The notes beneath the pieces are model-generated. The model worked only from the letters and a program-made list of their open reading frames with translations, did not search any database and had not been told where the DNA came from. A DNA stretch of 64,000 nucleotides, taken from Candidatus Binatia bacterium (lineage in GTDB: Bacteria; Chloroflexota; Dormibacteria; Aeolococcales; Aeolococcaceae). Made by a program: the position numbers and the translations under genes. The stretch spans positions 5,731-69,730 of the forward strand of contig DASPQV010000049.1 in assembly GCA_035624785.1 (NCBI GenBank), read 5' to 3'. Below are positions 1 to 64,000 of this stretch, in pieces. Within the stretch, counting starts at the first letter, position 1, and every line of letters begins with the position of its first letter.

Positions 1-365
1 CCGCCGCGATCGACCATCCCGTGGCCGCGGCTGTCGGTGATCCGGTGCTGGCGGTCGGCAACGCCATGGGTCTAGGGGTGGCCCCCCGCTCGGCGGTCGG
101 CCGGATCGTGGCCGTCGACGGCTCGGTCAGCTACGGTGTGGGCTCGGCAACCGTGCGCCTGGCCGGGACCATCGAGGCCCGGGCCGGCATTTTCGAAGGA
201 GACTCCGGAGGAGCGCTGGTGGATGTGCGGGGTCGGGTGATCGGCATCATCGCCGCCGGGCTGGGCGGCGGTCCGTGCCCGGCCGGTGCGATGTGTCCCA
301 TGGCTCTGACCTTCGCGATCCCCATCGACTGGGCGCTCGAGAAGCTCGGCTACCGCGCCGCCTAA
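1..365 (+). CDS. Trypsin-like (S1, HtrA/DegP-type) serine protease, C-terminal part. The 5' end lies outside the window.
   Basis: The frame of ORF 21..365 is open to the window edge. It has the catalytic-serine motif GDSGGAL followed by RVIGI..AG, typical of the chymotrypsin fold. Confidence 0.7.
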   Translation, partial: AAIDHPVAAAVGDPVLAVGNAMGLGVAPRSAVGRIVAVDGSVSYGVGSATVRLAGTIEARAGIFEGDSGGALVDVRGRVIGIIAAGLGGGPCPAGAMCPMALTFAIPIDWALEKLGYRAA

Positions 366-401
366 CCACGGCCCCGTCCCACGGGAGGGGCACCCAGTTG
401 T

Positions 402-1169
402 CTAGGGGTTCAAGCGGAGCAGCCCGATGATGCCGCCCTGCGGATCCCGGATCACGCTGAACCGGCCGCCGGAGAAGTCGGTGGGCGGCACCAGGGCAGG
501 TCCGCCGTGCTCCTCGGCCCTCGCGGTTCCGGCGTCGACGTCCGCCACCCCGAAGTAGATCAGCCAGTACGAGGGATACACGTCCTCGCCCGGGCGCAGC
601 GGAGTCGCCCCGGCCAGGCTGGCGCCCCCCAGGGTGAACTCGGTGTAGACCATCCCGCCCATCTCGGTGTCGCGGTGGCCCCAGCCGAAGACGCTGCCGT
701 AGAAGGCTCGGACCGCCTCGAGGTCGCGGGTGTGCAGCTCGATCCAGGTCACGCTTCCCGGAACGTCCTTGACCTGCACGCCCTGGTGCAGCGCCGGCTG
801 CCAGATTCCGATCGCCGCTCCGGCGGGATCCTCGAGGAATGCCATGGTGCCCCGGCCCATGACGTCGATCGGCTCCACCAGCACGGTGCCGCCCGCGGCC
901 TTCGCCTTCGACACCGTGGCGGCGGCGTCGGCGACGATGATGTAGGCGTTCCAGGCCGTCGGCTTGCGCTGGCTCTGCAGGGGTCCGACCCCACCCACCA
1001 TCTTCCCCTCGAGGTTGAAGAAGCCGTATCCGCCCGCCCGCGGATCGGGAACCAGATCCGCCGTCCACCCGAAGAGGTTCGCGTAGAAGGCGCGCGCCGC
1101 CTCCGGATCGGAGGTGGACAGGTCGAACCAGCCGGGGGTGTTCGTCTCGATGACCGGTGTCTCAGCCAT
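402..1169 (-). CDS. VOC (glyoxalase/bleomycin-resistance/dioxygenase) family protein with two tandem domains
   Basis: Two internally repeated modules: PGWFDLSTSDPEAARAFYANLFGW and VTWIELHTRDLEAVRAFYGSVFGW. I take the start at the internal ATG (MAETPV). The track ORF extends 11 codons further, to 1202. Confidence 0.75.
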   Translation of the reverse strand: MAETPVIETNTPGWFDLSTSDPEAARAFYANLFGWTADLVPDPRAGGYGFFNLEGKMVGGVGPLQSQRKPTAWNAYIIVADAAATVSKAKAAGGTVLVEPIDVMGRGTMAFLEDPAGAAIGIWQPALHQGVQVKDVPGSVTWIELHTRDLEAVRAFYGSVFGWGHRDTEMGGMVYTEFTLGGASLAGATPLRPGEDVYPSYWLIYFGVADVDAGTARAEEHGGPALVPPTDFSGGRFSVIRDPQGGIIGLLRLNP

Positions 1170-1390
1170 GGTCGAATGACCTCCCTTCCTCGCCGTGGTC
1201 ACCGTCGTCGTCCAGGGTAGCTCGGCGTACCTCAGGTCACGGGAGCAGCCCGCGGCCGGGCTGCCTGGACCGCAGCGCCGCAGCGGCCAGACTGGTCCGG
1301 GGCAGCGCCAGGTACGTTCGCGAGGAGTCCTGCGTCCCCTGGACCTGATCCGCGCTGGCGTGGTGCCGGTGGGCAGATCGTCATCCCCAT

Positions 1391-2581
1391 CTACCCCGTG
1401 GAGCGGCGGGCCGAGGCCTTGGAGGCAGCCCGCCGGGGCGGCGAGGTCGGGCTCCGGCTGCCCGTCTCCTGGTGATCCGCGGGGCGGCAGTCGCGCGGCC
1501 CCGCGGCTGCCGGGGCGGCTTCGGCCTCCGCGCCGGCGGCGGGCAGCTCGAACCAGAAGGTCGTCAGACGCTCGTCGGATTCAGCCCCCATCCTGCCGTC
1601 GTGCGCCTCGACCAGCTCGCGGGCGATCGCCAGGCCGATGCCGGCGCCTCCGCTCCCCCGGGTGCGGCTCGGATCTGCCCGGAAGAAGCGCTCGAAGACG
1701 TAGGGCAGGGCATCGGCGGGGACGCGCTCGCCGGTATTGCTGATGGCCACCCTCACCATCTCTCGGGGTGAAGCCGAGAGGCGAGCCGTGATCGCCGTTC
1801 CGGGGCGCGCGTAGCGGAGCGCGTTGTCGACGATGATCCCGACCACCTGGAGCAGTCGCAGCCGGTCTCCCATCACCAGGGGATCGGTCCCCACCCCATC
1901 CAGACGCCAGGTCAGCTGATGCCTGCCCATGGCCACCCTGAAGCTCTCCATCGCCTCGCCAACCAGGGAGCCGAGCGCCACGGGACCGCGGTCCATCCGA
2001 TCACGGGCGAGCTGGGCGTCGGCGAGAGCCCGGAGATCCTCGACCAGCGCGATCAGCCGGTCCAGCTCCTGGTGGGCGCGATCCAGGTTCTCCGGCGACG
2101 CCGGGATGACGCCGTCCCGCATCCCCTCCAGGAGGCCCATGAGGTTGTGGAGAGGCGTCCTCAGCTCGTGAGCGACGTCGTTGGTGACCTGGCGGCGGAG
2201 CTCCTCGAGGCGCTTCAGCGAGCCCGCCAGCTCGTTCACCGACTTGGCGACATCACCGATCTCGTCCTGCCGCGCCGTCCGGATCGGCTCGGGAGCGGCT
2301 CCCGACGCCAGGCTGCGGGTGGCGTCTCGCACGGCGTGGAGGGGTCGCAGGGCGAAGGTGACCACCAGGAAGTTGAGGATGACGGCGACCCCGGCGGCCG
2401 CGCCCAGGGCTGGGTACAGCTGGGTGGCCACCGCGGGCTGCATCACCACGTGCATGAGCACCAGGATGGTGGCGACCGTCGCGGCGATGACCAGCCCGTT
2501 GAGCGCCACCAGCTGCCCGCGCAGTCCGAGACGCCTCCAGAGGCGGCGGGTGGCGGCGACGGCGCGGCCGGCGACCCTCAT
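1391..2581 (-). CDS. Sensor histidine kinase (TM segments, HAMP-like linker, HisKA, HATPase)
   Basis: H-box VAHELRTPLHNL, N-box IVDNALRY, G-box GSGGAGIGLAIARELV. The ATG at 2579..2581 overlaps the response-regulator stop (ATGA). The 597-aa track ORF is an upstream in-frame extension and was rejected. Confidence 0.85.
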   Translation of the reverse strand: MRVAGRAVAATRRLWRRLGLRGQLVALNGLVIAATVATILVLMHVVMQPAVATQLYPALGAAAGVAVILNFLVVTFALRPLHAVRDATRSLASGAAPEPIRTARQDEIGDVAKSVNELAGSLKRLEELRRQVTNDVAHELRTPLHNLMGLLEGMRDGVIPASPENLDRAHQELDRLIALVEDLRALADAQLARDRMDRGPVALGSLVGEAMESFRVAMGRHQLTWRLDGVGTDPLVMGDRLRLLQVVGIIVDNALRYARPGTAITARLSASPREMVRVAISNTGERVPADALPYVFERFFRADPSRTRGSGGAGIGLAIARELVEAHDGRMGAESDERLTTFWFELPAAGAEAEAAPAAAGPRDCRPADHQETGSRSPTSPPRRAASKASARRSTG

Positions 2582-3300
2582 CGCGACCGGAGCTCCTCCA
2601 GCTTGTAGCCGAGACCTCGGACCGTGGTCACGGCCACCGAAGCTCCCCATGCCTGCAGGCACCGGCGGAGCCGGGCGACCTGGACGTCGACGGCGCGATC
2701 CCCGGCCCCCGGGTCGCCGTCGCCCCCGTGCAGGCGGGCCAGCAGCTGGCCGCGGGTGTAGACGCGGCCGGGGTGCTCGAGCAGCGCGTCGAGCAGCGAG
2801 AAGCCGTGCCGCGTCACCGGCACGGGGGCGCCGGCGACCCGGACGTCCCGGCTCTCCGGCATGAGCTCGAGGTTGCCCAGGCGCACCACCGGCGGTGGCA
2901 GGGGGCCGATCTCGGCCCGGCGCAGCAGAGCGGCGACACGGGCCACCAGCTCGCGGGGGCTGAAGGGCTTGACCAGGTAGTCGTCGGCGCCGATCTGAAG
3001 GCCGCGGATCCGATCCAGCTCGTCGGCGCGGGCGCTCAGGATCAGGATCGGCACCCTCGAGCCGCGCCGCCGGATCTCGGTGCAGATTTCGAAGCCGTCC
3101 CTCTGGGGGAGCATGACGTCGAGGACGACGCAGCGCGCCCTCACCTGGCGGAGGACGTCGAGAGCCTGGCCCCCGGAGCGGCACACCGCGGTGCGATGCC
3201 CCTCTCGCTCCAGGTAAGCGCGGACCACGTCGGCGGTGGTGGGATCGTCCTCCACCAGCAGGATCGGCGCGGCGGCCGGAGTCGCTGGGCTCTCTTCCAT
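2578..3300 (-). CDS. OmpR/PhoB-family response regulator
   Basis: Receiver motifs ILLVEDD, VVLDVMLP and YLVKPF, plus a winged-helix C-terminus (VDVQVARLRR..., RGLGYKL). Confidence 0.9.
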   Translation of the reverse strand: MEESPATPAAAPILLVEDDPTTADVVRAYLEREGHRTAVCRSGGQALDVLRQVRARCVVLDVMLPQRDGFEICTEIRRRGSRVPILILSARADELDRIRGLQIGADDYLVKPFSPRELVARVAALLRRAEIGPLPPPVVRLGNLELMPESRDVRVAGAPVPVTRHGFSLLDALLEHPGRVYTRGQLLARLHGGDGDPGAGDRAVDVQVARLRRCLQAWGASVAVTTVRGLGYKLEELRSR

Positions 3301-3382
3301 GCGGTTCCGCGACCCAGTATGGGGGTGGCTCCCCGCCGGACCGGCGAGCGATGCGGATCGCCGGAAATCACGGTGTGGCGGA

Positions 3383-3415
3383 GACGCCGGGTGACCGCCA
3401 CGGCCACCCGGCGTC
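3383..3415. terminator. Perfect 11-bp stem hairpin (gacgccgggtg / cacccggcgtc, 11-nt loop) downstream of the beta-propeller gene
   Basis: Read directly: arms at 3383..3393 and 3405..3415 are exact reverse complements. It lies between the stop at 3444 and the RR start at 3300. There is no U-tract. Confidence 0.4.
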
Positions 3416-3443
3416 CGCTCGGGTGTCAGCGCTTTTCGGGCCC

Positions 3444-4577
3444 TCAGCGCACGGAGGTGGAGACCAGGCCGGTGGCGGTCGACGGCAGCGAGGAGGCCGC
3501 CGTGCTGACCGGGCCCAGGGCTCCGCCGTCCAGGATCGGGGCGGCCACGATCCGGTTCGCGCCCGGCACCAGGTTGTAGAGGGTGCGCTGGGCGATGGTC
3601 AGATCGAGGTTGGGGATGCCGCCGGCGGTCGCTGCGACGGAGGCGAGCAAGGTGAGCTGCCCCGACTCGCTGATCTCGTAGGCGGAGATGGTCCCGACGT
3701 GGGCGTTGGCAGTGTAGGCGTCGTCACCGCCGACGACCAGCCAGCAGGGCGCCGCCTGGCCGCCGTTGGGCACGTCGCTGATGGCGTCGAGGGTGCCGTC
3801 TCGGTCGAGGCGGTACGAGGTGGCCGCATCCTCGGCGGCGTCGGAGACGATCGGCCGGCCGCGACTGTCGAAGTCGAAGCCGTAGGGGCCGGCGCCGGTC
3901 GCGGTGGTGGCCACCGCCTCACCGAGGTTGCCGTCCCCGCTGACCTCGAAGGTGTCGATGGTGTCGCTCCCCTTCTCGGTGACGATGACGCGGCGGCCGT
4001 CGGGGGTGAAGGAGATCTGCTCGGGTGAGCTGGCTTCCCGAGACAGGGAGGCGGTGTCCCCGGGGCCGGTCAGCGGGCTGAGACCGCCGTCCCCGAGCCG
4101 CAGCCCGGAGATCGACGAGCTTCCCGCGTCGAGGACCTCGACCAGGCGGCCGTGCACCGAGACGCTGATCGGATCCGTCCCGCCTGAGGAGGCGGTGTTA
4201 ACCAGCGCCAGCGCTCCGCCATCACCGATCCGGAAGGCGGAGACGCTGTTGGAGCCGGCGTTGACGGCGAGCAGCCAGCCGCCCCCGCCGGCGAGGGCCA
4301 GGGCTCCCTGCGAGCCGAGACCGGCGCCGCTCCCGTTGCCTCCGGTCGAGAAGCTGCCCAGCGGGCTGAAGCCGCCGGAGGGCTGGCTGGCGAAGCCGAG
4401 GACGGCGTTGCCGCCCTGCGCTGCGCTGGCATCGCTCATCGTGTACAGCACGGTAGTCGGATGGTGATCGCCGGCCGGCGCCACCCCGGCACCCACGGTG
4501 GCGAAGGTGAGCCCGGCCGCGCCCACGGCTCCCGCGGCGACGGCCGCGGCCCTTCCGAAACTCAGTCGCACCTTCAT
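3444..4577 (-). CDS. Secreted beta-propeller protein, lactonase/YVTN-like repeats
   Basis: Start at MKVRLSFGRAAAVAAGAVGAAGL (signal-peptide-like). Repeated ...NAGSNSVSAFRI.., ..LDAGSSSISGLRL.. blades resemble 7-bladed lactonase-type propellers. The 782-aa track ORF is an Arg/Pro-rich upstream extension overlapping the FGGY kinase gene in another frame. Confidence 0.6.
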   Translation of the reverse strand: MKVRLSFGRAAAVAAGAVGAAGLTFATVGAGVAPAGDHHPTTVLYTMSDASAAQGGNAVLGFASQPSGGFSPLGSFSTGGNGSGAGLGSQGALALAGGGGWLLAVNAGSNSVSAFRIGDGGALALVNTASSGGTDPISVSVHGRLVEVLDAGSSSISGLRLGDGGLSPLTGPGDTASLSREASSPEQISFTPDGRRVIVTEKGSDTIDTFEVSGDGNLGEAVATTATGAGPYGFDFDSRGRPIVSDAAEDAATSYRLDRDGTLDAISDVPNGGQAAPCWLVVGGDDAYTANAHVGTISAYEISESGQLTLLASVAATAGGIPNLDLTIAQRTLYNLVPGANRIVAAPILDGGALGPVSTAASSLPSTATGLVSTSVR

Positions 4578-4675
4578 CTCCCTGATCTGCCTCCCGGTTC
4601 CCTGGCCCCCTCCGGTGGGGGAATCAGGCGAGGCTAGGGGGCGTTTGTTTCGCGACTGTTGCAAGGCCCGGCGAG

Positions 4676-6304
4676 CTATGCCGCCCCTGCGCCCGGCCCC
4701 CGGTTGAGCGCGTGGTGGAGACCCCGCAGCTGCCGGTAGGCGGCCTGATACTGCCGGAACATGACGTCGTAGGTCGCCCTGTTCTCGGGCCTGGGGTCGA
4801 AGCTCCGGCTGACCCGCACCGTGGCGCGCAGGCTGGCGAAGCTGGGATGCATTCCGAGGGCGACCCCGGCGGCCAGGGCGGCGCCCACCGCACCGGCATC
4901 CTGCGGATCCTCGACGACCTCGAGCCGGCGCCCGGTGACGTCGGCGATGATCTGCATCCAGACCCCGCTTCGCGCCCCCCCGCCGACGACGCGCAGCACC
5001 GGTGAGGCCAGCCGGAAGTCCTGCGCCAGCCGCTCCAGGATCCACCGGAAATTGAAGGCGACGCCTTCGAGGATGGCCCGGACCAGGGTTCCGCGGCGGT
5101 GTTCGGGGCCGAGGTTGATGAAGGACGACCGCAGCAGCGGGTCGTCGACCGGCACGCGCTCGCCGTACATCCACGGGGTGAAGAGCAGGGAATCGGAGCC
5201 TGGGGCCACCGCCTCGGCCTCCGCGTCCATCTCGGCGAACGCATCGCCGAGCGGGCGCCCGCTCTCCCGCGCTCGAAACAGCTCGTTGGCAGCCCACTCC
5301 AGGCAGGCGCCCCCGGTCTCCATCTCGGCGATCAGCAGGTTGCGATCCGGGTCGCCGGACTGGATGACGGCCACGCCGTGGCGTCCGGTCGGATGCCCCG
5401 AGGTGATCGTCACCACCCATCCCGAGGTGCCCAGGTAGAGGTGGGCCTCGCCGTCGCCGATCGCTCCCGATCCGATCGCGGCGGCGGCGGCGTCGCCCAT
5501 TCCGGACACGATCGGGGTGCCCTCGGGGATGCCGAGGTCCGCGGCCGCGGCGGGGATGGCGGCGCCGGCCACGGCATTGGGGCGGAGCAGCGGCGGCAGC
5601 TTGCTCACGTCGATGCCGGCGTAGCGCATGATCCCGCTGAGCCAGGCCTTGCGCTTGAGGTCGAGGCCGAACGCCGACGCTCCGGTCCATTCCATGGCGC
5701 TGTGGCCGGTGCAGCGCAGCAGCAGGTAGCCGCCGACGTCGACGAAGCAGGCCATGCGATCCCAGGTGTCGGGCTCGTGCCGGCGCAGCCACTGGAGCTT
5801 GGGCATGCCGTCCTTGCCTGACAGCGTCGCCCCCGCCAGGCGTTCAAAGAGGCGCGCACCCCCGAACCGGCGCATTATGGCCACCGCCTCGGCACCGGCC
5901 CGGCCGTCCAGCCAGATGATGGGGCGGCGGAGCACGGTGCCGGCGCCGTCCACAGGCACCACACCGAGCATCTGGGTGCTGAAGGTGAGGCAGGCGGGAG
6001 CCGCCCCGTCCCGGCCGGCGAGCACGGCACGGGTGCCGGCGCAGACCGCCCGCCACCAGTCGGACGCGTCCTGCTCGGCCCACCCCACCTCGGGGTAGCA
6101 GGTCGGGTAGGGCTCGACGTGCTTGGCCACGACCCTCCCGCCGGCGTCGGCCAGCACCGTCTTGACGCCGCTGGTCCCGACGTCGTGGGCGACGATCAGG
6201 TCTCGGCTGGCGGGGTCGGCTGGCGTGTCCACTTCCGGTCGGGCAGCAGCATCCGACCTCGGTGGACCGCGCTCACAGAGGCGAAGGGCCCGGTTGAGGT
6301 GCAT
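4676..6304 (-). CDS. FGGY-family carbohydrate kinase (xylulokinase/glycerol-kinase-like)
   Basis: N-terminal DVGTSGVKT phosphate-1 motif, GDAAAAAIGSG, and C-terminal VVGGGARSGVWMQIIADVTG. The start is uncertain: ATG at 6304, or GTG at 6232 (VDTPADP...). Confidence 0.85.
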   Translation of the reverse strand: MHLNRALRLCERGPPRSDAAARPEVDTPADPASRDLIVAHDVGTSGVKTVLADAGGRVVAKHVEPYPTCYPEVGWAEQDASDWWRAVCAGTRAVLAGRDGAAPACLTFSTQMLGVVPVDGAGTVLRRPIIWLDGRAGAEAVAIMRRFGGARLFERLAGATLSGKDGMPKLQWLRRHEPDTWDRMACFVDVGGYLLLRCTGHSAMEWTGASAFGLDLKRKAWLSGIMRYAGIDVSKLPPLLRPNAVAGAAIPAAAADLGIPEGTPIVSGMGDAAAAAIGSGAIGDGEAHLYLGTSGWVVTITSGHPTGRHGVAVIQSGDPDRNLLIAEMETGGACLEWAANELFRARESGRPLGDAFAEMDAEAEAVAPGSDSLLFTPWMYGERVPVDDPLLRSSFINLGPEHRRGTLVRAILEGVAFNFRWILERLAQDFRLASPVLRVVGGGARSGVWMQIIADVTGRRLEVVEDPQDAGAVGAALAAGVALGMHPSFASLRATVRVSRSFDPRPENRATYDVMFRQYQAAYRQLRGLHHALNRGPGAGAA

Positions 6305-6411
6305 CGAACGACCCTTGGCCTGCTTGACGCCGCGGGACCAGACTGGCTGTGGTACGGGACGCCCTGGTCGTGCGGTTGCTCCGCTGGGCCTCGGGGCTGT
6401 CCCGGTCGGAC

Positions 6412-8745
6412 ATGGTCGTCTCGGAGGACGGAACTGTGAGCGTCGACGTCTCCGTCAGCCGGCAGGTGGTCGACACCTGCCGCGAGCTGCTCGCCCGCGG
6501 CTTCCTCAAGGTGAACGAGGGCAACGTGTCGGTGCGCGTCCCGGGGAGCCCGCGCTTCGCGATCACGGCGTCGGGGCGCGACTACGACACCCTCACCGAG
6601 GAGGACGTCTGCATCCTCGACCTCCAGCTGCACCGGATCGCGGGCACCCGCAAGCCGTCTATCGAGTCCGGTCTGCACGCCGCCGCCTACCGCCACCGGC
6701 CCGACGTCAATGTGGTGGTCCACACGCATCAGCCCTTCGCCAGCGCCCTGGCGATCATGCGCAAGCCGATCCCGGCGCTCTTCGACGAGCAGGTTCGCTT
6801 CCTGGGCCGCGGCGTGCCGATCGTCGGCTACGCGCCCTCTGGGACCGGCCTGCTGCGGCGTGGCGTCGAGGCCCGGATCCGGGCCGGGGGCAACGCCTTC
6901 ATCCTCGCCAACCACGGAGTCCTGGTGCTGGGCCAGGACGTCGACCACGCCGTCCACAACCTGGCGATCCTCGAGAAGGTCTCGCAGGCCTATCTGATGA
7001 GCCTGATGACCGCCGAGCGCACCCGGCGGATCCCGCTGCTGGTCAGGGAGATTGCGTTCGCCCAGCTGCGCAAGGAGGAGCGGGCGGCGGCGTCAGGCGA
7101 CGGTGCCGGGCCGCATGGTGCGGCGGGCGCGGCGGCGAACGTCCACGGGAACGGTGTGAAGCCGCTGGTCGCGCTGGCAGGGGAGAGGCCGGAGCCGGCG
7201 GGAGCGCTGGCGGGGGAGAGGCCGGAGCCGGCGGCGCGGCCGCTGGAGCCGCCGGCCGCCGTCCAGCCGCCGGCGAATGCCGGGATATCTGCCGGCGGGG
7301 CCGACTCCGCGATCAGCAGGTACCCGGATGTGGAGGCGGTCTACGCGAGATTGAACCGCCTTGTCGAGCAGCCGATGCGTCGGGTCCGCCGCTCCTACAT
7401 GGCTGAATGCCTTGGCTACTTCGACACCAAATGCCAGCGTTCCCGCCAGCTCACCGACCGAGCCAGGCTGAGCATCCCCGGGGGGGTGCAGCACAACCTT
7501 GCCTTCAACCACCCCTTCCCGATCGCCGTCGAGCGCGCCGAGGGAGCCTATCTCTGGGATGTCGACGGCAACCGGTACATCGACTTCCTGCAGGCGGGCG
7601 GGCCCACCATTCTGGGCAGCAACTGGGCGCCGCTGCAGGAACGCGTCATCGAGGTGCTGCACACCTCCGGGCCGGTGACCGGGCTCTTTCACGAGTACGA
7701 GCTGAAGCTGGCCGAGCTGGTCCGCCGACTGGTGCCGTCGGTCGAGATGCTGCGCATGTTCGGCTCCGGCAGCGAGGCGGTGATGGCCGCCCTCCGGGCC
7801 GCCCGCGCCTCCACCAAGAAGGCCTACGTCATCAAGATGGGCGGCGCCTACCACGGCTGGAGCGACCAGATGGTCTACGGGCTGCACGTCCCCGGCACCC
7901 GGCGGTTCGAGTCCAAGGGGATTCCCCGGCCGGCCACCAGCCGCACCTGCGAGGTGTACCCGAACTCGGTGGCGGCGCTGCGGCGCAAGCTGACCGAGAA
8001 CCGGCTGCGGGGCGGCACCGCTGCCGTGATCGTCGAGCCACTCGGTCCGGAGAGCGGAACCCGGCCTGTCGACTTCGACTTCAACGCCCGTGCCCGCGAG
8101 CTCTGCGACGAGTTCGGCGCCCTGCTCATCTTCGACGAGGTGGTCACCGGGTTCCGGGTGGGCTTGGGCGGCGCCCAGGCGTACTTCGGGGTGCGCCCGG
8201 ACCTCACCATCTTCGGGAAGTGCATCGCCGGGGGCTATCCGATGGCCGGTGCGGTGGGCGGCCGCTCCGACGTGATGTCGACGATGGCGGCCGGGATCGG
8301 GGGCACCGGCGAGCGCGCCTACGTGGGCGGCACCCTGTCGGCCAACCCGCTCTCCTGCGCCGCCGGGTACTTCGCGCTCCTGGAGATGGAGAGGACGGGT
8401 GCGCCGGTCATCGCCGGTCGGGCCGGCGACCGGCTGGCCCGCGGCCTGGAGCAGGTCATCGAGCGTCGCGGACTGCCCTACGTCGTCTACAACACCGGCT
8501 CCATCGTCCACCTGGAGACGTCCGGGGTGATGCTCCTCGACCTGCACCATCCGGTGCGGCTGCTCCGCGAGCTCAAGCCGCGCCGGACCATGATCGAGGA
8601 GATGGGCGCTGCCTACATGGCCAAGGGGATCGTCACGCTCGCCGGGTCCCGGATCTACACCTCGATGGCGGACACCGACGAGGTGATCGACGACGCGGTG
8701 CGGCGCTTCGACGAGGTCTTCGCCCACGTGGAGGGGGTGCGGTAG
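6412..8745 (+). CDS. Single-ORF fusion: N-terminal class II aldolase/adducin domain, low-complexity linker, then a class III (glutamate-1-semialdehyde aminomutase-like) PLP aminotransferase domain
   Basis: Aldolase part: NEGNVSVR, SIESGLHAAAY, VVVHTHQPFASALA, ILANHGVLVLG. Aminotransferase part: IPGGVQHN, GSGSEAVMAALRAAR, LIFDEVVTGFRVGLGGAQAYFG, FGKCIAGGYP (PLP lysine). No stop codon lies between the parts. Possible starts are ATG 6349, ATG 6412, or GTG 6436, which is preceded by GGAGGA. Confidence 0.7.
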   Translation: MVVSEDGTVSVDVSVSRQVVDTCRELLARGFLKVNEGNVSVRVPGSPRFAITASGRDYDTLTEEDVCILDLQLHRIAGTRKPSIESGLHAAAYRHRPDVNVVVHTHQPFASALAIMRKPIPALFDEQVRFLGRGVPIVGYAPSGTGLLRRGVEARIRAGGNAFILANHGVLVLGQDVDHAVHNLAILEKVSQAYLMSLMTAERTRRIPLLVREIAFAQLRKEERAAASGDGAGPHGAAGAAANVHGNGVKPLVALAGERPEPAGALAGERPEPAARPLEPPAAVQPPANAGISAGGADSAISRYPDVEAVYARLNRLVEQPMRRVRRSYMAECLGYFDTKCQRSRQLTDRARLSIPGGVQHNLAFNHPFPIAVERAEGAYLWDVDGNRYIDFLQAGGPTILGSNWAPLQERVIEVLHTSGPVTGLFHEYELKLAELVRRLVPSVEMLRMFGSGSEAVMAALRAARASTKKAYVIKMGGAYHGWSDQMVYGLHVPGTRRFESKGIPRPATSRTCEVYPNSVAALRRKLTENRLRGGTAAVIVEPLGPESGTRPVDFDFNARARELCDEFGALLIFDEVVTGFRVGLGGAQAYFGVRPDLTIFGKCIAGGYPMAGAVGGRSDVMSTMAAGIGGTGERAYVGGTLSANPLSCAAGYFALLEMERTGAPVIAGRAGDRLARGLEQVIERRGLPYVVYNTGSIVHLETSGVMLLDLHHPVRLLRELKPRRTMIEEMGAAYMAKGIVTLAGSRIYTSMADTDEVIDDAVRRFDEVFAHVEGVR
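7171..7236 (+). repeat. 33-bp tandem duplication (2 copies, 2-3 mismatches) inside the inter-domain linker
   Basis: gcgctggcaggggagaggccggagccggcggga is followed by gcgctggcgggggagaggccggagccggcggcg, encoding ALAGERPEPAG/ALAGERPEPAA. Confidence 0.85.
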
Positions 8746-8764
8746 GGGCTTCGCATCCGCCACT

Positions 8765-8790
8765 AGTTGTGGACGCAGCAGTCCACAACT
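8765..8790. terminator. Perfect 10-bp hairpin (agttgtggac gcagca gtccacaact) between convergent genes
   Basis: Read directly. It is noticeably AT-richer than the surrounding DNA and lies between the stop at 8745 (+) and the stop at 8796 (-). Confidence 0.55.
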
Positions 8791-8795
8791 CGCTG

Positions 8796-9950
8796 TCAGC
8801 GGGGGAAGTGCCGCGGCAGGCTGACCAGGACGGAGGTGCCCTGGCCGGGGGCGCTCTGGGCCGAGACGGTCCCGCCGTGCGCCTCGACGAGGTCGCGGAC
8901 GATGGCGAGACCGAGACCTGAGCCGGATGAGCCTGGCCCTTTGACGAAGCGGTCCCAGATCCGGGGGAGCAGCTCCTCGGGGATGCCCTCGCCGTCGTCG
9001 CGCACCGTGATCCGGACCTCCCGATCGGCGGCGGACACCTCGACGGTGATCGACCCGCCCCGCGCGGTGTGGGCGAGCGAGTTGCTGATCAGGTTGCCGA
9101 CCACGCGGCGCAACCGGGCCGGGTCGGCATCGATCACCACGGCATCGGGAGGAACGCGGCTCGACAGGCGCACCCCGGCGCCGCCGGCCTCGGCCCGGAA
9201 GGCGTCCAGGGTCTCGTTGACCAGGACGCCGACGTCGACGGGCTCGCGCTCGAGGCGCAGGCCGCCCGCGTCCACCAGGGTCAGGGTGCGGAGATCCTCG
9301 GCAAGCTCCTCGAGGGTGTGGGTGGCGGCGACGATCGGCGCGATGTGCTCCTCGTCCGCGGGATTGACGCCGTCGGCGATGGCCTCCGCCTGGCTGCGGA
9401 TGACGGTGAGGGGGGTGCGCAGCTCGTGGGCGATGTCGGCGAGGACGCTCTGGCGGCGGACCTCCTCCGCTTCCAATCGGGCGCTCATCTGGTTGAAGGC
9501 GCGGGCCAGGGAGCGCACCTGGCGGGGGCCGCGAACCGGGACGCGCGCCGAGTAGTCGCCGGCCTCGACGCGACGGGCGGCGTCGGCAAGGGCGCGCACC
9601 GGCGGGGCGCCGCGCCGGTAGCCGAGAACCACGATCACCAGGACCAGGGCCAGGACCGCGATGAAGAGGGCCAGCGCCGGGCGGCTGGCCGGGCCGCCGG
9701 CGAGGCCGAAAGCGGCCAGCACCAGCCACACCAGCAGGGCGGTGACGGCCAGCGGCACCAGCAGGGCGCAGCCGAAGAGGCAGCCGCAGGGCAGGGCGAA
9801 GGCCGCTCGCGGACCCCTCCACCCCCCCTCTCCGGCTCGTTCCCAGGGCGGCCGGCCGCGGGGCGGCCAGGGGGCGTCCTCGGGCCACCAGGGCGGACGG
9901 CGGATGCGCCCGTGGCCTCCCCCCGAGTTGCGGGACGGGCCGGTGCTCAC
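8796..9950 (-). CDS. Sensor histidine kinase (HAMP, HisKA, HATPase) with a Trp/Pro/Arg-rich N-terminal tail
   Basis: H-box IAHELRTPLTVI, NLISNSLAHT, GSGLGLAIVRDLVEAHGG. The GTG start at 9948..9950 overlaps the RR stop (GTGA). N-terminus: RRPPWWPEDAPWPPRGRPPWERAGEGGWRG. Confidence 0.85.
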   Translation of the reverse strand: MSTGPSRNSGGGHGRIRRPPWWPEDAPWPPRGRPPWERAGEGGWRGPRAAFALPCGCLFGCALLVPLAVTALLVWLVLAAFGLAGGPASRPALALFIAVLALVLVIVVLGYRRGAPPVRALADAARRVEAGDYSARVPVRGPRQVRSLARAFNQMSARLEAEEVRRQSVLADIAHELRTPLTVIRSQAEAIADGVNPADEEHIAPIVAATHTLEELAEDLRTLTLVDAGGLRLEREPVDVGVLVNETLDAFRAEAGGAGVRLSSRVPPDAVVIDADPARLRRVVGNLISNSLAHTARGGSITVEVSAADREVRITVRDDGEGIPEELLPRIWDRFVKGPGSSGSGLGLAIVRDLVEAHGGTVSAQSAPGQGTSVLVSLPRHFPR

Positions 9951-10636
9951 GTCGAGCCGTCGGAGAGGCGGTAGCCGACTCCGAAGACCGTCTGGAGCAG
10001 CCGCGGGGCGCTGGGATCACGCTCGATCTTGCGCCGGATGTTCTTGACGTGGGCGTCGATGGCGCGCTCGTACGACTCGACCGCGACACCCCGGACCGCG
10101 TCGAGGAGCTGGGAGCGGGTGAAGACACGCCCGGGCTGGCGGGCCATGTGGAGGAGCAGCTGGAATTCGGTCGCGGTGAGCGAGACGCGGCGACCCCCAA
10201 CCACGGTCTCCATGCGGGGAACGTCGAGGCTGAGCGCGTCGCCCACCTTGACCACGTCCTCCTGGATGCGTGCCGCCTGGCTGCGGCGGAGCACGGCTCT
10301 GACCCGGGCCACCATCTCCCGAGCGCTGAACGGCTTGGTGACGTAGTCGTCGGCGCCCAGCTCGAGGCCGGCCACCCGGTCGGACTCCTCGGTTCGCGCG
10401 GTGAGCATGATGATCGGCACGTCCGAATCGCGACGCAGGTTGCGGGCGACGTCCAGCCCGTCCAGCTTGGGCAGGGTGAGGTCGAGGATCACCAGGTCCG
10501 GGTGCGCGCTGTGGGCCGCCCTTAGGGCCTGCTCGCCGTCGCTGGCGGTGACCACCTGGAAGCCGGCCTTCTCCAGGTAGTCGCGGACCAGCCGGACGAT
10601 GTCCGGCTGATCGTCGACGATGAGCACCGTGGCCAT
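9947..10636 (-). CDS. OmpR/PhoB-family response regulator
   Basis: MATVLIVDDQ..., LVILDLTLP, YVTKPF, and a winged-helix end GVGYRL. I take the start at the ATG at 10634..10636. The 467-aa track ORF is an upstream extension. Confidence 0.9.
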   Translation of the reverse strand: MATVLIVDDQPDIVRLVRDYLEKAGFQVVTASDGEQALRAAHSAHPDLVILDLTLPKLDGLDVARNLRRDSDVPIIMLTARTEESDRVAGLELGADDYVTKPFSAREMVARVRAVLRRSQAARIQEDVVKVGDALSLDVPRMETVVGGRRVSLTATEFQLLLHMARQPGRVFTRSQLLDAVRGVAVESYERAIDAHVKNIRRKIERDPSAPRLLQTVFGVGYRLSDGST

Positions 10637-10716
10637 CGGGCGGTAATCGTAGGGCCAGCCACGCACCGGAGCCGGCGGCCCCGAATGGGACCGCCGAGCG
10701 CTGGCTCCGAGCCGGC

Positions 10717-11106
10717 TCAGACCGTGGTGGCGGTGGTCGCGCCGGGCGCCGCCGGCCGCGACTCGGGAGGCTGGTCCCGGTGGAGCTGCCGGTGCCACTC
10801 GTCCCAGGCCTGCTGGTTCCACCAGCCGCCCCGGCCGGCGCCGCAGCGGCGACCCCATCCCGGCCCGCCACCGGGACCCCCGGCGGCCCACGGGCCGCCC
10901 CAACCGCGCCCACCGGCGAAGGCGCCGGGGCCGTACCGGGCCCAGCGCGCGAAGCGGCGGGGCCCGGTGAGCCCGAGCAGGGGCGGCACGATCAGTCCCC
11001 CGAAGAGGGTGATGGCGGTGAAGCCGGCGTTGCCGGTGAGCAGGCCGACGGCGATGGCGCCGCCCACCGCGGCGGTTCTCCAGAAGACGCGAAGCGCTTG
11101 GTACAT
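10717..11106 (-). CDS. Small membrane protein with a Gly/Trp/Pro/Arg-rich C-terminal tail, first gene of the RR-HK unit
   Basis: Two hydrophobic segments (AAVGGAIAVGLLTGNAGFTAITLFGGLIVPPLLGL). An SD-like GGAGA lies 7 nt upstream of the ATG. The tail reads GRGWGGPWAAGGPGGGPGWGRRCGAGRGGWWNQQAWDEWH. Confidence 0.55.
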   Translation of the reverse strand: MYQALRVFWRTAAVGGAIAVGLLTGNAGFTAITLFGGLIVPPLLGLTGPRRFARWARYGPGAFAGGRGWGGPWAAGGPGGGPGWGRRCGAGRGGWWNQQAWDEWHRQLHRDQPPESRPAAPGATTATTV

Positions 11107-11162
11107 GGGGGTTTCTCCTGACCTGTGGTCGGTGATCGACTGAGGCCAGCGTCCTCCCGCCG

Positions 11163-11181
11163 TGTGAACGGGATGTGAACG
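11163..11181. promoter_or_regulatory. Direct repeat TGTGAACG-N3-TGTGAACG (11-bp period), a candidate OmpR-family response-regulator binding site
   Basis: Read directly in the divergent intergenic region between 11106 (-) and 11271 (+). OmpR/PhoB regulators typically bind direct repeats spaced one helical turn apart. Confidence 0.3.
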
Positions 11182-11270
11182 CGGGGCGGAGGTCCTGGGG
11201 GCGGCCCGGCGGCGGCTGTAACCGCGACCGGTATCCGTAGGTGAGCACCGACGGTCCAGGAGGGAGTGAC

Positions 11271-11810
11271 ATGCCTCGACTCAAGCGTCTGACCGCGGCG
11301 AGCGCGGCGCTGGCCCTGGCGGGACTGGGGGCGGCGGCGCTGACCAGCATCCCGGCGACGGCCAGCGACTCACCACGGCAGCTGGACAGCGAGCCGGTGT
11401 CCGCGGATCAGGGCATGCTGCTGAGCGCCCGACTGGCTCCGAGCGTGCCCACCGACCCGGCCATCTTCGGGATCGCCGCGGGTGGGGCTCCCTGGAGCCT
11501 TCGCGAGGGCAACGTGAGCCTCGGGCGCGACGGCTCCCTCAAGGTCGAGGTGCACGGCCTGGTGCTGACCGCCACCACGGCGAACCCGATCCCCGACCTG
11601 GCGGCCTCCGTCTACTGCAACGGCGTCCTGGCCGGCCGGACCGCTCCGGTGAGCTTCACCAAGGAGGGCAACGCCACCATCGAAGCGACGGTCAGCCTGC
11701 CGGGCCTCTGCCAGGTCCCGGCGGTGATCCTCAACCCCGCCACCGGCGGCGAGCCGGGCGACGTGCTCGGCATCTACATCGGCTTCGACGGGAGCGCCGC
11801 CCAGCCCTGA
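11271..11810 (+). CDS. Secreted hypothetical protein
   Basis: GGAGGGAG SD before the ATG at 11271. Signal-peptide-like MPRLKRLTAASAALALAGLGAAALTSIPATA. I recognise no family motif. Confidence 0.55.
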   Translation: MPRLKRLTAASAALALAGLGAAALTSIPATASDSPRQLDSEPVSADQGMLLSARLAPSVPTDPAIFGIAAGGAPWSLREGNVSLGRDGSLKVEVHGLVLTATTANPIPDLAASVYCNGVLAGRTAPVSFTKEGNATIEATVSLPGLCQVPAVILNPATGGEPGDVLGIYIGFDGSAAQP

Positions 11811-11845
11811 GGCGGCGCAGCGACGGCGAGGGCGGCGGCGTCCCG

Positions 11846-12511
11846 GTGGCGTTCCGGCCGGCGCCGCCGCCCGCCCCCGCACAATCCGGGGGTGGCGCGG
11901 ATGGATCGGGGGATGAGGCGCCGGCGAGCGCTCGGCACGGACGAGTGAGCGGATCCCTCGTCCTCGCCGCGCTCGACGGCCACCGCTGGGCCAGCGAGGA
12001 CGCTGGCCCGGTGACCCGGGTTCGCACCCTGGCCGCGATGCCGGACCCCTGGTCCCGGTCGCTGCTCCTCCACCTGACCGCGTCGGCGATCGTGATCGAT
12101 CCCCGGACCGGACGCGTCCTGCTCCGCTGGCACGAGCGCCAGCAGGCGTGGCTGCAGGTCGGCGGGCATGCGGACCCCGGCGAGACGGATCCGTTCCGGA
12201 TCGCGCGCCGGGAAGCCCGTGAGGAGACCGGACTGGATGACCTCTCCGCCTGGCCCGATTCCGCGTCGCCCCGGCTCATCCAGGTTGCCATCGTTTCGGT
12301 GCCGCCCCGGGACCCCGAACCTGCCCACCACCATGCCGACCTGCGCTACGTCCTGGCCACCGGACGGCCGGAGCGCGCTGTCCCGGAGACGGTGCCCGCC
12401 CAGCTTCGCTGGCTGGGCATCGACGCGGCGATCTCGCTGACCGGGGACCCCGGGTTGCAGGTGGCCCTGCGGCGGCTTGCCCCGCTCATGACGACGGCGA
12501 TCGGTCCCTGA
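11846..12511 (+). CDS. NUDIX hydrolase
   Basis: NUDIX box GGHADPGETDPFRIARREAREETGL. The start is uncertain (alternative GTG at 11945). Confidence 0.75.
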   Translation: MAFRPAPPPAPAQSGGGADGSGDEAPASARHGRVSGSLVLAALDGHRWASEDAGPVTRVRTLAAMPDPWSRSLLLHLTASAIVIDPRTGRVLLRWHERQQAWLQVGGHADPGETDPFRIARREAREETGLDDLSAWPDSASPRLIQVAIVSVPPRDPEPAHHHADLRYVLATGRPERAVPETVPAQLRWLGIDAAISLTGDPGLQVALRRLAPLMTTAIGP

Positions 12512-12519
12512 GCTTCGGG

Positions 12520-12745
12520 GTCGCCGGCAGCCGCGCCGACCAGGGGGTGCTCCCAGTTGATGTCGAAGTAGGCAGAAAGTGAGCTGCTCCGGCCGCACCC
12601 CGGGACGGCCAGGAACGCCGCCTCGCCGCCAGCCCCGCCGAGATACGGGTGGGGTCGACCACGTCGTAGCCGTGCCTGGAGCCCGAGGCACCAAGGAGGA
12701 TCGGGGAGCACCCGGTAGCTGGCGATCCGGCTGCTCAGCGGGGCG
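12520..12745 (-). pseudogene. Decayed relic of a malto-oligosyltrehalose synthase (TreY-like GH13) N-terminus
   Basis: On the minus strand, in order but in shifted frames: ASYRVL (cf. TreY STYRLQ), GSRHGYDVVDPTRIS, LGGEAAFLAV, then AYFDINWEHPL (cf. TreY FDIDW). The spacing is far shorter than in intact TreY, so there are deletions as well as at least 2 frameshifts. Confidence 0.35.
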
Positions 12746-12965
12746 GGCCCGGCGGCCGCACCCGACCTGGGGTATCCTGGCGGTCCCGGTGCGCACCTCT
12801 CCCGGCTCTCCGCGCCTCCCTCCCGTGATCGCCGTCCTCGAGGGCATCCTCGCCCCGGGGCCCCGCGCCCGGCGGGCCGCCGAGACGGCGAGGCGCGCCG
12901 GCTGGGGGCGCTGAGGGGGTGTACCATCGCTTGCCGCTCGTATGAACAGCGCCTTGGAGTTTGAC

Positions 12966-13997
12966 ATGGAGAAACCCCCGATCCCCGTTGCGGTGGTTGG
13001 CCTCGGACCGATCGGACTGCGCATCTGCCGGCGGATCCTGGCGCGCCCTGAGCTGCTCCAACTCGTGGCCGTCACTGACAAGGCACCGGAGATCGGAGGC
13101 CGCAGGTTGGCGGATCTGCTCCCCGAGGCCTCCGCGTCCGAGCTCGTGATCAACCGCGAATATCCGGCGGCGCCGCGGGCTGGAGGAGTCCTGGTGCAGA
13201 CAACCACCTCGCACCTGACTGATTCCCATCAGCAGCTGCGAGACTTCGTGGAGCTGGGCTGGAACGTGGTATCCACGTGCGAGGAGCTCTCCGAGCCGCT
13301 GAGCGTCGATCCCAAGACCGCGGCCGACCTCGACGCACTGGCACGAGGCAAAGCGGTGACGATCCTGGGGACGGGGGTCAATCCCGGCTTCATGATGGAC
13401 ACCCTGCCGCTCGCCCTGACCACCCTGTGCGCCCAGGTCACCGCCGTACGTGTCCACCGGGTGGTCGACACCAACCTGCGACGCGAGCCTCTGCAGCGCA
13501 AGGCGGGCGTTGGGATGTCGGCGGACGAGTTCCGCGCCCTGGCTGCCGCCGGGCGGATCGGCCACGTGGGTCTGCTGCAGTCGCTCCACCTGATCGCGAG
13601 AGGGCTGGGATGGGCCCTCGACTCGACCGAGGTCCGGCTCGAGCCGGTGATCGCTGAGCGGGAGACGGCCAGCGGCATCGGTCCGGTCCCAGCGGGGAGC
13701 GTGATCGGCCAGGCCCAGGTGGCCACCGGCCACGTCGGGGCCAGGGAGGTCATTCGCTTCGAGCTGGAGATGGTGGCGGGCAGGCCCGGCACCGACGAGG
13801 TGTGGATCACCGGTGATCCGTCCTTCCACGAGGAGATCCATGGAGGGATCAACGGCGACATCGGCACCGAAGCGGTCGTCACCAACCTCATCGGGCCGGT
13901 GGCCGAGGCCAGACCCGGGCTGCTGACCATGGCTGATCTCGTGCCCCTGGGATGCCGAGCCGGTCTCGGGGGGATGCCCGCCACACACCAGGGATAA
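12966..13997 (+). CDS. NAD(P)-dependent amine dehydrogenase / 2,4-diaminopentanoate dehydrogenase-like protein (DapB-N-type Rossmann fold)
   Basis: VAVVGLGPIGLRI dinucleotide motif, LGTGVNPGFMMDTLPL motif. GGAG lies 6 nt before the ATG at 12966 (the track ORF starts at 12942). Confidence 0.6.
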   Translation: MEKPPIPVAVVGLGPIGLRICRRILARPELLQLVAVTDKAPEIGGRRLADLLPEASASELVINREYPAAPRAGGVLVQTTTSHLTDSHQQLRDFVELGWNVVSTCEELSEPLSVDPKTAADLDALARGKAVTILGTGVNPGFMMDTLPLALTTLCAQVTAVRVHRVVDTNLRREPLQRKAGVGMSADEFRALAAAGRIGHVGLLQSLHLIARGLGWALDSTEVRLEPVIAERETASGIGPVPAGSVIGQAQVATGHVGAREVIRFELEMVAGRPGTDEVWITGDPSFHEEIHGGINGDIGTEAVVTNLIGPVAEARPGLLTMADLVPLGCRAGLGGMPATHQG

Positions 13998-14024
13998 CCA
14001 GCGACTCCGGGAGGGCTTGCAACC

Positions 14025-15380
14025 GTGGACGCCCAGACCTCCACCGTCGAGGATGAGTTCGTCGGGACTCACATGGCGTCGGATGAGCTTTTCAGACGCC
14101 AGGCCAAGGTGGTCCCGGGCGGCGTGACCCACATGGCCCGAGCCTTCGAGCCGTTCCCTCTCTTCATCAGCGCCCTGTCAGGCGCCCACAAGCAGGATGT
14201 CGACGGACACGATTACGTCGACTACTGGATGGCTCATGGGGCCAACCTGCTGGGTCATCGACATCCCGCCGTGCACGAGGCCATCCAGCGTCAACTCGAG
14301 CGAGGCCTGCATGCCTGTGGAGAGAACGAGACGGCGGTGGCGCTGGCTGAAGCTGTCTGCCGGATGGTGCCGTCGGCGAGCCGGGTGCGCTTCTGCGCCT
14401 CGGGGGGCGAGGCGACCCAACTGGCCATCAGGCTTGCCCGCGCCTACTCCGGACACGAGCGCATCATCAAGTTCGAGCACCACTTCCATGGCTGGCACGA
14501 CGCGGTGGCCTTCGGCTTCCCGCCCAGCGATACGCCGTGGTCCTCGGGACTCCCCGACGCCCTCCAATCCCTGACCGTGGTGCTGCCGTTCAACGACGCC
14601 GATGCGCTCTCCAGGTACCTCTCCGAGGATGCCCAGGTGGCCGGAGTGCTGCTGGAGCCGGGCGGTGCCCACAGCGACACGGTCCCGGTGGATCCAGCCT
14701 TCCTGCGCACGGTTCGCGAGCTCTGCACCGAGCACGGGGTGGTCCTGGTATTCGATGAGGTGGTCACCGGTTTCCGGTACGCCAGGGGAGGGGCGCAGGA
14801 GTTCTTCGGGGTGACCCCGGACGTCACCGCCCTGGGCAAGATCATGGGTGGCGGTCTGCCCATCGGGGCGGTGGCGGGGGGGGCGGACATCATGGAGGTG
14901 CTGGCCCCGCGGCGCGGAGACGAGGTGCGTCCCTACGTCCCCCAATACGGAACCTGGAACGGGATGCCGATTGCCGCCGCCGCAGGGTTGGCGGCCCTGA
15001 GAGTGGTCGAGACCAGCGACGTCATCCAGGCGACGGTGCGCCGGACCGACCAGCTGAGAGCTGCCCTGAATAGGGTGCTGCGCCAGCGTGGCGTGGAAGG
15101 CACCGCCTATGGCCGGTCGTCGATCTGGAAGACGTACCTCGGCGAACCCCTGAAGCTCCTCGACGGTGACTACACCCGGGCCAGGGAGGACGGCATCCGT
15201 CTGGCCAGCTCATCGGGCCCGCGCGCCCGCGTTCTGCGGCAGTCGATGATCCTCGACGGCGTCGACGTCATGTACGGTGGCGGCTTCATGTCGGCCGCGC
15301 ACGATGACGCGGACCTGGAGCGCACCGTCACCGCGTTCGACCGGGCCCTGACGCGGCTGCAGGAGGCGGGGCTGGTGTAG
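14025..15380 (+). CDS. Class III PLP aminotransferase, glutamate-1-semialdehyde 2,1-aminomutase-like
   Basis: VVPGGVTH, ASGGEATQLAIRLAR, LVFDEVVTGFRYARGGAQEFFG, ALGKIMGGGLP (PLP lysine). GTG start preceded by GGGAGGG. Confidence 0.85.
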   Translation: MDAQTSTVEDEFVGTHMASDELFRRQAKVVPGGVTHMARAFEPFPLFISALSGAHKQDVDGHDYVDYWMAHGANLLGHRHPAVHEAIQRQLERGLHACGENETAVALAEAVCRMVPSASRVRFCASGGEATQLAIRLARAYSGHERIIKFEHHFHGWHDAVAFGFPPSDTPWSSGLPDALQSLTVVLPFNDADALSRYLSEDAQVAGVLLEPGGAHSDTVPVDPAFLRTVRELCTEHGVVLVFDEVVTGFRYARGGAQEFFGVTPDVTALGKIMGGGLPIGAVAGGADIMEVLAPRRGDEVRPYVPQYGTWNGMPIAAAAGLAALRVVETSDVIQATVRRTDQLRAALNRVLRQRGVEGTAYGRSSIWKTYLGEPLKLLDGDYTRAREDGIRLASSSGPRARVLRQSMILDGVDVMYGGGFMSAAHDDADLERTVTAFDRALTRLQEAGLV

Positions 15381-15381
15381 C

Positions 15382-16770
15382 GTGGCCCTGCACCATCACG
15401 AGCCGGGTGAGGCGGAGCTGGAGGTCAACCCGCTGTACGCGTCGGCCGCGGCCCGCGGCCGTGTCCCCAAGCTGCGCATCCCCGACCAGCCCATGGATCC
15501 GGAGACCGCCTACCAGATCGTCCACGACGAGCTGATGCTGGACGGGAACGCGCGGCTCAACCTGGCCACCTTCGTCACCACCTGGATGGAGCCGCAGGCC
15601 AACCGGCTCATCGTCGAGGCGCTCGACAAGAACGTCATCGACAAGGATGAGTATCCGCAGACCGCGGAGATCGAGCGGCGCTGCGTCCACATCCTCGCCT
15701 CACTCTGGCATGCGCCGCCCCGGCGGACCGCGGTCGGGTGCTCCACAACCGGTTCCAGTGAGGCGGCGATGCTGGCCGGCCTGGCGCTCAAGTGGCGCTG
15801 GCGCGAGGCCCGCCGCTCCGCCGGCGGTTCCGCCGATCGGCCCAACCTGGTGATGGGCATCAACGTCCAGGTGTGCTGGGAGAAGTTCTGCCGGTACTGG
15901 GACGTGGAGCCGCGCTTCGTGCCCATGGAGGGAGATCGGCGCCATCTCACCGGCGAGGAGGCGGTGAAGCTCTGCGACCAGGACACCATCGGGGTGGTGG
16001 CGGTGCTCGGCTCCACCCAGGACGGCAGCTACGAGCCGGTGGCCGAGATCTGCGCGGCCCTGGATGGGCTCCGAGATTGCGGCGGCCCCGACGTGCCGGT
16101 GCACGTCGATGCCGCCTCGGGGGGCTTCGTGGCCCCCTTCGTGCAGCCCCAGCTGGTCTGGGACTTCCGGCTCGACCGGGTGGCGTCCATCAACAGCTCC
16201 GGCCACAAGTACGGCCTGGTCTACCCCGGGGTGGGCTGGGTGATCTGGCGCGACCGCGAGGCCCTGCCCGAGCCGCTGATCTTCCGGGTCAACTACCTGG
16301 GCGGGAGCATGCCCACCTTTGCCCTCAACTTCTCCCGACCGGGCGCCCAGGTCATCGCCCAGTACTACAACCTCATCCGGCTCGGCTTCGAGGGTTACCG
16401 GCTGGTCCAGCAGACATCCCTGGACACCGCCCGCCACATCTCCGACGCCGTCAGCCGCATCGGTCCATTCCGGCTGCTCACCGACGGCAGCGAGCTGCCG
16501 GTGTTCGCCTTCGCGCTCCGCCCCGAGGTCGATCGCTACACCGTCTTCGACGTGTCCGACGGGCTGCGCAAGCGCGGCTGGCAGGTCCCCGCCTACCACC
16601 TGCCCCGCAACCTTCAGGCGACCGCGGTGCTCCGGGTGGTGGTGCGCAACGGGATGTCACGCGACCTCGCCGACCTGCTGATCGCCGACCTGAGGAGGGA
16701 GGTCGCCCAGCTCGACAAGCTCTCCGCTCGTCTGCCCCAGCACCCCGACCGGGCCCGCTTCCACCATTGA
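15382..16770 (+). CDS. Glutamate decarboxylase (group II PLP decarboxylase)
   Basis: NLATFVTTWMEP, DKDEYPQTAEIE, SINSSGHKYGLVYPGVGWVIWRD (PLP lysine motif). The GTG start lies 1 nt after the preceding stop. Confidence 0.9.
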   Translation: MALHHHEPGEAELEVNPLYASAAARGRVPKLRIPDQPMDPETAYQIVHDELMLDGNARLNLATFVTTWMEPQANRLIVEALDKNVIDKDEYPQTAEIERRCVHILASLWHAPPRRTAVGCSTTGSSEAAMLAGLALKWRWREARRSAGGSADRPNLVMGINVQVCWEKFCRYWDVEPRFVPMEGDRRHLTGEEAVKLCDQDTIGVVAVLGSTQDGSYEPVAEICAALDGLRDCGGPDVPVHVDAASGGFVAPFVQPQLVWDFRLDRVASINSSGHKYGLVYPGVGWVIWRDREALPEPLIFRVNYLGGSMPTFALNFSRPGAQVIAQYYNLIRLGFEGYRLVQQTSLDTARHISDAVSRIGPFRLLTDGSELPVFAFALRPEVDRYTVFDVSDGLRKRGWQVPAYHLPRNLQATAVLRVVVRNGMSRDLADLLIADLRREVAQLDKLSARLPQHPDRARFHH

Positions 16771-16780
16771 GGGCTGAGCC

Positions 16781-17168
16781 ATGCCTGACAAGGACATCGA
16801 GGCTTGGGTGTCCGCACACGACGCGCCGGTCGCGGCGATCCTGGAGGCCGCCCGCGAGGCCATCAAGGGCGAGGTGCCCGGCACCGTGGAGTGGATCAAC
16901 GGCTGGAAGATGCTGGCGTTCGGGCCGCGTCCCAAGATGAACGCCTGCCAGTTCGTGCTCGACGCCCGGGGCAGACCGCGTCAACCTCGAGTTCGCCGCC
17001 GGTGCTGCCCTGGACGACCCGAGCGGCCTGCTCGAGGGGACCGGCAAGTCGCTGCGCCATCTCAAGCTGCGCCAGCCCTCCGACCTGGGCCGGCCCGAGG
17101 TGCGCGCCCTGATCAGGGCGGGGGCCGCGGCCGCGCCCAGCTGGCAGCCGGGGGGTCGCAAGGCATGA
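16781..17168 (+). pseudogene. DUF1801 (YdhG-like) domain gene interrupted by a +1 frameshift in a G-run near 16967..16971
   Basis: Frame 1 gives MPDKDIEAW...GWKMLAFGPRPKMNACQFVLDAR and then Arg/Pro-rich nonsense. Dropping one G gives ADRVNLEFAAGAALDDPSGLLEGTGKSLRHLKLRQPSDLGRPEVRALIRAG..., ending at TGA 17166..17168, a typical DUF1801 C-terminus. Confidence 0.6.
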
Positions 17169-17261
17169 TGATGGTGGAGCCATCGCTCGCCGCGCCGGGG
17201 GTCCTCGAGGTGCCGGTCGAGGGGGGCCCACCGGGCCGGGGCCGTAGCCGCCGGGCCAGGG

Positions 17262-18746
17262 CTATCCGGCATCGCCGGCATCGACCTGGGGCACCACCGG
17301 TGTCCAGGTGCGTCCCCCGTCCTCGGTCTCGACGAGGTAGCTGGGTCCCGACCCGGGCTGGTCAGCACTGGGCGCCGCCCAACCGATCTCCGCGCTGACG
17401 AAATCCAGAGCGAGGCCCGAGTAGGGGAAGGCGTTGAGATGGGCCCAGGTGGCACCTCCATCGCCGGTTGCGTAGATGGCGGGAGCGGCGGCGGAGCCGT
17501 CGACGCCCTCGAAGACCAGCCAGCCCCGCTGCGGGTCCAGGAAGTCGGCGCCGGCCGGCTGCCCCAGGCCCTCCCAGCGCAGCGTCCAGCTCCGGCCGCC
17601 ATCCGCGGTCGCGAAGATGCTGGTGGTGACCGCCGAAAGGCCCAGGTTCTCGGTCAGCACGGTTCCGCTGGCCGGCGATGTGAAGACCGGCGAGAAGCTG
17701 GTCTCGTCATAGGCTCCGGCGGGAAGCGGGCCGAGCGGCTGCTGGTTCCAGCTGACGCCCCCGTCATGGGTGACGTAGAAGGCGGGGTCACCGCCGCCCT
17801 CGCAGGTCCCGGTCATCCACCCGGTGCTGGCGCTGAGGAAGGTCGCGGTCAGAGCCAGGCAGCGGTCGGGGATGATCCCCGGGTTCCCCTGCGTCCCGAT
17901 GGCCGCGCTGCTGGTGGTGGCCACCTCCGACCAGCTGGCGCCGCCGTCGACGGTGCGGAAGAGCGCCGTGGTGATGGCCGCCGTCTCGGCCAGCGAGTAC
18001 CAGCCGTGCTGGCCGTCGACGAAGATCATCTCGCCGGCGTCGGTGGGGCTGAAGCCGTGGACGCTCAGACGGCCCTCCGCCGTCCAGTGAGCCCCGCCGT
18101 CGGCGGTGGCCCACGACTGCACGGCCGTCGGGTCGGGAACCGGGGCGCTGGCCTGGCTCGCCACCGTGAGGGCGCGGGCGGTCTCGGCATCGAGGTAGGC
18201 GGCGGCGATCACCTGCGCCCGGGGCGGGGAGGCGACCGTCCAGCGCAGAACCCCGGCGGTGGTGTGGAGGATGGAGCCGTCGCTGATCCGCCGCGCCCAG
18301 CCGGCGCTGGCGGTCACCATGTGCAGGTCACCCACGGCGTTCGCGGGGTCCTCGGCCGGGAGGACCGAGACCGGCTGCGGGGTGAACGCCGGCGGGCTGA
18401 ACCGCGGGCTGGCGCTGGGCGGGATCGCCGTGGCGGGGCGGCCGCCCTGGAGCAGGTCCACACCGATCGATGCCCCCCCGACGACCACCGCCAGGGCGAG
18501 CAGCGCTGCCAGCGCGCGGCCGCGCTCCGGAGACCCCTGACGCCGTCCGGGGCGACCGGGCCCGCCCAGCGGCGGCGGGACGGGGCCGGGCCCATCCCGC
18601 GGCGGCGACCCGTCCCGGCCGATATCTGACCACGCCGCTCCCGGTCGCGACGGCGCGGTGGGGGCAGTCCCATCCGGGGACGGCCGCCTGCCGGCGAGCT
18701 CGCGGTGGAGTCGCCGGACCGGGTGGAGATCGTCGTCGCGGTGCAA
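17262..18746 (-). CDS. Membrane-anchored BNR/Asp-box (Ycf48/sortilin-like) repeat protein
   Basis: One TM segment (ALAALLALAVVVGG), then repeats with TADGGAHW, TVDGGASW, THDGGVSW, TADGGRSW, TGDGGATW, TEDGGRTW. There is no in-frame ATG or GTG between the upstream stop and the TM segment. The only canonical candidate start is TTG at 18744..18746. Confidence 0.6.
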   Translation of the reverse strand: MHRDDDLHPVRRLHRELAGRRPSPDGTAPTAPSRPGAAWSDIGRDGSPPRDGPGPVPPPLGGPGRPGRRQGSPERGRALAALLALAVVVGGASIGVDLLQGGRPATAIPPSASPRFSPPAFTPQPVSVLPAEDPANAVGDLHMVTASAGWARRISDGSILHTTAGVLRWTVASPPRAQVIAAAYLDAETARALTVASQASAPVPDPTAVQSWATADGGAHWTAEGRLSVHGFSPTDAGEMIFVDGQHGWYSLAETAAITTALFRTVDGGASWSEVATTSSAAIGTQGNPGIIPDRCLALTATFLSASTGWMTGTCEGGGDPAFYVTHDGGVSWNQQPLGPLPAGAYDETSFSPVFTSPASGTVLTENLGLSAVTTSIFATADGGRSWTLRWEGLGQPAGADFLDPQRGWLVFEGVDGSAAAPAIYATGDGGATWAHLNAFPYSGLALDFVSAEIGWAAPSADQPGSGPSYLVETEDGGRTWTPVVPQVDAGDAG

Positions 18747-18757
18747 CTGGTCCGTGC

Positions 18758-21700
18758 TCAGGGGACGGTCACGCCCTGGAGGACCGCCGGGCCCACGGTC
18801 GGGTCCAGCTCCTGCTGAACGTTGACGCCGGCCGGCGGGATGGTGTCGAGGACGTAGGGCACGCTGCCCGGGTTGAAGCCGCAGATCGCCGGCACCGGCG
18901 GTGTGGTGGCCTCCGCCGTCGAGCACACCCCGAAGTTGAAGGGTTGCGGGGTCGCCGCGAAGGTGCGAGCGTCGTCGAATCCGAAGCCGTCCTGCCCGGT
19001 CAGGGTGAGGGTGAAGGTCCAACCTGCCCAGGCCGAGGCGGCGGTCGACGCCGGGGCTCCCAGGGTCGATGCGGGCACGGTGATGGTGACGATCCCGGGC
19101 GTGTCACCTCCGGAGGGGGTCAGCTGGGCGGCCGAGACCGCTGGCGTGCCGATGCCGCCGCCGCAGTTGGGGTAGCTCCAGGTGAGGCCCGAGGTCGTCG
19201 ACGACGGGGTCACCCAGCAGTCGCCGCCGAAGCCGTCCACCTCGATGACCTGGTTCCAGGCGTCCGCCGCCGCGATGGAGTAGTTGAAGGGACTGGCCGC
19301 GGCCGTCGATTGGACTTCGCCGGTGGGGACCTGACCGCTGGGAGCGTGGATGTAGAGGTCGAACAGCTGGGCGCCGTCGAGGCTGCCGAAGGTCGGCACC
19401 AGGTTCTCGATGCCCACCCGGAAGCTGACGGTGGTGCCGGAGTCGATCACCGTCAACCCGGTCAGGCGGAAGGAGTCGGGCGAGAAGTTGGAGCTCGTCG
19501 GGTACGCGTAGACCCCGGTGGGCTGCGTGTACGGCGAGTAACCGGGCCCGTTGCCGCCGCCCGGGGCGGCGGGCACGTTGAGGATCACCGTGCCGGGGAT
19601 GAACAGGTTGTTGACTGCGAAGATGGCCTCGTCGGTGGCGCTGCCCGCGGTCGCCGCCACCTCGATGGAGTTGCTCCCCGGCTCCAGGGCGACCGAGGTC
19701 GAGAAGGCGCCGCCGCCGTCCGCGCTCACCGTGGTGATCGTGGTGGTCGGCGTCGACGCCCCGGCCGCCGTCCCGGTGATCGCGATGTCGACGGTCGCGC
19801 CCGCCGCCGTGCTGCCGCTGACCACCGTCGAGGCGGAGTTGACCGTCACCGACGGGCGGGTGAGGTTGATCGGGACGTCCCGCCCGTTGACGGCCAGCGG
19901 TGACGACACGGCGAGCGCCGCGGTCGCGGGTGGGGCGGGCAGGTAGCGCTCGGCGACGATGCTCGGCTGGTCGAGCAGGGTGCCGCTCTGGATGTCGCGG
20001 AGCAGCCGGAGGAGCTGCGCCTGGGCCCAGGTCAGCGGTGCCGCTGAGCCGTCGGGCTTGCCGTCGATCAAGCCGATGGACGCCGTGGTCGGGTCGGAGC
20101 CGTAGGCCGAGGCGGCCAGGTCCGGGAAGTTCCAGACCTGCTCGGGCATGAGACCGACGCCGCTTGCCGAGTTGAGCATGAAGTCGAGATCCGACTGCAG
20201 CGCCGCCGGGTTGCCGGCCAGCAGCTGGTACTCCGCGTTCTCCCCGGAGAGCACCGGCCAGGGGTGCCCGGTGCCGGTGTCGGTGGTCGCCCAGGGCTCG
20301 CCGGTGAGCGGGCAGTTGGCGTTGGCCGCGACCTCGACCGCGCCCGTGTCGCAGTCGCCATAGCCGTCGCCGTTGTAGCGCATGATCCCGGTCCCGGATG
20401 GCGTCGAGGAGTCGATGGCGCTCGCGGCCACCGCCAGGGAGTTGCTGACGGTGGGATCGGACGCCGGCAGCTCGCCGAGCCGGGTCAGCTCGAGGAACCC
20501 CTGGTCGATCACGCTGCGCTGGTCCACCGGGCTGGTGTTGCCGTTGTTGAGGGTGTAGGTCACGCCGGCCTGGTCAGGGTTTCCGGTCTTGTCCAGGCGC
20601 ATGAAGTAGGAGCTGGACGAGAGCGGCCCGTCAGTGGTGATGCCGGTGGTCAGGATCAGCTGGCGGAAGTCGTCGGCGGTGGCCAGGAAGAGGCGCTGCG
20701 ATGCGGTGTCGCCCTGCACCCCGGCGATCGCGGCAGCGGCCACCAGGCCGGCAACCTCATCGGCCATGGTGGAGGGCGAGAAACCGGTCTGCTCCTCCCA
20801 GCGCTCCACGCCGTCCACCGGGCCGTTGGCGACCAGGAAGTCGGCGGCGGGCCTGATGTGATCCTGGTAGAGGGAGGCGCTGCCGGCCATTCCCGCCTGC
20901 CACGCGGCGAGGATCGGGTCCGCGGTCTCGTCGAGCTGGAGCCCGCCCGTGTCGGGTGCCGCCTCGCCGTTGAGCAGCCCGTTGCGCGGGAAGCTGCCGT
21001 CCGGCAGCTGCATGTGGTCGAACCAGTATTCGACCATCTGGCGGGCGGTGCCGATGTCACCGTCGGCCAGGAAGCCGGTGAACGTCTCGTAGGCGTCGCG
21101 GGGGAACACCTCGCGATACGACCCGAAGTAGGGAGCCAGGTCGTTGACCGGGGTCCCGGCCGAGACCGCCTGGCCCCAGGGGCTGCTCAGGGACGCGGCG
21201 GTGGCACCGACGAAGCTCTTGTCCTCGCTCGCCTTGATGACGTTGGCGGAGAGCCAGTAGGCGGCCTGGTCGGCGGGGCTGAGGGCGGTGCCGCCATGTC
21301 CGGGCGCGCCGCCCGGCGAGCAGAGCTGGGAGTCGTAGTCGAGCCACTGCCCCTGGTACTGGAGGAAGGTGGCGGCGATAGGGGCCGCCGACGCGTCGAG
21401 CGCGGACTCGAGCGCGCTGGCCTCGGTGCCGCCGAAGCCAAGGGCCACCGTCTGGCTGCTCACCGCGCTGGGACGGGGCGGGGTCGACAGCCCGGCCGCC
21501 CCGGCCGCCGCGGCCGCGATCGCCACTGGGCTGAGGCTGGTGACGCCGGTGGCGGTCGCTCCGGGAGCTATGCGGCGGGGCGAGCAGACGGATGCGCTGT
21601 CGAAGCTGCCGCCGCCGTAGGCGCCCAGGTCGCCGCCGCTCGCCCCGCCTGACGAGGCGGCCGGCGCGCCGCTGCCCAGGCTCAGCTCGACGGTCTGGAC

Positions 21701-23059
21701 CACGTTGCCAGCGCTGGCGTTCGGGGCGGTGGTGGTCAGCGAGCGAGCACTGTCCAGCTCGGCCAACCCGTCGCTGGAGCTCCCCGCGAAGCCGGTCTCC
21801 ACCGCAGCGAACGGGGAGCTGGCCGCCAGGGCCGCGTAGATCGGGGTGGCGTAGCCCCGGTTCAGCGCTTCGGTGAAGGAGTTGGTGGAGTAGGAGAGCG
21901 GGATCTGGCCGCGGCTGGTCGGGACGATGGTCGCGGACTCCGCCCCCGCATTGCCGCTGCCGCCGCCACCGTGACCGTTCAGCAGCGGGTTGAGACGCAG
22001 GTAGAGATGAAGGCCCGCGGGCGCTCCGGGGAGCGCGACCAGGCTGTACTGGATCACCACCGCCTCAGTCGAGGGATCGGTGACGAAGTCGCTGACGATC
22101 GCGAAGTGCTGGGCGGTGTCCAGGGCGATGACCCGGCAGGCCATCCCGGTCTGGCCCAGCGAGCTGACCGTGTAGGTCATGTCGCGGGGCTGGAGGGCGG
22201 TGAAGCCGGGACCGGTGACGATCGGATCCAGGGTCTTGACGTTGGTGTTGTCGATGGTGGGGGCGTAGACGTCCGACAGCTCGCCGTCGGCCACCGTGTA
22301 CCAGACCGTCGAGGCCGTGTCCGCGGCGGTGCCGACGCAATCCTTGCGCGCCTCGTCGTAGTAGGAGAGCCCACCGGGCGCGCCCCCCGCCTCGCTGCCC
22401 GGGCTGCCGATCGCGAGGTCGAAGACGTGCATCGAGGTGATGCCGCGACCGACCCCGGCGGACACGGCCGGCAGGGTCACCGATGCCACCTCCTTGGTGG
22501 GATCGAGAGGCACGGCGGCGTAGGAGAGGCTCACCGGGATCGTCCCGGCGGGGTTCCAGCCGCGGGTGGTGGCGAGGAAGTCGGTGCCGGTCGCGGCAGC
22601 GCCGTCGATCCAGTCGGCGAAGCTGAGCGACGCCGTGGAGCTGGATCCGTCCGCGTAGGTGACTGTGAAGGTGCCGCTCGCCGACCCGAACGCGGCGGCG
22701 CCCACGATCCCGAGGGTGGAGCCGCGTCCGCTCAGGGAGATGGTCTGCCCGTCGGCGACGACGTTGTCCGGGCTGCCGGGCGCGACATCGGGCCAGGTGA
22801 GACCGAGACCGTCGTGGAGCAGGCTCTCCCCGGGGGCCAGCGCATCCGCGGCCAGCCCGGGCGCGGAGAACGAGTCCCCGATGCCGTCGTAATTCCCGGC
22901 GCCGGCGCCGCCAGGCGTGGTGATGCCCACGTTGTCGAAGGCCTGCGCCAGGGAGACCCCGGTCGCGGAGGTGGTGGGGGCGGCGATCGCCATGCCCCCC
23001 ATCCCGAGCACGGCCGCGGCGACGGCCGCACGAAATCGGCGATGACGAGCACGACGCAC
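18758..23059 (-). CDS. Secreted multi-domain GH15 glucoamylase/glucodextranase-like protein (1433 aa)
   Basis: Signal peptide (RRFRAAVAAAVLGMGGMAIAAP). GH15 catalytic-domain motifs: YREVFPRDAYETF, LQLDETADPILA, GVERWEEQTGFSPST, GIMRYNGDGY, MPEQVW. The C-terminal part resembles the glucodextranase C-terminal module, and there is an additional N-terminal domain of about 230 aa. Confidence 0.8.
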   Translation of the reverse strand: MRRARHRRFRAAVAAAVLGMGGMAIAAPTTSATGVSLAQAFDNVGITTPGGAGAGNYDGIGDSFSAPGLAADALAPGESLLHDGLGLTWPDVAPGSPDNVVADGQTISLSGRGSTLGIVGAAAFGSASGTFTVTYADGSSSTASLSFADWIDGAAATGTDFLATTRGWNPAGTIPVSLSYAAVPLDPTKEVASVTLPAVSAGVGRGITSMHVFDLAIGSPGSEAGGAPGGLSYYDEARKDCVGTAADTASTVWYTVADGELSDVYAPTIDNTNVKTLDPIVTGPGFTALQPRDMTYTVSSLGQTGMACRVIALDTAQHFAIVSDFVTDPSTEAVVIQYSLVALPGAPAGLHLYLRLNPLLNGHGGGGSGNAGAESATIVPTSRGQIPLSYSTNSFTEALNRGYATPIYAALAASSPFAAVETGFAGSSSDGLAELDSARSLTTTAPNASAGNVVQTVELSLGSGAPAASSGGASGGDLGAYGGGSFDSASVCSPRRIAPGATATGVTSLSPVAIAAAAAGAAGLSTPPRPSAVSSQTVALGFGGTEASALESALDASAAPIAATFLQYQGQWLDYDSQLCSPGGAPGHGGTALSPADQAAYWLSANVIKASEDKSFVGATAASLSSPWGQAVSAGTPVNDLAPYFGSYREVFPRDAYETFTGFLADGDIGTARQMVEYWFDHMQLPDGSFPRNGLLNGEAAPDTGGLQLDETADPILAAWQAGMAGSASLYQDHIRPAADFLVANGPVDGVERWEEQTGFSPSTMADEVAGLVAAAAIAGVQGDTASQRLFLATADDFRQLILTTGITTDGPLSSSSYFMRLDKTGNPDQAGVTYTLNNGNTSPVDQRSVIDQGFLELTRLGELPASDPTVSNSLAVAASAIDSSTPSGTGIMRYNGDGYGDCDTGAVEVAANANCPLTGEPWATTDTGTGHPWPVLSGENAEYQLLAGNPAALQSDLDFMLNSASGVGLMPEQVWNFPDLAASAYGSDPTTASIGLIDGKPDGSAAPLTWAQAQLLRLLRDIQSGTLLDQPSIVAERYLPAPPATAALAVSSPLAVNGRDVPINLTRPSVTVNSASTVVSGSTAAGATVDIAITGTAAGASTPTTTITTVSADGGGAFSTSVALEPGSNSIEVAATAGSATDEAIFAVNNLFIPGTVILNVPAAPGGGNGPGYSPYTQPTGVYAYPTSSNFSPDSFRLTGLTVIDSGTTVSFRVGIENLVPTFGSLDGAQLFDLYIHAPSGQVPTGEVQSTAAASPFNYSIAAADAWNQVIEVDGFGGDCWVTPSSTTSGLTWSYPNCGGGIGTPAVSAAQLTPSGGDTPGIVTITVPASTLGAPASTAASAWAGWTFTLTLTGQDGFGFDDARTFAATPQPFNFGVCSTAEATTPPVPAICGFNPGSVPYVLDTIPPAGVNVQQELDPTVGPAVLQGVTVP

Positions 23060-23196
23060 GGCCGCACCTCCCAGCCCGAATCCGTCCCGTCCGCCGGCAG
23101 GCCCCGAGACCCAGCCGGCTGGGTAAGGATGGGATGGCGCTCCGGCGCTGTCAAGCGACGCCGCCGGCGCGCTCGTCGCGGCGCGGTGACAGCGGG

Positions 23197-23820
23197 TCAG
23201 CCTGGTTCCGCCTCCCGCTCGTCGCCCAGGCCGGCGGCTCGCCGGAGGGCGCGCAGCTGGATAACCTTGCAGGTCCCCGGGGTCACCCCCAGCGCGGTCG
23301 CCGTCTCGCTGACCGAGTAGCCGCGCAGGAAGCGCAGCTCGAGGATGCGGCGATCCCGGTCTCCGAGCCGGGCCAGGATGGAGTGGAGCCGGCGCTCGCC
23401 CTTCGGCAGCGGCGCTCCCGCCGGCCGGGCGCGCGTCTCCTCCAGCAGTTCCTCGGCCCGATGGGCGGAGCGCTCGTTGAAGTGGTCCGCGACCAGGCAG
23501 CGCGCGGTGGTCAGCAGGTATGCGTGGACCTCCTCCGGGGCCGCCTCCGGGCGCAGCCGTGGCAGGGCGCGGAGGAAGACCTGGGCGCAGACGTCCTCGC
23601 TGTCGGCGCGGTTGCCAACCCGGGAGAGCACGTAGCGGAACACCAGGTGGGCCTCGCGGCGGTAGACCACCGCCCAGTCCTCGGCGGCGGGCCGGGCCGA
23701 GGGCTCCAGGTGCAGGACATGGAGCGGCGCGCGCCAGGCCTCGGCGGCCGGTCGGGGGCCTCGGTCGTCCACGTGCTGTTCCACGGGCGGCGGCCCTGCC
23801 CGGTTCAACAGCGTGGCCAC
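23197..23820 (-). CDS. ECF-type sigma-70 family RNA polymerase sigma factor
   Basis: Region 2 (VFRYVLSRVGNRADSEDVCAQVFLRA) and region 4 HTH (ILELRFLRGYSVSETATALGVTPGTCKVIQLRALRR). The start is uncertain. Confidence 0.8.
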   Translation of the reverse strand: MATLLNRAGPPPVEQHVDDRGPRPAAEAWRAPLHVLHLEPSARPAAEDWAVVYRREAHLVFRYVLSRVGNRADSEDVCAQVFLRALPRLRPEAAPEEVHAYLLTTARCLVADHFNERSAHRAEELLEETRARPAGAPLPKGERRLHSILARLGDRDRRILELRFLRGYSVSETATALGVTPGTCKVIQLRALRRAAGLGDEREAEPG

Positions 23821-23933
23821 GGCTCGCCGGATGCCGCCGGCCGCGGGGGCCGGGGGAGCGGGCCCCCGCGATGCCGGTCGCGGGAGCCCGCTCTCAGACC
23901 GGTGTCCGGATCAGCGACCCGGAAGCCGAGACC

Positions 23934-25091
23934 TCAGTGGAGCAGGTTCAGGGTGTTGCTGCCGTCGTCGACGAAGTAGATGCCGCTCCCCTCCGCGGCG
24001 ACGGCGAGGCCGAACAGGGTCCCGTTGCCGTTGGGCAGGCCCGAGACCGGGGTGTTGTCCAGAGTCATCACCGCTACCTGGGCACCGCCGGGGGTGGTCT
24101 CGACCAGGTTGCCGTTGATGCCGTTGACGGTGAGGATGTCGCCGTTCGGGGCGATCGCCAGGCCGAGCGGCCCGTCGAGCGCTTCGCCCGCTGAGACCGT
24201 CATGCCCCGCTGGGATGTGGTTCGGCTGATCGCGTCGGGGATGGCCGCGATCCGGTTGCTATCCGTGTCGGCCACGTAGAGCGTGCCGTCGCGACCCAGG
24301 CCGACGCCGGTGGGCCCCACCACCAGCGCGGCGGGATCGGTGCGCTCCAGGAAGCCGCGACCGATCACCGTCTCCGAGGTGACCAGGGGTGCGTCACCGG
24401 CGGTGGAGATCGCGATTCGGACGACCGTCCCGCCGTCCACCGAAGCGGGGCTGGCCTCCTGGGTGCCGTTGAGCACGTTGGTGACGAAGAGGAGCGCCGA
24501 GCTGCTGCGGTCGAGAGCGGTCATGTCCCAGGGGCCGTTGAGGGGCGCGCCGGAGATGGTCTCGACGGCCTGTCCCCAGCGGTTGACGACGATCAGGCAC
24601 CCGGGCTGCATCGTCGCCGACGTGCCATCGCTGGTCGGCAGGCTGCCCACGATGACCCAGCCGCTGCGCAGGGACACCAGCGCGGTGGTGAGGCCGACCC
24701 CTCCCGGGCAGGCTCCGCCGAGGTGATCAGGGACGAGATGAGCGAACACCGTGACCCTGCCCTTCGGCGAGATCTCGACGATGGTGCTCCCGGTGCCCTG
24801 CAGGTTGTTGCGATTGTTGAAGTTGCTGACCAGCACGTCACCGGCGACCAGGCGCCCGGCGGTGACCGGCACGATCGCCACCCCGTAGGGATTCACGTCG
24901 CCGTTGGCGGGGATGGTCGACGCCACCGTCGAGATGGTGCCGAGGGGTCCGGCGAAGCTGCCCGGTGAGGCGGCGAGGACTGGCACGGCGGCCAGGCCCA
25001 GGCCCGCCGCGACGGCCACGATCAGGGAAATGCGCAGCAGCGCTGCCGAAGGTCGCACGGTCCGGTTCCTCCTGTGCCCGAGAGCCCCCAA
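23934..25091 (-). CDS. Secreted NHL-repeat beta-propeller protein
   Basis: Signal-anchor-like N-terminus (LLRISLIVAVAAGLGLAAVPVLAA). NHL-like blades include GTLYVADTDSNRIAAI, LGLAIAPNGDILTVN and GIYFVDDGSN. Confidence 0.7.
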   Translation of the reverse strand: MGALGHRRNRTVRPSAALLRISLIVAVAAGLGLAAVPVLAASPGSFAGPLGTISTVASTIPANGDVNPYGVAIVPVTAGRLVAGDVLVSNFNNRNNLQGTGSTIVEISPKGRVTVFAHLVPDHLGGACPGGVGLTTALVSLRSGWVIVGSLPTSDGTSATMQPGCLIVVNRWGQAVETISGAPLNGPWDMTALDRSSSALLFVTNVLNGTQEASPASVDGGTVVRIAISTAGDAPLVTSETVIGRGFLERTDPAALVVGPTGVGLGRDGTLYVADTDSNRIAAIPDAISRTTSQRGMTVSAGEALDGPLGLAIAPNGDILTVNGINGNLVETTPGGAQVAVMTLDNTPVSGLPNGNGTLFGLAVAAEGSGIYFVDDGSNTLNLLH

Positions 25092-25180
25092 AGTGGATAC
25101 GCCGGCGGGTTACGGCCGCATCACCTCATGCGCTCACCCGCGGCCACCGGGAGGGGGCGGCGAGGTGGCAGGATCTGGGT

Positions 25181-26317
25181 ATGCCCGAGCGTGCCGCCGC
25201 CGACCTGGTGGCGGAGGCCCGGGCCCTGCTCGCTGACGCGCCCGTCTTCGACGGCCACAACGACCTGGCCTGGGAGATCCGGCGCCTCTCGGGCGGCGAC
25301 CTGGCCGCGGTGGATCCCGGCGCTTCGCTGGCGGGCCGGACCCACACCGACCTCGAGAGGCTGGTCCGGGGTGGGGTCGGAGCCCAGTTCTGGTCCGTCT
25401 ACGCCCCCTCCAACGTGCCGGAGGTGGAGGCCCTGGCGATAACCCTGGAGCAGGTCGACCTGGTGCGGCGCATGGTCGATGCCCACCCCGGCCGGCTGGC
25501 CCTGGCGGTCAGCGCCGGGGACTGCCTACGGGCCCGCGCCTCCGGACGCATCGCTTCGCTGCTGGGTGCTGAGGGGGGCCACTGCATCGCCGGGTCGCTG
25601 GGCATCCTTCGCGACCTCCACCGGCTGGGCGTTCGCTACCTGACGCTCACGCACAACGACAGCACCGCCTGGGCGGATTCGGCGACGGACCAGCCGCGGG
25701 CCGGCGGGCTCAGCGACCTGGGCCGGCAGGTGGTGGGAGAGATGAACCGGGTCGGGATGCTGGTCGACATCTCCCACGTCGCCGTGAGCACCATGCACGC
25801 GGCCCTGGACGCCACCACCCGCCCGGTGATCTTCTCCCACTCCTCGGCGCGGGCCCTGGTCGACCACCCCCGCAACGTGCCTGACGATGTCCTGCAGCGG
25901 CTGAGCGGCAACGGTGGGGTGTGCCAGGTGGCCTTCGTCCCCTCCTTCGTGTCCACGCCCTGCTGGGAATGGACCGAGCTGGCCCGGCGGACCATGGCCG
26001 AGCGCGGCCTCGACGCCTCCGACCTCGAGGCGCGCATGCGGTTCGAAGCCACCTTCGCTGCCGAGAGCCCCCCGCCCCGGGCCAGCGTCGCCGACGTGGC
26101 CGACCACGTGGATCACGTTCGCGAGGCGGCGGGGGTCGACCACGTCGGGCTGGGCGGCGACTTCGATGGCACCGACCGGCTTCCGGAGGGCCTCGAGGAC
26201 GTGTCGTGCTACCCGCACCTGATCGCCGAGCTGCTGGCTCGCGGCTGGAGCCGCGACGAGCTGGCCAGGCTCACCTGGGCCAACGCCCTCAGGGTGGTGG
26301 GGGACGCCTGCGCCTGA
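25181..26317 (+). CDS. Membrane dipeptidase (peptidase family M19)
   Basis: FDGHNDLAWEIR, GVGAQFWSVY, RYLTLTHNDST, MLVDISHV, IFSHSSARAL, HVGLGGDFDG. I take the start at ATG 25181. The track ORF starts upstream at 24965. Confidence 0.85.
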   Translation: MPERAAADLVAEARALLADAPVFDGHNDLAWEIRRLSGGDLAAVDPGASLAGRTHTDLERLVRGGVGAQFWSVYAPSNVPEVEALAITLEQVDLVRRMVDAHPGRLALAVSAGDCLRARASGRIASLLGAEGGHCIAGSLGILRDLHRLGVRYLTLTHNDSTAWADSATDQPRAGGLSDLGRQVVGEMNRVGMLVDISHVAVSTMHAALDATTRPVIFSHSSARALVDHPRNVPDDVLQRLSGNGGVCQVAFVPSFVSTPCWEWTELARRTMAERGLDASDLEARMRFEATFAAESPPPRASVADVADHVDHVREAAGVDHVGLGGDFDGTDRLPEGLEDVSCYPHLIAELLARGWSRDELARLTWANALRVVGDACA

Positions 26318-26349
26318 CCCGGGCGGCGGCCGGGCTCGGGGTGCATACA

Positions 26350-26368
26350 GGTACCGGGTAGGGGTACC
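26350..26368. promoter_or_regulatory. Candidate CsoR operator: GC-rich pseudo-palindrome GGTACCgggtaggGGTACC directly upstream of copA
   Basis: Read directly. Known CsoR operators are GC-rich inverted repeats of the TACC...GGTA type, and csoR lies in the same operon. Confidence 0.4.
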
Positions 26369-28696
26369 ATGCAGAGGATGGGCGCGCGATCCGGCTCGAC
26401 AGCGGTGGGGCAGGCTCGCCCCACCCCGGTCACGGAGCCGGGGATCGGCGCCGGCCACCTGCGGCTGGCGATCACCGGCATGAGCTGCGCGGCCTGCGTC
26501 CGCCGCGTGGAGCGGGCGCTCTCCGGGGTCGACGGGGTTGGCTCGGCCAGCGTCAACCTGGCGACCGAGACCGCCGAGGTGACCGTCACCGCACCGGTGC
26601 CGGCCAGCCGGCTGGTCTCGGCGGTGGCCGGTGCCGGCTACGCCGCCGAGCTGATCCCTGAAGCGCGGACGGTGGGCGAGCAGGCCGTGGAGCGCCGGGT
26701 CCGCCGGCGCGCCGAGGTGTCGGCTCGGGTCAGCAGGCTGGCGGCGGGGGCGGCTCTCAGCACCGCCGTCCTGGTGCTTGGCTACGGCTTCAGCGGATCA
26801 CCATGGTCCCCCTGGGCCCAGCTGGGTCTCGCCCTCCCGGTGTGGCTGTGGGTCGGCGCCGGCTTCCACCGCGGGGCGCTGTCGGCGGCCCGGCACGGCG
26901 CCGCCACCATGGACACCCTGGTCTCGCTCGGGTCGAGCGTTGCCTTCCTCTACTCGGCGGTGGCCACTCTCGCCCTGCCCGGGCGCAGCCTCTATTTCGA
27001 CGTCGCCTGCCTGGTGGTCACGCTGATCAGCATCGGCAAGCTGATGGAGCTGGTGGCGCGCGGTCGAGCCAGCGAGGCCATCGAGTCGCTCGCCGAGCTC
27101 CAGCCGCGGGTGGCTCACCTGCTGGCCCGGGGGGCCTCCGCGGAGCGCTGGGCGGGCACCGCGCCGGTCGACGTGCCGGTCGAATCGCTCCGGATCGGTG
27201 ACGTGGTCCAGGTCCGCCCGGGGGAGCGGATCCCCAGCGACGGGGTGGTCCTGGCCGGCCGCGGTGCCGTCGATGAATCGATGCTCACCGGCGAGAGCCT
27301 GCCGGTCTCCAGGGGCCCCGGCGCCCAGGTGGTCGGTGCCACCGTCAATGCCCAGGTGGCGCTGGTGGTGCGGGTCGCCAAGGTCGGCGCCGAGACGGTG
27401 CTCGCCCAGGTCATGGCCCTGGTCGACCGGGCGCAGCGGGAGAAGGCGCCGATGCAACGGCTGGCCGACCGGGTCTCCGGCGTGTTCGTGCCGGTCATCG
27501 TGGTGCTCGCCGTGGCGACCTTCGCCGGCTGGATGCTGGCCGGCCGGGACCCGGTGGCGGCCATCTCTCCGGCGGTGGCCGTGCTGGTGGTGGCCTGCCC
27601 CTGCGCGCTCGGCCTCGCCACCCCCGTCGCGGTCATGGTGGGGAGCGGCCGGGGAGCGGAGATGGGTCTGCTGATCCGGGGTGGAGATGCCCTGGAGAGG
27701 GTTCGCACCCTCCGCGTCGTGGTCCTCGACAAGACCGGCACCCTGACCGTCGGCCAGCCCGCGGTCGTGGAGGTCGTCCCGGTGGGGTCGAGTGACGGAC
27801 GCCGGGCCCTGAGGCTGGCCGCCGCAGTCGAGCAGGCGTCCGAGCATCCCCTGGCCCGGGCCGTCGTGGACGCGGTGCCCGCGGAGAGCCGTCTGGCTCC
27901 CGCCAGCGAGATGGAGGCGGTGCCCGGCGGTGGCGTCCGCGGCCGGGTCGGTGCCCTCGAGGTCAGCGTCGGCTCCCTGTCGTGGCTTCGGGAGAGCGGC
28001 GTGGACCTGGGCGATGCCGAGAGCAGCGCGGCGACGGCGGCGTTCGGGGGACGCACCCCGTTCGCGGTCGCGGTCGGGGGCCGGCTCGAGGCGGTGATCC
28101 TGGTGGCCGATCCCCTCCGCCCGGGGAGCGGCGCCGGTGTCGAGCGCCTCCGGGCCCTGGGCCTGGAGGTCGTCCTGGCCACCGGTGACCTGCCCGGCAC
28201 GGCCACCGCGATCGCCCGCCAGGTCGGCATCGCCGACGTCCGGGCTCAGCTGCGGCCCGCCGACAAGATGGCCCTGATCGGCGAGCTGCGATCCCAGCGC
28301 GGGCCGGTGGGCATGGTCGGCGACGGCATCAACGACGCCCCTGCCCTGGCGCTGGCCGACGTCGGCATCGCCATGGCCAGCGGGACCGGCGTCGCCATGG
28401 CGGCCGCGGACATCACCCTGGTCCACGGCGACGTCGAGGCGGTGAGCCGCGCCATCAGCCTCTCCCGAGCCACCCTCAGGACCATCCGCGAGAATCTCGC
28501 CTGGGCATTCGGCTACAACCTGGTCCTGGTGCCGCTCGCTGCGATCGGCATCCTGCCTCCGGTGGCCGCCGCCCTGGCGATGGCGCTCAGCTCGGTGAGC
28601 GTCGTCCTCAACGCCCTGCGGCTGCGCCGTTTCGGCCGGGGCGCGCCGGCCCCACCCCGAGCGGCCCGGCCCATCCCGGATCCCAGCTCCGCATGA
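26369..28696 (+). CDS. copA: Copper-translocating P1B-type ATPase
   Basis: N-terminal HMA domain [21 protein letters not shown], the CPC motif ([12 protein letters not shown]), DKTGTLT, and [10 protein letters not shown]. An alternative start is ATG 26378. Confidence 0.9.
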
Positions 28697-28706
28697 GGAG
28701 ACATCG

Positions 28707-28916
28707 ATGCCAGAGATAACGCTGCTGGCCCCCGACATCAGCTGCGAGCACTGCAAGCGGACCATCGAGACGGAGATGGGCACCCTGGCCGGTGTCGCCG
28801 CGGTGGACGTCGACCCGCCCGGCCGGACGGTGAGGGTCACCTACGATGAGGCGCGGGTCACGGAGAGTGCCATCCGAGCCCGCCTCGACCAGATCGGCTA
28901 CCCGGCGGCACGCTGA
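28707..28916 (+). CDS. copZ: Heavy-metal-associated (CopZ-like) metallochaperone
   Basis: A 69-aa ferredoxin-like HMA protein with the variant metal motif ISCEHC (CxxC). It sits immediately after copA. Confidence 0.75.
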   Translation: MPEITLLAPDISCEHCKRTIETEMGTLAGVAAVDVDPPGRTVRVTYDEARVTESAIRARLDQIGYPAAR

Positions 28917-28925
28917 GGCGATGGC

Positions 28926-29204
28926 ATGAGTGCACCCGGCTACTCCCAGGACAAGGCCTCGCTCCAGGCTCGGCTGGCCCGCATCGAGGGCCAGGTGCGC
29001 GGTCTTCGGCGGATGCTCGACGAGGAGCGCTACTGCATCGACGTGCTCACCCAGGTGACCGCGGTCAAGGCCGCCCTGGACCGGGTCGCTCTGGCCCTGC
29101 TCCACGACCATGTCAGCCACTGCGTGGTGGACGCCGTGCGTGAGGGCGGCGGCGACGAGAAGGTGAGCGAGCTGACCGCCGCCATCGGCCGCTACGTGAG
29201 CTGA
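28926..29204 (+). CDS. csoR: CsoR/RcnR-family metal-sensing repressor
   Basis: Family signature LARIEGQVRGLRRM, ERYCIDVLTQ (Cys), and HDHVSHC (His/Cys ligands), i.e. the C-H-C Cu(I) pattern. Confidence 0.85.
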   Translation: MSAPGYSQDKASLQARLARIEGQVRGLRRMLDEERYCIDVLTQVTAVKAALDRVALALLHDHVSHCVVDAVREGGGDEKVSELTAAIGRYVS

Positions 29205-29218
29205 CGGGGCGGCACCGG

Positions 29219-29836
29219 GTGAGCGGCTCCGGGCCCGCCGGCCCCGAGGTCATGGAGCTGCTCGATTGGCGCCGGCGCATCCGCGACCTGTACGCGGCGG
29301 TGCGGGCTGAGACTGATCCGCGGCGGGCATTCCGGCTCTGGTGCGAAACCCGCCGCGAGCTGTTCGGGTCGCATCCCCAGTCGCCCCTCCCGGAGGATCG
29401 GCGCAGCGCGATCCCCCGCTACTACCCCTACGACCCGGCGCTGCGGACCACCGCCCGGGTCTCGCCCGCGTCACCGGTGGAGATCGCGCTGCCCGGGAGC
29501 GGAGGCCAGGGCTTCCCGGCGCGGCGCTTCGGTGTCGCCGGCTTCGAGCTGCTGGGTCAGGCCTGCGAGCTCAGCCTCTTCTGGCTGCTCGACTACGCAG
29601 GAGGGCTCCTGGTGGCGTTCCGCGACGCCACCACGGGAACCGAGACCTACGGGGGCGGACGCTACCTGCTGGACACCGCCAAGGGAGCGGACCTGGGCGG
29701 CGGCATGGAAGCGCTGCGCCTCGATTTCAACCTTGCCTACCAGCCGAGCTGCGCCTACGACCCACACTGGAGTTGCCCGCTGCCCCCGCCCGGCAGCACC
29801 CTGCCGCTGGCGATCCGGGCCGGGGAGCGGCTCTGA
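29219..29836 (+). CDS. DUF1684 domain protein
   Basis: C-terminal signature GTETYGGGRYLLD...LDFNLAYQPSCAYDPHWSCPLPPPGSTLPLAIRAGE. The start is GTG 29219 or ATG 29252. Confidence 0.7.
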   Translation: MSGSGPAGPEVMELLDWRRRIRDLYAAVRAETDPRRAFRLWCETRRELFGSHPQSPLPEDRRSAIPRYYPYDPALRTTARVSPASPVEIALPGSGGQGFPARRFGVAGFELLGQACELSLFWLLDYAGGLLVAFRDATTGTETYGGGRYLLDTAKGADLGGGMEALRLDFNLAYQPSCAYDPHWSCPLPPPGSTLPLAIRAGERL

Positions 29837-29843
29837 GCCCGGG

Positions 29844-31112
29844 TCAGCCTGCGCCGGCCAGCACCCCGGGCTGGGTCTTGGCGGGTGGGACGCCGCCCTT
29901 CGCCGGGGTCGCCGCGGGATCCTTGAGGCGGGCGATCAGCGCGGCGTTGATCACCAGCAGCAGCACGCTGAGGAGCAGGGGGAGGGTGAATGTCCCGCCC
30001 ACCTTCAGTGCCTCCATCAGGTAGACGATGGCCACCGAGCACTGGCCGACCAGCTGGAGCAGGCCCTGGGAGGTGCCCTCGGGGGTCGGCTGGGTGACCT
30101 CTGCCACGTACTCCATCCCGATCGGCCCCACGCAGATCAGGAAGAAGCCGAACTCGAACGCGGCGACGTAGAGCAGCCACGCCATGGACTCGGGGGCGAA
30201 GGTCATGCCCAGGAGGCCGGGGATGGCGAGCACGAAGCCGATCAGCATGTAGCGCACCCGGCGCCGGCTGCGATCGGAGAGCGCCGCCATGGTGACGCTG
30301 CCCACCACCCCTCCCAGGAGCACCAGCGCGCCGGCCAGGCCGGCCTCGTCCGACGAGAACTTCCGCGGGCTCAGGATGTCGTCGATCCAGGTGAGCACGC
30401 CGTTGAAGATGCCCATGCCCAGGAACCAGACCAGCATGTAGACGAGGAAGGGCCGCACCCGCACGGCGTGGCGCAGACCGTCGAGCATCAGGGCCCGCAC
30501 CTCCATCTCGGGTGCGCAGGGCGGGGTCCGGGGATGCTCCCGGGCCACGGCCACGAAGACCACCGCGGAGAGCATGGCCACCGCGCCGTAGACGAGCTGG
30601 ACCGTCCCGATCGAGCCGGGGCTGGAGACCAGCGCCGGGGTCAGCGCCTCGCCCAGGCCGATGCCCACCAGCATGGCCAGGGTGATCAGCGCGACCCCGG
30701 TGGCCCGCTCGGTCGGCGCCATCCAGTTGGCCGGGAACTTGGTCCAGGCGTTGAGCAGGAAGGGCTGGGCGATCGCGATCCCCACGGTGGCGGCGACCGC
30801 GCCCCCGTAGCTGGGTCCGGCCAGACCGCGGGCGATCCCGCACACCCCCATCAGCATCGCGCCGGCCCCGACCGCGAAGTGGAAGCCCTTGGTGTCGATG
30901 AGCCACGCCGCCGGGAGGGAGAAGGGGATGAACAGGATCATGAAGAGCATCGCGAGCAGCCCGACCTGGAGGTCGGAGGCGTGGAAGTACGTGCCCGCCT
31001 GGCTGCTGACCGAGGCGTAGCTGATCCAGAGCACCTGGATGGTCAGGTTCACGAACATGAAGGCGCCCAGGACCGCCCAGCGATACCCGTAGACCCGGTA
31101 GCTCCGATCCAT
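29844..31112 (-). CDS. MFS transporter (about 12 TM segments)
   Basis: Starts at MDRSYRVYGYRWAVLGAFMFVNL and is hydrophobic throughout. The 763-aa track ORF is an upstream extension running antisense to the RLP gene. Confidence 0.8.
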   Translation of the reverse strand: MDRSYRVYGYRWAVLGAFMFVNLTIQVLWISYASVSSQAGTYFHASDLQVGLLAMLFMILFIPFSLPAAWLIDTKGFHFAVGAGAMLMGVCGIARGLAGPSYGGAVAATVGIAIAQPFLLNAWTKFPANWMAPTERATGVALITLAMLVGIGLGEALTPALVSSPGSIGTVQLVYGAVAMLSAVVFVAVAREHPRTPPCAPEMEVRALMLDGLRHAVRVRPFLVYMLVWFLGMGIFNGVLTWIDDILSPRKFSSDEAGLAGALVLLGGVVGSVTMAALSDRSRRRVRYMLIGFVLAIPGLLGMTFAPESMAWLLYVAAFEFGFFLICVGPIGMEYVAEVTQPTPEGTSQGLLQLVGQCSVAIVYLMEALKVGGTFTLPLLLSVLLLVINAALIARLKDPAATPAKGGVPPAKTQPGVLAGAG

Positions 31113-31265
31113 CTCACTCTCCCGCTGCAATGGCTCGGAGTGTGGCCAGGCTTTCAGCCTGCGCCAAGGGTCCTTCGGCCCAAGCCTGGCAATGCCCTCG
31201 CCTCTGGTCCGGCTGGAGCGGTGGGACCCATGCTGCGGTCGACCGGGCGGTGCTCGCCCGGCGGC

Positions 31266-32594
31266 ATGCCGAGGGTGGTCATGGACGACCTCAAGTTGCT
31301 TTCCCAGCCCGTGGCTCTGCCTGAGGGTGTCGACCCCGACGAGTACGTCGTGGGCACGTACCTCATCTCGTTCCCGGCGGCCATCCCGGTCCCCAAGCTG
31401 GCCCCGGCGCTGGCCATCGAGCAGAGCACCGGCACCTGGGTGCCGGTCCCCGGCGAGACCCCGGAGGTCAGGGTCAAGCACATCGCCAAGGTGATCGGGG
31501 TCTACGAGGTCCCCGATGCCGAGTTCCCCGAGCCGTACATTGCCGAGGGGAGCCGCGAGTACATCGTCCAGGTGGCCTTCCCCGAGGTGAACTTCGGGCC
31601 CCAGATACCGATGCTCCTGACCACCGTGGTGGGCAACATCTCGATGGGCGGCCGGGTCAAGCTGGTCGACCTCCGCCTGCCCGAGCGGTACGTGGCCGGC
31701 TTCGGCGGTCCCAGGTTCGGGATCGAGGGGGTCCGCAAGCTGCTCGGGGTGAGCGGCCGGCCGCTGCTCAACAACATGATCAAGCCCTGCACCGGCTACC
31801 CGGTGGAGGCGGGCGTCGCCCTCTTCTACCAGGCCGCGCTCGGTGGCTGCGACATCATCAAGGACGACGAGCTGCTCGCCGACGCCTCCTTCAACTCGGT
31901 GACCGACCGGGTGACCCGCTACATGGAGATGGAGCGGCGGGCCTTCGAGGAGACCGGGGAGCACACCCTCTACACGGTGAACGTCACCGACTCGGTGCCC
32001 AAGGTGTTCGACAACGCGCACCACGCGATCGAGGCCGGGGCCAACGCCATCATGGTCAACTACCTGGCGGTCGGACTCCCCGTGCTCCAGGCCCTCGCCG
32101 AGGACAGCACCATCAACGTCCCGGTCCTGGCCCACATGGACGTGGCCGGAGCCCTGTACATGTCACCCTGGCACGGGATCAGCTCGCACCTGGTGCTCGG
32201 CAAGTTCCCGCGGCTGGCCGGCGCCGACGTGGTGGTGGTCCCGGCTCCCTACGGCAAGGCGCCGGTGCTTCCCGAGAGGTTCCAGAACGTCGTCAAGAAC
32301 CTGGTGTTCCCCTTCTACGGCAAGCGCCCGACCTTCCCCATGCCCTCCGGCGGGATCACCCCGTCGATGGTTCCCAAGATCATCGGCGACCTGGGCTGCG
32401 ACATCGTGATCGGGTCGGGTGGTGGCATTCATGCGCACCCTCAGGGCCCGGCGGCGGGGGCGAGAGCGTTCCGCCAGGCCATCGACGCCGCGGTCGGCGG
32501 GGTCTCGCTGCAGGACGCCGCCAAGGAGCACCCCGAGCTGGCGGCCTCGCTGGAGCGCTGGGTCGACCCGTTCAGCAAGGGGATCGGGCTGTAG
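31266..32594 (+). CDS. RuBisCO large-subunit-like protein (form IV RLP), not a carboxylase
   Basis: RuBisCO fold motifs VVGN, GRPLLNNMIKPCTG (canonical KPKLG has its second Lys replaced by Cys), GGCDIIKDDE (carbamate Lys plus metal ligands kept), PVLAHMDVAG (canonical HRAMH lost), PSGGITP, and GSGGGIHAHPQG. Confidence 0.85.
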   Translation: MPRVVMDDLKLLSQPVALPEGVDPDEYVVGTYLISFPAAIPVPKLAPALAIEQSTGTWVPVPGETPEVRVKHIAKVIGVYEVPDAEFPEPYIAEGSREYIVQVAFPEVNFGPQIPMLLTTVVGNISMGGRVKLVDLRLPERYVAGFGGPRFGIEGVRKLLGVSGRPLLNNMIKPCTGYPVEAGVALFYQAALGGCDIIKDDELLADASFNSVTDRVTRYMEMERRAFEETGEHTLYTVNVTDSVPKVFDNAHHAIEAGANAIMVNYLAVGLPVLQALAEDSTINVPVLAHMDVAGALYMSPWHGISSHLVLGKFPRLAGADVVVVPAPYGKAPVLPERFQNVVKNLVFPFYGKRPTFPMPSGGITPSMVPKIIGDLGCDIVIGSGGGIHAHPQGPAAGARAFRQAIDAAVGGVSLQDAAKEHPELAASLERWVDPFSKGIGL

Positions 32595-32607
32595 CCGCCT
32601 GACCCCG

Positions 32608-32639
32608 GGCCCGGTCACCGCGATCACGGTGGCCGGGCC
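32608..32639 (+). terminator. 13-bp stem hairpin (one G-U pair) just after the RLP stop
   Basis: ggcccggtcaccg cgatca cggtggccgggcc, read directly. There is no U-tract. Confidence 0.35.
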
Positions 32640-32771
32640 GGCTCCGCTGCACCTCGACTTCCGGCTCCCCAGGTATCGGGGCGGATCGAGCCGGCGCTGC
32701 CGGGTGTCCACGCCACGCTGACCGGCCGCCGAGCGAGCTCAGGACAGCCTTCCCGGCGCTGAGCGACAAAG

Positions 32772-32844
32772 TGCCGAGGGCCAGAATCGAACTGGCGACA
32801 CCGGGTTTTTCAGACCCGTGCTCTACCAACTGAGCTACCTCGGC
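32772..32844 (-). tRNA. tRNA-Phe (anticodon GAA). CCA is not encoded.
   Basis: The reverse complement reads GCCGAGGTAGCTCAGTTGGTAGAGCACGGGTCTGAAAAACCCGGTGTCGCCAGTTCGATTCTGGCCCTCGGCA. It forms a cloverleaf with a 7-bp acceptor stem, a D-loop AGCTCAGTTGGTAGAGC, the anticodon loop CTGAAAA and a T-loop GGTTCGATTC-like sequence. Confidence 0.92.
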
Positions 32845-32886
32845 ACGCCGCCGGCAGAGTGTACTCGGAGCGGTGCTGGCGCCCTC

Positions 32887-33297
32887 TCAGCCTTCGGCGA
32901 CCACGGTCGCGGGTGCGGCGCGCTCGGCTCTCGCCCTGGCCAGGGCGATGGCCGCCTCGGGATTGCCGTCCAGCGGCGCCACCCCGGCCCGGATCGTGGT
33001 CGCCAGGGAGATCCGCCGCATCAGGGTGAAGACCCGGTCGGCGACGACCCGGCCGGCCTCCAGCCCGCCCTCGGTGATCAGCAGCACGGAGGTGCCATCG
33101 GAACCGATGGTCACCGGCTCGTTGGCCCGAGCGTAGGCGATGATCAGCTGGGCGTAGCCGGCGCGGGCGCCGGGCGGGATCTCGTCGGCGACCATGAAGA
33201 CCAGGCAGGCGCCCTCGCCGCCGGTGTCCCGAGCGGTGTGCAGGAACTCCGGCAGGGTCACCGACCAGGGCAGGTGGGAAAGGGCGGGATCCTGCAC
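32887..33297 (-). CDS. Hypothetical cytosolic protein (about 136 aa). Weak resemblance to a degenerate GGDEF/nucleotide-cyclase-like fold.
   Basis: The ORF frame is open from 33501, but that overlaps the upstream gene. The GTG at 33295..33297 is the first plausible start after the upstream stop. The segment VTIGSDGTSVLLITEG loosely resembles RxGGDEFxxLL. The functional call is weak. Confidence 0.35.
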   Translation of the reverse strand: MQDPALSHLPWSVTLPEFLHTARDTGGEGACLVFMVADEIPPGARAGYAQLIIAYARANEPVTIGSDGTSVLLITEGGLEAGRVVADRVFTLMRRISLATTIRAGVAPLDGNPEAAIALARARAERAAPATVVAEG

Positions 33298-33352
33298 GTC
33301 TCCGCCATGGTGACATGGTGATGAGCCAAACGGGACGGCTGCAGCAGCCTCG

Positions 33353-34378
33353 TCAGAGCTGCACCGGTGTCGCGGCCTCCTCCTCGCGATGCGGGCAGTT
33401 CTCGACGTCGTGGTGGCAGTGGCAGCTCGCCGATGTGCTGAGCAGGAGCAGGTCGCCGTCGGGGAAGGAGAGGTGGGGTGCCCGATCCGGGCCAGCCGCA
33501 CCCCCGGCGCGGATGCGCGCCGCCAGGATGTAGGCGACCCGTCCCTCCAGCACGGTCCAGGCCGGCATGTTGGGTACGCCCGCCCTCACCATCCGCTCCG
33601 CGACCGCGGCGGACGGCGCCTCGTCGAGCCGGCGGTGGCCCACCGGCGGCCGGTAGCTGCCCGCCTTCAGGTCCGGCTGCACCCCGGGGGTGCCGGCGAG
33701 GAGGGTGGCGACAGCCTCGCCGAGGAGAGGAAGGCCAGCCCCCACCAGACGCCGTGTCAGGGTTCCCGAGGTGTCGAGCGGGTCGATGCGCACCTCGGCC
33801 TGGGCCAGGATCGGGCCGGCGTCGACCCGGGGAACCGCACGGTGCAGGGTGATGCCGCTGCGCGGCGCGCCCTCGGCGATCGCCCAGTACACCGGCTCGG
33901 GACCGCGGAGCTGGGGGAGCAGCGAGGGGTGCACGTTCATGAAGCCATGCCGGGGGATGCGCAGGGTCGGGGCATGGACTATCTGGTTGAAGCTGGCCAT
34001 CACCGCGGCGTCGGGCCGGAGCGCGGTGATGTCGATGCGACTGTGCTCGTCATTGATCCGCCAGGTGCGGAGCAGGGGGACGCCGAGATGGTCGGCGATC
34101 CGGCTGAGCGCGTTGTCGGCGAGGATCGCCGGGTGGGCCCCCGGTGAGGTGACGATGCCGCACACCCTCACGTCGAGGCGGAGCAGGCCGAGCAGGAAGG
34201 CCAGCGAGTAGTCGGATGGGAAGCCGACGAAGAGGAGCCGGGGCCCGGCACCGGTGTCGGCCCGGCGGGCGGGCGGGGCGGGAAGGTCCCGGTCCGGCGT
34301 GAAGCTGAAGCTGGAGCGAGACATGAGGGTCTCGCGAACCGCATCGAGGTAGGGGGAGATCGTTCCCACCGGAGCCAT
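33353..34378 (-). CDS. Formyltransferase-family protein (Fmt/PurN-like core) with a Cys/His-rich C-terminal tail
   Basis: Core motif GFMNVHPSLLPQLRGPEPVYWAIAEG...GITLHRAVPRVDAGPIL. The tail reads SCHCHHDVENCPH. An alternative start is at MSRSSFSF. Confidence 0.7.
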   Translation of the reverse strand: MAPVGTISPYLDAVRETLMSRSSFSFTPDRDLPAPPARRADTGAGPRLLFVGFPSDYSLAFLLGLLRLDVRVCGIVTSPGAHPAILADNALSRIADHLGVPLLRTWRINDEHSRIDITALRPDAAVMASFNQIVHAPTLRIPRHGFMNVHPSLLPQLRGPEPVYWAIAEGAPRSGITLHRAVPRVDAGPILAQAEVRIDPLDTSGTLTRRLVGAGLPLLGEAVATLLAGTPGVQPDLKAGSYRPPVGHRRLDEAPSAAVAERMVRAGVPNMPAWTVLEGRVAYILAARIRAGGAAGPDRAPHLSFPDGDLLLLSTSASCHCHHDVENCPHREEEAATPVQL

Positions 34379-34444
34379 CGTACCGGGCCGGGCGCGGTGC
34401 CCACCCGCCCCGGACTCCCGAGTCGGCAGCCGCGGCGGGCGGTC

Positions 34445-35275
34445 TCAGCGGCCGGGCACCAGCCCGTCCCGGCGGAGCCCGGCGAGGGCCTCGGCGACCG
34501 CCCCGGGCCGGACCGCGGCCGGGATCCCGGAGACCGCCGCCTCCAGCTCTTCCGGAGACGACCCGGGGCGAGCAAGCAGGGCGCGCAGGACCGCCCCGCG
34601 CAGCTCGCGCATGCTGCCTTGGTAGGGCGGCTGCCGCCGCGGCGCCGGCGACACGCCCCCGGCCAGCCGCTTCCGGGAACGGCATTCCCGGGCCAGCGGA
34701 CATCGCTCGCAGTCGACGCGGTTGCGGCGGCAGAGCAGGGCGCCGACGTCGAACAGAGCCAGGGTATAGTCGCGGACCGGCATCTCCGCCGGCCGATGGG
34801 CGACCAGAAGCTCGTCCAGCCGCCGTCCCGGGGCGCGCTCCAGGCCCAGGTAGCAGCGCGCCGCCACCCGGGCCAGGTTGACGTCGCGGGCAGGAAGCGC
34901 CGGCTGCCCCAGGGCCAGGCAGAGCAGGGCTCGCGCGGTGTAGCCGCCGATCCCCGGGAGAGACTGCAGCCCCGCCTCGTCGAGCGGCCACCCCCGCTCG
35001 GCGACGGAGCCGGCACAGCGCCAGAGCGCCGCCGCCCGCCTCGGATATCCCAGGCCGTTCCATTCCCGGAGCACCTCCTCCAGGGGGGCGGCGGCGCATG
35101 CCTCGGGGGTCGGCCAGCGGTCGAGGAAGCGCCGCCATCTGGGCAGGACGCGGGAGACCGGGGTCTGCTGCAGCATGACCTCGCTGACCAGCACCTCCCA
35201 GGGATCGAGAGTGCGCCGCCAGGGCAGCTGGTGGCGGCCGTTGATCCGGTACCAGGCGCCAAGCCGGCAGGTCAT
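34445..35275 (-). CDS. mutY: A/G-specific adenine DNA glycosylase (HhH-GPD plus a 4Fe-4S cluster loop)
   Basis: LPWRRTLDPWEVLVSEVMLQQT, GLGYPRRA, LPGIGGYTA, and the FeS loop CRRNRVDCERCPLARECRS. I take the start at ATG 35273..35275. Confidence 0.75.
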   Translation of the reverse strand: MTCRLGAWYRINGRHQLPWRRTLDPWEVLVSEVMLQQTPVSRVLPRWRRFLDRWPTPEACAAAPLEEVLREWNGLGYPRRAAALWRCAGSVAERGWPLDEAGLQSLPGIGGYTARALLCLALGQPALPARDVNLARVAARCYLGLERAPGRRLDELLVAHRPAEMPVRDYTLALFDVGALLCRRNRVDCERCPLARECRSRKRLAGGVSPAPRRQPPYQGSMRELRGAVLRALLARPGSSPEELEAAVSGIPAAVRPGAVAEALAGLRRDGLVPGR

Positions 35276-35384
35276 CGGCGGTGACGGCGGGACGCTCGGG
35301 GCGGCCGGGCGGGCCGGGCTGGCCGGGGGCCTCCGGTCCCGGCGATCTGGCACACTCGGAGGCGGCTGTTCACAGGAGGACGAC

Positions 35385-36494
35385 ATGACCGAGGCGCCGC
35401 GGCACAGGGTCACGCTCATCCCGGGCGATGGCATCGGCTACGAGGTCAGCGAGGCCGCCCGGCGCGTGGTCGACGCCTCCGGAGCGGGGATCGAGTGGGA
35501 GGTGCACGACGCCGGGCTGGATGTCGTCGAGCGCTACGGGCAGCCCATGCCTGCGCACGTCCTGGAGTCGATCCGCCGCAACCGGGTGGCTCTCAAGGGC
35601 CCGCTGACCACACCCATCGGTCATGGCATCAGAAGCGTCAACGTCGAGCTGCGGCGGGAGCTCGACCTCTACGCCCTGGTCCGTCCCTGCAAGTGGTACC
35701 CGGGGGTGCGCAGCCGCTACCAGGACATCGACCTGGTGATCGTCCGCGAGAACACCGAGGATCTCTACTCCGGCATCGAGTTCGAGGAAGGCCGCGACGA
35801 GACCCTGCGGCTGATCCAGACCATCGACGAGCTGAGCGGTCACCGGATCCGTCCCGATTCCGGGATCAGCATCAAGCCGATCTCGGTGTTCGGTTCCAGG
35901 CGGGTGTTCCGCTTCGCCTTCACCTGGGCCAGGGCCAACGGCCGGCACAAGGTGACGGCGGTCCACAAGGCGAACATCATGAAGCACACCGACGGCCTCT
36001 GGCTGCGGACCGCGCGGGAGGTGGCCGAGGAGTTCCCCGACCTCGAGTTCGAGGATCGGATCGTCGACAACATGGCGATGCAGCTCCTCCAGAAGCCCGA
36101 GCTGTACGACGTCATGGTCATGCCCAACCTCTACGGCGACATCCTCTCCGACCTCTGCGCCGGCCTGATCGGAGGTCTCGGGCTGGCGCCGGGCGCCAAC
36201 ATGGGCGATCAGATCGCGGTCTTCGAGGCGACCCACGGCTCCGCCCCCCGCTACGCCGGCAAGAACATGGCCAACCCGATGGCGATGATGTTCAGCGCCG
36301 TGCTCATGCTCAAGCACCTCGGCGAGCCGGAGGCCGCCGCGCGGCTGGAGGGCGCCCTGGCATCGGTGATCGCCCGGGGAGAGTCGGTCACCTATGACAT
36401 GAAGCCGCGGCGCGACGATCCCACCGCGGTGGGCACCTCCCAGGTCGCCGACGCGGTCATCGCGGAGATGGAGCGAAGCCGGGTCTCCGCATAG
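35385..36494 (+). CDS. Isocitrate/isopropylmalate dehydrogenase family enzyme, most like NAD-dependent isocitrate dehydrogenase
   Basis: AGGAGGA SD before ATG 35385. Motifs: IPGDGIGYEV, SVNVELRRELDLYALVRP, VIVRENTEDLYSG, NLYGDILSDLCAGLIGGLGLAPGAN. Confidence 0.85.
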   Translation: MTEAPRHRVTLIPGDGIGYEVSEAARRVVDASGAGIEWEVHDAGLDVVERYGQPMPAHVLESIRRNRVALKGPLTTPIGHGIRSVNVELRRELDLYALVRPCKWYPGVRSRYQDIDLVIVRENTEDLYSGIEFEEGRDETLRLIQTIDELSGHRIRPDSGISIKPISVFGSRRVFRFAFTWARANGRHKVTAVHKANIMKHTDGLWLRTAREVAEEFPDLEFEDRIVDNMAMQLLQKPELYDVMVMPNLYGDILSDLCAGLIGGLGLAPGANMGDQIAVFEATHGSAPRYAGKNMANPMAMMFSAVLMLKHLGEPEAAARLEGALASVIARGESVTYDMKPRRDDPTAVGTSQVADAVIAEMERSRVSA

Positions 36495-36727
36495 GGGTTC
36501 ACGCTGGGTCCTCGCGGAACGAGGTGACCCTGAGGCGGGGCGCGCGCCCGGGGCTAGTGCCCCGTCGGGCCACCGCGAGGGCGGCCGCCAGCTCGGCGCT
36601 GGGCAGCCCATCCGGGAAGGCCAGTGGAGCCCACGCCCGGCAGTACTCCGGGGCCTCGGCGGTGCCGGCCAGGAGCTGAGCCCCGGTGGGTCCTCTCGGC
36701 CCCGGAGGTGCGCTCATCGGCCGGGGA

Positions 36728-37483
36728 TCATCTCACCGGCCCGGCCGAGACCGGGCGAGGCCGGTCGCGGCCGGCCAGCCCGGCCTGGGCGGCGCGGCGA
36801 GCGCGGTGGCGCTCCGGCCAGAAGGGGAGGTCGAAGACGAGGATGGAGACGAGCCCGATGCCGGTGGCGCCGAACAGGTACCACGGCCAGGGGCCGAGGA
36901 GGGCGAGCAGGCCCGGCGGGTGGCTGGCGTGCAGGTAGTCGTAGTCGCCGCCGGTCAGCCCGTCGACCACGCCCACCAGGGCGATGAACAGGACGGTGAT
37001 GATGGCCACTCGGAGCGCGGCGCGGGGCCGCGGATGGATCCGAAGGCCGAGGACCAGCCAGCAGGCGGCCAGGACCACCCCGATGTGGTCGAGATAGAAC
37101 TCCAGCCAGTCGTAGGAGGGGAAGCCGATGGCGTGGTCCGGGGTGAAGATGCCCTGGAGGGTGCCGGCCAGCGCCCAGTACCAGGTGATCTCGACCAGGA
37201 GCGGCCGCCGCCACACCAGGGCCACCGCACCCACCAAGGCGGCGATGTCGCAGATGTAGAGGGGCAAGCTCCGGTCCACCGCCCACGGATAGAAGTCGAA
37301 CGCCGCCCGCCACTGGACCACCTGGTAGCCGAGCTCGTTGGCGACCAGCAGGAAGGCGAGGGTCCAGCCGAAGGCGGTGCTCCACCGCCCCGGCCGCAGC
37401 CGGGCCAGGGGGACGGGCACGGCCACCGCCGCCACGGTGAGGACGATGGCCAGGATGTGCCCGGTCGACACCGACGAGTTCAC
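36728..37483 (-). CDS. Integral membrane protein, TIGR02206/YwaF-like family
   Basis: About 7 hydrophobic segments. The SLPLYICDIAALV and GIFTPD motifs resemble that family. This is a family call from memory only. Confidence 0.55.
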   Translation of the reverse strand: MNSSVSTGHILAIVLTVAAVAVPVPLARLRPGRWSTAFGWTLAFLLVANELGYQVVQWRAAFDFYPWAVDRSLPLYICDIAALVGAVALVWRRPLLVEITWYWALAGTLQGIFTPDHAIGFPSYDWLEFYLDHIGVVLAACWLVLGLRIHPRPRAALRVAIITVLFIALVGVVDGLTGGDYDYLHASHPPGLLALLGPWPWYLFGATGIGLVSILVFDLPFWPERHRARRAAQAGLAGRDRPRPVSAGPVR

Positions 37484-37605
37484 GGTTGGGAGTCTGAGCC
37501 ACGCCGGGAATCGAGAGGTCCGGGGAAATCCCCTGCGACGCCGCTCCGGGAATCCCGGCCCGTGTACAGTCGGGGCCGCACCGACCTGCGGAGGATGATC
37601 GGGAG

Positions 37606-38358
37606 GTGTCCACTGCCGCCCCCGGGAAGACCGAGACCGAGACCCGCGATCTCAGCCTGCCGCCGGCCGACCACCACCGGAACGTCCAGGGCGGGGTGGC
37701 CCGAGCTGGGGTGTTCGGGATCAGCGACGGCCTGCTCACCAATATCTCGCTGACCCTCGGGGTGGCCGGCGCCGCCCCCGGGGCCGGAATCGTGCGCCTC
37801 GCCGGCCTCGCCGGGTTGGTGGCCGGGGCCTTCTCCATGGCCACCGGCGAATACGTCTCGATGAGCGCCCAGTCGGAGCTGATCCGCCGCGAGCTGGCCG
37901 TCGAGCGGGAGGCGCTGCGCAGCAACCCGGAGCTGGAGAAGCGGGAGCTGGCCGAGGTCTACGAGCGCCGGGGTGTCCCGCGGGAGATGGCCGAGGCGGT
38001 CGCCGAGGCGGTCATGAAGGACCCCGAGGTGGCTCTCGAGGTCCATAGCCGGGAGGAGCTGGGGGTGGATCCGGCTCGCACCGGCTCGCCCCTGGCCGCC
38101 GCGGCCTCCTCCTTCCTCTGCTTCGCGGTCGGAGCGGTGATCCCGCTCATACCCTGGTTTTTCGCCGCCGGGTGGACCGCGGTCGCCGTCTCCATCATCC
38201 TCGGGGCGCTGGCGACGATCGTGGTGGGCGGCGCGGTCGGCTACTTCACGGACCGGTCCATGCTGCGCAGCGCCCTCCGCCAGTTCCTGATCGCGGCCGT
38301 CGCCGCCGCGGTCACCTTCGGCGTCGGCCGGGCGGTGGGAGTGTCCACGGGTCGGTGA
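37606..38358 (+). CDS. VIT1/CCC1-family iron/manganese transporter
   Basis: FGISDGLLTNISLTLGVAGA, SMATGEYVSMSAQSE, a central acidic helical segment, and C-terminal TM segments. GTG start. Confidence 0.85.
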   Translation: MSTAAPGKTETETRDLSLPPADHHRNVQGGVARAGVFGISDGLLTNISLTLGVAGAAPGAGIVRLAGLAGLVAGAFSMATGEYVSMSAQSELIRRELAVEREALRSNPELEKRELAEVYERRGVPREMAEAVAEAVMKDPEVALEVHSREELGVDPARTGSPLAAAASSFLCFAVGAVIPLIPWFFAAGWTAVAVSIILGALATIVVGGAVGYFTDRSMLRSALRQFLIAAVAAAVTFGVGRAVGVSTGR

Positions 38359-38491
38359 GCGCGGCTGGGCCACGTCCAGCCCGCCGGGCACGAGGAGGCG
38401 ACCGGGTGCCGCATCCCGTGATGTACAGTCCTGCCACAAGCTTCCCCCCTTCCTTTGTGGCGCCCTGGGTCGACCAGCGAGGGGCATTCCG

Positions 38492-38896
38492 GTGAGTCAC
38501 TACATCCTCGTCGCTGAGGACGAGGCTGACATCCGCGACCTTCTCCGGCTCGTCCTCGAGGCGACGGGGTACGTGGTGGAGGCCGAGGCCGACGGGGATG
38601 CGGCCTGGGAGCGGGCCAGGGTCCATCCGCCCCGGCTGCTGGTCACCGACCTGCGCATGCCCACCATGGACGGCCTCGAGCTGATCCGGGCGGTGCGCCA
38701 GGAGCCGACCACGCAGGGCGTTCCGGTGATCCTCTTCACCGCCTACGTGGCCACCGATCCGCGGGTGGACGAGGCCCGCCGCATCGCCGGCGTCGAGGTG
38801 GTCACCAAGGGTCCGATCGCCGAGCTCAGGGAGGCGGTCGGACGGGCTCTCGCCGAGCCCGGCAACGGCTTCGCGGCCGCTTCCGAGCACCCCTAG
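38492..38896 (+). CDS. Stand-alone CheY-like response-regulator receiver protein
   Basis: ILVAEDEADIR, LLVTDLRMPTMDG, and PVILFTAY. There is no output domain. GTG start. Confidence 0.8.
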   Translation: MSHYILVAEDEADIRDLLRLVLEATGYVVEAEADGDAAWERARVHPPRLLVTDLRMPTMDGLELIRAVRQEPTTQGVPVILFTAYVATDPRVDEARRIAGVEVVTKGPIAELREAVGRALAEPGNGFAAASEHP

Positions 38897-38964
38897 AGCC
38901 CGCGTCTCGCCGCCGGGGCGGCTGGCCTTGCGTTTCGAACCTATGTTCGCTATGCTCCGGCACC

Positions 38965-41487
38965 GTGGCAGGCCTGCCCGCCCCTGGGGCCACCCTCAGG
39001 CATCCCTCCACCGGGGAGCGGATCGCCGAGCTTCGGGCCAGGCCATGGGTGAGTGGACGGATCGTCCACGAAACCACGATCCCGGCGCGGCCGGCCCAGC
39101 TGTGCCCCTGGCCGGAGCGCCTTCATCCTGAGCTGCACCAGGCGCTCCGAGGCCGGGGCCTCGACCGCGCCTACTCGCACCAGGCCCTGGCCATCGAGGC
39201 CGCCCTGGCCGGCGAGGACGTCACCCTGGTGACCCCGACCGCCAGCGGCAAGACGCTGGGCTTCGTGCTCCCGGTCCTCGACGCCTGGCTGCGCGACCCG
39301 GACAGCCGCGCCCTCTGGCTGTTCCCGACCAAGGCGCTGGCCCAGGACCAGCTGGCCGGCCTGCGCGACCTCACCGAGCGCCTGCCCGCCGAGAGGCGTG
39401 AGCTTCTCCGGGCCGCGACCTTCGACGGGGACACGCCGACCGGGCTCCGCCGGGCCATCCGCGAGGACGGCCACATCGTGGTCACCAACCCCGACATGCT
39501 GCATGCCGGGATCCTGCCCAACCACACCGGCTGGGCGAGGCTGCTGCGATCGCTGCGCTACGTCGTCATCGACGAGCTGCATGCCTACCGCGGTCTCTTC
39601 GGTTCTCATCTCGCCAACGTGCTGCGCCGGCTCTTCCGGATCTGCCGCTTCTACGGCAGCACCCCGACGGTGATCTGCTGCTCGGCCACGATCGGCAACC
39701 CCGGGGAGCTCGCCGAGCGGCTGCTGGAGCGGCCGGTTAGGCTCGTCGACCGGAGCGGCGCGCCGCAGGCCGAGCGGCACCTCTGGTTCTGGGCCCCGCC
39801 GCTGGCCAGCGGCACCATGGGGATCCGCCGTTCGGCCGTCCTGGAAGCCCGGCGCCTGATGGCTGAGCTGCTCCGCCTGGATCTCCAGACCATCGGCTTC
39901 TGCCAGAGCCGGAGCTCGGTCGAGGTCCTGCTCAGCTACCTCCGCCAGCTGCATCCGAGCGGCCCCGGCGAGGCGGAGCCGGTGCGCGGCTACCGAGGCG
40001 GTTACCTGCCCCTCGAGCGCCGGGCCATCGAGGCGGGGCTGCGTTCCGGGAGCGTCCGCGCCGTCGTCGCCACCAACGCCCTGGAGCTGGGCATCGACAT
40101 CGGCGGGCTGGACGCCTCGGTCCTGGTCGGCTACCCGGGGACCCTGGCCAGCACCTGGCAGCAGCTGGGCAGGGCAGGACGCCGCGACGCCGCCTCCCTG
40201 GGTGTGTTCATCGCCTCGGATGCCCCGCTCGACCAGTTCCTCCTGCGCCACCCCGAATACCTTCTGGAGACGCCGCCCGAGCGGGGCCTGGTGGATCCCG
40301 ACAACCTCCTCGTCCTGGGGTCGCACCTCCAGGCCGCGGCATTCGAGCTCGCCTTCGAGGTGGGCGAGAGCTTCGGGCGGGCCGGTGACGGGCTTACCGG
40401 CTCTCTTCTCGAGTGCTTCGCCGCCGACGGTCTGGTGCATCGCACCGCCAGCCGCTACCACTGGTCCGCCGACGCCTTCCCCGCCGAGGCGATCTCGCTG
40501 CGCCGGGCGGCGGCCAGCAACGTGGTCATCATCGACACCTCCAGCGATCCGGCGGGCCCGGGGCAGGGCCCGCAGGGCCCCTGGGCGGGGAGCGGCGGGG
40601 GCCGCCCCGGCAGCCACGGACGGGTCATCGGCGAGACCGACCAGTTCTCGGCCCCGGTGCTGGTGCACGACGACGCCATCTACCTCCACGAGGGCCGCCA
40701 GTACCACGTCGAGCGCCTCGACTGGGAGGAGAAGCGTGCCTACGTCCACCCGGTCTCGGTGGATCACTACACGCTCGCCGAGACCAGGCAGACCTTGCGG
40801 GTGCTGGAGCGTTTCGCCGGTCCGGTCGGTGCCCGGGCGCGGCGCAGCCACGGCGAGGTCCGGGTCAGCCGGCTGGCCACCGTCTACAAGAAGGTCCGCT
40901 TTCTCACCCATGAGAACGTGGGATCGGGGCCGATCCACCTGCCCGAGCAGGACCTGCACACGACCGCGGTCTGGGTCGCGATCCCGCCCGAGGCCCTGAC
41001 GGCGCTGCCCCCGGCCGACCTGCTCACCGGGCTGACCGGGGCATCGCGCGCCCTCCACGCCGCCGCGTGCCTGCTCTGCATGTGCGATCCCCGGGACCTG
41101 GGCACCCACGTGGAGCCGCGCGGCCAATCCGGTCCGGGGTTGCACCCGGGTGGGGGGCGCGGGAGCGGGTCCCCGTCCGCGCTGGTGCCGCCGCCGCCCG
41201 CCGAGCCCCAGGAGTTCGCGGCCGGCTGGCGGCCGGAGGTCGAGCCGGTGCCCGGCGCCAGTGCGGAGGCGGGCTGGCCGGCCCTCTATCTCTATGACGC
41301 CACGCCCGGCGGTGTCGGCTTCGCGGAGGGTTGCTTCGAGAGCTTCGGCGACCTGGTGACCTCGGCCCTCGAGCTGGCCGCGGGCTGCTCGTGCGCGGCC
41401 GGGTGTCCCTCGTGCGTCGGGCCTCCGCCGGCCGGGACCGACGCCAGGGCGGCGGCGGCGGCGGTTCTCCGGGCGTTGGCCGACTGA
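38965..41487 (+). CDS. DEAD/DEAH-box helicase with a C-terminal DUF1998/MZB zinc-binding domain (MrfA/YprA-like)
   Basis: Motif I PTASGKT, motif II VIDELH, motif III SAT, helicase C (VVATNALELGIDIG), and the C-terminal four-Cys cluster CSCAAGCPSC. GTG start. Confidence 0.85.
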   Translation: MAGLPAPGATLRHPSTGERIAELRARPWVSGRIVHETTIPARPAQLCPWPERLHPELHQALRGRGLDRAYSHQALAIEAALAGEDVTLVTPTASGKTLGFVLPVLDAWLRDPDSRALWLFPTKALAQDQLAGLRDLTERLPAERRELLRAATFDGDTPTGLRRAIREDGHIVVTNPDMLHAGILPNHTGWARLLRSLRYVVIDELHAYRGLFGSHLANVLRRLFRICRFYGSTPTVICCSATIGNPGELAERLLERPVRLVDRSGAPQAERHLWFWAPPLASGTMGIRRSAVLEARRLMAELLRLDLQTIGFCQSRSSVEVLLSYLRQLHPSGPGEAEPVRGYRGGYLPLERRAIEAGLRSGSVRAVVATNALELGIDIGGLDASVLVGYPGTLASTWQQLGRAGRRDAASLGVFIASDAPLDQFLLRHPEYLLETPPERGLVDPDNLLVLGSHLQAAAFELAFEVGESFGRAGDGLTGSLLECFAADGLVHRTASRYHWSADAFPAEAISLRRAAASNVVIIDTSSDPAGPGQGPQGPWAGSGGGRPGSHGRVIGETDQFSAPVLVHDDAIYLHEGRQYHVERLDWEEKRAYVHPVSVDHYTLAETRQTLRVLERFAGPVGARARRSHGEVRVSRLATVYKKVRFLTHENVGSGPIHLPEQDLHTTAVWVAIPPEALTALPPADLLTGLTGASRALHAAACLLCMCDPRDLGTHVEPRGQSGPGLHPGGGRGSGSPSALVPPPPAEPQEFAAGWRPEVEPVPGASAEAGWPALYLYDATPGGVGFAEGCFESFGDLVTSALELAAGCSCAAGCPSCVGPPPAGTDARAAAAAVLRALAD

Positions 41488-42845
41488 TGCCCGCGGCCGA
41501 GCTGGCGGGAGGCACGGGGGGAAGCCTGGCCCTCGCCGACCTGCGACGGCGGCTGGCCGCCATGGGCGGCCTGGCCGACCTCTCGCGTCCGGCGCCGCCG
41601 CGGCCGCGCCCCGCCCCCGTGGAGAGCCCGGTCAGCCGGGCCGGCCGGCTCGGCTTCGTTGCCGACGCCGCCACCCTGGTGCGCCGGGTGAAGGTGGACC
41701 TCGGCCCTTTCCTGGAGCGGGCCGGCGCCCCCGGACCGGCAACTGCTGAGCAGCTGGTACGCCTTCTATTCCGGCTGCCCGCCGCGGCTCCGGCGGGTCC
41801 CTTCGGTGAAGCGGACCTGGCGGTGCTCGACATCGAGACGCTCGGCCTCCGGGGCAGCGGGGTGGTGCCGTTCCTGGTGGGGGTCGGGGTGCCCCGCGGC
41901 TCGAGCGTCGAGATCGACCAGTGGCTGCTCGCCGACCTCGAGGCAGAGCCGGCGATGCTCGACGCCATCGCCGCCCGCCTGGCCAGCCGCCGGCTGCTGC
42001 TCACCTACAACGGACGGTGCTTCGACCTGCCGGTCCTCCAGGCGCGCTGCATCCTCAACCGGCGCTCTCCCGAGGCGGTCGCCCCGCCCATCCACTGCGA
42101 CCTCCTGGGCCCGGTGCGACGGCTCTTCCGGGCTCGTCTCGGCGCCTGCACGCTGCGCCAGGCGGAGGTCTGCCTGCTCGGGCTGGAACGGGTTGACGAC
42201 GTCCCCGGGGCGGAGGCGCCCGCCCGATTCCGGGCCTGGCTGGGCGGGGCGCCGGCGAGCGTCCTCGAGGGGGTGGTCCGGCACAACCAGCTCGACCTCT
42301 GCGCCACCCTGGTGCTGGCGGCCCGCGTGGCAGCCCACGCCGCCGGCGACCTGATCCGCCCGGTGCATCCGGCGGACCGCTACCGGCTCGCGGTTCACCT
42401 GGCGGCCCTGGGGATGGAGGATGCCGCCGAGGCGCAGCTCACCTCAGCCTTCGGCGATCGAGCCTCGCCCTGGGCCCAGGCAGCTGGGCACCGGCTTGCC
42501 CGTTTCCGCCGTCGCGGCGCCTGGCCCGCCGCGCTCCCTGTCCTTGCCGAGCTGTGGCGGCGGGACCCCGCGGACCTCGCCGCGGCCCGCGGCCTTGCCA
42601 TCACGCTGGAGCGGGACGGTGACATCGGGGGCGCACTCAGGGTCTGCCTGGAGGCGGAGCGCGTGCTCGGCGCCCGGGCCCTCTGGCGGCGCCGGCTCGC
42701 GGTCGTGCCGGATGCGAGGGTCAGCCGGTCCGAGGACGAGTGGCGGCGGCGGGGTGCGCGGCTGCGCCGCCGGGCAGCGCGCCAGGGACCGATCCTGCTC
42801 ACGGGTCTCGAGCCGGCCGCTGACCGCGGGTCGGGGGCCGCCTGA
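41487..42845 (+). CDS. RNase H-fold DEDDh 3'-5' exonuclease with a helical/TPR-like C-terminus (MrfB/YprB-like)
   Basis: The ATG shares 1 nt with the helicase stop (TGATG). Motifs: LDIETLG (Exo I), TYNGRCFDLPVL (Exo II), HNQLDL (Exo III). The 504-aa track ORF is an upstream extension. Confidence 0.7.
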   Translation: MPAAELAGGTGGSLALADLRRRLAAMGGLADLSRPAPPRPRPAPVESPVSRAGRLGFVADAATLVRRVKVDLGPFLERAGAPGPATAEQLVRLLFRLPAAAPAGPFGEADLAVLDIETLGLRGSGVVPFLVGVGVPRGSSVEIDQWLLADLEAEPAMLDAIAARLASRRLLLTYNGRCFDLPVLQARCILNRRSPEAVAPPIHCDLLGPVRRLFRARLGACTLRQAEVCLLGLERVDDVPGAEAPARFRAWLGGAPASVLEGVVRHNQLDLCATLVLAARVAAHAAGDLIRPVHPADRYRLAVHLAALGMEDAAEAQLTSAFGDRASPWAQAAGHRLARFRRRGAWPAALPVLAELWRRDPADLAAARGLAITLERDGDIGGALRVCLEAERVLGARALWRRRLAVVPDARVSRSEDEWRRRGARLRRRAARQGPILLTGLEPAADRGSGAA

Positions 42846-42909
42846 GCGCTGGTTTCGCCAAGCGAACCCCGGGTCAGCCCCACGGCGTTTCCCCGACAAT
42901 GGCCGCCCG

Positions 42910-44460
42910 ATGGACCACGTGACCGAGGGGCCGCTGCCGGGCGCAAGCCCAGCCCCTGTCCAAACCTCGCCGCTTCCGGGAAGCGGGGTTCGGGGTCTCC
43001 GCAACTCCCTGATGGTGCTGGCGGCCCAGCTCGCTTCCCGGCTGCTCGCCCTGGGCACGGTGATCGTGATCCTCCGCTCCCTGGGCGCCGGCGACTTCGG
43101 CCAGATGCAGACCGCGATCACCTACGGGGCGATCGTCTCGGTGCTCGCCGACCTCGGTCTGAGCACCCTCTACGTGCGGGAGGGGGCACGGCGGCCCGAC
43201 CAGATCGGCCGCTACCTCGACAACCAGCTCTCGGTCAGGATCCCGCTGGCGGTCCTCGCGGTCCTGGTGCTCACCGGTACCCTTTGGCTGCTCGGGCTCC
43301 ACTCGCTGATCGTGGCCAGCGCCGCGCTCCTGGTCAGCTCCGGCCTGCAGCTCATCCTGCGCAACACCTTCTACGCGCTGCAACGGGTGCGATGGGTGGT
43401 CATCGAGATCGTCCCCGAGGCGCTGCTCCTCCTCGGTCTGGTGGTGATCGGCGCCGTCCGGGACCTCGGCACGGCGTATTTCATCTGGACCTACACGTTC
43501 AGCTACCTGGCCGCCGCGGCCTACTTCGCGATCGTCCTGCTGTCGGCTGGCATCTGGCGGCCGCGCTGGCGCTTCGAGCCATCGCTGATCCTGCCCTGGC
43601 TGGTGATGACCCTGCCGCTCGCCGTTTCCTATGTCTTCACCACCGTCTACTGGCAGATCGACGTTCCCATCCTTCAGCACTTCGGGCCGCAGGTCGCCCG
43701 GTCGTGCCCCTCGCCCACGACCCTCGCCTACTGCGAGGTGGGCTGGTACCAGGCCGCCTACAAGCCCTTCCAGGCGCTCCTGGTGGTGCCCTTCGCGCTC
43801 CGCACCGTGGTCTTCCCGCTCCTCTCCGTTTACCACCGGGAGGCTCGCGACCGCCTGGTGGCGACGACCCAGAAGCTCTTCAAGGGCCTGGTCGCCCTCG
43901 GCCTTCCCATCAGCGTGGGGGTGGTCGTCCTGGCCGGCCAGTACACCCAGCTGTTCAGCCTGTACCCGCAGGCCTCGCCCGCCCTGCGCCTGCTCGGCAT
44001 CACCATCGTCTTCATGTTCGTGGACAACGCCAACGCCGCCACCCTCCTGGCGATGGACCGGCAGCGCATCTACGCCTGGATCGTGGGCATCGGGATGGTG
44101 GTCAACGTGGTCCTCAACGCGGCGCTGATCCCCGTCTTCGAGCACCTCCACCCCGGGAGTGGCTACTGGGTCACCAGCGCCAACACCGCGCTCACCGAGA
44201 TCGGCCTGGTGGCGATCGGCTGGTGGGTGCTGCGGCGCCTGGGGGTGCGCATCCCCATCATCCGGTTGAGCTGGCGGATCATCCCCGCCGCCCTGGTGAT
44301 GGGCGGCTTCCTGCTCCTGGTCCGGCCCGAGGGAAGGGTCGCGACCGTGCTGCTGACCATCGCTGCGGGGTTCCTCTACCTGGTCGCGCTCTGGGTGTTC
44401 CGGGCCGCCGATGCCGAGGAGCGGCGGCTGATCCGCAGGGCGCTCAGCCGGCGGGCCTGA
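42910..44460 (+). CDS. Polysaccharide/oligosaccharide flippase (MOP superfamily, Wzx/MurJ-like)
   Basis: Start at MDHVTEG. About 12-14 TM segments. N-terminus (NSLMVLAAQLASRLLALGTVIVILRSLGAGDFG) is typical of polysaccharide biosynthesis proteins. Confidence 0.7.
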   Translation: MDHVTEGPLPGASPAPVQTSPLPGSGVRGLRNSLMVLAAQLASRLLALGTVIVILRSLGAGDFGQMQTAITYGAIVSVLADLGLSTLYVREGARRPDQIGRYLDNQLSVRIPLAVLAVLVLTGTLWLLGLHSLIVASAALLVSSGLQLILRNTFYALQRVRWVVIEIVPEALLLLGLVVIGAVRDLGTAYFIWTYTFSYLAAAAYFAIVLLSAGIWRPRWRFEPSLILPWLVMTLPLAVSYVFTTVYWQIDVPILQHFGPQVARSCPSPTTLAYCEVGWYQAAYKPFQALLVVPFALRTVVFPLLSVYHREARDRLVATTQKLFKGLVALGLPISVGVVVLAGQYTQLFSLYPQASPALRLLGITIVFMFVDNANAATLLAMDRQRIYAWIVGIGMVVNVVLNAALIPVFEHLHPGSGYWVTSANTALTEIGLVAIGWWVLRRLGVRIPIIRLSWRIIPAALVMGGFLLLVRPEGRVATVLLTIAAGFLYLVALWVFRAADAEERRLIRRALSRRA

Positions 44461-44481
44461 CCCGGCGCCCGCGTCGCCGGG
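44461..44481. terminator. 7-bp GC hairpin (cccggcg cccgcgt cgccggg) between convergent genes
   Basis: Read directly after the flippase stop. This is weak evidence, because short GC stems are common in this DNA. Confidence 0.25.
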
Positions 44482-44527
44482 CGATCTCTCCCCGCCGGGG
44501 GGCGCCGGGCTCGCCGGTGGGGTCCGG

Positions 44528-45907
44528 TCAGGGCCGAGCCGGGGCCGGGGTCGGCGTCGCCGAGGGGCTCGGCGTCGCCGCGGGTGTGGCGCCGGCTGTC
44601 GGGGTGGGCGATGGCGAGGGGATCGCCGACGCGGGCACGTCCTGGCCACCCTGGACGAACTCGCTCCAGGGCACCTGCCAGTCGCCCTCGCCGTCGGAAT
44701 ACGAGGCCTGCAGCGGGCTGCCCTCCACCTCGACGACGTCGCCCACCTGGCTCCAGCTGTAGTAGGCGGTGGCATGGTCGGGGGCCAGGTTGATGCAGCC
44801 GTGCGAGCTGTTCACGGCACGGCCGTAGGTCTGCAGGTTGCAGTTGCTGTCATTGCAGGCCCAGGGGGCGGAGTGGATGTAGTAGCCGTCCGACGAGACC
44901 GCGGTGTCCTGGTAGACGTTCTCGTCGTAGTAGTTCGCCCCGCCCGGGGTGCAGGCGTCGGGAGTGTGGAAGGTGGGGCAGGACTTCATGTCGATGACCG
45001 GGGTGTGGAAGAGCACCACCAGGGTGCCGTCGATGGTGTCGAAGCCGGTCTTGCCGGTGTTGACCGGCCAGTTGTAGAGCAGCGCGTGGTCGTCGTAGAC
45101 CCACATCTGGCGGGACTGGGTGTCGACGATGGTGATGTGGCTGGGCCCGATCGTGAAGGTCTCGTTCCAGTCGCCCAGGCCCCAGTAGCCGTTGCCGGCG
45201 TCCACCCCCTGGAGGTCGCCGACGACGGTCACCACCGTGCCCGGCTCCCAGAAGGCGGCCGGGCGGTAGTGGAGGTCCTGGCTGTCGAACCAGTACCAGC
45301 CGCCGGCCTGGGGAGGGTTGCTGACCACCGCGATGTGGGCGACGATGTCGGACCTGTCGGCGGCGGGGATCGGGGTGTTGAAGTGGAGGTCGATGGGCTC
45401 GCCGATCCCCACGGTCACCCCGTTACCGGGGCCCACGTCGGTGAGCAGCCGGTGCGCCGAGGTGATGGTGGAGAAGGTGGTGGTCGCCCGGACCGCGGCG
45501 TCCCCGCTCGCCTTGGCGGTCGCCGTCACCGTGTAGGTGGCGTCGAGGTCGAGCCCGCCCTGGTACTGCCACTCGCGTCCGTCCGAGGTGAGGTCTGCGG
45601 CCAGGGCGAGCGAGGCGCCATCCTCCTGGACGTTCACCGAGCCGATCTGGGCGTTGGCCGCGGTCACCGTGATGGGCTGGTCGAGGCCGACACCCGAGGA
45701 TCCGTCGGCGGGGGTGACGGTCAGGCTGGGCGGGCCTGACGGGGTGGGTACCGGCGTCGGGGTTGGGGTGGAGAGCCCGCCGGTCACCCCGGCGACCGGC
45801 GTGTCCGCATGCGTCGCCGGCGGAGGCGGCCCCGTGCTGGAGCAGGCGGCGGCCAGCAGACCGAGGACGCCGACGGCCAGCCACCCCCGTCGCGGCGTGC
45901 CTCGCAT
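44528..45907 (-). CDS. L,D-transpeptidase lipoprotein (Ig-like domains plus a YkuD catalytic domain) with a Pro/Thr/Ala-rich C-terminal tail
   Basis: Lipobox LLAAAC. Catalytic motif HSAPW...SSHGCINL. Tail: PSPSPTPTAGATPAATPSPSATPTPAPARP. Confidence 0.85.
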   Translation of the reverse strand: MRGTPRRGWLAVGVLGLLAAACSSTGPPPPATHADTPVAGVTGGLSTPTPTPVPTPSGPPSLTVTPADGSSGVGLDQPITVTAANAQIGSVNVQEDGASLALAADLTSDGREWQYQGGLDLDATYTVTATAKASGDAAVRATTTFSTITSAHRLLTDVGPGNGVTVGIGEPIDLHFNTPIPAADRSDIVAHIAVVSNPPQAGGWYWFDSQDLHYRPAAFWEPGTVVTVVGDLQGVDAGNGYWGLGDWNETFTIGPSHITIVDTQSRQMWVYDDHALLYNWPVNTGKTGFDTIDGTLVVLFHTPVIDMKSCPTFHTPDACTPGGANYYDENVYQDTAVSSDGYYIHSAPWACNDSNCNLQTYGRAVNSSHGCINLAPDHATAYYSWSQVGDVVEVEGSPLQASYSDGEGDWQVPWSEFVQGGQDVPASAIPSPSPTPTAGATPAATPSPSATPTPAPARP

Positions 45908-46019
45908 GGGTCCTCCGCTTCACTCGGTGCCGAGGCGCGGCCCCGGCGTCTCTAGGACGATAACCGCCCAGGGACCGCTCTGGTTACTTTGCAGGCCAGA
46001 CCGCCCCAAGGTCGCGCGC

Positions 46020-47183
46020 TCAGCTCAGCCTTTCGACGACCATGGCCATGCCCATGCCGCCACCGACGCACATGGTCTCCAGGCCCAGCTGGCCGTCCTT
46101 CTCCTGGAGGCCGTTGAGCAGGGTGCAGAGGATCCTCGCCCCGGTCATGCCGAAGGGGTGGCCCAGAGCGATGGCGCCGCCGTGGGGGTTGAGGCGGTCG
46201 TCGAATGGGTCGAGCCCCAGGCCTCGTGCCGAGGGGATCACCTGAGCGGCGAAGGCCTCGTTGATCTCGATGATGTCCATGTCGTCGATGCTCATTCCGG
46301 CCCGGGACAGGGCCTGGCGGGATGCTGCGATCGGCCCCAGGCCCATGAACTCGGGCTCCAGGGCGGAGAGGCCGGTGGAGACCACTCGGGCCAGGGGCTG
46401 GATGCCCAGCTCCTCCGCCTTGCGGTCGCTCATCACCACCACCGCGGCCGCCCCGTCGTTGAGGGGGCAGGAGTTGCCCGCGGTCACGCTGCCCCCCTCC
46501 CGGAAGGCCGCCTCCAGGGCCGCCAGCTTCTCCAGGGAGGTGTTGCGGCGAGGGCCGTCGTCGGTGGCCGGGAGCCCCCCCTCGCCGGTCGGCATGGGCA
46601 CGATCTCCCGGGCGTAGAACCCGGAATCCTGGGAGGCCACGGCCAGCTCCTGGGAGCGCAGTCCGAAGCGGTCCATCTCCTCGCGGGAGATGCGCTCGCG
46701 TCGGGCCACGTTCTCGGCGGTCTCGCCCATCAGGATGTAGATGTCCGGGTAGGCCTCGGCGTTGCCCGCTTCCAACCGCGGGTTGCGGTTGTTGGGCATG
46801 TCGCTGGTGCCGTACTGGTAGCGGGTGATCGACTCGACGCCCACCGAGAGGAAGACCTCCCCTTCACCGCAGCGGATGGCGTGGGCCGCCATCCTGGTGG
46901 TCTGCAGCGAAGAGGCGCAGTAGCGGTTGACGGTCGTCCCGGGGACGTTGAGGCGGGTGAGGATGGATACCACCCGCCCGATGTTGAAGCCCTGCTCCCC
47001 CCCCGGAAGCCCGCAGCCGCAGATCAGGTCGTCGATGCTCCGGCGGTCGAGGGCCGGCAGCTTGTCGAGAACGCTCTCGACCACGTGGGCGGCCAGGTCA
47101 TCCGACCTCCAGTTGACCAGGCTGCCCTTGAAGGCCCGCCCGATCGGCGACCGGCCGAAAGCGGCGATGACGGGCTCGGGCAT
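46020..47183 (-). CDS. Acetyl-CoA acetyltransferase (thiolase)
   Basis: NRYCASSLQ (nucleophilic Cys), NEAFAAQ, GHPFGMTGAR, and CVGGGMGMA. GGGAGG SD before ATG 47181..47183. Confidence 0.9.
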   Translation of the reverse strand: MPEPVIAAFGRSPIGRAFKGSLVNWRSDDLAAHVVESVLDKLPALDRRSIDDLICGCGLPGGEQGFNIGRVVSILTRLNVPGTTVNRYCASSLQTTRMAAHAIRCGEGEVFLSVGVESITRYQYGTSDMPNNRNPRLEAGNAEAYPDIYILMGETAENVARRERISREEMDRFGLRSQELAVASQDSGFYAREIVPMPTGEGGLPATDDGPRRNTSLEKLAALEAAFREGGSVTAGNSCPLNDGAAAVVVMSDRKAEELGIQPLARVVSTGLSALEPEFMGLGPIAASRQALSRAGMSIDDMDIIEINEAFAAQVIPSARGLGLDPFDDRLNPHGGAIALGHPFGMTGARILCTLLNGLQEKDGQLGLETMCVGGGMGMAMVVERLS

Positions 47184-47371
47184 GTGAAGAACCTCCCAGC
47201 TGGTTGCTTTCTCCGATTCTGTCTCAATCCCCGCGCCGCCGGCGCCCGCCACCTCGCCCCGCGCCTTTTGACCGCCCGGGCTCCGTCGACGAAGGGCCCC
47301 AGAAGCTGGGGCCCTTCGGCAGTGTCGGAACGCTGGGCGGGCTGGCAAGGTGGTGGCGGAGGCCTGAATAG

Positions 47372-49099
47372 ATGAGGAACGTGCTGCGTTCGCCAGCCCT
47401 GGTGCCCTGGCTTGGCTCGTCCAAGCCGGAGCGTGAACGGCCCTGCGGTTACGAGTTGCTCGCCGAACCGTCGCTCAACAAGGACGCCGCCTTCACCGAG
47501 GAGGAGCGCGCCACCTGCCATCTGCGCGGTCTCCTGCCCTGGCGGGTGGTGACCATCCAGGAGCAGATGGCCCTGGAGTTGGAGCACCTCCGGCGCAAGG
47601 GCGACGATCTGGAGCGCTACATCGGCCTGGCGGCCCTCCATGACCGCAACGAGACCCTCTTCTTCCGCATGCTCATCGAGCACCTCGAGGAGCTGGCTCC
47701 GATCGTCTACACGCCCACGGTGGGCTACGCCTGCCGGGAGTTCAGCCACGTGGTCCGCCGGCCCCGGGGGATCTGGATCACCCCGGACGACGTCGATCGC
47801 ATCCGCGACCTGCTCCGCAACGCCGGCCGGCCCGAGGTGCGCCTGATCGTCGTCACCGACAACGAGCGCATCCTCGGGCTCGGCGACCAGGGGGCGGGGG
47901 GCATGGGCATCCCGGTGGGCAAGCTCGCCCTCTACACCGCTGGCGCCGGCATTCACCCCTCGCTGACCCTGCCCGTGTCCCTCGACTGCGGCACCGACAA
48001 CCAGAAGCTGCTCGACGATCCCCTCTACCTGGGCTATCCCAAGCCGCGGCTGCGTGGCGCCGCCTACGACGCCTTCATCGAGACCTTCGTGGAGGCGGTC
48101 GAGGACGTCTTCCCCCACTGCCTGGTGCAGTGGGAGGACTTCAAGCAGCACAACGCCATCCGGCTCCTCGACCGCTACCGGCAGCGGATCCCCAGCTTCA
48201 ATGACGACATCCAGGGAACCGCGGCGGTGATCCTGGGTGGCATCCAGGCCTACCTCCGCCACGCCGGGGAGCCGCTGCCGAAGCAGCGGGTGATGTTCCT
48301 CGGCGCCGGGGCGGCGGGCATCGGGATCGCCCGGCTGATCCAGGCGGCCATGCGCGCCGAGGGGGCCGACCCCGAGGAGGTCCGGCGGGCGGTGGTGATG
48401 CTGGATTCCCGGGGGCTGCTCTTCGAGGGGCGCGACCACATCGAGGACGACAAGCGGCCATTCGCCCTGACCGCGGGCGACATGGCGCGTCTCGAGCTCG
48501 ACGGTGAGCCCGGTGACCTCGAGACGGTGGTGCGCCATGTGGCGCCCACCATCCTGATCGGGACCAGCGGGAAGGCAGGGGCCTTCTCCGAGGGGGCCAT
48601 CCGGGCCATGGCGGCCCAGGCCCGCCGGCCGGTGGTCCTGGCTCTGAGCAACCCCAATGCCAACTGCGAGGCGCTCCCCGAGGACGTGCTCGCCTGGACC
48701 GGCGGCCGCGCCGTGGTCGCCACCGGGAGCCCGTTCCCATCCGTGGAGGTGGAGGGCGTGCCCCGGCTGATCGGCCAGGCCAACAACGTCTTCATCTTCC
48801 CGGGCATCGGGATGGGGGCGATCGTGGCCCATGCCCGGGAGGTGAGCGATCGGATGCTCCTGGTCGCCGCCAGCGCGCTCGCCGAGGCGGTGCCGCGGGA
48901 GCGGCTGGCCCAGGGAGCCATCTATCCCAGCCTCAACGATCTGAGGCCGATCTCGCGGCGGGTGGCGGTTGCGGTGGCCTGCCAGGCGCGCGACGAGGGG
49001 CTGGGGCGGGTGGCCGGCGACGAGGAGATCGGGGCTGCCGTGGACGCGGCAATGTGGATGCCCGAGTACATCTCGCCACCCGGCCCGGAGGGATGCTGA
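47372..49099 (+). CDS. NAD(P)-dependent malic enzyme
   Basis: LNKDAAFTEEER, VYTPTVG, VVTDNERILGLGDQGAGGMGIPVGKLALYTA, FLGAGAAGIGIA, and LSNPN. GGAGG SD. Confidence 0.9.
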   Translation: MRNVLRSPALVPWLGSSKPERERPCGYELLAEPSLNKDAAFTEEERATCHLRGLLPWRVVTIQEQMALELEHLRRKGDDLERYIGLAALHDRNETLFFRMLIEHLEELAPIVYTPTVGYACREFSHVVRRPRGIWITPDDVDRIRDLLRNAGRPEVRLIVVTDNERILGLGDQGAGGMGIPVGKLALYTAGAGIHPSLTLPVSLDCGTDNQKLLDDPLYLGYPKPRLRGAAYDAFIETFVEAVEDVFPHCLVQWEDFKQHNAIRLLDRYRQRIPSFNDDIQGTAAVILGGIQAYLRHAGEPLPKQRVMFLGAGAAGIGIARLIQAAMRAEGADPEEVRRAVVMLDSRGLLFEGRDHIEDDKRPFALTAGDMARLELDGEPGDLETVVRHVAPTILIGTSGKAGAFSEGAIRAMAAQARRPVVLALSNPNANCEALPEDVLAWTGGRAVVATGSPFPSVEVEGVPRLIGQANNVFIFPGIGMGAIVAHAREVSDRMLLVAASALAEAVPRERLAQGAIYPSLNDLRPISRRVAVAVACQARDEGLGRVAGDEEIGAAVDAAMWMPEYISPPGPEGC

Positions 49100-49114
49100 C
49101 CCTGCGGACGGGGG

Positions 49115-49279
49115 TCAGCGCGTGACCAGCCAGTAGACGACGGCCAGGGGCACGCAGGCGGCCAGGGCCAGGGCGGTGACCAGGCGCCGCCGCGGGCTGG
49201 AGCGGCGGTCGCGCAGCACCGCCGCCACCGCCGCGACCCAGAGCAGGCAGCCGAGCCCGATCAGCAGGTAGCCGAGCAT
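49115..49279 (-). CDS. Small (54 aa) two-TM membrane protein not in the ORF track, PLD-nuclease-N-terminal-domain-like
   Basis: My own translation is MLGYLLIGLGCLLWVAAVAAVLRDRRSSPRRRLVTALALAACVPLAVVYWLVTR*. The ATG shares 1 nt with the threonine dehydratase stop (TGATG). Confidence 0.4.
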   Translation of the reverse strand: MLGYLLIGLGCLLWVAAVAAVLRDRRSSPRRRLVTALALAACVPLAVVYWLVTR

Positions 49280-50250
49280 CAGGAGCTGGCGAGCACCGCA
49301 GCGAGCTGCGCCGGGCTGATGTTGGCGCCGGTGCAGAGCAGGGCCACCCGGCGGCTCTCGAGATGGGGCCGGAGAGCTGGGCTGAGGGCGGCCGCCAGGG
49401 CCGCCGCTCCCGCCGGTTCCACCAGGGTCCGGGTCTTCTCGATCATCAGCCGGGTCGCCCGGAGCAGATCGCCGTCGTCGACCAGCAGGAAGTCGCTGAG
49501 CAGGGTGCGGAGGATTCGCTGGGGGAGGGCGAAGGCAGTGCCAGTCGAGAGCCCCTCGGCGACGGTGGTGTTGGCCCGCTCCACGGCGGCGCCCGCCTCC
49601 CAGGAGTCGTGGGCGGCGCTGGCCTGTGCCGACTGCACGCCGATCACCCGGATTCGCGGGCTGACCGCTCGGGCCACGATGCAGGCGCCCGCCGCCCCGC
49701 TGCCGCCGCCGATGGGAACCACGATGACCTCGACGGTGGGCTGATCCTCGAGCAGCTCCAGGGTGTGGGTGGCGACCCCGGCGATGAGATCGGGTTCGTC
49801 ACCGGAGTGGATGTAGCGGCGACCTCGCTCCGCCGCGAACCGCTCGCACTCCCGGCGGGCTTCGTCGAACTTGCGTCCCGCGAAGACCACCTCGGCGCCG
49901 AGGTCATGCATCGCCTCCACCTTCACGGGGTTGGCGCCCTCGGGGACGAAGACTGTCGCCGGCACCCCGAAGAGGCGGGCCGCGTAGGCGATCGACTGCC
50001 CGTGGTTGCCGGTGGAGGCGGTGGCCACTCCCGCGGCCCTGGTCTGGCCGTCAAGCCGGCTCATCAGGTTGATGCCACCGCGGACCTTGAAGGCTCCGGT
50101 GGGCATGAGGTTCTCGTGCTTGACCCAGACCTCGGCGCCCACCAACTGGTCCAGGCCGGCATAGCGGCGGAGGGGGGTGCGAGGAAGGTGGGCGGAGATC
50201 CGGTTCCGCGCATTGAGAACGTCGACCAGAGTGGGGGGCTGGAGCATCAT
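49279..50250 (-). CDS. Threonine ammonia-lyase / threonine dehydratase (fold-type II PLP, catabolic-size)
   Basis: VKHENLMPTGAFKVRGG (PLP Lys), STGNHGQSIAYAA, and PIGGGSGAAG. I take the start at MMLQPP (50250). The 407-aa track ORF is an extension. Confidence 0.85.
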   Translation of the reverse strand: MMLQPPTLVDVLNARNRISAHLPRTPLRRYAGLDQLVGAEVWVKHENLMPTGAFKVRGGINLMSRLDGQTRAAGVATASTGNHGQSIAYAARLFGVPATVFVPEGANPVKVEAMHDLGAEVVFAGRKFDEARRECERFAAERGRRYIHSGDEPDLIAGVATHTLELLEDQPTVEVIVVPIGGGSGAAGACIVARAVSPRIRVIGVQSAQASAAHDSWEAGAAVERANTTVAEGLSTGTAFALPQRILRTLLSDFLLVDDGDLLRATRLMIEKTRTLVEPAGAAALAAALSPALRPHLESRRVALLCTGANISPAQLAAVLASS

Positions 50251-50299
50251 GGCGGCATGGTATTGGGGGCGGCGGTCGCGCTGCCCGGGGAGGAGACCG

Positions 50300-51931
50300 A
50301 TGCAGAGCACGATGCAGGACGTGCCCCTCACCGTCACCGAGATCTTCCGGAGGGGACGGCGCATATACGGGGACAGCCAGGTGGTGACCTTCGAAGGTGA
50401 GGGCTCGCGACGGGCCAGCTTCGCCGAGGTCGCTGACCGCACCGACCGGCTCGCCGCCGGGCTGCGCCGTCTCGGTGTCGGCCCCGGTGACCGGGTGGGC
50501 ACCCTGTGCTGGAACCACCAGGCGCACCTGGAGGCTTACTTCGCGGTCCCCGGCCTGGGCGCGGTGCTCCACACCCTCAACCTGCGCCTCTACCCGCCGC
50601 AGCTGGCCTTCATCATCAACCACGCCGAGGACCGGGTGATCATCGCCGACGCCAGCCTGCTGCCGCTCCTGACTGCTATCCGGCCGAGTCTCAGGACCGT
50701 CGAGAAGATCGTGCTCGTCGGCAAGGGCGATGCCACCGGGCTCGGCGAGGTGATCGGCTACGAGGAGCTCATCGCGGGTTCACCGCCGCTTCGGGCTTGG
50801 CCCGAGCTCGACGAGCGCCAGGCGGCGGCGATGTGCTACACGACCGGGACGACCGGCGATCCCCGCGGGGTGGTGTACAGCCACCGCTCGATCTGGCTGC
50901 ATTCGTTCGCCGTGGGTCACAACTTCCGGCTCGACGACTCCGATCGCATCTGCATGATCGTGCCGATGTTCCACGTCCTCGCCTGGGGGACCCCTCACGC
51001 CGCGTGGATGGGCGGTTGCGACATGCACCTGCCCGAGCGGTTCCTCCAGCCCGAGCCGCTCCTCTCCTTCATCCTCCAGGAGCGTCCGACCTTCCTGGGT
51101 GGCGTTCCCACCATCTATCAGGGGCTCCTCGGCGCGGCCCTGGCGACCGGGGCCGACCTCAGCTTCGTCCGGCTCGGGATCGGCGGCGGAGCCGCGGTTC
51201 CCACCAGCCTGATGCAGGCGTACCAGCGCTGGTTCCCGCTGGTCCAGGCCTGGGGCATGACCGAGACCAGCCCGATCGGGACCGTGGCCCACCCACCGCG
51301 GGGCGTCACCGAGGATCATCCCGACTACTGGCGCTACCGGTCCAAGACCGGGCGCATCGTCGCCGGCGTCGAGCTGCGCATCACCGACCCGGGGGGCGAC
51401 GAGCTGCCCTGGGACGGCGAGTCCGTCGGCGAGATCGAGGTCAGGGGCCCCTGGATCACCGCCAGCTACTTCGGCATCGATGCCAGCGGAAGCTTCCACG
51501 ACGGCTGGCTGCGCACCGGGGACGTCGGCAGCGTCGACGCCCGCGGCTACGTCCAGATCACCGACCGGTCCAAGGATGTCATCAAGTCGGGGGGGGAGTG
51601 GATCAGCTCGGTGGAGCTCGAGAACCACCTGATGGCCCATCCCGCAGTGGTGGACGTGGCGGTGGTCGGTATCCCCGACCAGCGCTGGCAGGAGCGGCCG
51701 CTCGCGGTGGTCGCGCTCCGGCCGGGACAGCCCGCCGATCCCGAGGAGCTGCGCCAGTACCTCGCCGGCAAGGTCGCCCACTTCTCGCTGCCGGAGTCAT
51801 GGGCCTTCGTCACCGAGATCCCCAAGACCTCGGTGGGCAAGCAGGACAAGAAGCTGATCCGGAGGATGCAGGCCGAGGGCAGGCTGGAGGTGCAGCGGGT
51901 CTCGGAGCCCCGGGAGGCGGCGGGTTCCTGA
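50300..51931 (+). CDS. Long/medium-chain fatty-acid--CoA ligase (ANL superfamily)
   Basis: AMP motif MCYTTGTTGDPRGVVYSH, GMTET, WLRTGD, and DRSKDVIKSGGEWISS. GGAGGAG SD before ATG 50300. Confidence 0.9.
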   Translation: MQSTMQDVPLTVTEIFRRGRRIYGDSQVVTFEGEGSRRASFAEVADRTDRLAAGLRRLGVGPGDRVGTLCWNHQAHLEAYFAVPGLGAVLHTLNLRLYPPQLAFIINHAEDRVIIADASLLPLLTAIRPSLRTVEKIVLVGKGDATGLGEVIGYEELIAGSPPLRAWPELDERQAAAMCYTTGTTGDPRGVVYSHRSIWLHSFAVGHNFRLDDSDRICMIVPMFHVLAWGTPHAAWMGGCDMHLPERFLQPEPLLSFILQERPTFLGGVPTIYQGLLGAALATGADLSFVRLGIGGGAAVPTSLMQAYQRWFPLVQAWGMTETSPIGTVAHPPRGVTEDHPDYWRYRSKTGRIVAGVELRITDPGGDELPWDGESVGEIEVRGPWITASYFGIDASGSFHDGWLRTGDVGSVDARGYVQITDRSKDVIKSGGEWISSVELENHLMAHPAVVDVAVVGIPDQRWQERPLAVVALRPGQPADPEELRQYLAGKVAHFSLPESWAFVTEIPKTSVGKQDKKLIRRMQAEGRLEVQRVSEPREAAGS

Positions 51932-51941
51932 CATCCGGCGC

Positions 51942-52775
51942 CTACAGGACGCCGGCGGCCTCCAGGGCGGCTTCGTGCAGCCTGCCGTTGCTCGAGATCC
52001 CGGGCCCTCCGATCGGCGAGTCGGCGCTCCGATCGGTGAAGCGCCCCCCGGCCTCCTCGACGATGAGAGCGAGGGCGGCGAAATCCCAGAGGTTGGCCCG
52101 GGCGGACCAGCCGATGTCGGCGGTGCCCCGCGCGACGTTGAGGTGGGAGAGGGCATTGCCCATGCTGCGGCTGTCCCAGCAGCGCCCCGCCAGCTGCCGC
52201 AGCCGGTCGTCGACGCCCGCCCGGACGAATCCGGCCACGCTGGTGTGGGCGAGCATCGCGGCCCCCAGGCTATCGACGGCAGAGACGTGGATGGCGGCGT
52301 CGTTGAGGGTGGCGCCCCCGCCTCGGGTGGCCGCGAATCGCAGCCCCATGGCGGGAACGGTGGCCACCGCCACCACGCCGAGGCCGCCCCGCTGGAGCGC
52401 GATCAACGAGCCCCAGGTCTCGAAGCCGCGGATGAAGCTGCGGGTGCCGTCGATGGGGTCGACGACCCAGCGTTCCCCGGCGGTGTCGGCCGGGTCGCCC
52501 CCGAACTCCTCGCCGATCACCCGCTCCCCGGGGCGATGGCGGGCGACCTCCTCGCGGATCCGCTCCTCGATGCGGCGGTCGGCCTCGGTGACCTCGGTGA
52601 GGTCGGGCTTGCGCTCGACCACCAGGCCCACCCTCCGGAAGCTGGCCATCGAGATGGAGTCGGCGATGTCGGCGAGCTCGTGGGCGAAGCGGAGATCGGG
52701 GTCCACGCGCAGCAACGGTAGCGGAGCGGGCGGGGGACCGGCGGCGGACGCGGCGCTAATCTGGGAGACGCCCAC
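51942..52775 (-). CDS. Inositol-monophosphatase-family phosphatase (HisN-like histidinol-phosphatase candidate)
   Basis: EADRRIEERI, IGEEFGG, WVVDPIDGT, and NLWDFAAL. The start is uncertain (alternative GTG at 52704..52706). Confidence 0.8.
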   Translation of the reverse strand: MGVSQISAASAAGPPPAPLPLLRVDPDLRFAHELADIADSISMASFRRVGLVVERKPDLTEVTEADRRIEERIREEVARHRPGERVIGEEFGGDPADTAGERWVVDPIDGTRSFIRGFETWGSLIALQRGGLGVVAVATVPAMGLRFAATRGGGATLNDAAIHVSAVDSLGAAMLAHTSVAGFVRAGVDDRLRQLAGRCWDSRSMGNALSHLNVARGTADIGWSARANLWDFAALALIVEEAGGRFTDRSADSPIGGPGISSNGRLHEAALEAAGVL

Positions 52776-52804
52776 ACCCGCCGCCCAGATGAGGTCGACG
52801 ACCC

Positions 52805-53452
52805 ATGCCGCATCGCAAGCTCTCCGTCCTCGAACCGACCGGCTTCGTCATCCTTCGCGACCACACGGGGCCGTCGATCCCTGCCCAGCAATACCGCAAT
52901 CTGGAGTTCATCGACTGGAAGTCGGGCGGCGACACCAACTTCGCGCCGCTCGCCTCCGCCCTGGGCGAGATGGAGTGCCACGGTTTCTGGGATCACGGCA
53001 AGCCCGACAAGGACGGTGTCTGGACGGCCAACCGGAGGATCGCTCCCTCCCTGGTCAGCTATGTCGAGCAGATCGGAGCTCGCTATGGCCGCGTCCGGGT
53101 CATCGAGCTCAATCCCAGCGACGAGGCCGCCGCGCTGCGGCAGCTGCATCTCGATGACAACAACCGGCTCAACCCGGACGGCGAGGGGTGGGTGGTCCGC
53201 GCCTGGCTGGAGCTCGACGCGCCGGCGGGATCCACCTTCATCCTCCGGGAGAAGCGGGACGATCCCAGCACCGAGACCCGGATCCCGCTCCACCCGGGGC
53301 GCCAGCTGGTCATCGACACCGAGCGCCTCTACCACGTCGTCCACAACCCGGGTCCGGCACCCCGGCACGCCCTGATCACCTCGTTCGAGTCCGGGGACGC
53401 CCTCCAGGCGTGGATCGACAGCGAGCTTCCCGCCGAGGTGGCCGTCCGCTGA
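52805..53452 (+). CDS. Hypothetical protein, possible cupin/2OG-Fe(II)-oxygenase-like fold
   Basis: HxD...H arrangement (QLHLDDNN ... RLYHVVHN). Hand-counted GC in several rows is somewhat lower (60-67%) than in neighbouring genes. The family was not recognised with confidence. Confidence 0.45.
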   Translation: MPHRKLSVLEPTGFVILRDHTGPSIPAQQYRNLEFIDWKSGGDTNFAPLASALGEMECHGFWDHGKPDKDGVWTANRRIAPSLVSYVEQIGARYGRVRVIELNPSDEAAALRQLHLDDNNRLNPDGEGWVVRAWLELDAPAGSTFILREKRDDPSTETRIPLHPGRQLVIDTERLYHVVHNPGPAPRHALITSFESGDALQAWIDSELPAEVAVR

Positions 53453-53454
53453 GC

Positions 53455-53730
53455 TCAGCCGCCGGAGACGGCGGGGGCCACGAACACCTCGGCGCCATCC
53501 CTGACGGGGGTGCTGAGGCAGCCCTCGCCACGCACCCCGGCGCCGTCGACGAACACCAGCACGTGGGGCCGGATCTGGCCGCGCTCGTCGCGCAGCCGGC
53601 GCTCCAGGATGGGCAACCTGGCCGCCAGGTCGTCGAAGACGGCGCCGAGCGTCGAGCCCTGGACCTCGATCTGGGCGGCGCCGTCAGCGAGGGGGCGGAG
53701 CGGGGCCGGGAGCACCAGCCGGGAGCTCAT
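53455..53730 (-). CDS. MoaD/ThiS-family ubiquitin-like (beta-grasp) carrier protein ending in Gly-Gly
   Basis: 91 aa. The C-terminus is ...DGAEVFVAPAVSGG followed by the stop, with a typical MoaD layout (VQGSTLGAVFDDL...VLVFVDG). The ATG overlaps the upstream stop (ATGA). Confidence 0.8.
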   Translation of the reverse strand: MSSRLVLPAPLRPLADGAAQIEVQGSTLGAVFDDLAARLPILERRLRDERGQIRPHVLVFVDGAGVRGEGCLSTPVRDGAEVFVAPAVSGG

Positions 53731-54818
53731 TGAAATTCGGCGGCCCGCACCGAGAGCACATCGGGAAGCCGCTGGGCCACCTGTCCCCAGGACTCACCGC
53801 CGTCCCGGCTCCAGAAGACCTCGCCGATCCGGGTGCCGAAGAAAAGGCCGGCCGGGTCCGCCCAGTCCGTGCACATGGCGTCGCGGAGGACCCCGCCGAG
53901 GTACGGCTCCTCGGGCAGACCCTCGTTGACGGGATGCCAGGTCGCGCCGGCGTCCTGGCTGCGGTACACGCGGCAGCGGGTGTCCGACGGGAGCCTGCCC
54001 TCGCCGAGCGGGAAGGCGAAGACGGTGTCGGGCTGCTGCGGATGGACGACCATCGGGAACCCGAAGTTGCTGGGCAGGCCGGTCTCGATCGCCGTCCACT
54101 CGTCGCCGCCGTCCTCGCTGCGGTAGACGCCGCCGTGGTTCTGGGCAAAGAGCCGGGAGGGACGGTCGGGATGCATGGCCACCTTGTGGACGCACTGCCC
54201 GTACTCCGGGAAGCGGGCATCCTCGGGGGCAAAGCTGACCTCGATGCCGCGGTTCCTGGGATTCCAGGTGGCGCCGCCGTCCTCGGTCCGATAGACGCCC
54301 CCGGTCGACATCGCCACCAGGCACTGGGCGGGATCGGTGGGGTGCGGGATCACGGTGTGCAGGCAGGCACCACCGTTGCCCGGCCTCCACTCCGACCGGT
54401 GGGGATGGTCCCACAGGCCCCGGACCAGCGAGAAGCTCTCGCCGCCGTCATCGGAGCGGAAGAGAGCATGCGGCTCCACCCCGGCATAGACGACCCCCGG
54501 CTGGTTGGGCGGGCCGGGCTGGATCTGCCAGACGCGGGCCAGCGCCGTCTCGGCCTCGGCGGGAAAAGCGATGGCCGCCTGCCGGGACTCCGCCCAGGTG
54601 GCCCCCAGGTCGTCCGAATGGGTGAAGAACGGTCCCCACCAGCCGAACGTGCCGGAGGCGAACAGCCGGGGGGGATCGCAGCGGCTGTCGATGCCGACCG
54701 CGTAGACCTCCTGGTTGGGGAAGCGGAGTTCGTCCAGTGTCCAGGTGCGCCGGGAGTCGTCGCTCCGCGCGATCAGAAGTCCTTTGCGGGTGCCGATCAT
54801 CAGCAGGGCGCGCGCCAT
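53727..54818 (-). CDS. Cytosolic BNR/Asp-box repeat beta-propeller protein (sialidase-fold-like)
   Basis: Six Asp-box-like repeats: SDDLGATW, SDDGGESF, TEDGGATW, SEDGGDEW, SQDAGATW, SRDGGESW. There is no signal peptide. GGAGGGAGG SD before ATG 54816..54818. Confidence 0.75.
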   Translation of the reverse strand: MARALLMIGTRKGLLIARSDDSRRTWTLDELRFPNQEVYAVGIDSRCDPPRLFASGTFGWWGPFFTHSDDLGATWAESRQAAIAFPAEAETALARVWQIQPGPPNQPGVVYAGVEPHALFRSDDGGESFSLVRGLWDHPHRSEWRPGNGGACLHTVIPHPTDPAQCLVAMSTGGVYRTEDGGATWNPRNRGIEVSFAPEDARFPEYGQCVHKVAMHPDRPSRLFAQNHGGVYRSEDGGDEWTAIETGLPSNFGFPMVVHPQQPDTVFAFPLGEGRLPSDTRCRVYRSQDAGATWHPVNEGLPEEPYLGGVLRDAMCTDWADPAGLFFGTRIGEVFWSRDGGESWGQVAQRLPDVLSVRAAEFQ

Positions 54819-54913
54819 GGGCCTCCCTCCGGTCGTGTGTGGGCTTGTCGCGAGTGTAGACGAGGTGCGACCCGGAAACTCATCGCCGGGAACCCGCGGT
54901 GGCGGGCACCCGC

Positions 54914-55786
54914 CTACAGCTCGGCAACCGCCGGGATCACGTCCCGGGCGATGACCTCCAGGGGCTCGACGCGCGAGACGTCCTTGACCGAGCCGTGGGC
55001 GACCGTGAAGCCGCGGCGGTTCAGCTCCCGGAGATCGGCGACGATCTGGGCCGCCCGCTCGCCGCGCTCGCCGGTGTCGAAGTTGTAGAGGACCGTCTTC
55101 TCGATGTCGTCGTAATCCCGGCCCTCGGCCTCGCAGTGCTGGCGCAGGACCTCGAGCTTCCGCTCCAGGTCCGGGCTCGGGAAGAGGTTGCAGGCCTGGG
55201 CGTAGCGCGCCACCAGCCGCAGCGTCTTGCGCTCCCCGGAGCCGCCGATGAGGATCGGCGGGTGAGGCCGGGACAGGGCCTGGGGCGAGTTCAGGGTCCG
55301 GGCCAGCCGGGCGTGGTGTCCGGCGAACGCCCGGTCGTCGCCGCTCCACATCTGCAGGCAGATCTGGAGGGCGTCCTCGAGGTGCTCGAATCTCTCGGCG
55401 ATGGGCGGGAAGAAGAGGCCCAGCCCGGTGGCCTCGTCCTCGTTCCAGGCCGCGCCGATGCCGAGCATCGCCCGGCCGCCGGAGAGGACGTCGAGGGTGG
55501 TGACGATCTTGGCGAGCAGGCCAGGCTGCCGGTAGACGACCCCGGTGACCAGGGTGAGCAGCCGGACCCGCGAGGTGTGAGCGGCAAGGAAGCCGAGGGT
55601 CGTGTACGCCTCCAGCATCTCGTGCTCAGGGGGCCCGACATTGCGGATCTGGAAGAAATGGTCCATGACGCTGAGCCTGTCGAAGCCCGCCGCGTCGGCG
55701 ACCTGGGCGATCCGGGCCAGGTCCGCGCCGAGGGTCGGGGGTCCGCCCGGCCAGGTGAAGTCGGGGAGGTGGAGGCCGAGCTTCAT
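54914..55786 (-). CDS. LLM-class (luciferase-like) F420-dependent oxidoreductase
   Basis: MKLGLHLPDFTWPGG..., RLSVMDHFFQ, and LGIGAAWNEDE are typical of the Rv1855c-like LLM subgroup. The ATG overlaps the upstream stop (ATGA). Confidence 0.8.
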   Translation of the reverse strand: MKLGLHLPDFTWPGGPPTLGADLARIAQVADAAGFDRLSVMDHFFQIRNVGPPEHEMLEAYTTLGFLAAHTSRVRLLTLVTGVVYRQPGLLAKIVTTLDVLSGGRAMLGIGAAWNEDEATGLGLFFPPIAERFEHLEDALQICLQMWSGDDRAFAGHHARLARTLNSPQALSRPHPPILIGGSGERKTLRLVARYAQACNLFPSPDLERKLEVLRQHCEAEGRDYDDIEKTVLYNFDTGERGERAAQIVADLRELNRRGFTVAHGSVKDVSRVEPLEVIARDVIPAVAEL

Positions 55787-56787
55787 GTCAACGGAGCATC
55801 GCTGATCGGGACCGCCGGGCGGGCCATCAGGCGGGCGATCAGGGCGGGGTCGGCGTTGCCACCGGAGAGGACCAGCACCGTCCGGCCGGCGGCGGGGCGA
55901 GGCAGCCGTCCGGTCAGGAAGGCCGCCAGAGGCACCGCCCCCGACGGCTCGACGGCGAGGTGGAGGCGGGTCCACGCGGTCAGCGTCGCCGCCTCGATCT
56001 CCGCCTCGGTGACCGTGACGATCTGGTCGACCAGGCCCCGACCCACGATCACCTCGAATCCGCGCTCGCCGATGCTCAGGCTGCGCAGGCCGTCGGCGAT
56101 GGTCGCGGGCGCGCCGGGCAGGCTCTCGTGCCGGCCGCTGCGCTTGGAGGCGGCGGCGTCGCCGGCCAGCTCGGGCTCGACGCCCACCACCTGGACCTCG
56201 GGCCGGAGGGCTTTGATCGCCAGGGCACACCCCGAGATCAGGCCGCCGCCACCCACTGGGGTCACCAGCATGCCGAGATCGGGCACGTCATCGACCAGCT
56301 CCAGCCCGATCGTGCCCTGGCCGTGGATGACGTCCCAGGAGTCGAAGGGATGGACCAGGGTCAACCCGGTCTCGGCCCGGATCTCGAGGACGCGCTGCTC
56401 CCGGTTGGCCCCGGTGATGCCCTCGCTGATCACCTCCGCGCCCAGCGCTCGCACCGCGGCCATCTTGATGGGGTTGGAGTCCGCGGGCATGACCACCACG
56501 CAGGCCAGCCCCGTGGTTCGCGCGGCCAGCGCCACCGCCTGGCCGTGATTGCCCGAGCTGACCGCGATGACGCCGGCGGGCTGGCGGTCGTGCTCGAGCA
56601 GCGACAGCACGGCGTTGAAAGCGCCCCGCACCTTGAACGACCCGGTGGGCTGAAGCAGCTCCGGCTTGAGGACGAGCTGAGGGGCGAGGTCGGAGCCGGG
56701 GAGCGCCGGCGTGCGCCGGACCCTGGCTGCGATGCGCTCGGCCGCCTTGCGGATGGCCTCGAGATGTCCGGCCGTGAACTCGTCCAC
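55783..56787 (-). CDS. Threonine/serine dehydratase-family fold-type II PLP enzyme (second paralog in the window)
   Basis: LKPELLQPTGSFKVRGAFN (PLP Lys), SSGNHGQAVALAA, and PVGGGGLISG. GTG start. Confidence 0.85.
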   Translation of the reverse strand: MDEFTAGHLEAIRKAAERIAARVRRTPALPGSDLAPQLVLKPELLQPTGSFKVRGAFNAVLSLLEHDRQPAGVIAVSSGNHGQAVALAARTTGLACVVVMPADSNPIKMAAVRALGAEVISEGITGANREQRVLEIRAETGLTLVHPFDSWDVIHGQGTIGLELVDDVPDLGMLVTPVGGGGLISGCALAIKALRPEVQVVGVEPELAGDAAASKRSGRHESLPGAPATIADGLRSLSIGERGFEVIVGRGLVDQIVTVTEAEIEAATLTAWTRLHLAVEPSGAVPLAAFLTGRLPRPAAGRTVLVLSGGNADPALIARLMARPAVPISDAPLT

Positions 56788-56854
56788 GTGAGCAACCTCC
56801 CTCTGAGCGGGGTCCCGACCGAGCCTGCTCGGTGGGTGAAGTGAAGGACGTCAT

Positions 56855-57856
56855 TCATCCGATCAGCTCGCTGAGGTCGCCGTTGGCGGCCTCTCTCGCG
56901 GCTCCCAGGAGGGGCAGGCCGAAGGCCTCCTCGATGGTCCTCAGGGTGCCGAAATGGTCGCCGGATTTGGCTACGGTGCCTCGCCCGCGGTCGGGGGCGG
57001 AGATCACCACCATGGGGACCCGCCCTCCCGCCGCGTCACCGCAGCAGGATCCGGAGCCGTCGGCGTCGTTCTCGTCCATGGTGACGATCACTGTGCCACC
57101 GTCGGTGAACCAGGCGGAGCCGAGGACGCCCGAGAGGTTGGCGCGGAGCCAGGCGTCCCCCCGCTGGATGCTGGCGCTGTGCATGTCGTCCACGACGTTG
57201 GGGGTGATCCAGACGAAGTCGGGAGCTCCGGCCGAGCCGAGGGCTGCGACCAGCCCGGAGGGTCCCGGGTAGGGCTGGACCGCGGTGGTGCAGCCCCGGC
57301 CGGTGACGTCGCTGAAGAGGACGAATGGGTCGTGCTGGCGGTAGTAGTCGCCGCTGCCGAAGCCCGTGTAGCAGGCGGAGGGCATCGACTCCATGTAGGC
57401 GACCCAGGGGATGCCGGCGGCCGTCATCTGCCCGCCGAGATCCGGGGCGGTGTAGGGTCCGGCGCAGCCGTCACCGCTGCAGCCCTGGTCGGATCCCGAC
57501 ACCAGGTCGAGGTAATTCGGCAGCGACGGGTGCTCGATGGCGTACCAGCCGGTCACCGACACGTACTCGGCCGCCAGCGAGCACAGGTAGGGGTCGGGCG
57601 ATCCGTTGCCGCACTCGCCCAGCGTCGCCTGGTAGCCGACGTTCTCCTCGATCACCAGCAGGATGTGCGGTCGGGCGGCGGGGGCGGTGGCGACGGGAAC
57701 GCTTGGCGAGGACGGCGCGGGGGTGGCGGGCGGCCGGCCGGCAGTCGTCGAGGGGGGAGTGGGAGCGGGGGGACGGGTTGCGGCGGAGCCCGAGCCGCAG
57801 CCGCCCAGAGCGGTCATCGCCACCGCGAGCACCGCTCTGGCGCACCAAGGCCTCAC
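56855..57856 (-). CDS. Phosphoesterase-family lipoprotein (acid phosphatase / phospholipase C superfamily)
   Basis: Lipobox LGGCGS and a Pro/Thr-rich linker. Motifs: ILLVIEEN, HPSLPNYL, ITPNVVDDMH, VTMDEND. Confidence 0.65.
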   Translation of the reverse strand: MRPWCARAVLAVAMTALGGCGSGSAATRPPAPTPPSTTAGRPPATPAPSSPSVPVATAPAARPHILLVIEENVGYQATLGECGNGSPDPYLCSLAAEYVSVTGWYAIEHPSLPNYLDLVSGSDQGCSGDGCAGPYTAPDLGGQMTAAGIPWVAYMESMPSACYTGFGSGDYYRQHDPFVLFSDVTGRGCTTAVQPYPGPSGLVAALGSAGAPDFVWITPNVVDDMHSASIQRGDAWLRANLSGVLGSAWFTDGGTVIVTMDENDADGSGSCCGDAAGGRVPMVVISAPDRGRGTVAKSGDHFGTLRTIEEAFGLPLLGAAREAANGDLSELIG

Positions 57857-57993
57857 CTCCGCAACGCTACCGGAGCGGAGACGAGGCCGGGGCCGCCGAG
57901 GGCTGGGGGGTGGGGGCTTCCCCCCAGCCGGGTCAACGGCAATGTCGGCCGGCCCGGCGGGGCCGGCGTGCCGGCCTCATTGGCCGGGCCTGG

Positions 57994-58530
57994 TCAATAC
58001 CCGTAGGGGTTGGTGCTCGAGGCGGCGCCGGCGGCGGCGGTCAGGCTGGGCGTGGCCACGAACCACTTGCCGCCGATGCCTTCACCGTGGGCGTCACCGG
58101 GCGCGGAGTCGCCCGAGTAGGTGTAGAGGGGATGCCCCGCGTACTCGACCTGACGCCCGTTGGTGCCTGACAGCACGGTGAGCGGCTGGGAGAGGGTCAT
58201 GGCGGCGTTGGGCTGGCCGCTGCTGAGGAGGAGCGGGGGCCAGGTGCTGGCGCAGCCTCCGGTGCAGCTCACCGAGGTCGCGCTGTCGGGCGTGAAGTAG
58301 TAGAGGGTCATCCCGCTGGCGTTGGTGAGCACCTGCTCCGAGCTGCCGTTGACGCTCGCCGTCCCCCCCTCGACGGTCGCGCTGGAGGCGGAGGGGGTGG
58401 AGGTGGACGCGGGTGGTGTGGAGGCCGCCGCCGTCCCGGTGGCGGCGGGGGAGTTGGCCGAGGTGGTGCCGCAGCCGGCCAGCACCAGCGCTGTGGCTCC
58501 GAGCCATATGAAATGCTGTGGGCGCATCAT
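57994..58530 (-). CDS. Lipoprotein with 'secreted repeat of unknown function' modules (COG4315/PF03640-like)
   Basis: Lipobox LAGCG. Two repeats of the type G.TLYYFT.D....SC.G.CA..WPP and G.PLYTYSGD..PGD..G.G. I take the start at MMRPQHF (58530). Confidence 0.7.
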   Translation of the reverse strand: MMRPQHFIWLGATALVLAGCGTTSANSPAATGTAAASTPPASTSTPSASSATVEGGTASVNGSSEQVLTNASGMTLYYFTPDSATSVSCTGGCASTWPPLLLSSGQPNAAMTLSQPLTVLSGTNGRQVEYAGHPLYTYSGDSAPGDAHGEGIGGKWFVATPSLTAAAGAASSTNPYGY

Positions 58531-58645
58531 GTGTCTCCGTGGCTCACCCGGGCGGGGCCGAGGTGAGTGCTTGCTCTCAACCCACACACACGGGCGCCGC
58601 GGCGGCCCGGTTCAGTGCGGGCTGAGGACCCCACCACGGTGCCGA

Positions 58646-58671
58646 TGAACCGCCGCACCATTCCGATCGTG
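58646..58671 (+). promoter_or_regulatory. Possible ECF-type autoregulatory promoter (TGAAC-N17-CGTG)
   Basis: Read directly upstream of the sigma gene. ECF promoters commonly have a GAAC-containing -35 element and a CGT-containing -10 element. It lies very close to the GTG at 58680, so the true start may be ATG 58692 or the mRNA may be leaderless. Confidence 0.25.
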
Positions 58672-58679
58672 AAGAGGGT

Positions 58680-59228
58680 GTGCAGGCAGTCATGGAGAGG
58701 GAGGCTCCAGGGAGATTGACCGACGACCCGGGGGCGGCGTTCGTGGGTGCTCTGTGGCTGGAGCACGGCGATGCCCTGCTCGGCCACGTCCGCCGGCGGG
58801 TCGGCGACCCCGGCCGCGCCGAGGACATCGTTCAGGAGGTCATGGTCCGGGCCTGGCGCCACGCTGGCCGCCTGGACGTGCACACCCGATCGCTTCGGCC
58901 CTGGCTATTCAGGGTTGCCGACAACCTGGCGACCGACCAGCATCGGGCGCGGCTGGCTCGGCCCCCGGAGGTCGGCGGGCTGGCCGTCGACCTGCAGACG
59001 GGCGGGGAGGACATCGACCGGGCAGTGGAGGCCCTCGACGTCGCCGGAGCCATCGCCAGCCTGAGCCCGGAGCACCAGGCGGTGCTCACCGAGACCTACT
59101 ACAGGGGGCGGACGGTCGCCGAGGCTGCCGCCGCCCTCGGCATCCCCGCGGGGACGGTCAAGTCGCGCACCTACTACGCGCTCCGGGCCCTGCGGGTGGC
59201 ATTGGAGGAACGTGGATGGCAGCCGTGA
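58680..59228 (+). CDS. ECF sigma factor
   Basis: Region 2 (AEDIVQEVMVRAWRHA, RPWLFRVADNLATDQHR) and region 4 (LSPEHQAVLTETYYRGRTVAEAAAALGIPAGTVKSRTYYALRALR). Confidence 0.85.
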   Translation: MQAVMEREAPGRLTDDPGAAFVGALWLEHGDALLGHVRRRVGDPGRAEDIVQEVMVRAWRHAGRLDVHTRSLRPWLFRVADNLATDQHRARLARPPEVGGLAVDLQTGGEDIDRAVEALDVAGAIASLSPEHQAVLTETYYRGRTVAEAAAALGIPAGTVKSRTYYALRALRVALEERGWQP

Positions 59229-59935
59229 GCGACCCCTGCGAGGGAGTGCGGATCGCCCTCGGCGCCTACCTGCTCGAGGCCCTGGATCCGGCCGAGGCCG
59301 TGGAGGTGCGGAGCCACCTTGCGGGTTGCGCCGCGTGCCGCGATGAGCTGGCGCTGCTCGCGCCCCTGCCCGGGGTGCTGAGCCGGCTCGGAGCCCGCGG
59401 CTCCCTGGCCATGCCGGCTCCGGCCGTCCCACCGCCCGTTCCCAGCGCGCCTCCCGGGCTCCTGGAGCGGACCGTGGCTGAGATCGGGCGGCGGCGCCGC
59501 AGCCTCCGTCTGCGTCTCCGCATCGCCGCCGGGTTCGGCGCGCTCACCCTGGCGGGTGCGGGGGTGGCCGCCGGCTTCCTGATCGCCGGCCACGTCAACG
59601 CTCCGCCGCCGGCGCAGGTGGCCGCCGTGCACGCGTCGGGAACCAACCCCGCCAACGGGGTGAGGGTGACCGCCGACGTCTTCCGAGAGGACTGGGGCAG
59701 CTCCATCCACCTCACCGTCTCCGGGGTGAAGCCGGGGGACGACTGCCAGCTCTGGGCGGTCGGCCGCAGCGGGGCCCAGCAGGAGCTGGGAAGCTGGCGG
59801 GTCGGCTACGAGGGCTGGGCCACAGTGGACGGCGCCACCGACATGCCGGCCGCGCAGATCTCCACCCTGAAGGTGGTGACCAGCTCGGGCAGCAACCTGA
59901 TGACGCTCGCCCTGCCTTCTGCCGCATCCTCATAG
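59216..59935 (+). CDS. Anti-sigma factor: zf-HC2 N-terminus, one TM segment, RskA-like extracytoplasmic domain
   Basis: [11 protein letters not shown] (H-x3-C-x2-C), TM segment [22 protein letters not shown], and C-terminal CQLWAV...GSW, which resembles the anti-sigma-K C-terminal domain. It overlaps the sigma gene by 13 nt. GGAGGAA SD. Confidence 0.8.
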
Positions 59936-59936
59936 G

Positions 59937-61349
59937 GTGCAGGACGCCGTCGTCGTCGGCGCCGGGCCCAACGGCCTGGCAGCGGCGATCACCCTCGCCC
60001 AGCGGGGCTGGGGAGTCCATGTCGTCGAGGCCGCGGAGCGGGTGGGCGGCGGCTGCCGGACCGCGGAGCTCACCCTGCCCGGGTTCCGCCACGACATCTG
60101 CTCGACGGTCGACGCTTTCGGCACGCTCTCGCCCTTCCTCACCGGCCTGGACCTCGGGGCACTTGGGGTGGAGTGGGTCCACCCGCCGGCTCCCCTGGCT
60201 CACGCCTTCTCCGACCGGCCGGCCACGATCGTTGAGCGCGACATCAGCGCCACCGCCGCCGGCCTCGGCCCCGACTACCACCGGTACGCGGGGATCCTCG
60301 GCCCGCTGGTCCACGGCCACCGCGCCTTCGCCGACACGGTGCTTGGCCCCCTGGTCCGGGTGCCCCGGCACCCGCTCTTCATGGCGGGCTTCGGCCGCTA
60401 CGCTGCCCTGCCGGCGACGCTCCTCTCCCGGCTGTTCGCGGCCCAGGGGACGCGGGCGCTGATCGGGGGCGCCGCGGCCCATTCGATCGCGCCGCTGAGC
60501 CAGCCCCTGACCGGGGCAGCCGCGCTCATCATGCTGGGCACCGCGCACGGCAGCGGCTGGCCGGTGGTGCGAGGCGGGTCACAGGTGCTCGCCGACGCCC
60601 TTGCCGCCCGGTTGGGCGAGCTGGGAGGGACGATCGAGACCGGGCGCACGGTCCGGCGGATGAGCGACCTGCCCGACGCCCGCGCCTACCTCTTCGACCT
60701 CTCGCCCTGGCAGCTGGCCGCGATCTGCGCCGACGACCTCCCGACCGGCTACCTGCGCCGACTGCGGCGATACCGGCGTGGGCCGGGCGTCTTCAAGCTC
60801 GACTATGCGCTCTCCGGCCCCATCCCCTGGCGGGATCCGGCCTGCCTGAGGGCCGGGACGGTGCACGTGGGCGGGCTCTTCGAGGACGTCGCCCGCTCCG
60901 AGGCGGCGGTGGCCGCCGGGCGGGTCTCGGAGAGGCCCTTCCTGCTCGTCGTCCAGGCCTCCCTCTTCGACCCCACCCGGGCGCCCGAGGGGCGGCACAC
61001 CGCCTGGGTCTACTGCCACGTACCCAACGGCTTCGACCTCGACATCTCGGAGCGGATCGAGCGAAGGCTCGAGGAGCACGCGCCGGGCTTCCGCGACCTG
61101 GTCCTGGAACGGCGGGCGATGAACGCCGCCCAGATGGAGGCTCACAACCCCAACTGCGCCGGCGGAGACATCGCCGGGGGCCGCAACACCGTCCGGCAGA
61201 TCGTGCTTCGCCCGGTGCCCAGCCTCAATCCCTACGCCACCCCGAACCCGCGGATCTTCATCTGCTCGGCGTCGACGCCGCCCGGGGGAGGGGTGCATGG
61301 CATGTGCGGCTACCACGCTGCCCATGCCGTGCTCCGGCGCCGCCCCTGA
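59937..61349 (+). CDS. FAD/NAD(P)-dependent oxidoreductase of the phytoene-desaturase (CrtI-like) family
   Basis: [17 protein letters not shown] dinucleotide motif, and a C-terminal [10 protein letters not shown] motif typical of the family. GTG start 1 nt after the anti-sigma stop. Confidence 0.75.
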
Positions 61350-61444
61350 CAGGAGCGAAGCCGGCGTAGTCATCGGCAATGCTCCGCGGCTTGCTCCACA
61401 CTTGCGGCGGGCTGGGGCTCGTGAGTTGACAGGCAGGTGGGGCG

Positions 61445-63748
61445 ATGGCTGACGACGAGCCGGTGAAGGATCCCGGACGCAGCCGGTGGCGCGCTCCCCC
61501 CGGGGCACCGCTGGGTGGGGATAGCTCCGGCGGCCGCCGGATCGACCGCCGGTCGCTGCTGGCCGCCGCCGTCCTGGCCGCGGCGGTGGCTGCCGGCGGG
61601 ACGCTGATGGCGCTCGCGCTCAGGCCACCGACTCCCGCCCCGTCCACGGTTCGGGAGGTCCCCGGTCAGCCGGCGCCCCGTGAGGGGGCGGCGATGGCGT
61701 ACGACCCAGCCACCAAGAGCGTGCTCATGTACGGCGGTGATGACGGCACCACGGTGTTCGGTGATACCTGGAGCTGGGATGGGTCAGCCTGGTCCGCGCT
61801 GCATCCGGATCCAGCACCACCACCGCTCACCGGGGCGGTGATCGGCTACGACCCGGCCTCCCGCCAGCTGGTGATGACCGGGGGCAGCACCGGCTACGTC
61901 GAGACCACGGCCATGAGCGACACCTGGACCTGGGACGGGCGCCTCTGGTGGCCCGCGGTCGAGCCCACGCCCTCGCCGGGCCCGGTGACGGTGGCCACCG
62001 ATGACGCCACCGGACAGCTCCTCCTGGTATCCGGGCTCGACGGCGACTGCCAGGGGATGCAGACGTGGGTGTGGCGCTCGGCCGCATGGCAGCGGCTCAC
62101 CTCGGAGGCCTCGCCGGGGCCGACCAGCGGGGCCCTGCTGGTCTACGACCCGGCCGCCCGGGACCTCCTCCTCTACGCAACCTCGGCCCCGGGCTGCCCC
62201 GGTCAGGGTCAGGACTTTCCCACGACCTCCGCCTGGAGCTGGGACGGCACCAGCTGGGACCCGATCCCGAGCGCCGGCTCGGAGGGCTCGGCGAGCGGCG
62301 CCGCCCTGGTCGGTTCGGGCCAGGTGATCGACTCCACCGGCGGTGCGCTGCTCATCGGATCGTCGCGGACCTACCGGTGGGACCACGGCGGCTGGACCGA
62401 GCTCGGCGCCGCGCCCGCCGGCCTGGGGCGGCTGACCTCCTCGAGTGCCTCGGCCCGCTGCCAGGAGGCGCTCGCCTATGACGCGAGCCGCCATCAGGTC
62501 GTGCTCTTCGGGGGCCGGTTCGCGGCTGGCCTCGGTGACGACTACCTGGCCGACACCTGGACTTTCGCGGGCCAGTGGAGGCTCGCCAGGATGGGCACGG
62601 TCCTGGGCTGGACACCGACACCGGCGCCAAGCCCCTGCACCGCGATGGCCGAGGGGCCGGGGACCGGCCTCGGGGAAAGCGTCTACTCGCTGCACATGGA
62701 GAGCGCCACGACGGGCTGGGCTCTCGACTCCGCCGGGTCGATCGTGCACACCACGTCGGCCGCCGGCCGATGGTCGGTGAGCTCGCCGCCGCTGCCGCCG
62801 GGGGCCCAGGTGGTTGCGGCGGCCTTCCTGGATGGGAGCACCGCTCGCGCTCTCACCGGGTCGCCGGCCACCTGCGAGCCTGGAACCGCCCCGGCGCCGG
62901 GTCCGCTCCAGGCCTGGGCGACCGGTGACGGGGGAAGGAGCTGGACCGCCGAGGGCACCCTGACCGCCGCGTACGTCTACGGCTCCCTCGACTTCGTGGA
63001 CCCTGAGCACGGCTGGTTCATCGATCTGCGCTGCGAAGGCCCCTCCAGCTGCTGGTCGACGGTCCTCTTCCGGACCACCGACGCCGGGGCCACCTGGCAG
63101 CAGGTGGCGACCTCAGCGCTGGGGAAGGTCGGCCCGGCGGGCCGCCTGCCGGCGGGGCTCGACCAGCCGGTCAGCTTCAGCGACCCGAGCACCGGCTGGA
63201 TCGCCGGAGACCAGGCTGGGGTGAGCCCCAACCTCTTCGTGAGCCACGACGGCGGCGCCTCCTGGTCGGCCCAGCCACTGCCCTCGACCGCGACGCCCCC
63301 CGAGGGCGGCGCCGAAACGCCGGTCTTCTGGTCCAGCCAGGACGGGGCGGTGCTGGCCTCCAGCGGCGGCGGTGAGGGGGGATCCGCCCTGTACATCACC
63401 TCCGACGGGGGCTGCCGCTGGATCGAGCGGAACCTGCCCGACGACGGCCTGGTCCCCGATGCCATCGACTTCATCGACTCCGCCACCGGCTGGCTGCTGG
63501 CCGAGGCGGCCAGCGCGGGCCCGGGCGGAGCCCAGATCCCGCCCTACGGCCTGTGGGTCACCCGCGACGGGGGTGAGACCTGGGCTCGGGTGTGGACCGG
63601 CGGCTCGCTGGGGTTCTCGGAGATCGACTTCGTGACCGCCCAGCTGGGTTGGGCCGTCACCTACGACGAGAACGGGCTCGCCGGGCTGGTGCGCACCGCT
63701 GACGGCGGAACGACCTGGACACCGGTGCCCATCCTCATCAGCGGCTGA
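61445..63748 (+). CDS. Membrane-anchored protein: N-terminal Kelch-type repeats plus a C-terminal BNR/Asp-box module paralogous to 17262..18746
   Basis: TM segment LLAAAVLAAAVAAGG. Kelch-like repeats include MAYDPATKSVLMYGG...DTWSWDG, IGYDPASRQLVMTGG...DTWTWDG and LVYDPAARDLLLY...WSWDG. Then come TGDGGRSW, TTDAGATW, SHDGGASW, TSDGGCRW, TRDGGETW and TADGGTTW. Confidence 0.7.
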   Translation: MADDEPVKDPGRSRWRAPPGAPLGGDSSGGRRIDRRSLLAAAVLAAAVAAGGTLMALALRPPTPAPSTVREVPGQPAPREGAAMAYDPATKSVLMYGGDDGTTVFGDTWSWDGSAWSALHPDPAPPPLTGAVIGYDPASRQLVMTGGSTGYVETTAMSDTWTWDGRLWWPAVEPTPSPGPVTVATDDATGQLLLVSGLDGDCQGMQTWVWRSAAWQRLTSEASPGPTSGALLVYDPAARDLLLYATSAPGCPGQGQDFPTTSAWSWDGTSWDPIPSAGSEGSASGAALVGSGQVIDSTGGALLIGSSRTYRWDHGGWTELGAAPAGLGRLTSSSASARCQEALAYDASRHQVVLFGGRFAAGLGDDYLADTWTFAGQWRLARMGTVLGWTPTPAPSPCTAMAEGPGTGLGESVYSLHMESATTGWALDSAGSIVHTTSAAGRWSVSSPPLPPGAQVVAAAFLDGSTARALTGSPATCEPGTAPAPGPLQAWATGDGGRSWTAEGTLTAAYVYGSLDFVDPEHGWFIDLRCEGPSSCWSTVLFRTTDAGATWQQVATSALGKVGPAGRLPAGLDQPVSFSDPSTGWIAGDQAGVSPNLFVSHDGGASWSAQPLPSTATPPEGGAETPVFWSSQDGAVLASSGGGEGGSALYITSDGGCRWIERNLPDDGLVPDAIDFIDSATGWLLAEAASAGPGGAQIPPYGLWVTRDGGETWARVWTGGSLGFSEIDFVTAQLGWAVTYDENGLAGLVRTADGGTTWTPVPILISG

Positions 63749-63758
63749 CCCCGCACGT

Positions 63759-64000
63759 TCAGCCCGTCTCCTCCAGCGCCTCGAGGCGAAGCTCGAGCGG
63801 CGGATGAGCATCCGCAAGCACGCGATCCCATCCCGACCGGCCAGCCTCCAGCTCGCCGAGGAAACTGAGCGCCCGGTGGAGCGCAGCGCCCCGGCCGGCG
63901 GCCAGGACGGCGGCATCGGCCTCGTACTCCGCTCGCCGGGAGCGGGCGGCGCCGAGCGGCTGCACCACCAGCCTCGCCAGCAGCCAGGCCGGCCAGAGGA
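63759..64000 (-). CDS. M48-family (HtpX/Ste24-like) metallopeptidase, C-terminal part. The 5' end lies outside the window.
   Basis: The frame is open to the window edge. The SRRAEYEADAAV ... HPPLELRLEAL pattern is typical of M48 C-termini. Confidence 0.5.
   Translation of the reverse strand, partial: LWPAWLLARLVVQPLGAARSRRAEYEADAAVLAAGRGAALHRALSFLGELEAGRSGWDRVLADAHPPLELRLEALEETG

Follow-up and report, generated by a model that had tools for sequence, protein, structure and literature searches.

A conserved two-gene cassette of a seven-bladed propeller and a MoaD/ThiS-family carrier: a probable sulfur-carrier system whose partner is of a new type

In prokaryotes, ubiquitin has its relatives in the sulfur-carrier proteins, and to our knowledge every known carrier has a defined acceptor, namely MoaE, ThiG, CysM, TtuA, BexX or one of a few others. 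In the window, the whole 64,000-nt stretch of DNA analyzed here, the gene of such a carrier overlaps that of a β-propeller, and we know of no β-propeller that acts as a thiocarboxylate acceptor. What is this carrier for, and which of the surrounding genes belong with it? The locus comprises four genes on the minus strand, and an independent set of gene predictions for the source contig places the same four at identical coordinates. A PLP fold-type II serine/threonine-dehydratase-like enzyme (55783..56787; Pfam PALP, 230.5 bits) shares an ATGA stop/start overlap (55783..55786) with an F420-dependent LLM oxidoreductase of the TIGR03560, Rv1855c type (54914..55786; 306.9 bits against an NCBIfam cutoff of 231.4). 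After an intergenic gap of 95 nt (54819..54913) follows a 363-residue propeller (53727..54818), with the Shine-Dalgarno sequence GGAGGGAGG (54822..54830) 3 nt upstream of its ATG, and its stop codon TGA overlaps the ATG of the 91-residue carrier (53455..53730) in a second ATGA (53727..53730). Gene order, both overlaps and the gap, read directly from the DNA, are as the sequence-only reading had described them. Within the gap we found neither a sigma-70-like promoter or intrinsic terminator pattern nor a match to any Rfam family. The same reading had pointed to the missing MoeB-type E1 and MoaE, and indeed phmmer searches with MoeB, MoaE, MoaA, MoaC and MoeA of E. coli as queries gave no match in any of the six reading frames of the whole window; ThiF, MoaE, JAB and rhodanese domains are likewise absent from the Pfam-annotated 10 kb on either side.

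The carrier ends in ...APAVSGG and scores 33.4 bits against the Pfam ThiS profile (PF02597; cutoff 22.5). Its AF2 model (pLDDT 93.7) displays a β-grasp fold with a disordered tail, where the pLDDT falls to 39 at the last residue Gly91. CysO is the best PDB match by sequence (3dwg_C; E 1.7e-11, 36% identity) and the closest by structure (Foldseek TM 0.87), with SAMP1 (0.81), E. coli MoaD (0.67) and Urm1 also among the top structural matches. The Gly-Gly terminus is exact in 126 of the 134 orthologues; the rare carriers with residues beyond it end in GGA, GGV, GGQ or GGDLAR, or continue into a 4HBT thioesterase (L059). Given the profile score, the fold with its flexible tail and the conserved terminal Gly-Gly, we confidently assign the protein to the MoaD/ThiS superfamily, as had been proposed from the sequence. 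The best NCBIfam match is SAMP1 (NF041918) at 52.4 bits, below its cutoff of 60, and the carrier was not accepted as a SAMP1 equivalog.

The propeller is a member of the YP_299179.1/3b7f family of Asp-box (BNR) propellers, which it matches over residues 4–360 (PDB 3b7f, E 2.2e-60) and in fold (AF2 pLDDT 91.9; TM 0.91). Seven Asp-box-like motifs, at residues 19–26 (degenerate), 68–75, 122–129, 178–185, 234–241, 287–294 and 337–344, replace the six counted earlier and agree with the seven-bladed fold of this solved relative. The N-terminus MARALLMIGTRKG leads directly into the first β-strand (AF2 strand 3–10), so that the protein has no signal peptide and is cytosolic, as expected from the earlier reading. 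The crystallized protein is YP_299179.1 of Cupriavidus pinatubonensis JMP134, whose structure has been available since 2007 with no function assigned; a structural survey of 2009 named no partner for the family, treated it as functionally uncharacterized and described an open tunnel of 9 × 11 Å in 3b7f (PMC2716378). For the window's propeller, no NCBIfam model reaches its cutoff. Assignments to BNR glycoside hydrolases of the sialidase/GH33 or GH74 type (BNR_2, 24.3 against 31.4; no signal peptide), to the F510_1955 glycosylhydrolase (70 against 175) and to the photosystem II assembly factor Ycf48/HCF136 (Pfam PSII_BNR, 20.8 against 27; NCBIfam, 24 against 326) were each rejected, and the Foldseek matches to GH74 proteins have TM values of 0.3–0.6.

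His154, His211, Gln226, His228, Arg275 and Arg312 are invariant in all 161 propeller orthologues and seven more residues are kept in at least 159 of them, while position 60 is Trp in the window's protein and His in 154 of 161. Judging from the topology of the model, the conserved residues would be located where the innermost strands begin or within the loops between strands 2 and 3, on the face opposite the Asp-boxes. Such a patch might simply grip the C-terminal tail of the carrier, in which case the propeller would be a non-catalytic receptor, chaperone or sensor that protects, stores or delivers the carrier or reports its state, for example sulfur status, and may tell carboxylate from thiocarboxylate. 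A carboxylate could well be bound by the two invariant arginines, and the nearest structural relatives besides the GH74 glycosidases, Ycf48/HCF136, the sortilin Vps10 domain and DAIP (Foldseek E 1e-8 to 1e-10), share a related Asp-box architecture and are binders of peptides or other proteins, not enzymes. An Arg patch of Ycf48 binds carboxylate residues of D1 and holds its C-terminal tail (PMC10403576), and, to judge from the titles of PDB entries, sortilin was crystallized with neurotensin and progranulin peptides and DAIP with a C-terminal fragment of thermolysin. These relatives reach TM values of only 0.5–0.6 to the propeller, with PSII_BNR below its cutoff, and they are lumenal or extracellular and lack a β-grasp partner. 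Against such a role, the thirteen invariant or nearly invariant polar residues, which include three His, one Lys and three acidic residues, exceed what a tail-binding patch usually needs. We consider a purely receptor-like role rather unlikely.

Comparison across genomes showed which genes belong together. With the propeller as the query, the carrier gene lies directly downstream in 52 of 79 loci of the window's own clade (actinobacterial, Chloroflexi and Dormibacterota) and in 78 of 79 loci of the 3b7f clade, whose members come from Proteobacteria, Acidobacteriota, Nitrospirota, Planctomycetota, Bacteroidota and others. For both clades together, with about 35%–40% propeller identity between them, a carrier-family ORF adjoins the propeller in 130 of 158 loci; the gene of the crystallized 3b7f protein itself is followed by that of a carrier ending in ...ALAGG (L086). 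With the carrier as the query, a propeller is found within 3 kb in 79 of 80 loci, the sole exception being cut by a contig end; among 80 control loci retrieved with the LLM gene, one contains both genes. The adjacency, anticipated in the sequence-only reading, is not due to chance. The carrier starts within 30 nt on either side of the propeller stop in 101 of 133 related loci and the ATGA overlap recurs in Dormibacterota loci, which supports the translational coupling suggested before; in addition, carriers and propellers show correlated pairwise identities (r = 0.88). In 27 of the 79 loci of the window's clade, a propeller with its invariant residues intact has no carrier within 6 kb, and can therefore work without a linked one. 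The unit is thus a self-contained pair of genes, for a propeller and, behind it, its dedicated carrier, whose translation is coupled; this cassette is conserved in a dozen or more bacterial phyla. Two scans yielded at least 574 and at least 590 confirmed propeller loci, and the propeller forms 3,759 clusters at 50% identity (E ≤ 1e-30), multi-repeat GH74-like proteins included. Culturable hosts are found in Cupriavidus, Amycolatopsis, Kribbella and Nocardia.

The LLM and PLP genes adjoin this cassette but are not related to it. No NCBIfam equivalog reaches its cutoff for the PLP enzyme, which is of the dehydratase type (56 bits against a cutoff of 413 for the CysM model). Its gene adjoins the LLM gene in 4 of 80 loci fetched with the LLM protein, the four closest relatives only, so these two, whose conservation the earlier reading had asked to be checked, are not widely conserved neighbors. 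The pair has both of them beside it in a single locus of the 80 retrieved with the propeller and in one of the 80 retrieved with the LLM protein, and the PLP gene adjoins the propeller only in the closest relative (L001), where the order of all four genes is the same. That shared order, together with the common strand and close spacing in the window, is what speaks for a single four-gene pathway, the unit first proposed; the synteny counts have already largely refuted it, along with the notion that the carrier is a housekeeping MoaD or CysO with the propeller as an incidental neighbor. An incidental neighbor is ruled out by the reciprocal linkage in 79 of 80 loci, and we regard either version as scarcely credible. 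Among 140 immediate neighbors from 81 dereplicated loci, we counted 152 Pfam families, the commonest of which, MFS_1, occurs in 5, and no conserved neighbor of the pair indicates a substrate or product. MoaE, MoaA, MoaC and CysM-type genes adjoin the pair in no locus and MoeA does so once; E2, E3 and JAMM genes are not among the conserved neighbors. The canonical moaE/moeB setting, named beforehand as one that would reduce the propeller to a bystander, was therefore not what we found, neither MoaE nor CysM nor ThiG being a conserved neighbor. MoaD sensu stricto was rejected as an identity for the carrier, given these absences and a score of 33 bits against the cutoff of 49.5 for TIGR01687 (archaeal-type MoaD), and so was CysO of cysteine biosynthesis, given that no CysM-type or JAB gene is a conserved or immediate neighbor.

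A functional tie within the pair is further supported by natural gene fusions and by an occasional adjacent E1. Two independent carrier–linker–propeller fusions (P0258 and P0276, the latter encoded on a 1.49-Mb contig) keep ...AVSGG and ...AISGG at the junction; only cleavage of the protein would free their Gly-Gly. Natural MoaD–MoaE fusions also retain the Gly-Gly at the junction. ThiS–ThiG and MoaD–MoaE fusions similarly link carriers to their acceptor enzymes (PMC1779556), and the MoaD–MoaE fusion MoaX reportedly needs cleavage for activity (PMC4326299). In a third case (P0242), an apparently active Hanks-type kinase with HRD, DFG and VAIK motifs bears the propeller at its C-terminus, in the position and architecture of a sensor domain, with the gene of a carrier 8 nt downstream. 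This arrangement fits the receptor role considered above, but it is the only kinase fusion seen and lies on a 5-kb contig, whereas the documented carrier–partner fusions involve acceptor enzymes. The carrier–propeller fusions and the extensions beyond Gly-Gly would need cleavage, which raises the alternative of a hydrolytic propeller that would work on the carrier C-terminus as a functional counterpart of the JAMM protease Mec, either freeing a product or adduct from the Gly-Gly end or cutting after it. Three invariant His with acidic residues could hold a catalytic metal, and the pair has no linked JAMM gene. Nevertheless, the 126 of 134 carriers that already terminate at Gly-Gly need no processing, and searches of Pfam and NCBIfam gave no hydrolase motif or family match for the propeller, making this role very improbable.

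In five proteobacterial loci (L145, L150, L160, L163 and L164), the carrier gene is directly followed by that of a ThiF–rhodanese (MoeZ-type) E1. In actinomycetes, a single unlinked MoeZ acts in trans on several carriers (PMC5925218), and the view that the lack of a nearby E1 is an anomaly is not supported. The rhodanese domain is the mark of the sulfur-transfer form of E1, and it weighs against a ubiquitin-like conjugation of the SAMP/Urm1/TtuB type, in which the carrier would be attached to target lysines and the propeller would be the substrate adaptor or the main target. Eukaryotic ubiquitin ligases do use propellers as substrate receptors, as is generally known. The carrier resembles SAMP1, Urm1 and TtuB, which are both carriers and protein modifiers, in its β-grasp fold, Gly-Gly end and near-threshold SAMP1 score, and in a single case (L016) the pair is flanked by pafC and tatA, adjacent to where the Pup-proteasome genes are usually found. 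The pair nonetheless has no linked conjugation machinery, its lineages are bacterial, and PADLOC, with its models of anti-phage defense systems, matched neither the carrier, the propeller nor the adjacent 215-residue ORF; we hold conjugation to be improbable.

These data enable us to propose a putative model, which we favor tentatively, of a thiocarboxylate carrier with the propeller as its cognate acceptor. Initially, a MoeZ/MoeB-type E1–rhodanese, the gene of which is unlinked as a rule and occasionally lies immediately downstream, would adenylate the free Gly-Gly C-terminus of the carrier and convert it to a thiocarboxylate. Carrier and propeller would then form a physical complex, with the flexible tail docked at the mouth of the central tunnel of the propeller, where the conserved cluster of His154, His211, His228, Gln226, Arg275 and Arg312 together with Lys12, Asp44, Glu77, Asn189 and Asp318 may constitute the functional site. 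Finally, the propeller would use the thiocarboxylate sulfur on some substrate, taking the role that MoaE, ThiG/BexX or CysM has for its own carrier. Weighing against the model are the propellers with no linked carrier in the window's clade, the nearest structural relatives being binders, the sensor-like kinase fusion, the blocked Gly-Gly of the carrier–propeller fusions and the Trp at position 60 of the window's propeller. This model is reminiscent of the CysO–CysM system (with Mec and MoeZ) of Mycobacterium tuberculosis cysteine biosynthesis, in which the carrier has the same length and Gly-Gly end, its gene adjoins that of its partner and the E1 is encoded elsewhere; here, however, a seven-bladed propeller takes the place of the PLP sulfhydrylase, the pair lacks a linked Mec/JAMM gene, and the PLP enzyme encoded nearby is not its conserved companion. 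In molybdopterin synthase, the gene of the small Gly-Gly carrier MoaD also abuts that of its acceptor MoaE, often with an overlapping stop and start, whereas the propeller has no detectable similarity to MoaE, molybdenum-cofactor genes are not neighbors of the pair and the carrier falls below the MoaD-specific cutoff. ThiS–ThiG and BexX–CysO (thiazole and 2-thiosugar synthesis) likewise pass sulfur from a thiocarboxylate carrier to a dedicated acceptor enzyme, BexX depending on primary-metabolism carriers and MoeZ (PMC5925218). Speculatively, the conserved Lys12 and arginines of the propeller would allow similar chemistry, although ThiG and BexX are TIM barrels with known substrates.

In summary, the cassette probably represents a sulfur-carrier system in which the partner is of a new type. 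The pair has no description in the searchable literature or in curated families including NCBIfam, in line with the earlier view that its function is uncharacterized. It adds a carrier subfamily linked almost exclusively to one partner, whose fold has no known role in sulfur-carrier chemistry, and recognition of this partner gives the orphan structure 3b7f a testable hypothesis. The cassette points to an unknown sulfur-containing product or to a new way of reading the state of a carrier. Possibly, and we advance this with less confidence than the model above, YP_299179.1-type propellers and their dedicated carriers are an unrecognized class of thiocarboxylate-dependent sulfur-transfer enzymes that make a thio-metabolite or a sulfurated cofactor. 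If so, the propeller would be a new acceptor fold beside MoaE, ThiG/BexX, the PLP sulfhydrylases and the PP-loop enzymes, and bacteria from soil and freshwater, belonging to a dozen or more phyla, would make its product.

The four minus-strand genes at 53455-56787 have the coordinates assigned by the sequence-only reading, and gene calls made independently on the 82-kb ENA metagenome contig from which the window comes match them. The first encodes a dehydratase-like PLP fold-type II enzyme (55783-56787; Pfam PALP, 230 bits) that reaches no NCBIfam equivalog cutoff, and the second an F420-type LLM oxidoreductase (54914-55786; TIGR03560, 306.9 bits against a cutoff of 231.4). They are followed by an Asp-box propeller of 363 residues (53727-54818), assigned from its sequence and from family and fold matches, and by a 91-residue ThiS/MoaD-family protein with the C-terminus APAVSGG (53455-53730), termed the carrier and assigned by family match. 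The sequence confirms both ATGA overlaps and the 95-nt gap; the propeller, earlier credited with six Asp-boxes, has seven Asp-box-like motifs by our count. The gap contains a strong Shine-Dalgarno sequence, GGAGGGAGG, just 5' of the propeller ATG, and nothing recognisable as a promoter, a terminator or an Rfam element. Scanning 53300-57000 for promoters and terminators gave no match, Rfam models matched nothing but tRNAs in the window and seven loci, and k-mer counts over 155 upstream regions, searched for a shared motif, yielded only lineage-specific coding remnants. A defence system was rejected, the carrier/propeller region having no PADLOC match. Convergent to the carrier, a plus-strand ORF of 215 aa (52805-53452) without Pfam, NCBIfam or PADLOC match ends, stop codon counted, 2 nt short of the carrier gene end; the closest relative, L001, is alone in having it at this place (85% identity). 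The PLP gene of the locus has a second serine/threonine-dehydratase-like counterpart 6.5 kb away (about 49279-50250, minus strand; 323 aa; PALP, 252 bits), beyond which come an ORF of 54 aa and a gene for malic enzyme. On the plus strand (about 58692-63748), genes for an ECF sigma factor, a zf-HC2 anti-sigma factor and an amine-oxidase-like flavoprotein form a row that ends with the gene of a second, far bigger propeller protein of the window, 767 aa long and carrying repeats of Kelch and Sortilin/BNR type.

Three sets of 80 loci were collected from one-genome-per-species contigs, using as queries the window propeller, the sequence of the crystallised propeller PDB 3b7f and an alignment of carriers; many loci come from metagenome bins, and their taxonomic labels may be wrong. 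With the window propeller, 52 of the 79 loci with a full-length propeller have a carrier ORF immediately downstream, and 27 propeller loci of the window's clade (actinobacterial, Chloroflexi and Dormibacterota propellers) have no linked carrier. A second clade, found with the 3b7f query, is spread over Proteobacteria, Acidobacteriota, Nitrospirota, Planctomycetota, Bacteroidota and a number of candidate phyla, and here the carrier is downstream in 78/79 loci, including that of the crystallised protein's own gene. Reciprocally, the loci fetched with the carrier alignment hold a propeller at most 3 kb away in 79 of 80 cases, the exception being truncated by a contig end; this carrier subfamily is thus dedicated to the propeller. 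Propeller and carrier are conserved neighbours across genomes, a point that the sequence-only reading had marked for checking. Carrier start and propeller stop are at most 30 nt apart, in either direction, in 101 of 133 pairs, the ATGA overlap between the two recurs in Dormibacterota, and their mirror-tree correlation is r = 0.88, a value inflated by common phylogeny. The LLM and PLP genes, previously placed in one locus unit with the pair, do not belong to it: the cassette occurs once in 80 LLM-fetched loci, in the genome of the closest relative, and the PLP gene adjoins LLM only in the four closest relatives. BLAST clusters of flanking genes cover at most 21/80 loci and track taxonomy, and the 140 immediate neighbours counted in 81 dereplicated loci match 152 Pfam families, the commonest of which, MFS_1, occurs in five. 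Flanking genes differ, unrelated, between lineages, and the conserved unit is two genes, not four. Beside these counts, a four-gene pathway of the kind the window's gene order evokes, or a merely incidental neighbourhood of propeller and carrier, is scarcely credible. In an Acidimicrobiales locus (L016:3229-11417), the pair has pafC on one side and tatA-tatC-helY on the other, in the region that borders the Pup-proteasome genes in actinobacteria. A Mo-bisPGD enzyme near 8/80 loci, mostly in Amycolatopsis, looks like lineage synteny and was set aside. In 10 loci without a carrier, all apparently of Nocardioidaceae-like lineages, the gene next after the propeller encodes a DUF4442 hotdog protein; together with one carrier-4HBT fusion, this is too narrow for a hotdog thioesterase link. 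A seeming propeller-carrier fusion in locus L007 is spurious, produced by a stretch of N.

The AlphaFold2 model of the carrier, computed from a 49-sequence alignment (pLDDT 93.7, last residue disordered), has the beta-grasp fold on which the sequence-only reading depended, with CysO (TM 0.87), Amycolatopsis CysO, SAMP1, a Thermus MoaD-related protein, Urm1 and MoaD as its best structural matches. Within the MoaD/ThiS superfamily, to which it belongs, family models and linkage do not identify it as MoaD, CysO or SAMP1. Among 134 carriers, residues L11, P40, R45, D48, E49 and R54 are each at least 95% conserved, and GG is the exact C-terminal end in 126. A few have one to five residues beyond GG, and two are without any GG. 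The Acidimicrobiales carrier of L016 has a five-residue tail past GG (GGDLAR). The Nonomuraea carriers of L074 and L078 end in VLPALA without Gly-Gly, so the usual C-terminal activation could not apply to them. In Catelliglobosispora koreensis (L059), the carrier ORF downstream of the propeller runs on past GG and takes in a thioesterase domain of 4HBT (PaaI) type, so that the open frame is 226 residues long.

The propeller model (pLDDT 91.9) superposes on 3b7f, a structural-genomics entry, with a TM of 0.91, and the sequences match at E 2e-60. According to a 2009 survey of Asp-box propellers, 3b7f is seven-bladed with an open 9 x 11 Å tunnel and defines a functionally uncharacterised family (PMC2716378). 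The window protein belongs to this family; its more remote structural matches are GH74 glycosidases, Ycf48, DAIP and sortilin, it does not qualify as a sialidase, a GH74 enzyme or Ycf48 by the tests applied, and no NCBIfam model covers it. Across 161 propellers of the two clades, which are about 40% identical to each other, H154, H211, Q226, H228, R275 and R312 are invariant, T10, K12, D44, E77, N189, R233 and D318 are kept in at least 159, and no cysteine is universally conserved. By the predicted strand order, these conserved residues would lie at the starts of the innermost strands or in strand 2-3 loops, and would ring the tunnel on the face opposite the Asp-boxes. Position 60 is His in 154/161, Trp in the window protein (54639-54641) and in four other loci (L001, L014, L043 and L049), and Phe in L033 and L075; W60 shows no covariation with positions 259 and 326. 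The dense cluster of invariant polar residues favours catalysis by the propeller, which we tentatively regard as the acceptor enzyme for the carrier.

A profile search with the propeller against 1.84 billion representative proteins returned 3,759 clusters at E ≤ 1e-30, multi-repeat GH74-like proteins counted in, and a few single-propeller matches have extra length. P0258 and P0276 are carrier-linker-propeller fusions with linkers of only 8-13 residues, in which the junctions AVSGG and AISGG are kept; P0276 lies on a 1.49-Mb contig found in two samples. Because the chain of this propeller family begins with an innermost strand, GG would be tethered near the central tunnel in both fusions, judging from predicted strands and the survey of the family (PMC2716378). 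In the documented cases of ThiG and MoaE, it is its functional partner to which the carrier is fused (PMC1779556). In L250:1272-7362, the P0276 gene is preceded on its strand by CoxS/CoxL/CoxM-like molybdenum hydroxylase genes and by a DUF1326 gene, an arrangement found in no other locus, and a general molybdoenzyme link was rejected. P0242 (704 aa) is a Hanks-type Ser/Thr kinase, apparently active, fused to a propeller, and a 93-aa ThiS-family gene begins 8 nt after it (both in L249:1050-3453), which suggests that the pair may be tied into phosphorylation signalling in some organisms. This fusion, like the relatives of Ycf48 and sortilin type (PMC10403576), speaks for the propeller as a receptor or sensor that binds the carrier tail without catalysis, a role we consider possible but unlikely.

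The absence of an E1 from the window had been read as an anomaly, which it is not, since in actinomycetes several carriers share one unlinked MoeZ (PMC5925218) and in some lineages an E1 of that type sits in the cassette. Directly after the carrier, five loci of Steroidobacteraceae and related Gammaproteobacteria (L145, L150, L160, L163 and L164) encode a ThiF+Rhodanese (MoeZ-type) protein, and carrier, E1 and propeller form a three-gene cassette there; in L145, an opposite-strand TPR gene lies between the propeller and the carrier-E1 pair. The rhodanese on the adjacent E1, the kinship to CysO, the strictly terminal GG and the precedent of carrier-acceptor fusions support thiocarboxylate chemistry and cast the propeller as the cognate partner of the carrier. 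Ubiquitin-like conjugation by the pair seems improbable, and a propeller that catalyses instead as a hydrolase on the carrier C-terminus, less probable still. Open-access papers yielded no co-mention of MoaD and BNR, nothing relevant for 'ThiS family' with BNR and no report of a propeller linked to a thiocarboxylate carrier, and the propeller-carrier neighbourhood is absent from the two large comparative surveys of prokaryotic beta-grasp neighbourhoods. As far as open-access papers and NCBIfam show, we found no description of the pair, which in our reading represents a sulfur-carrier system with a dedicated partner of unprecedented type.
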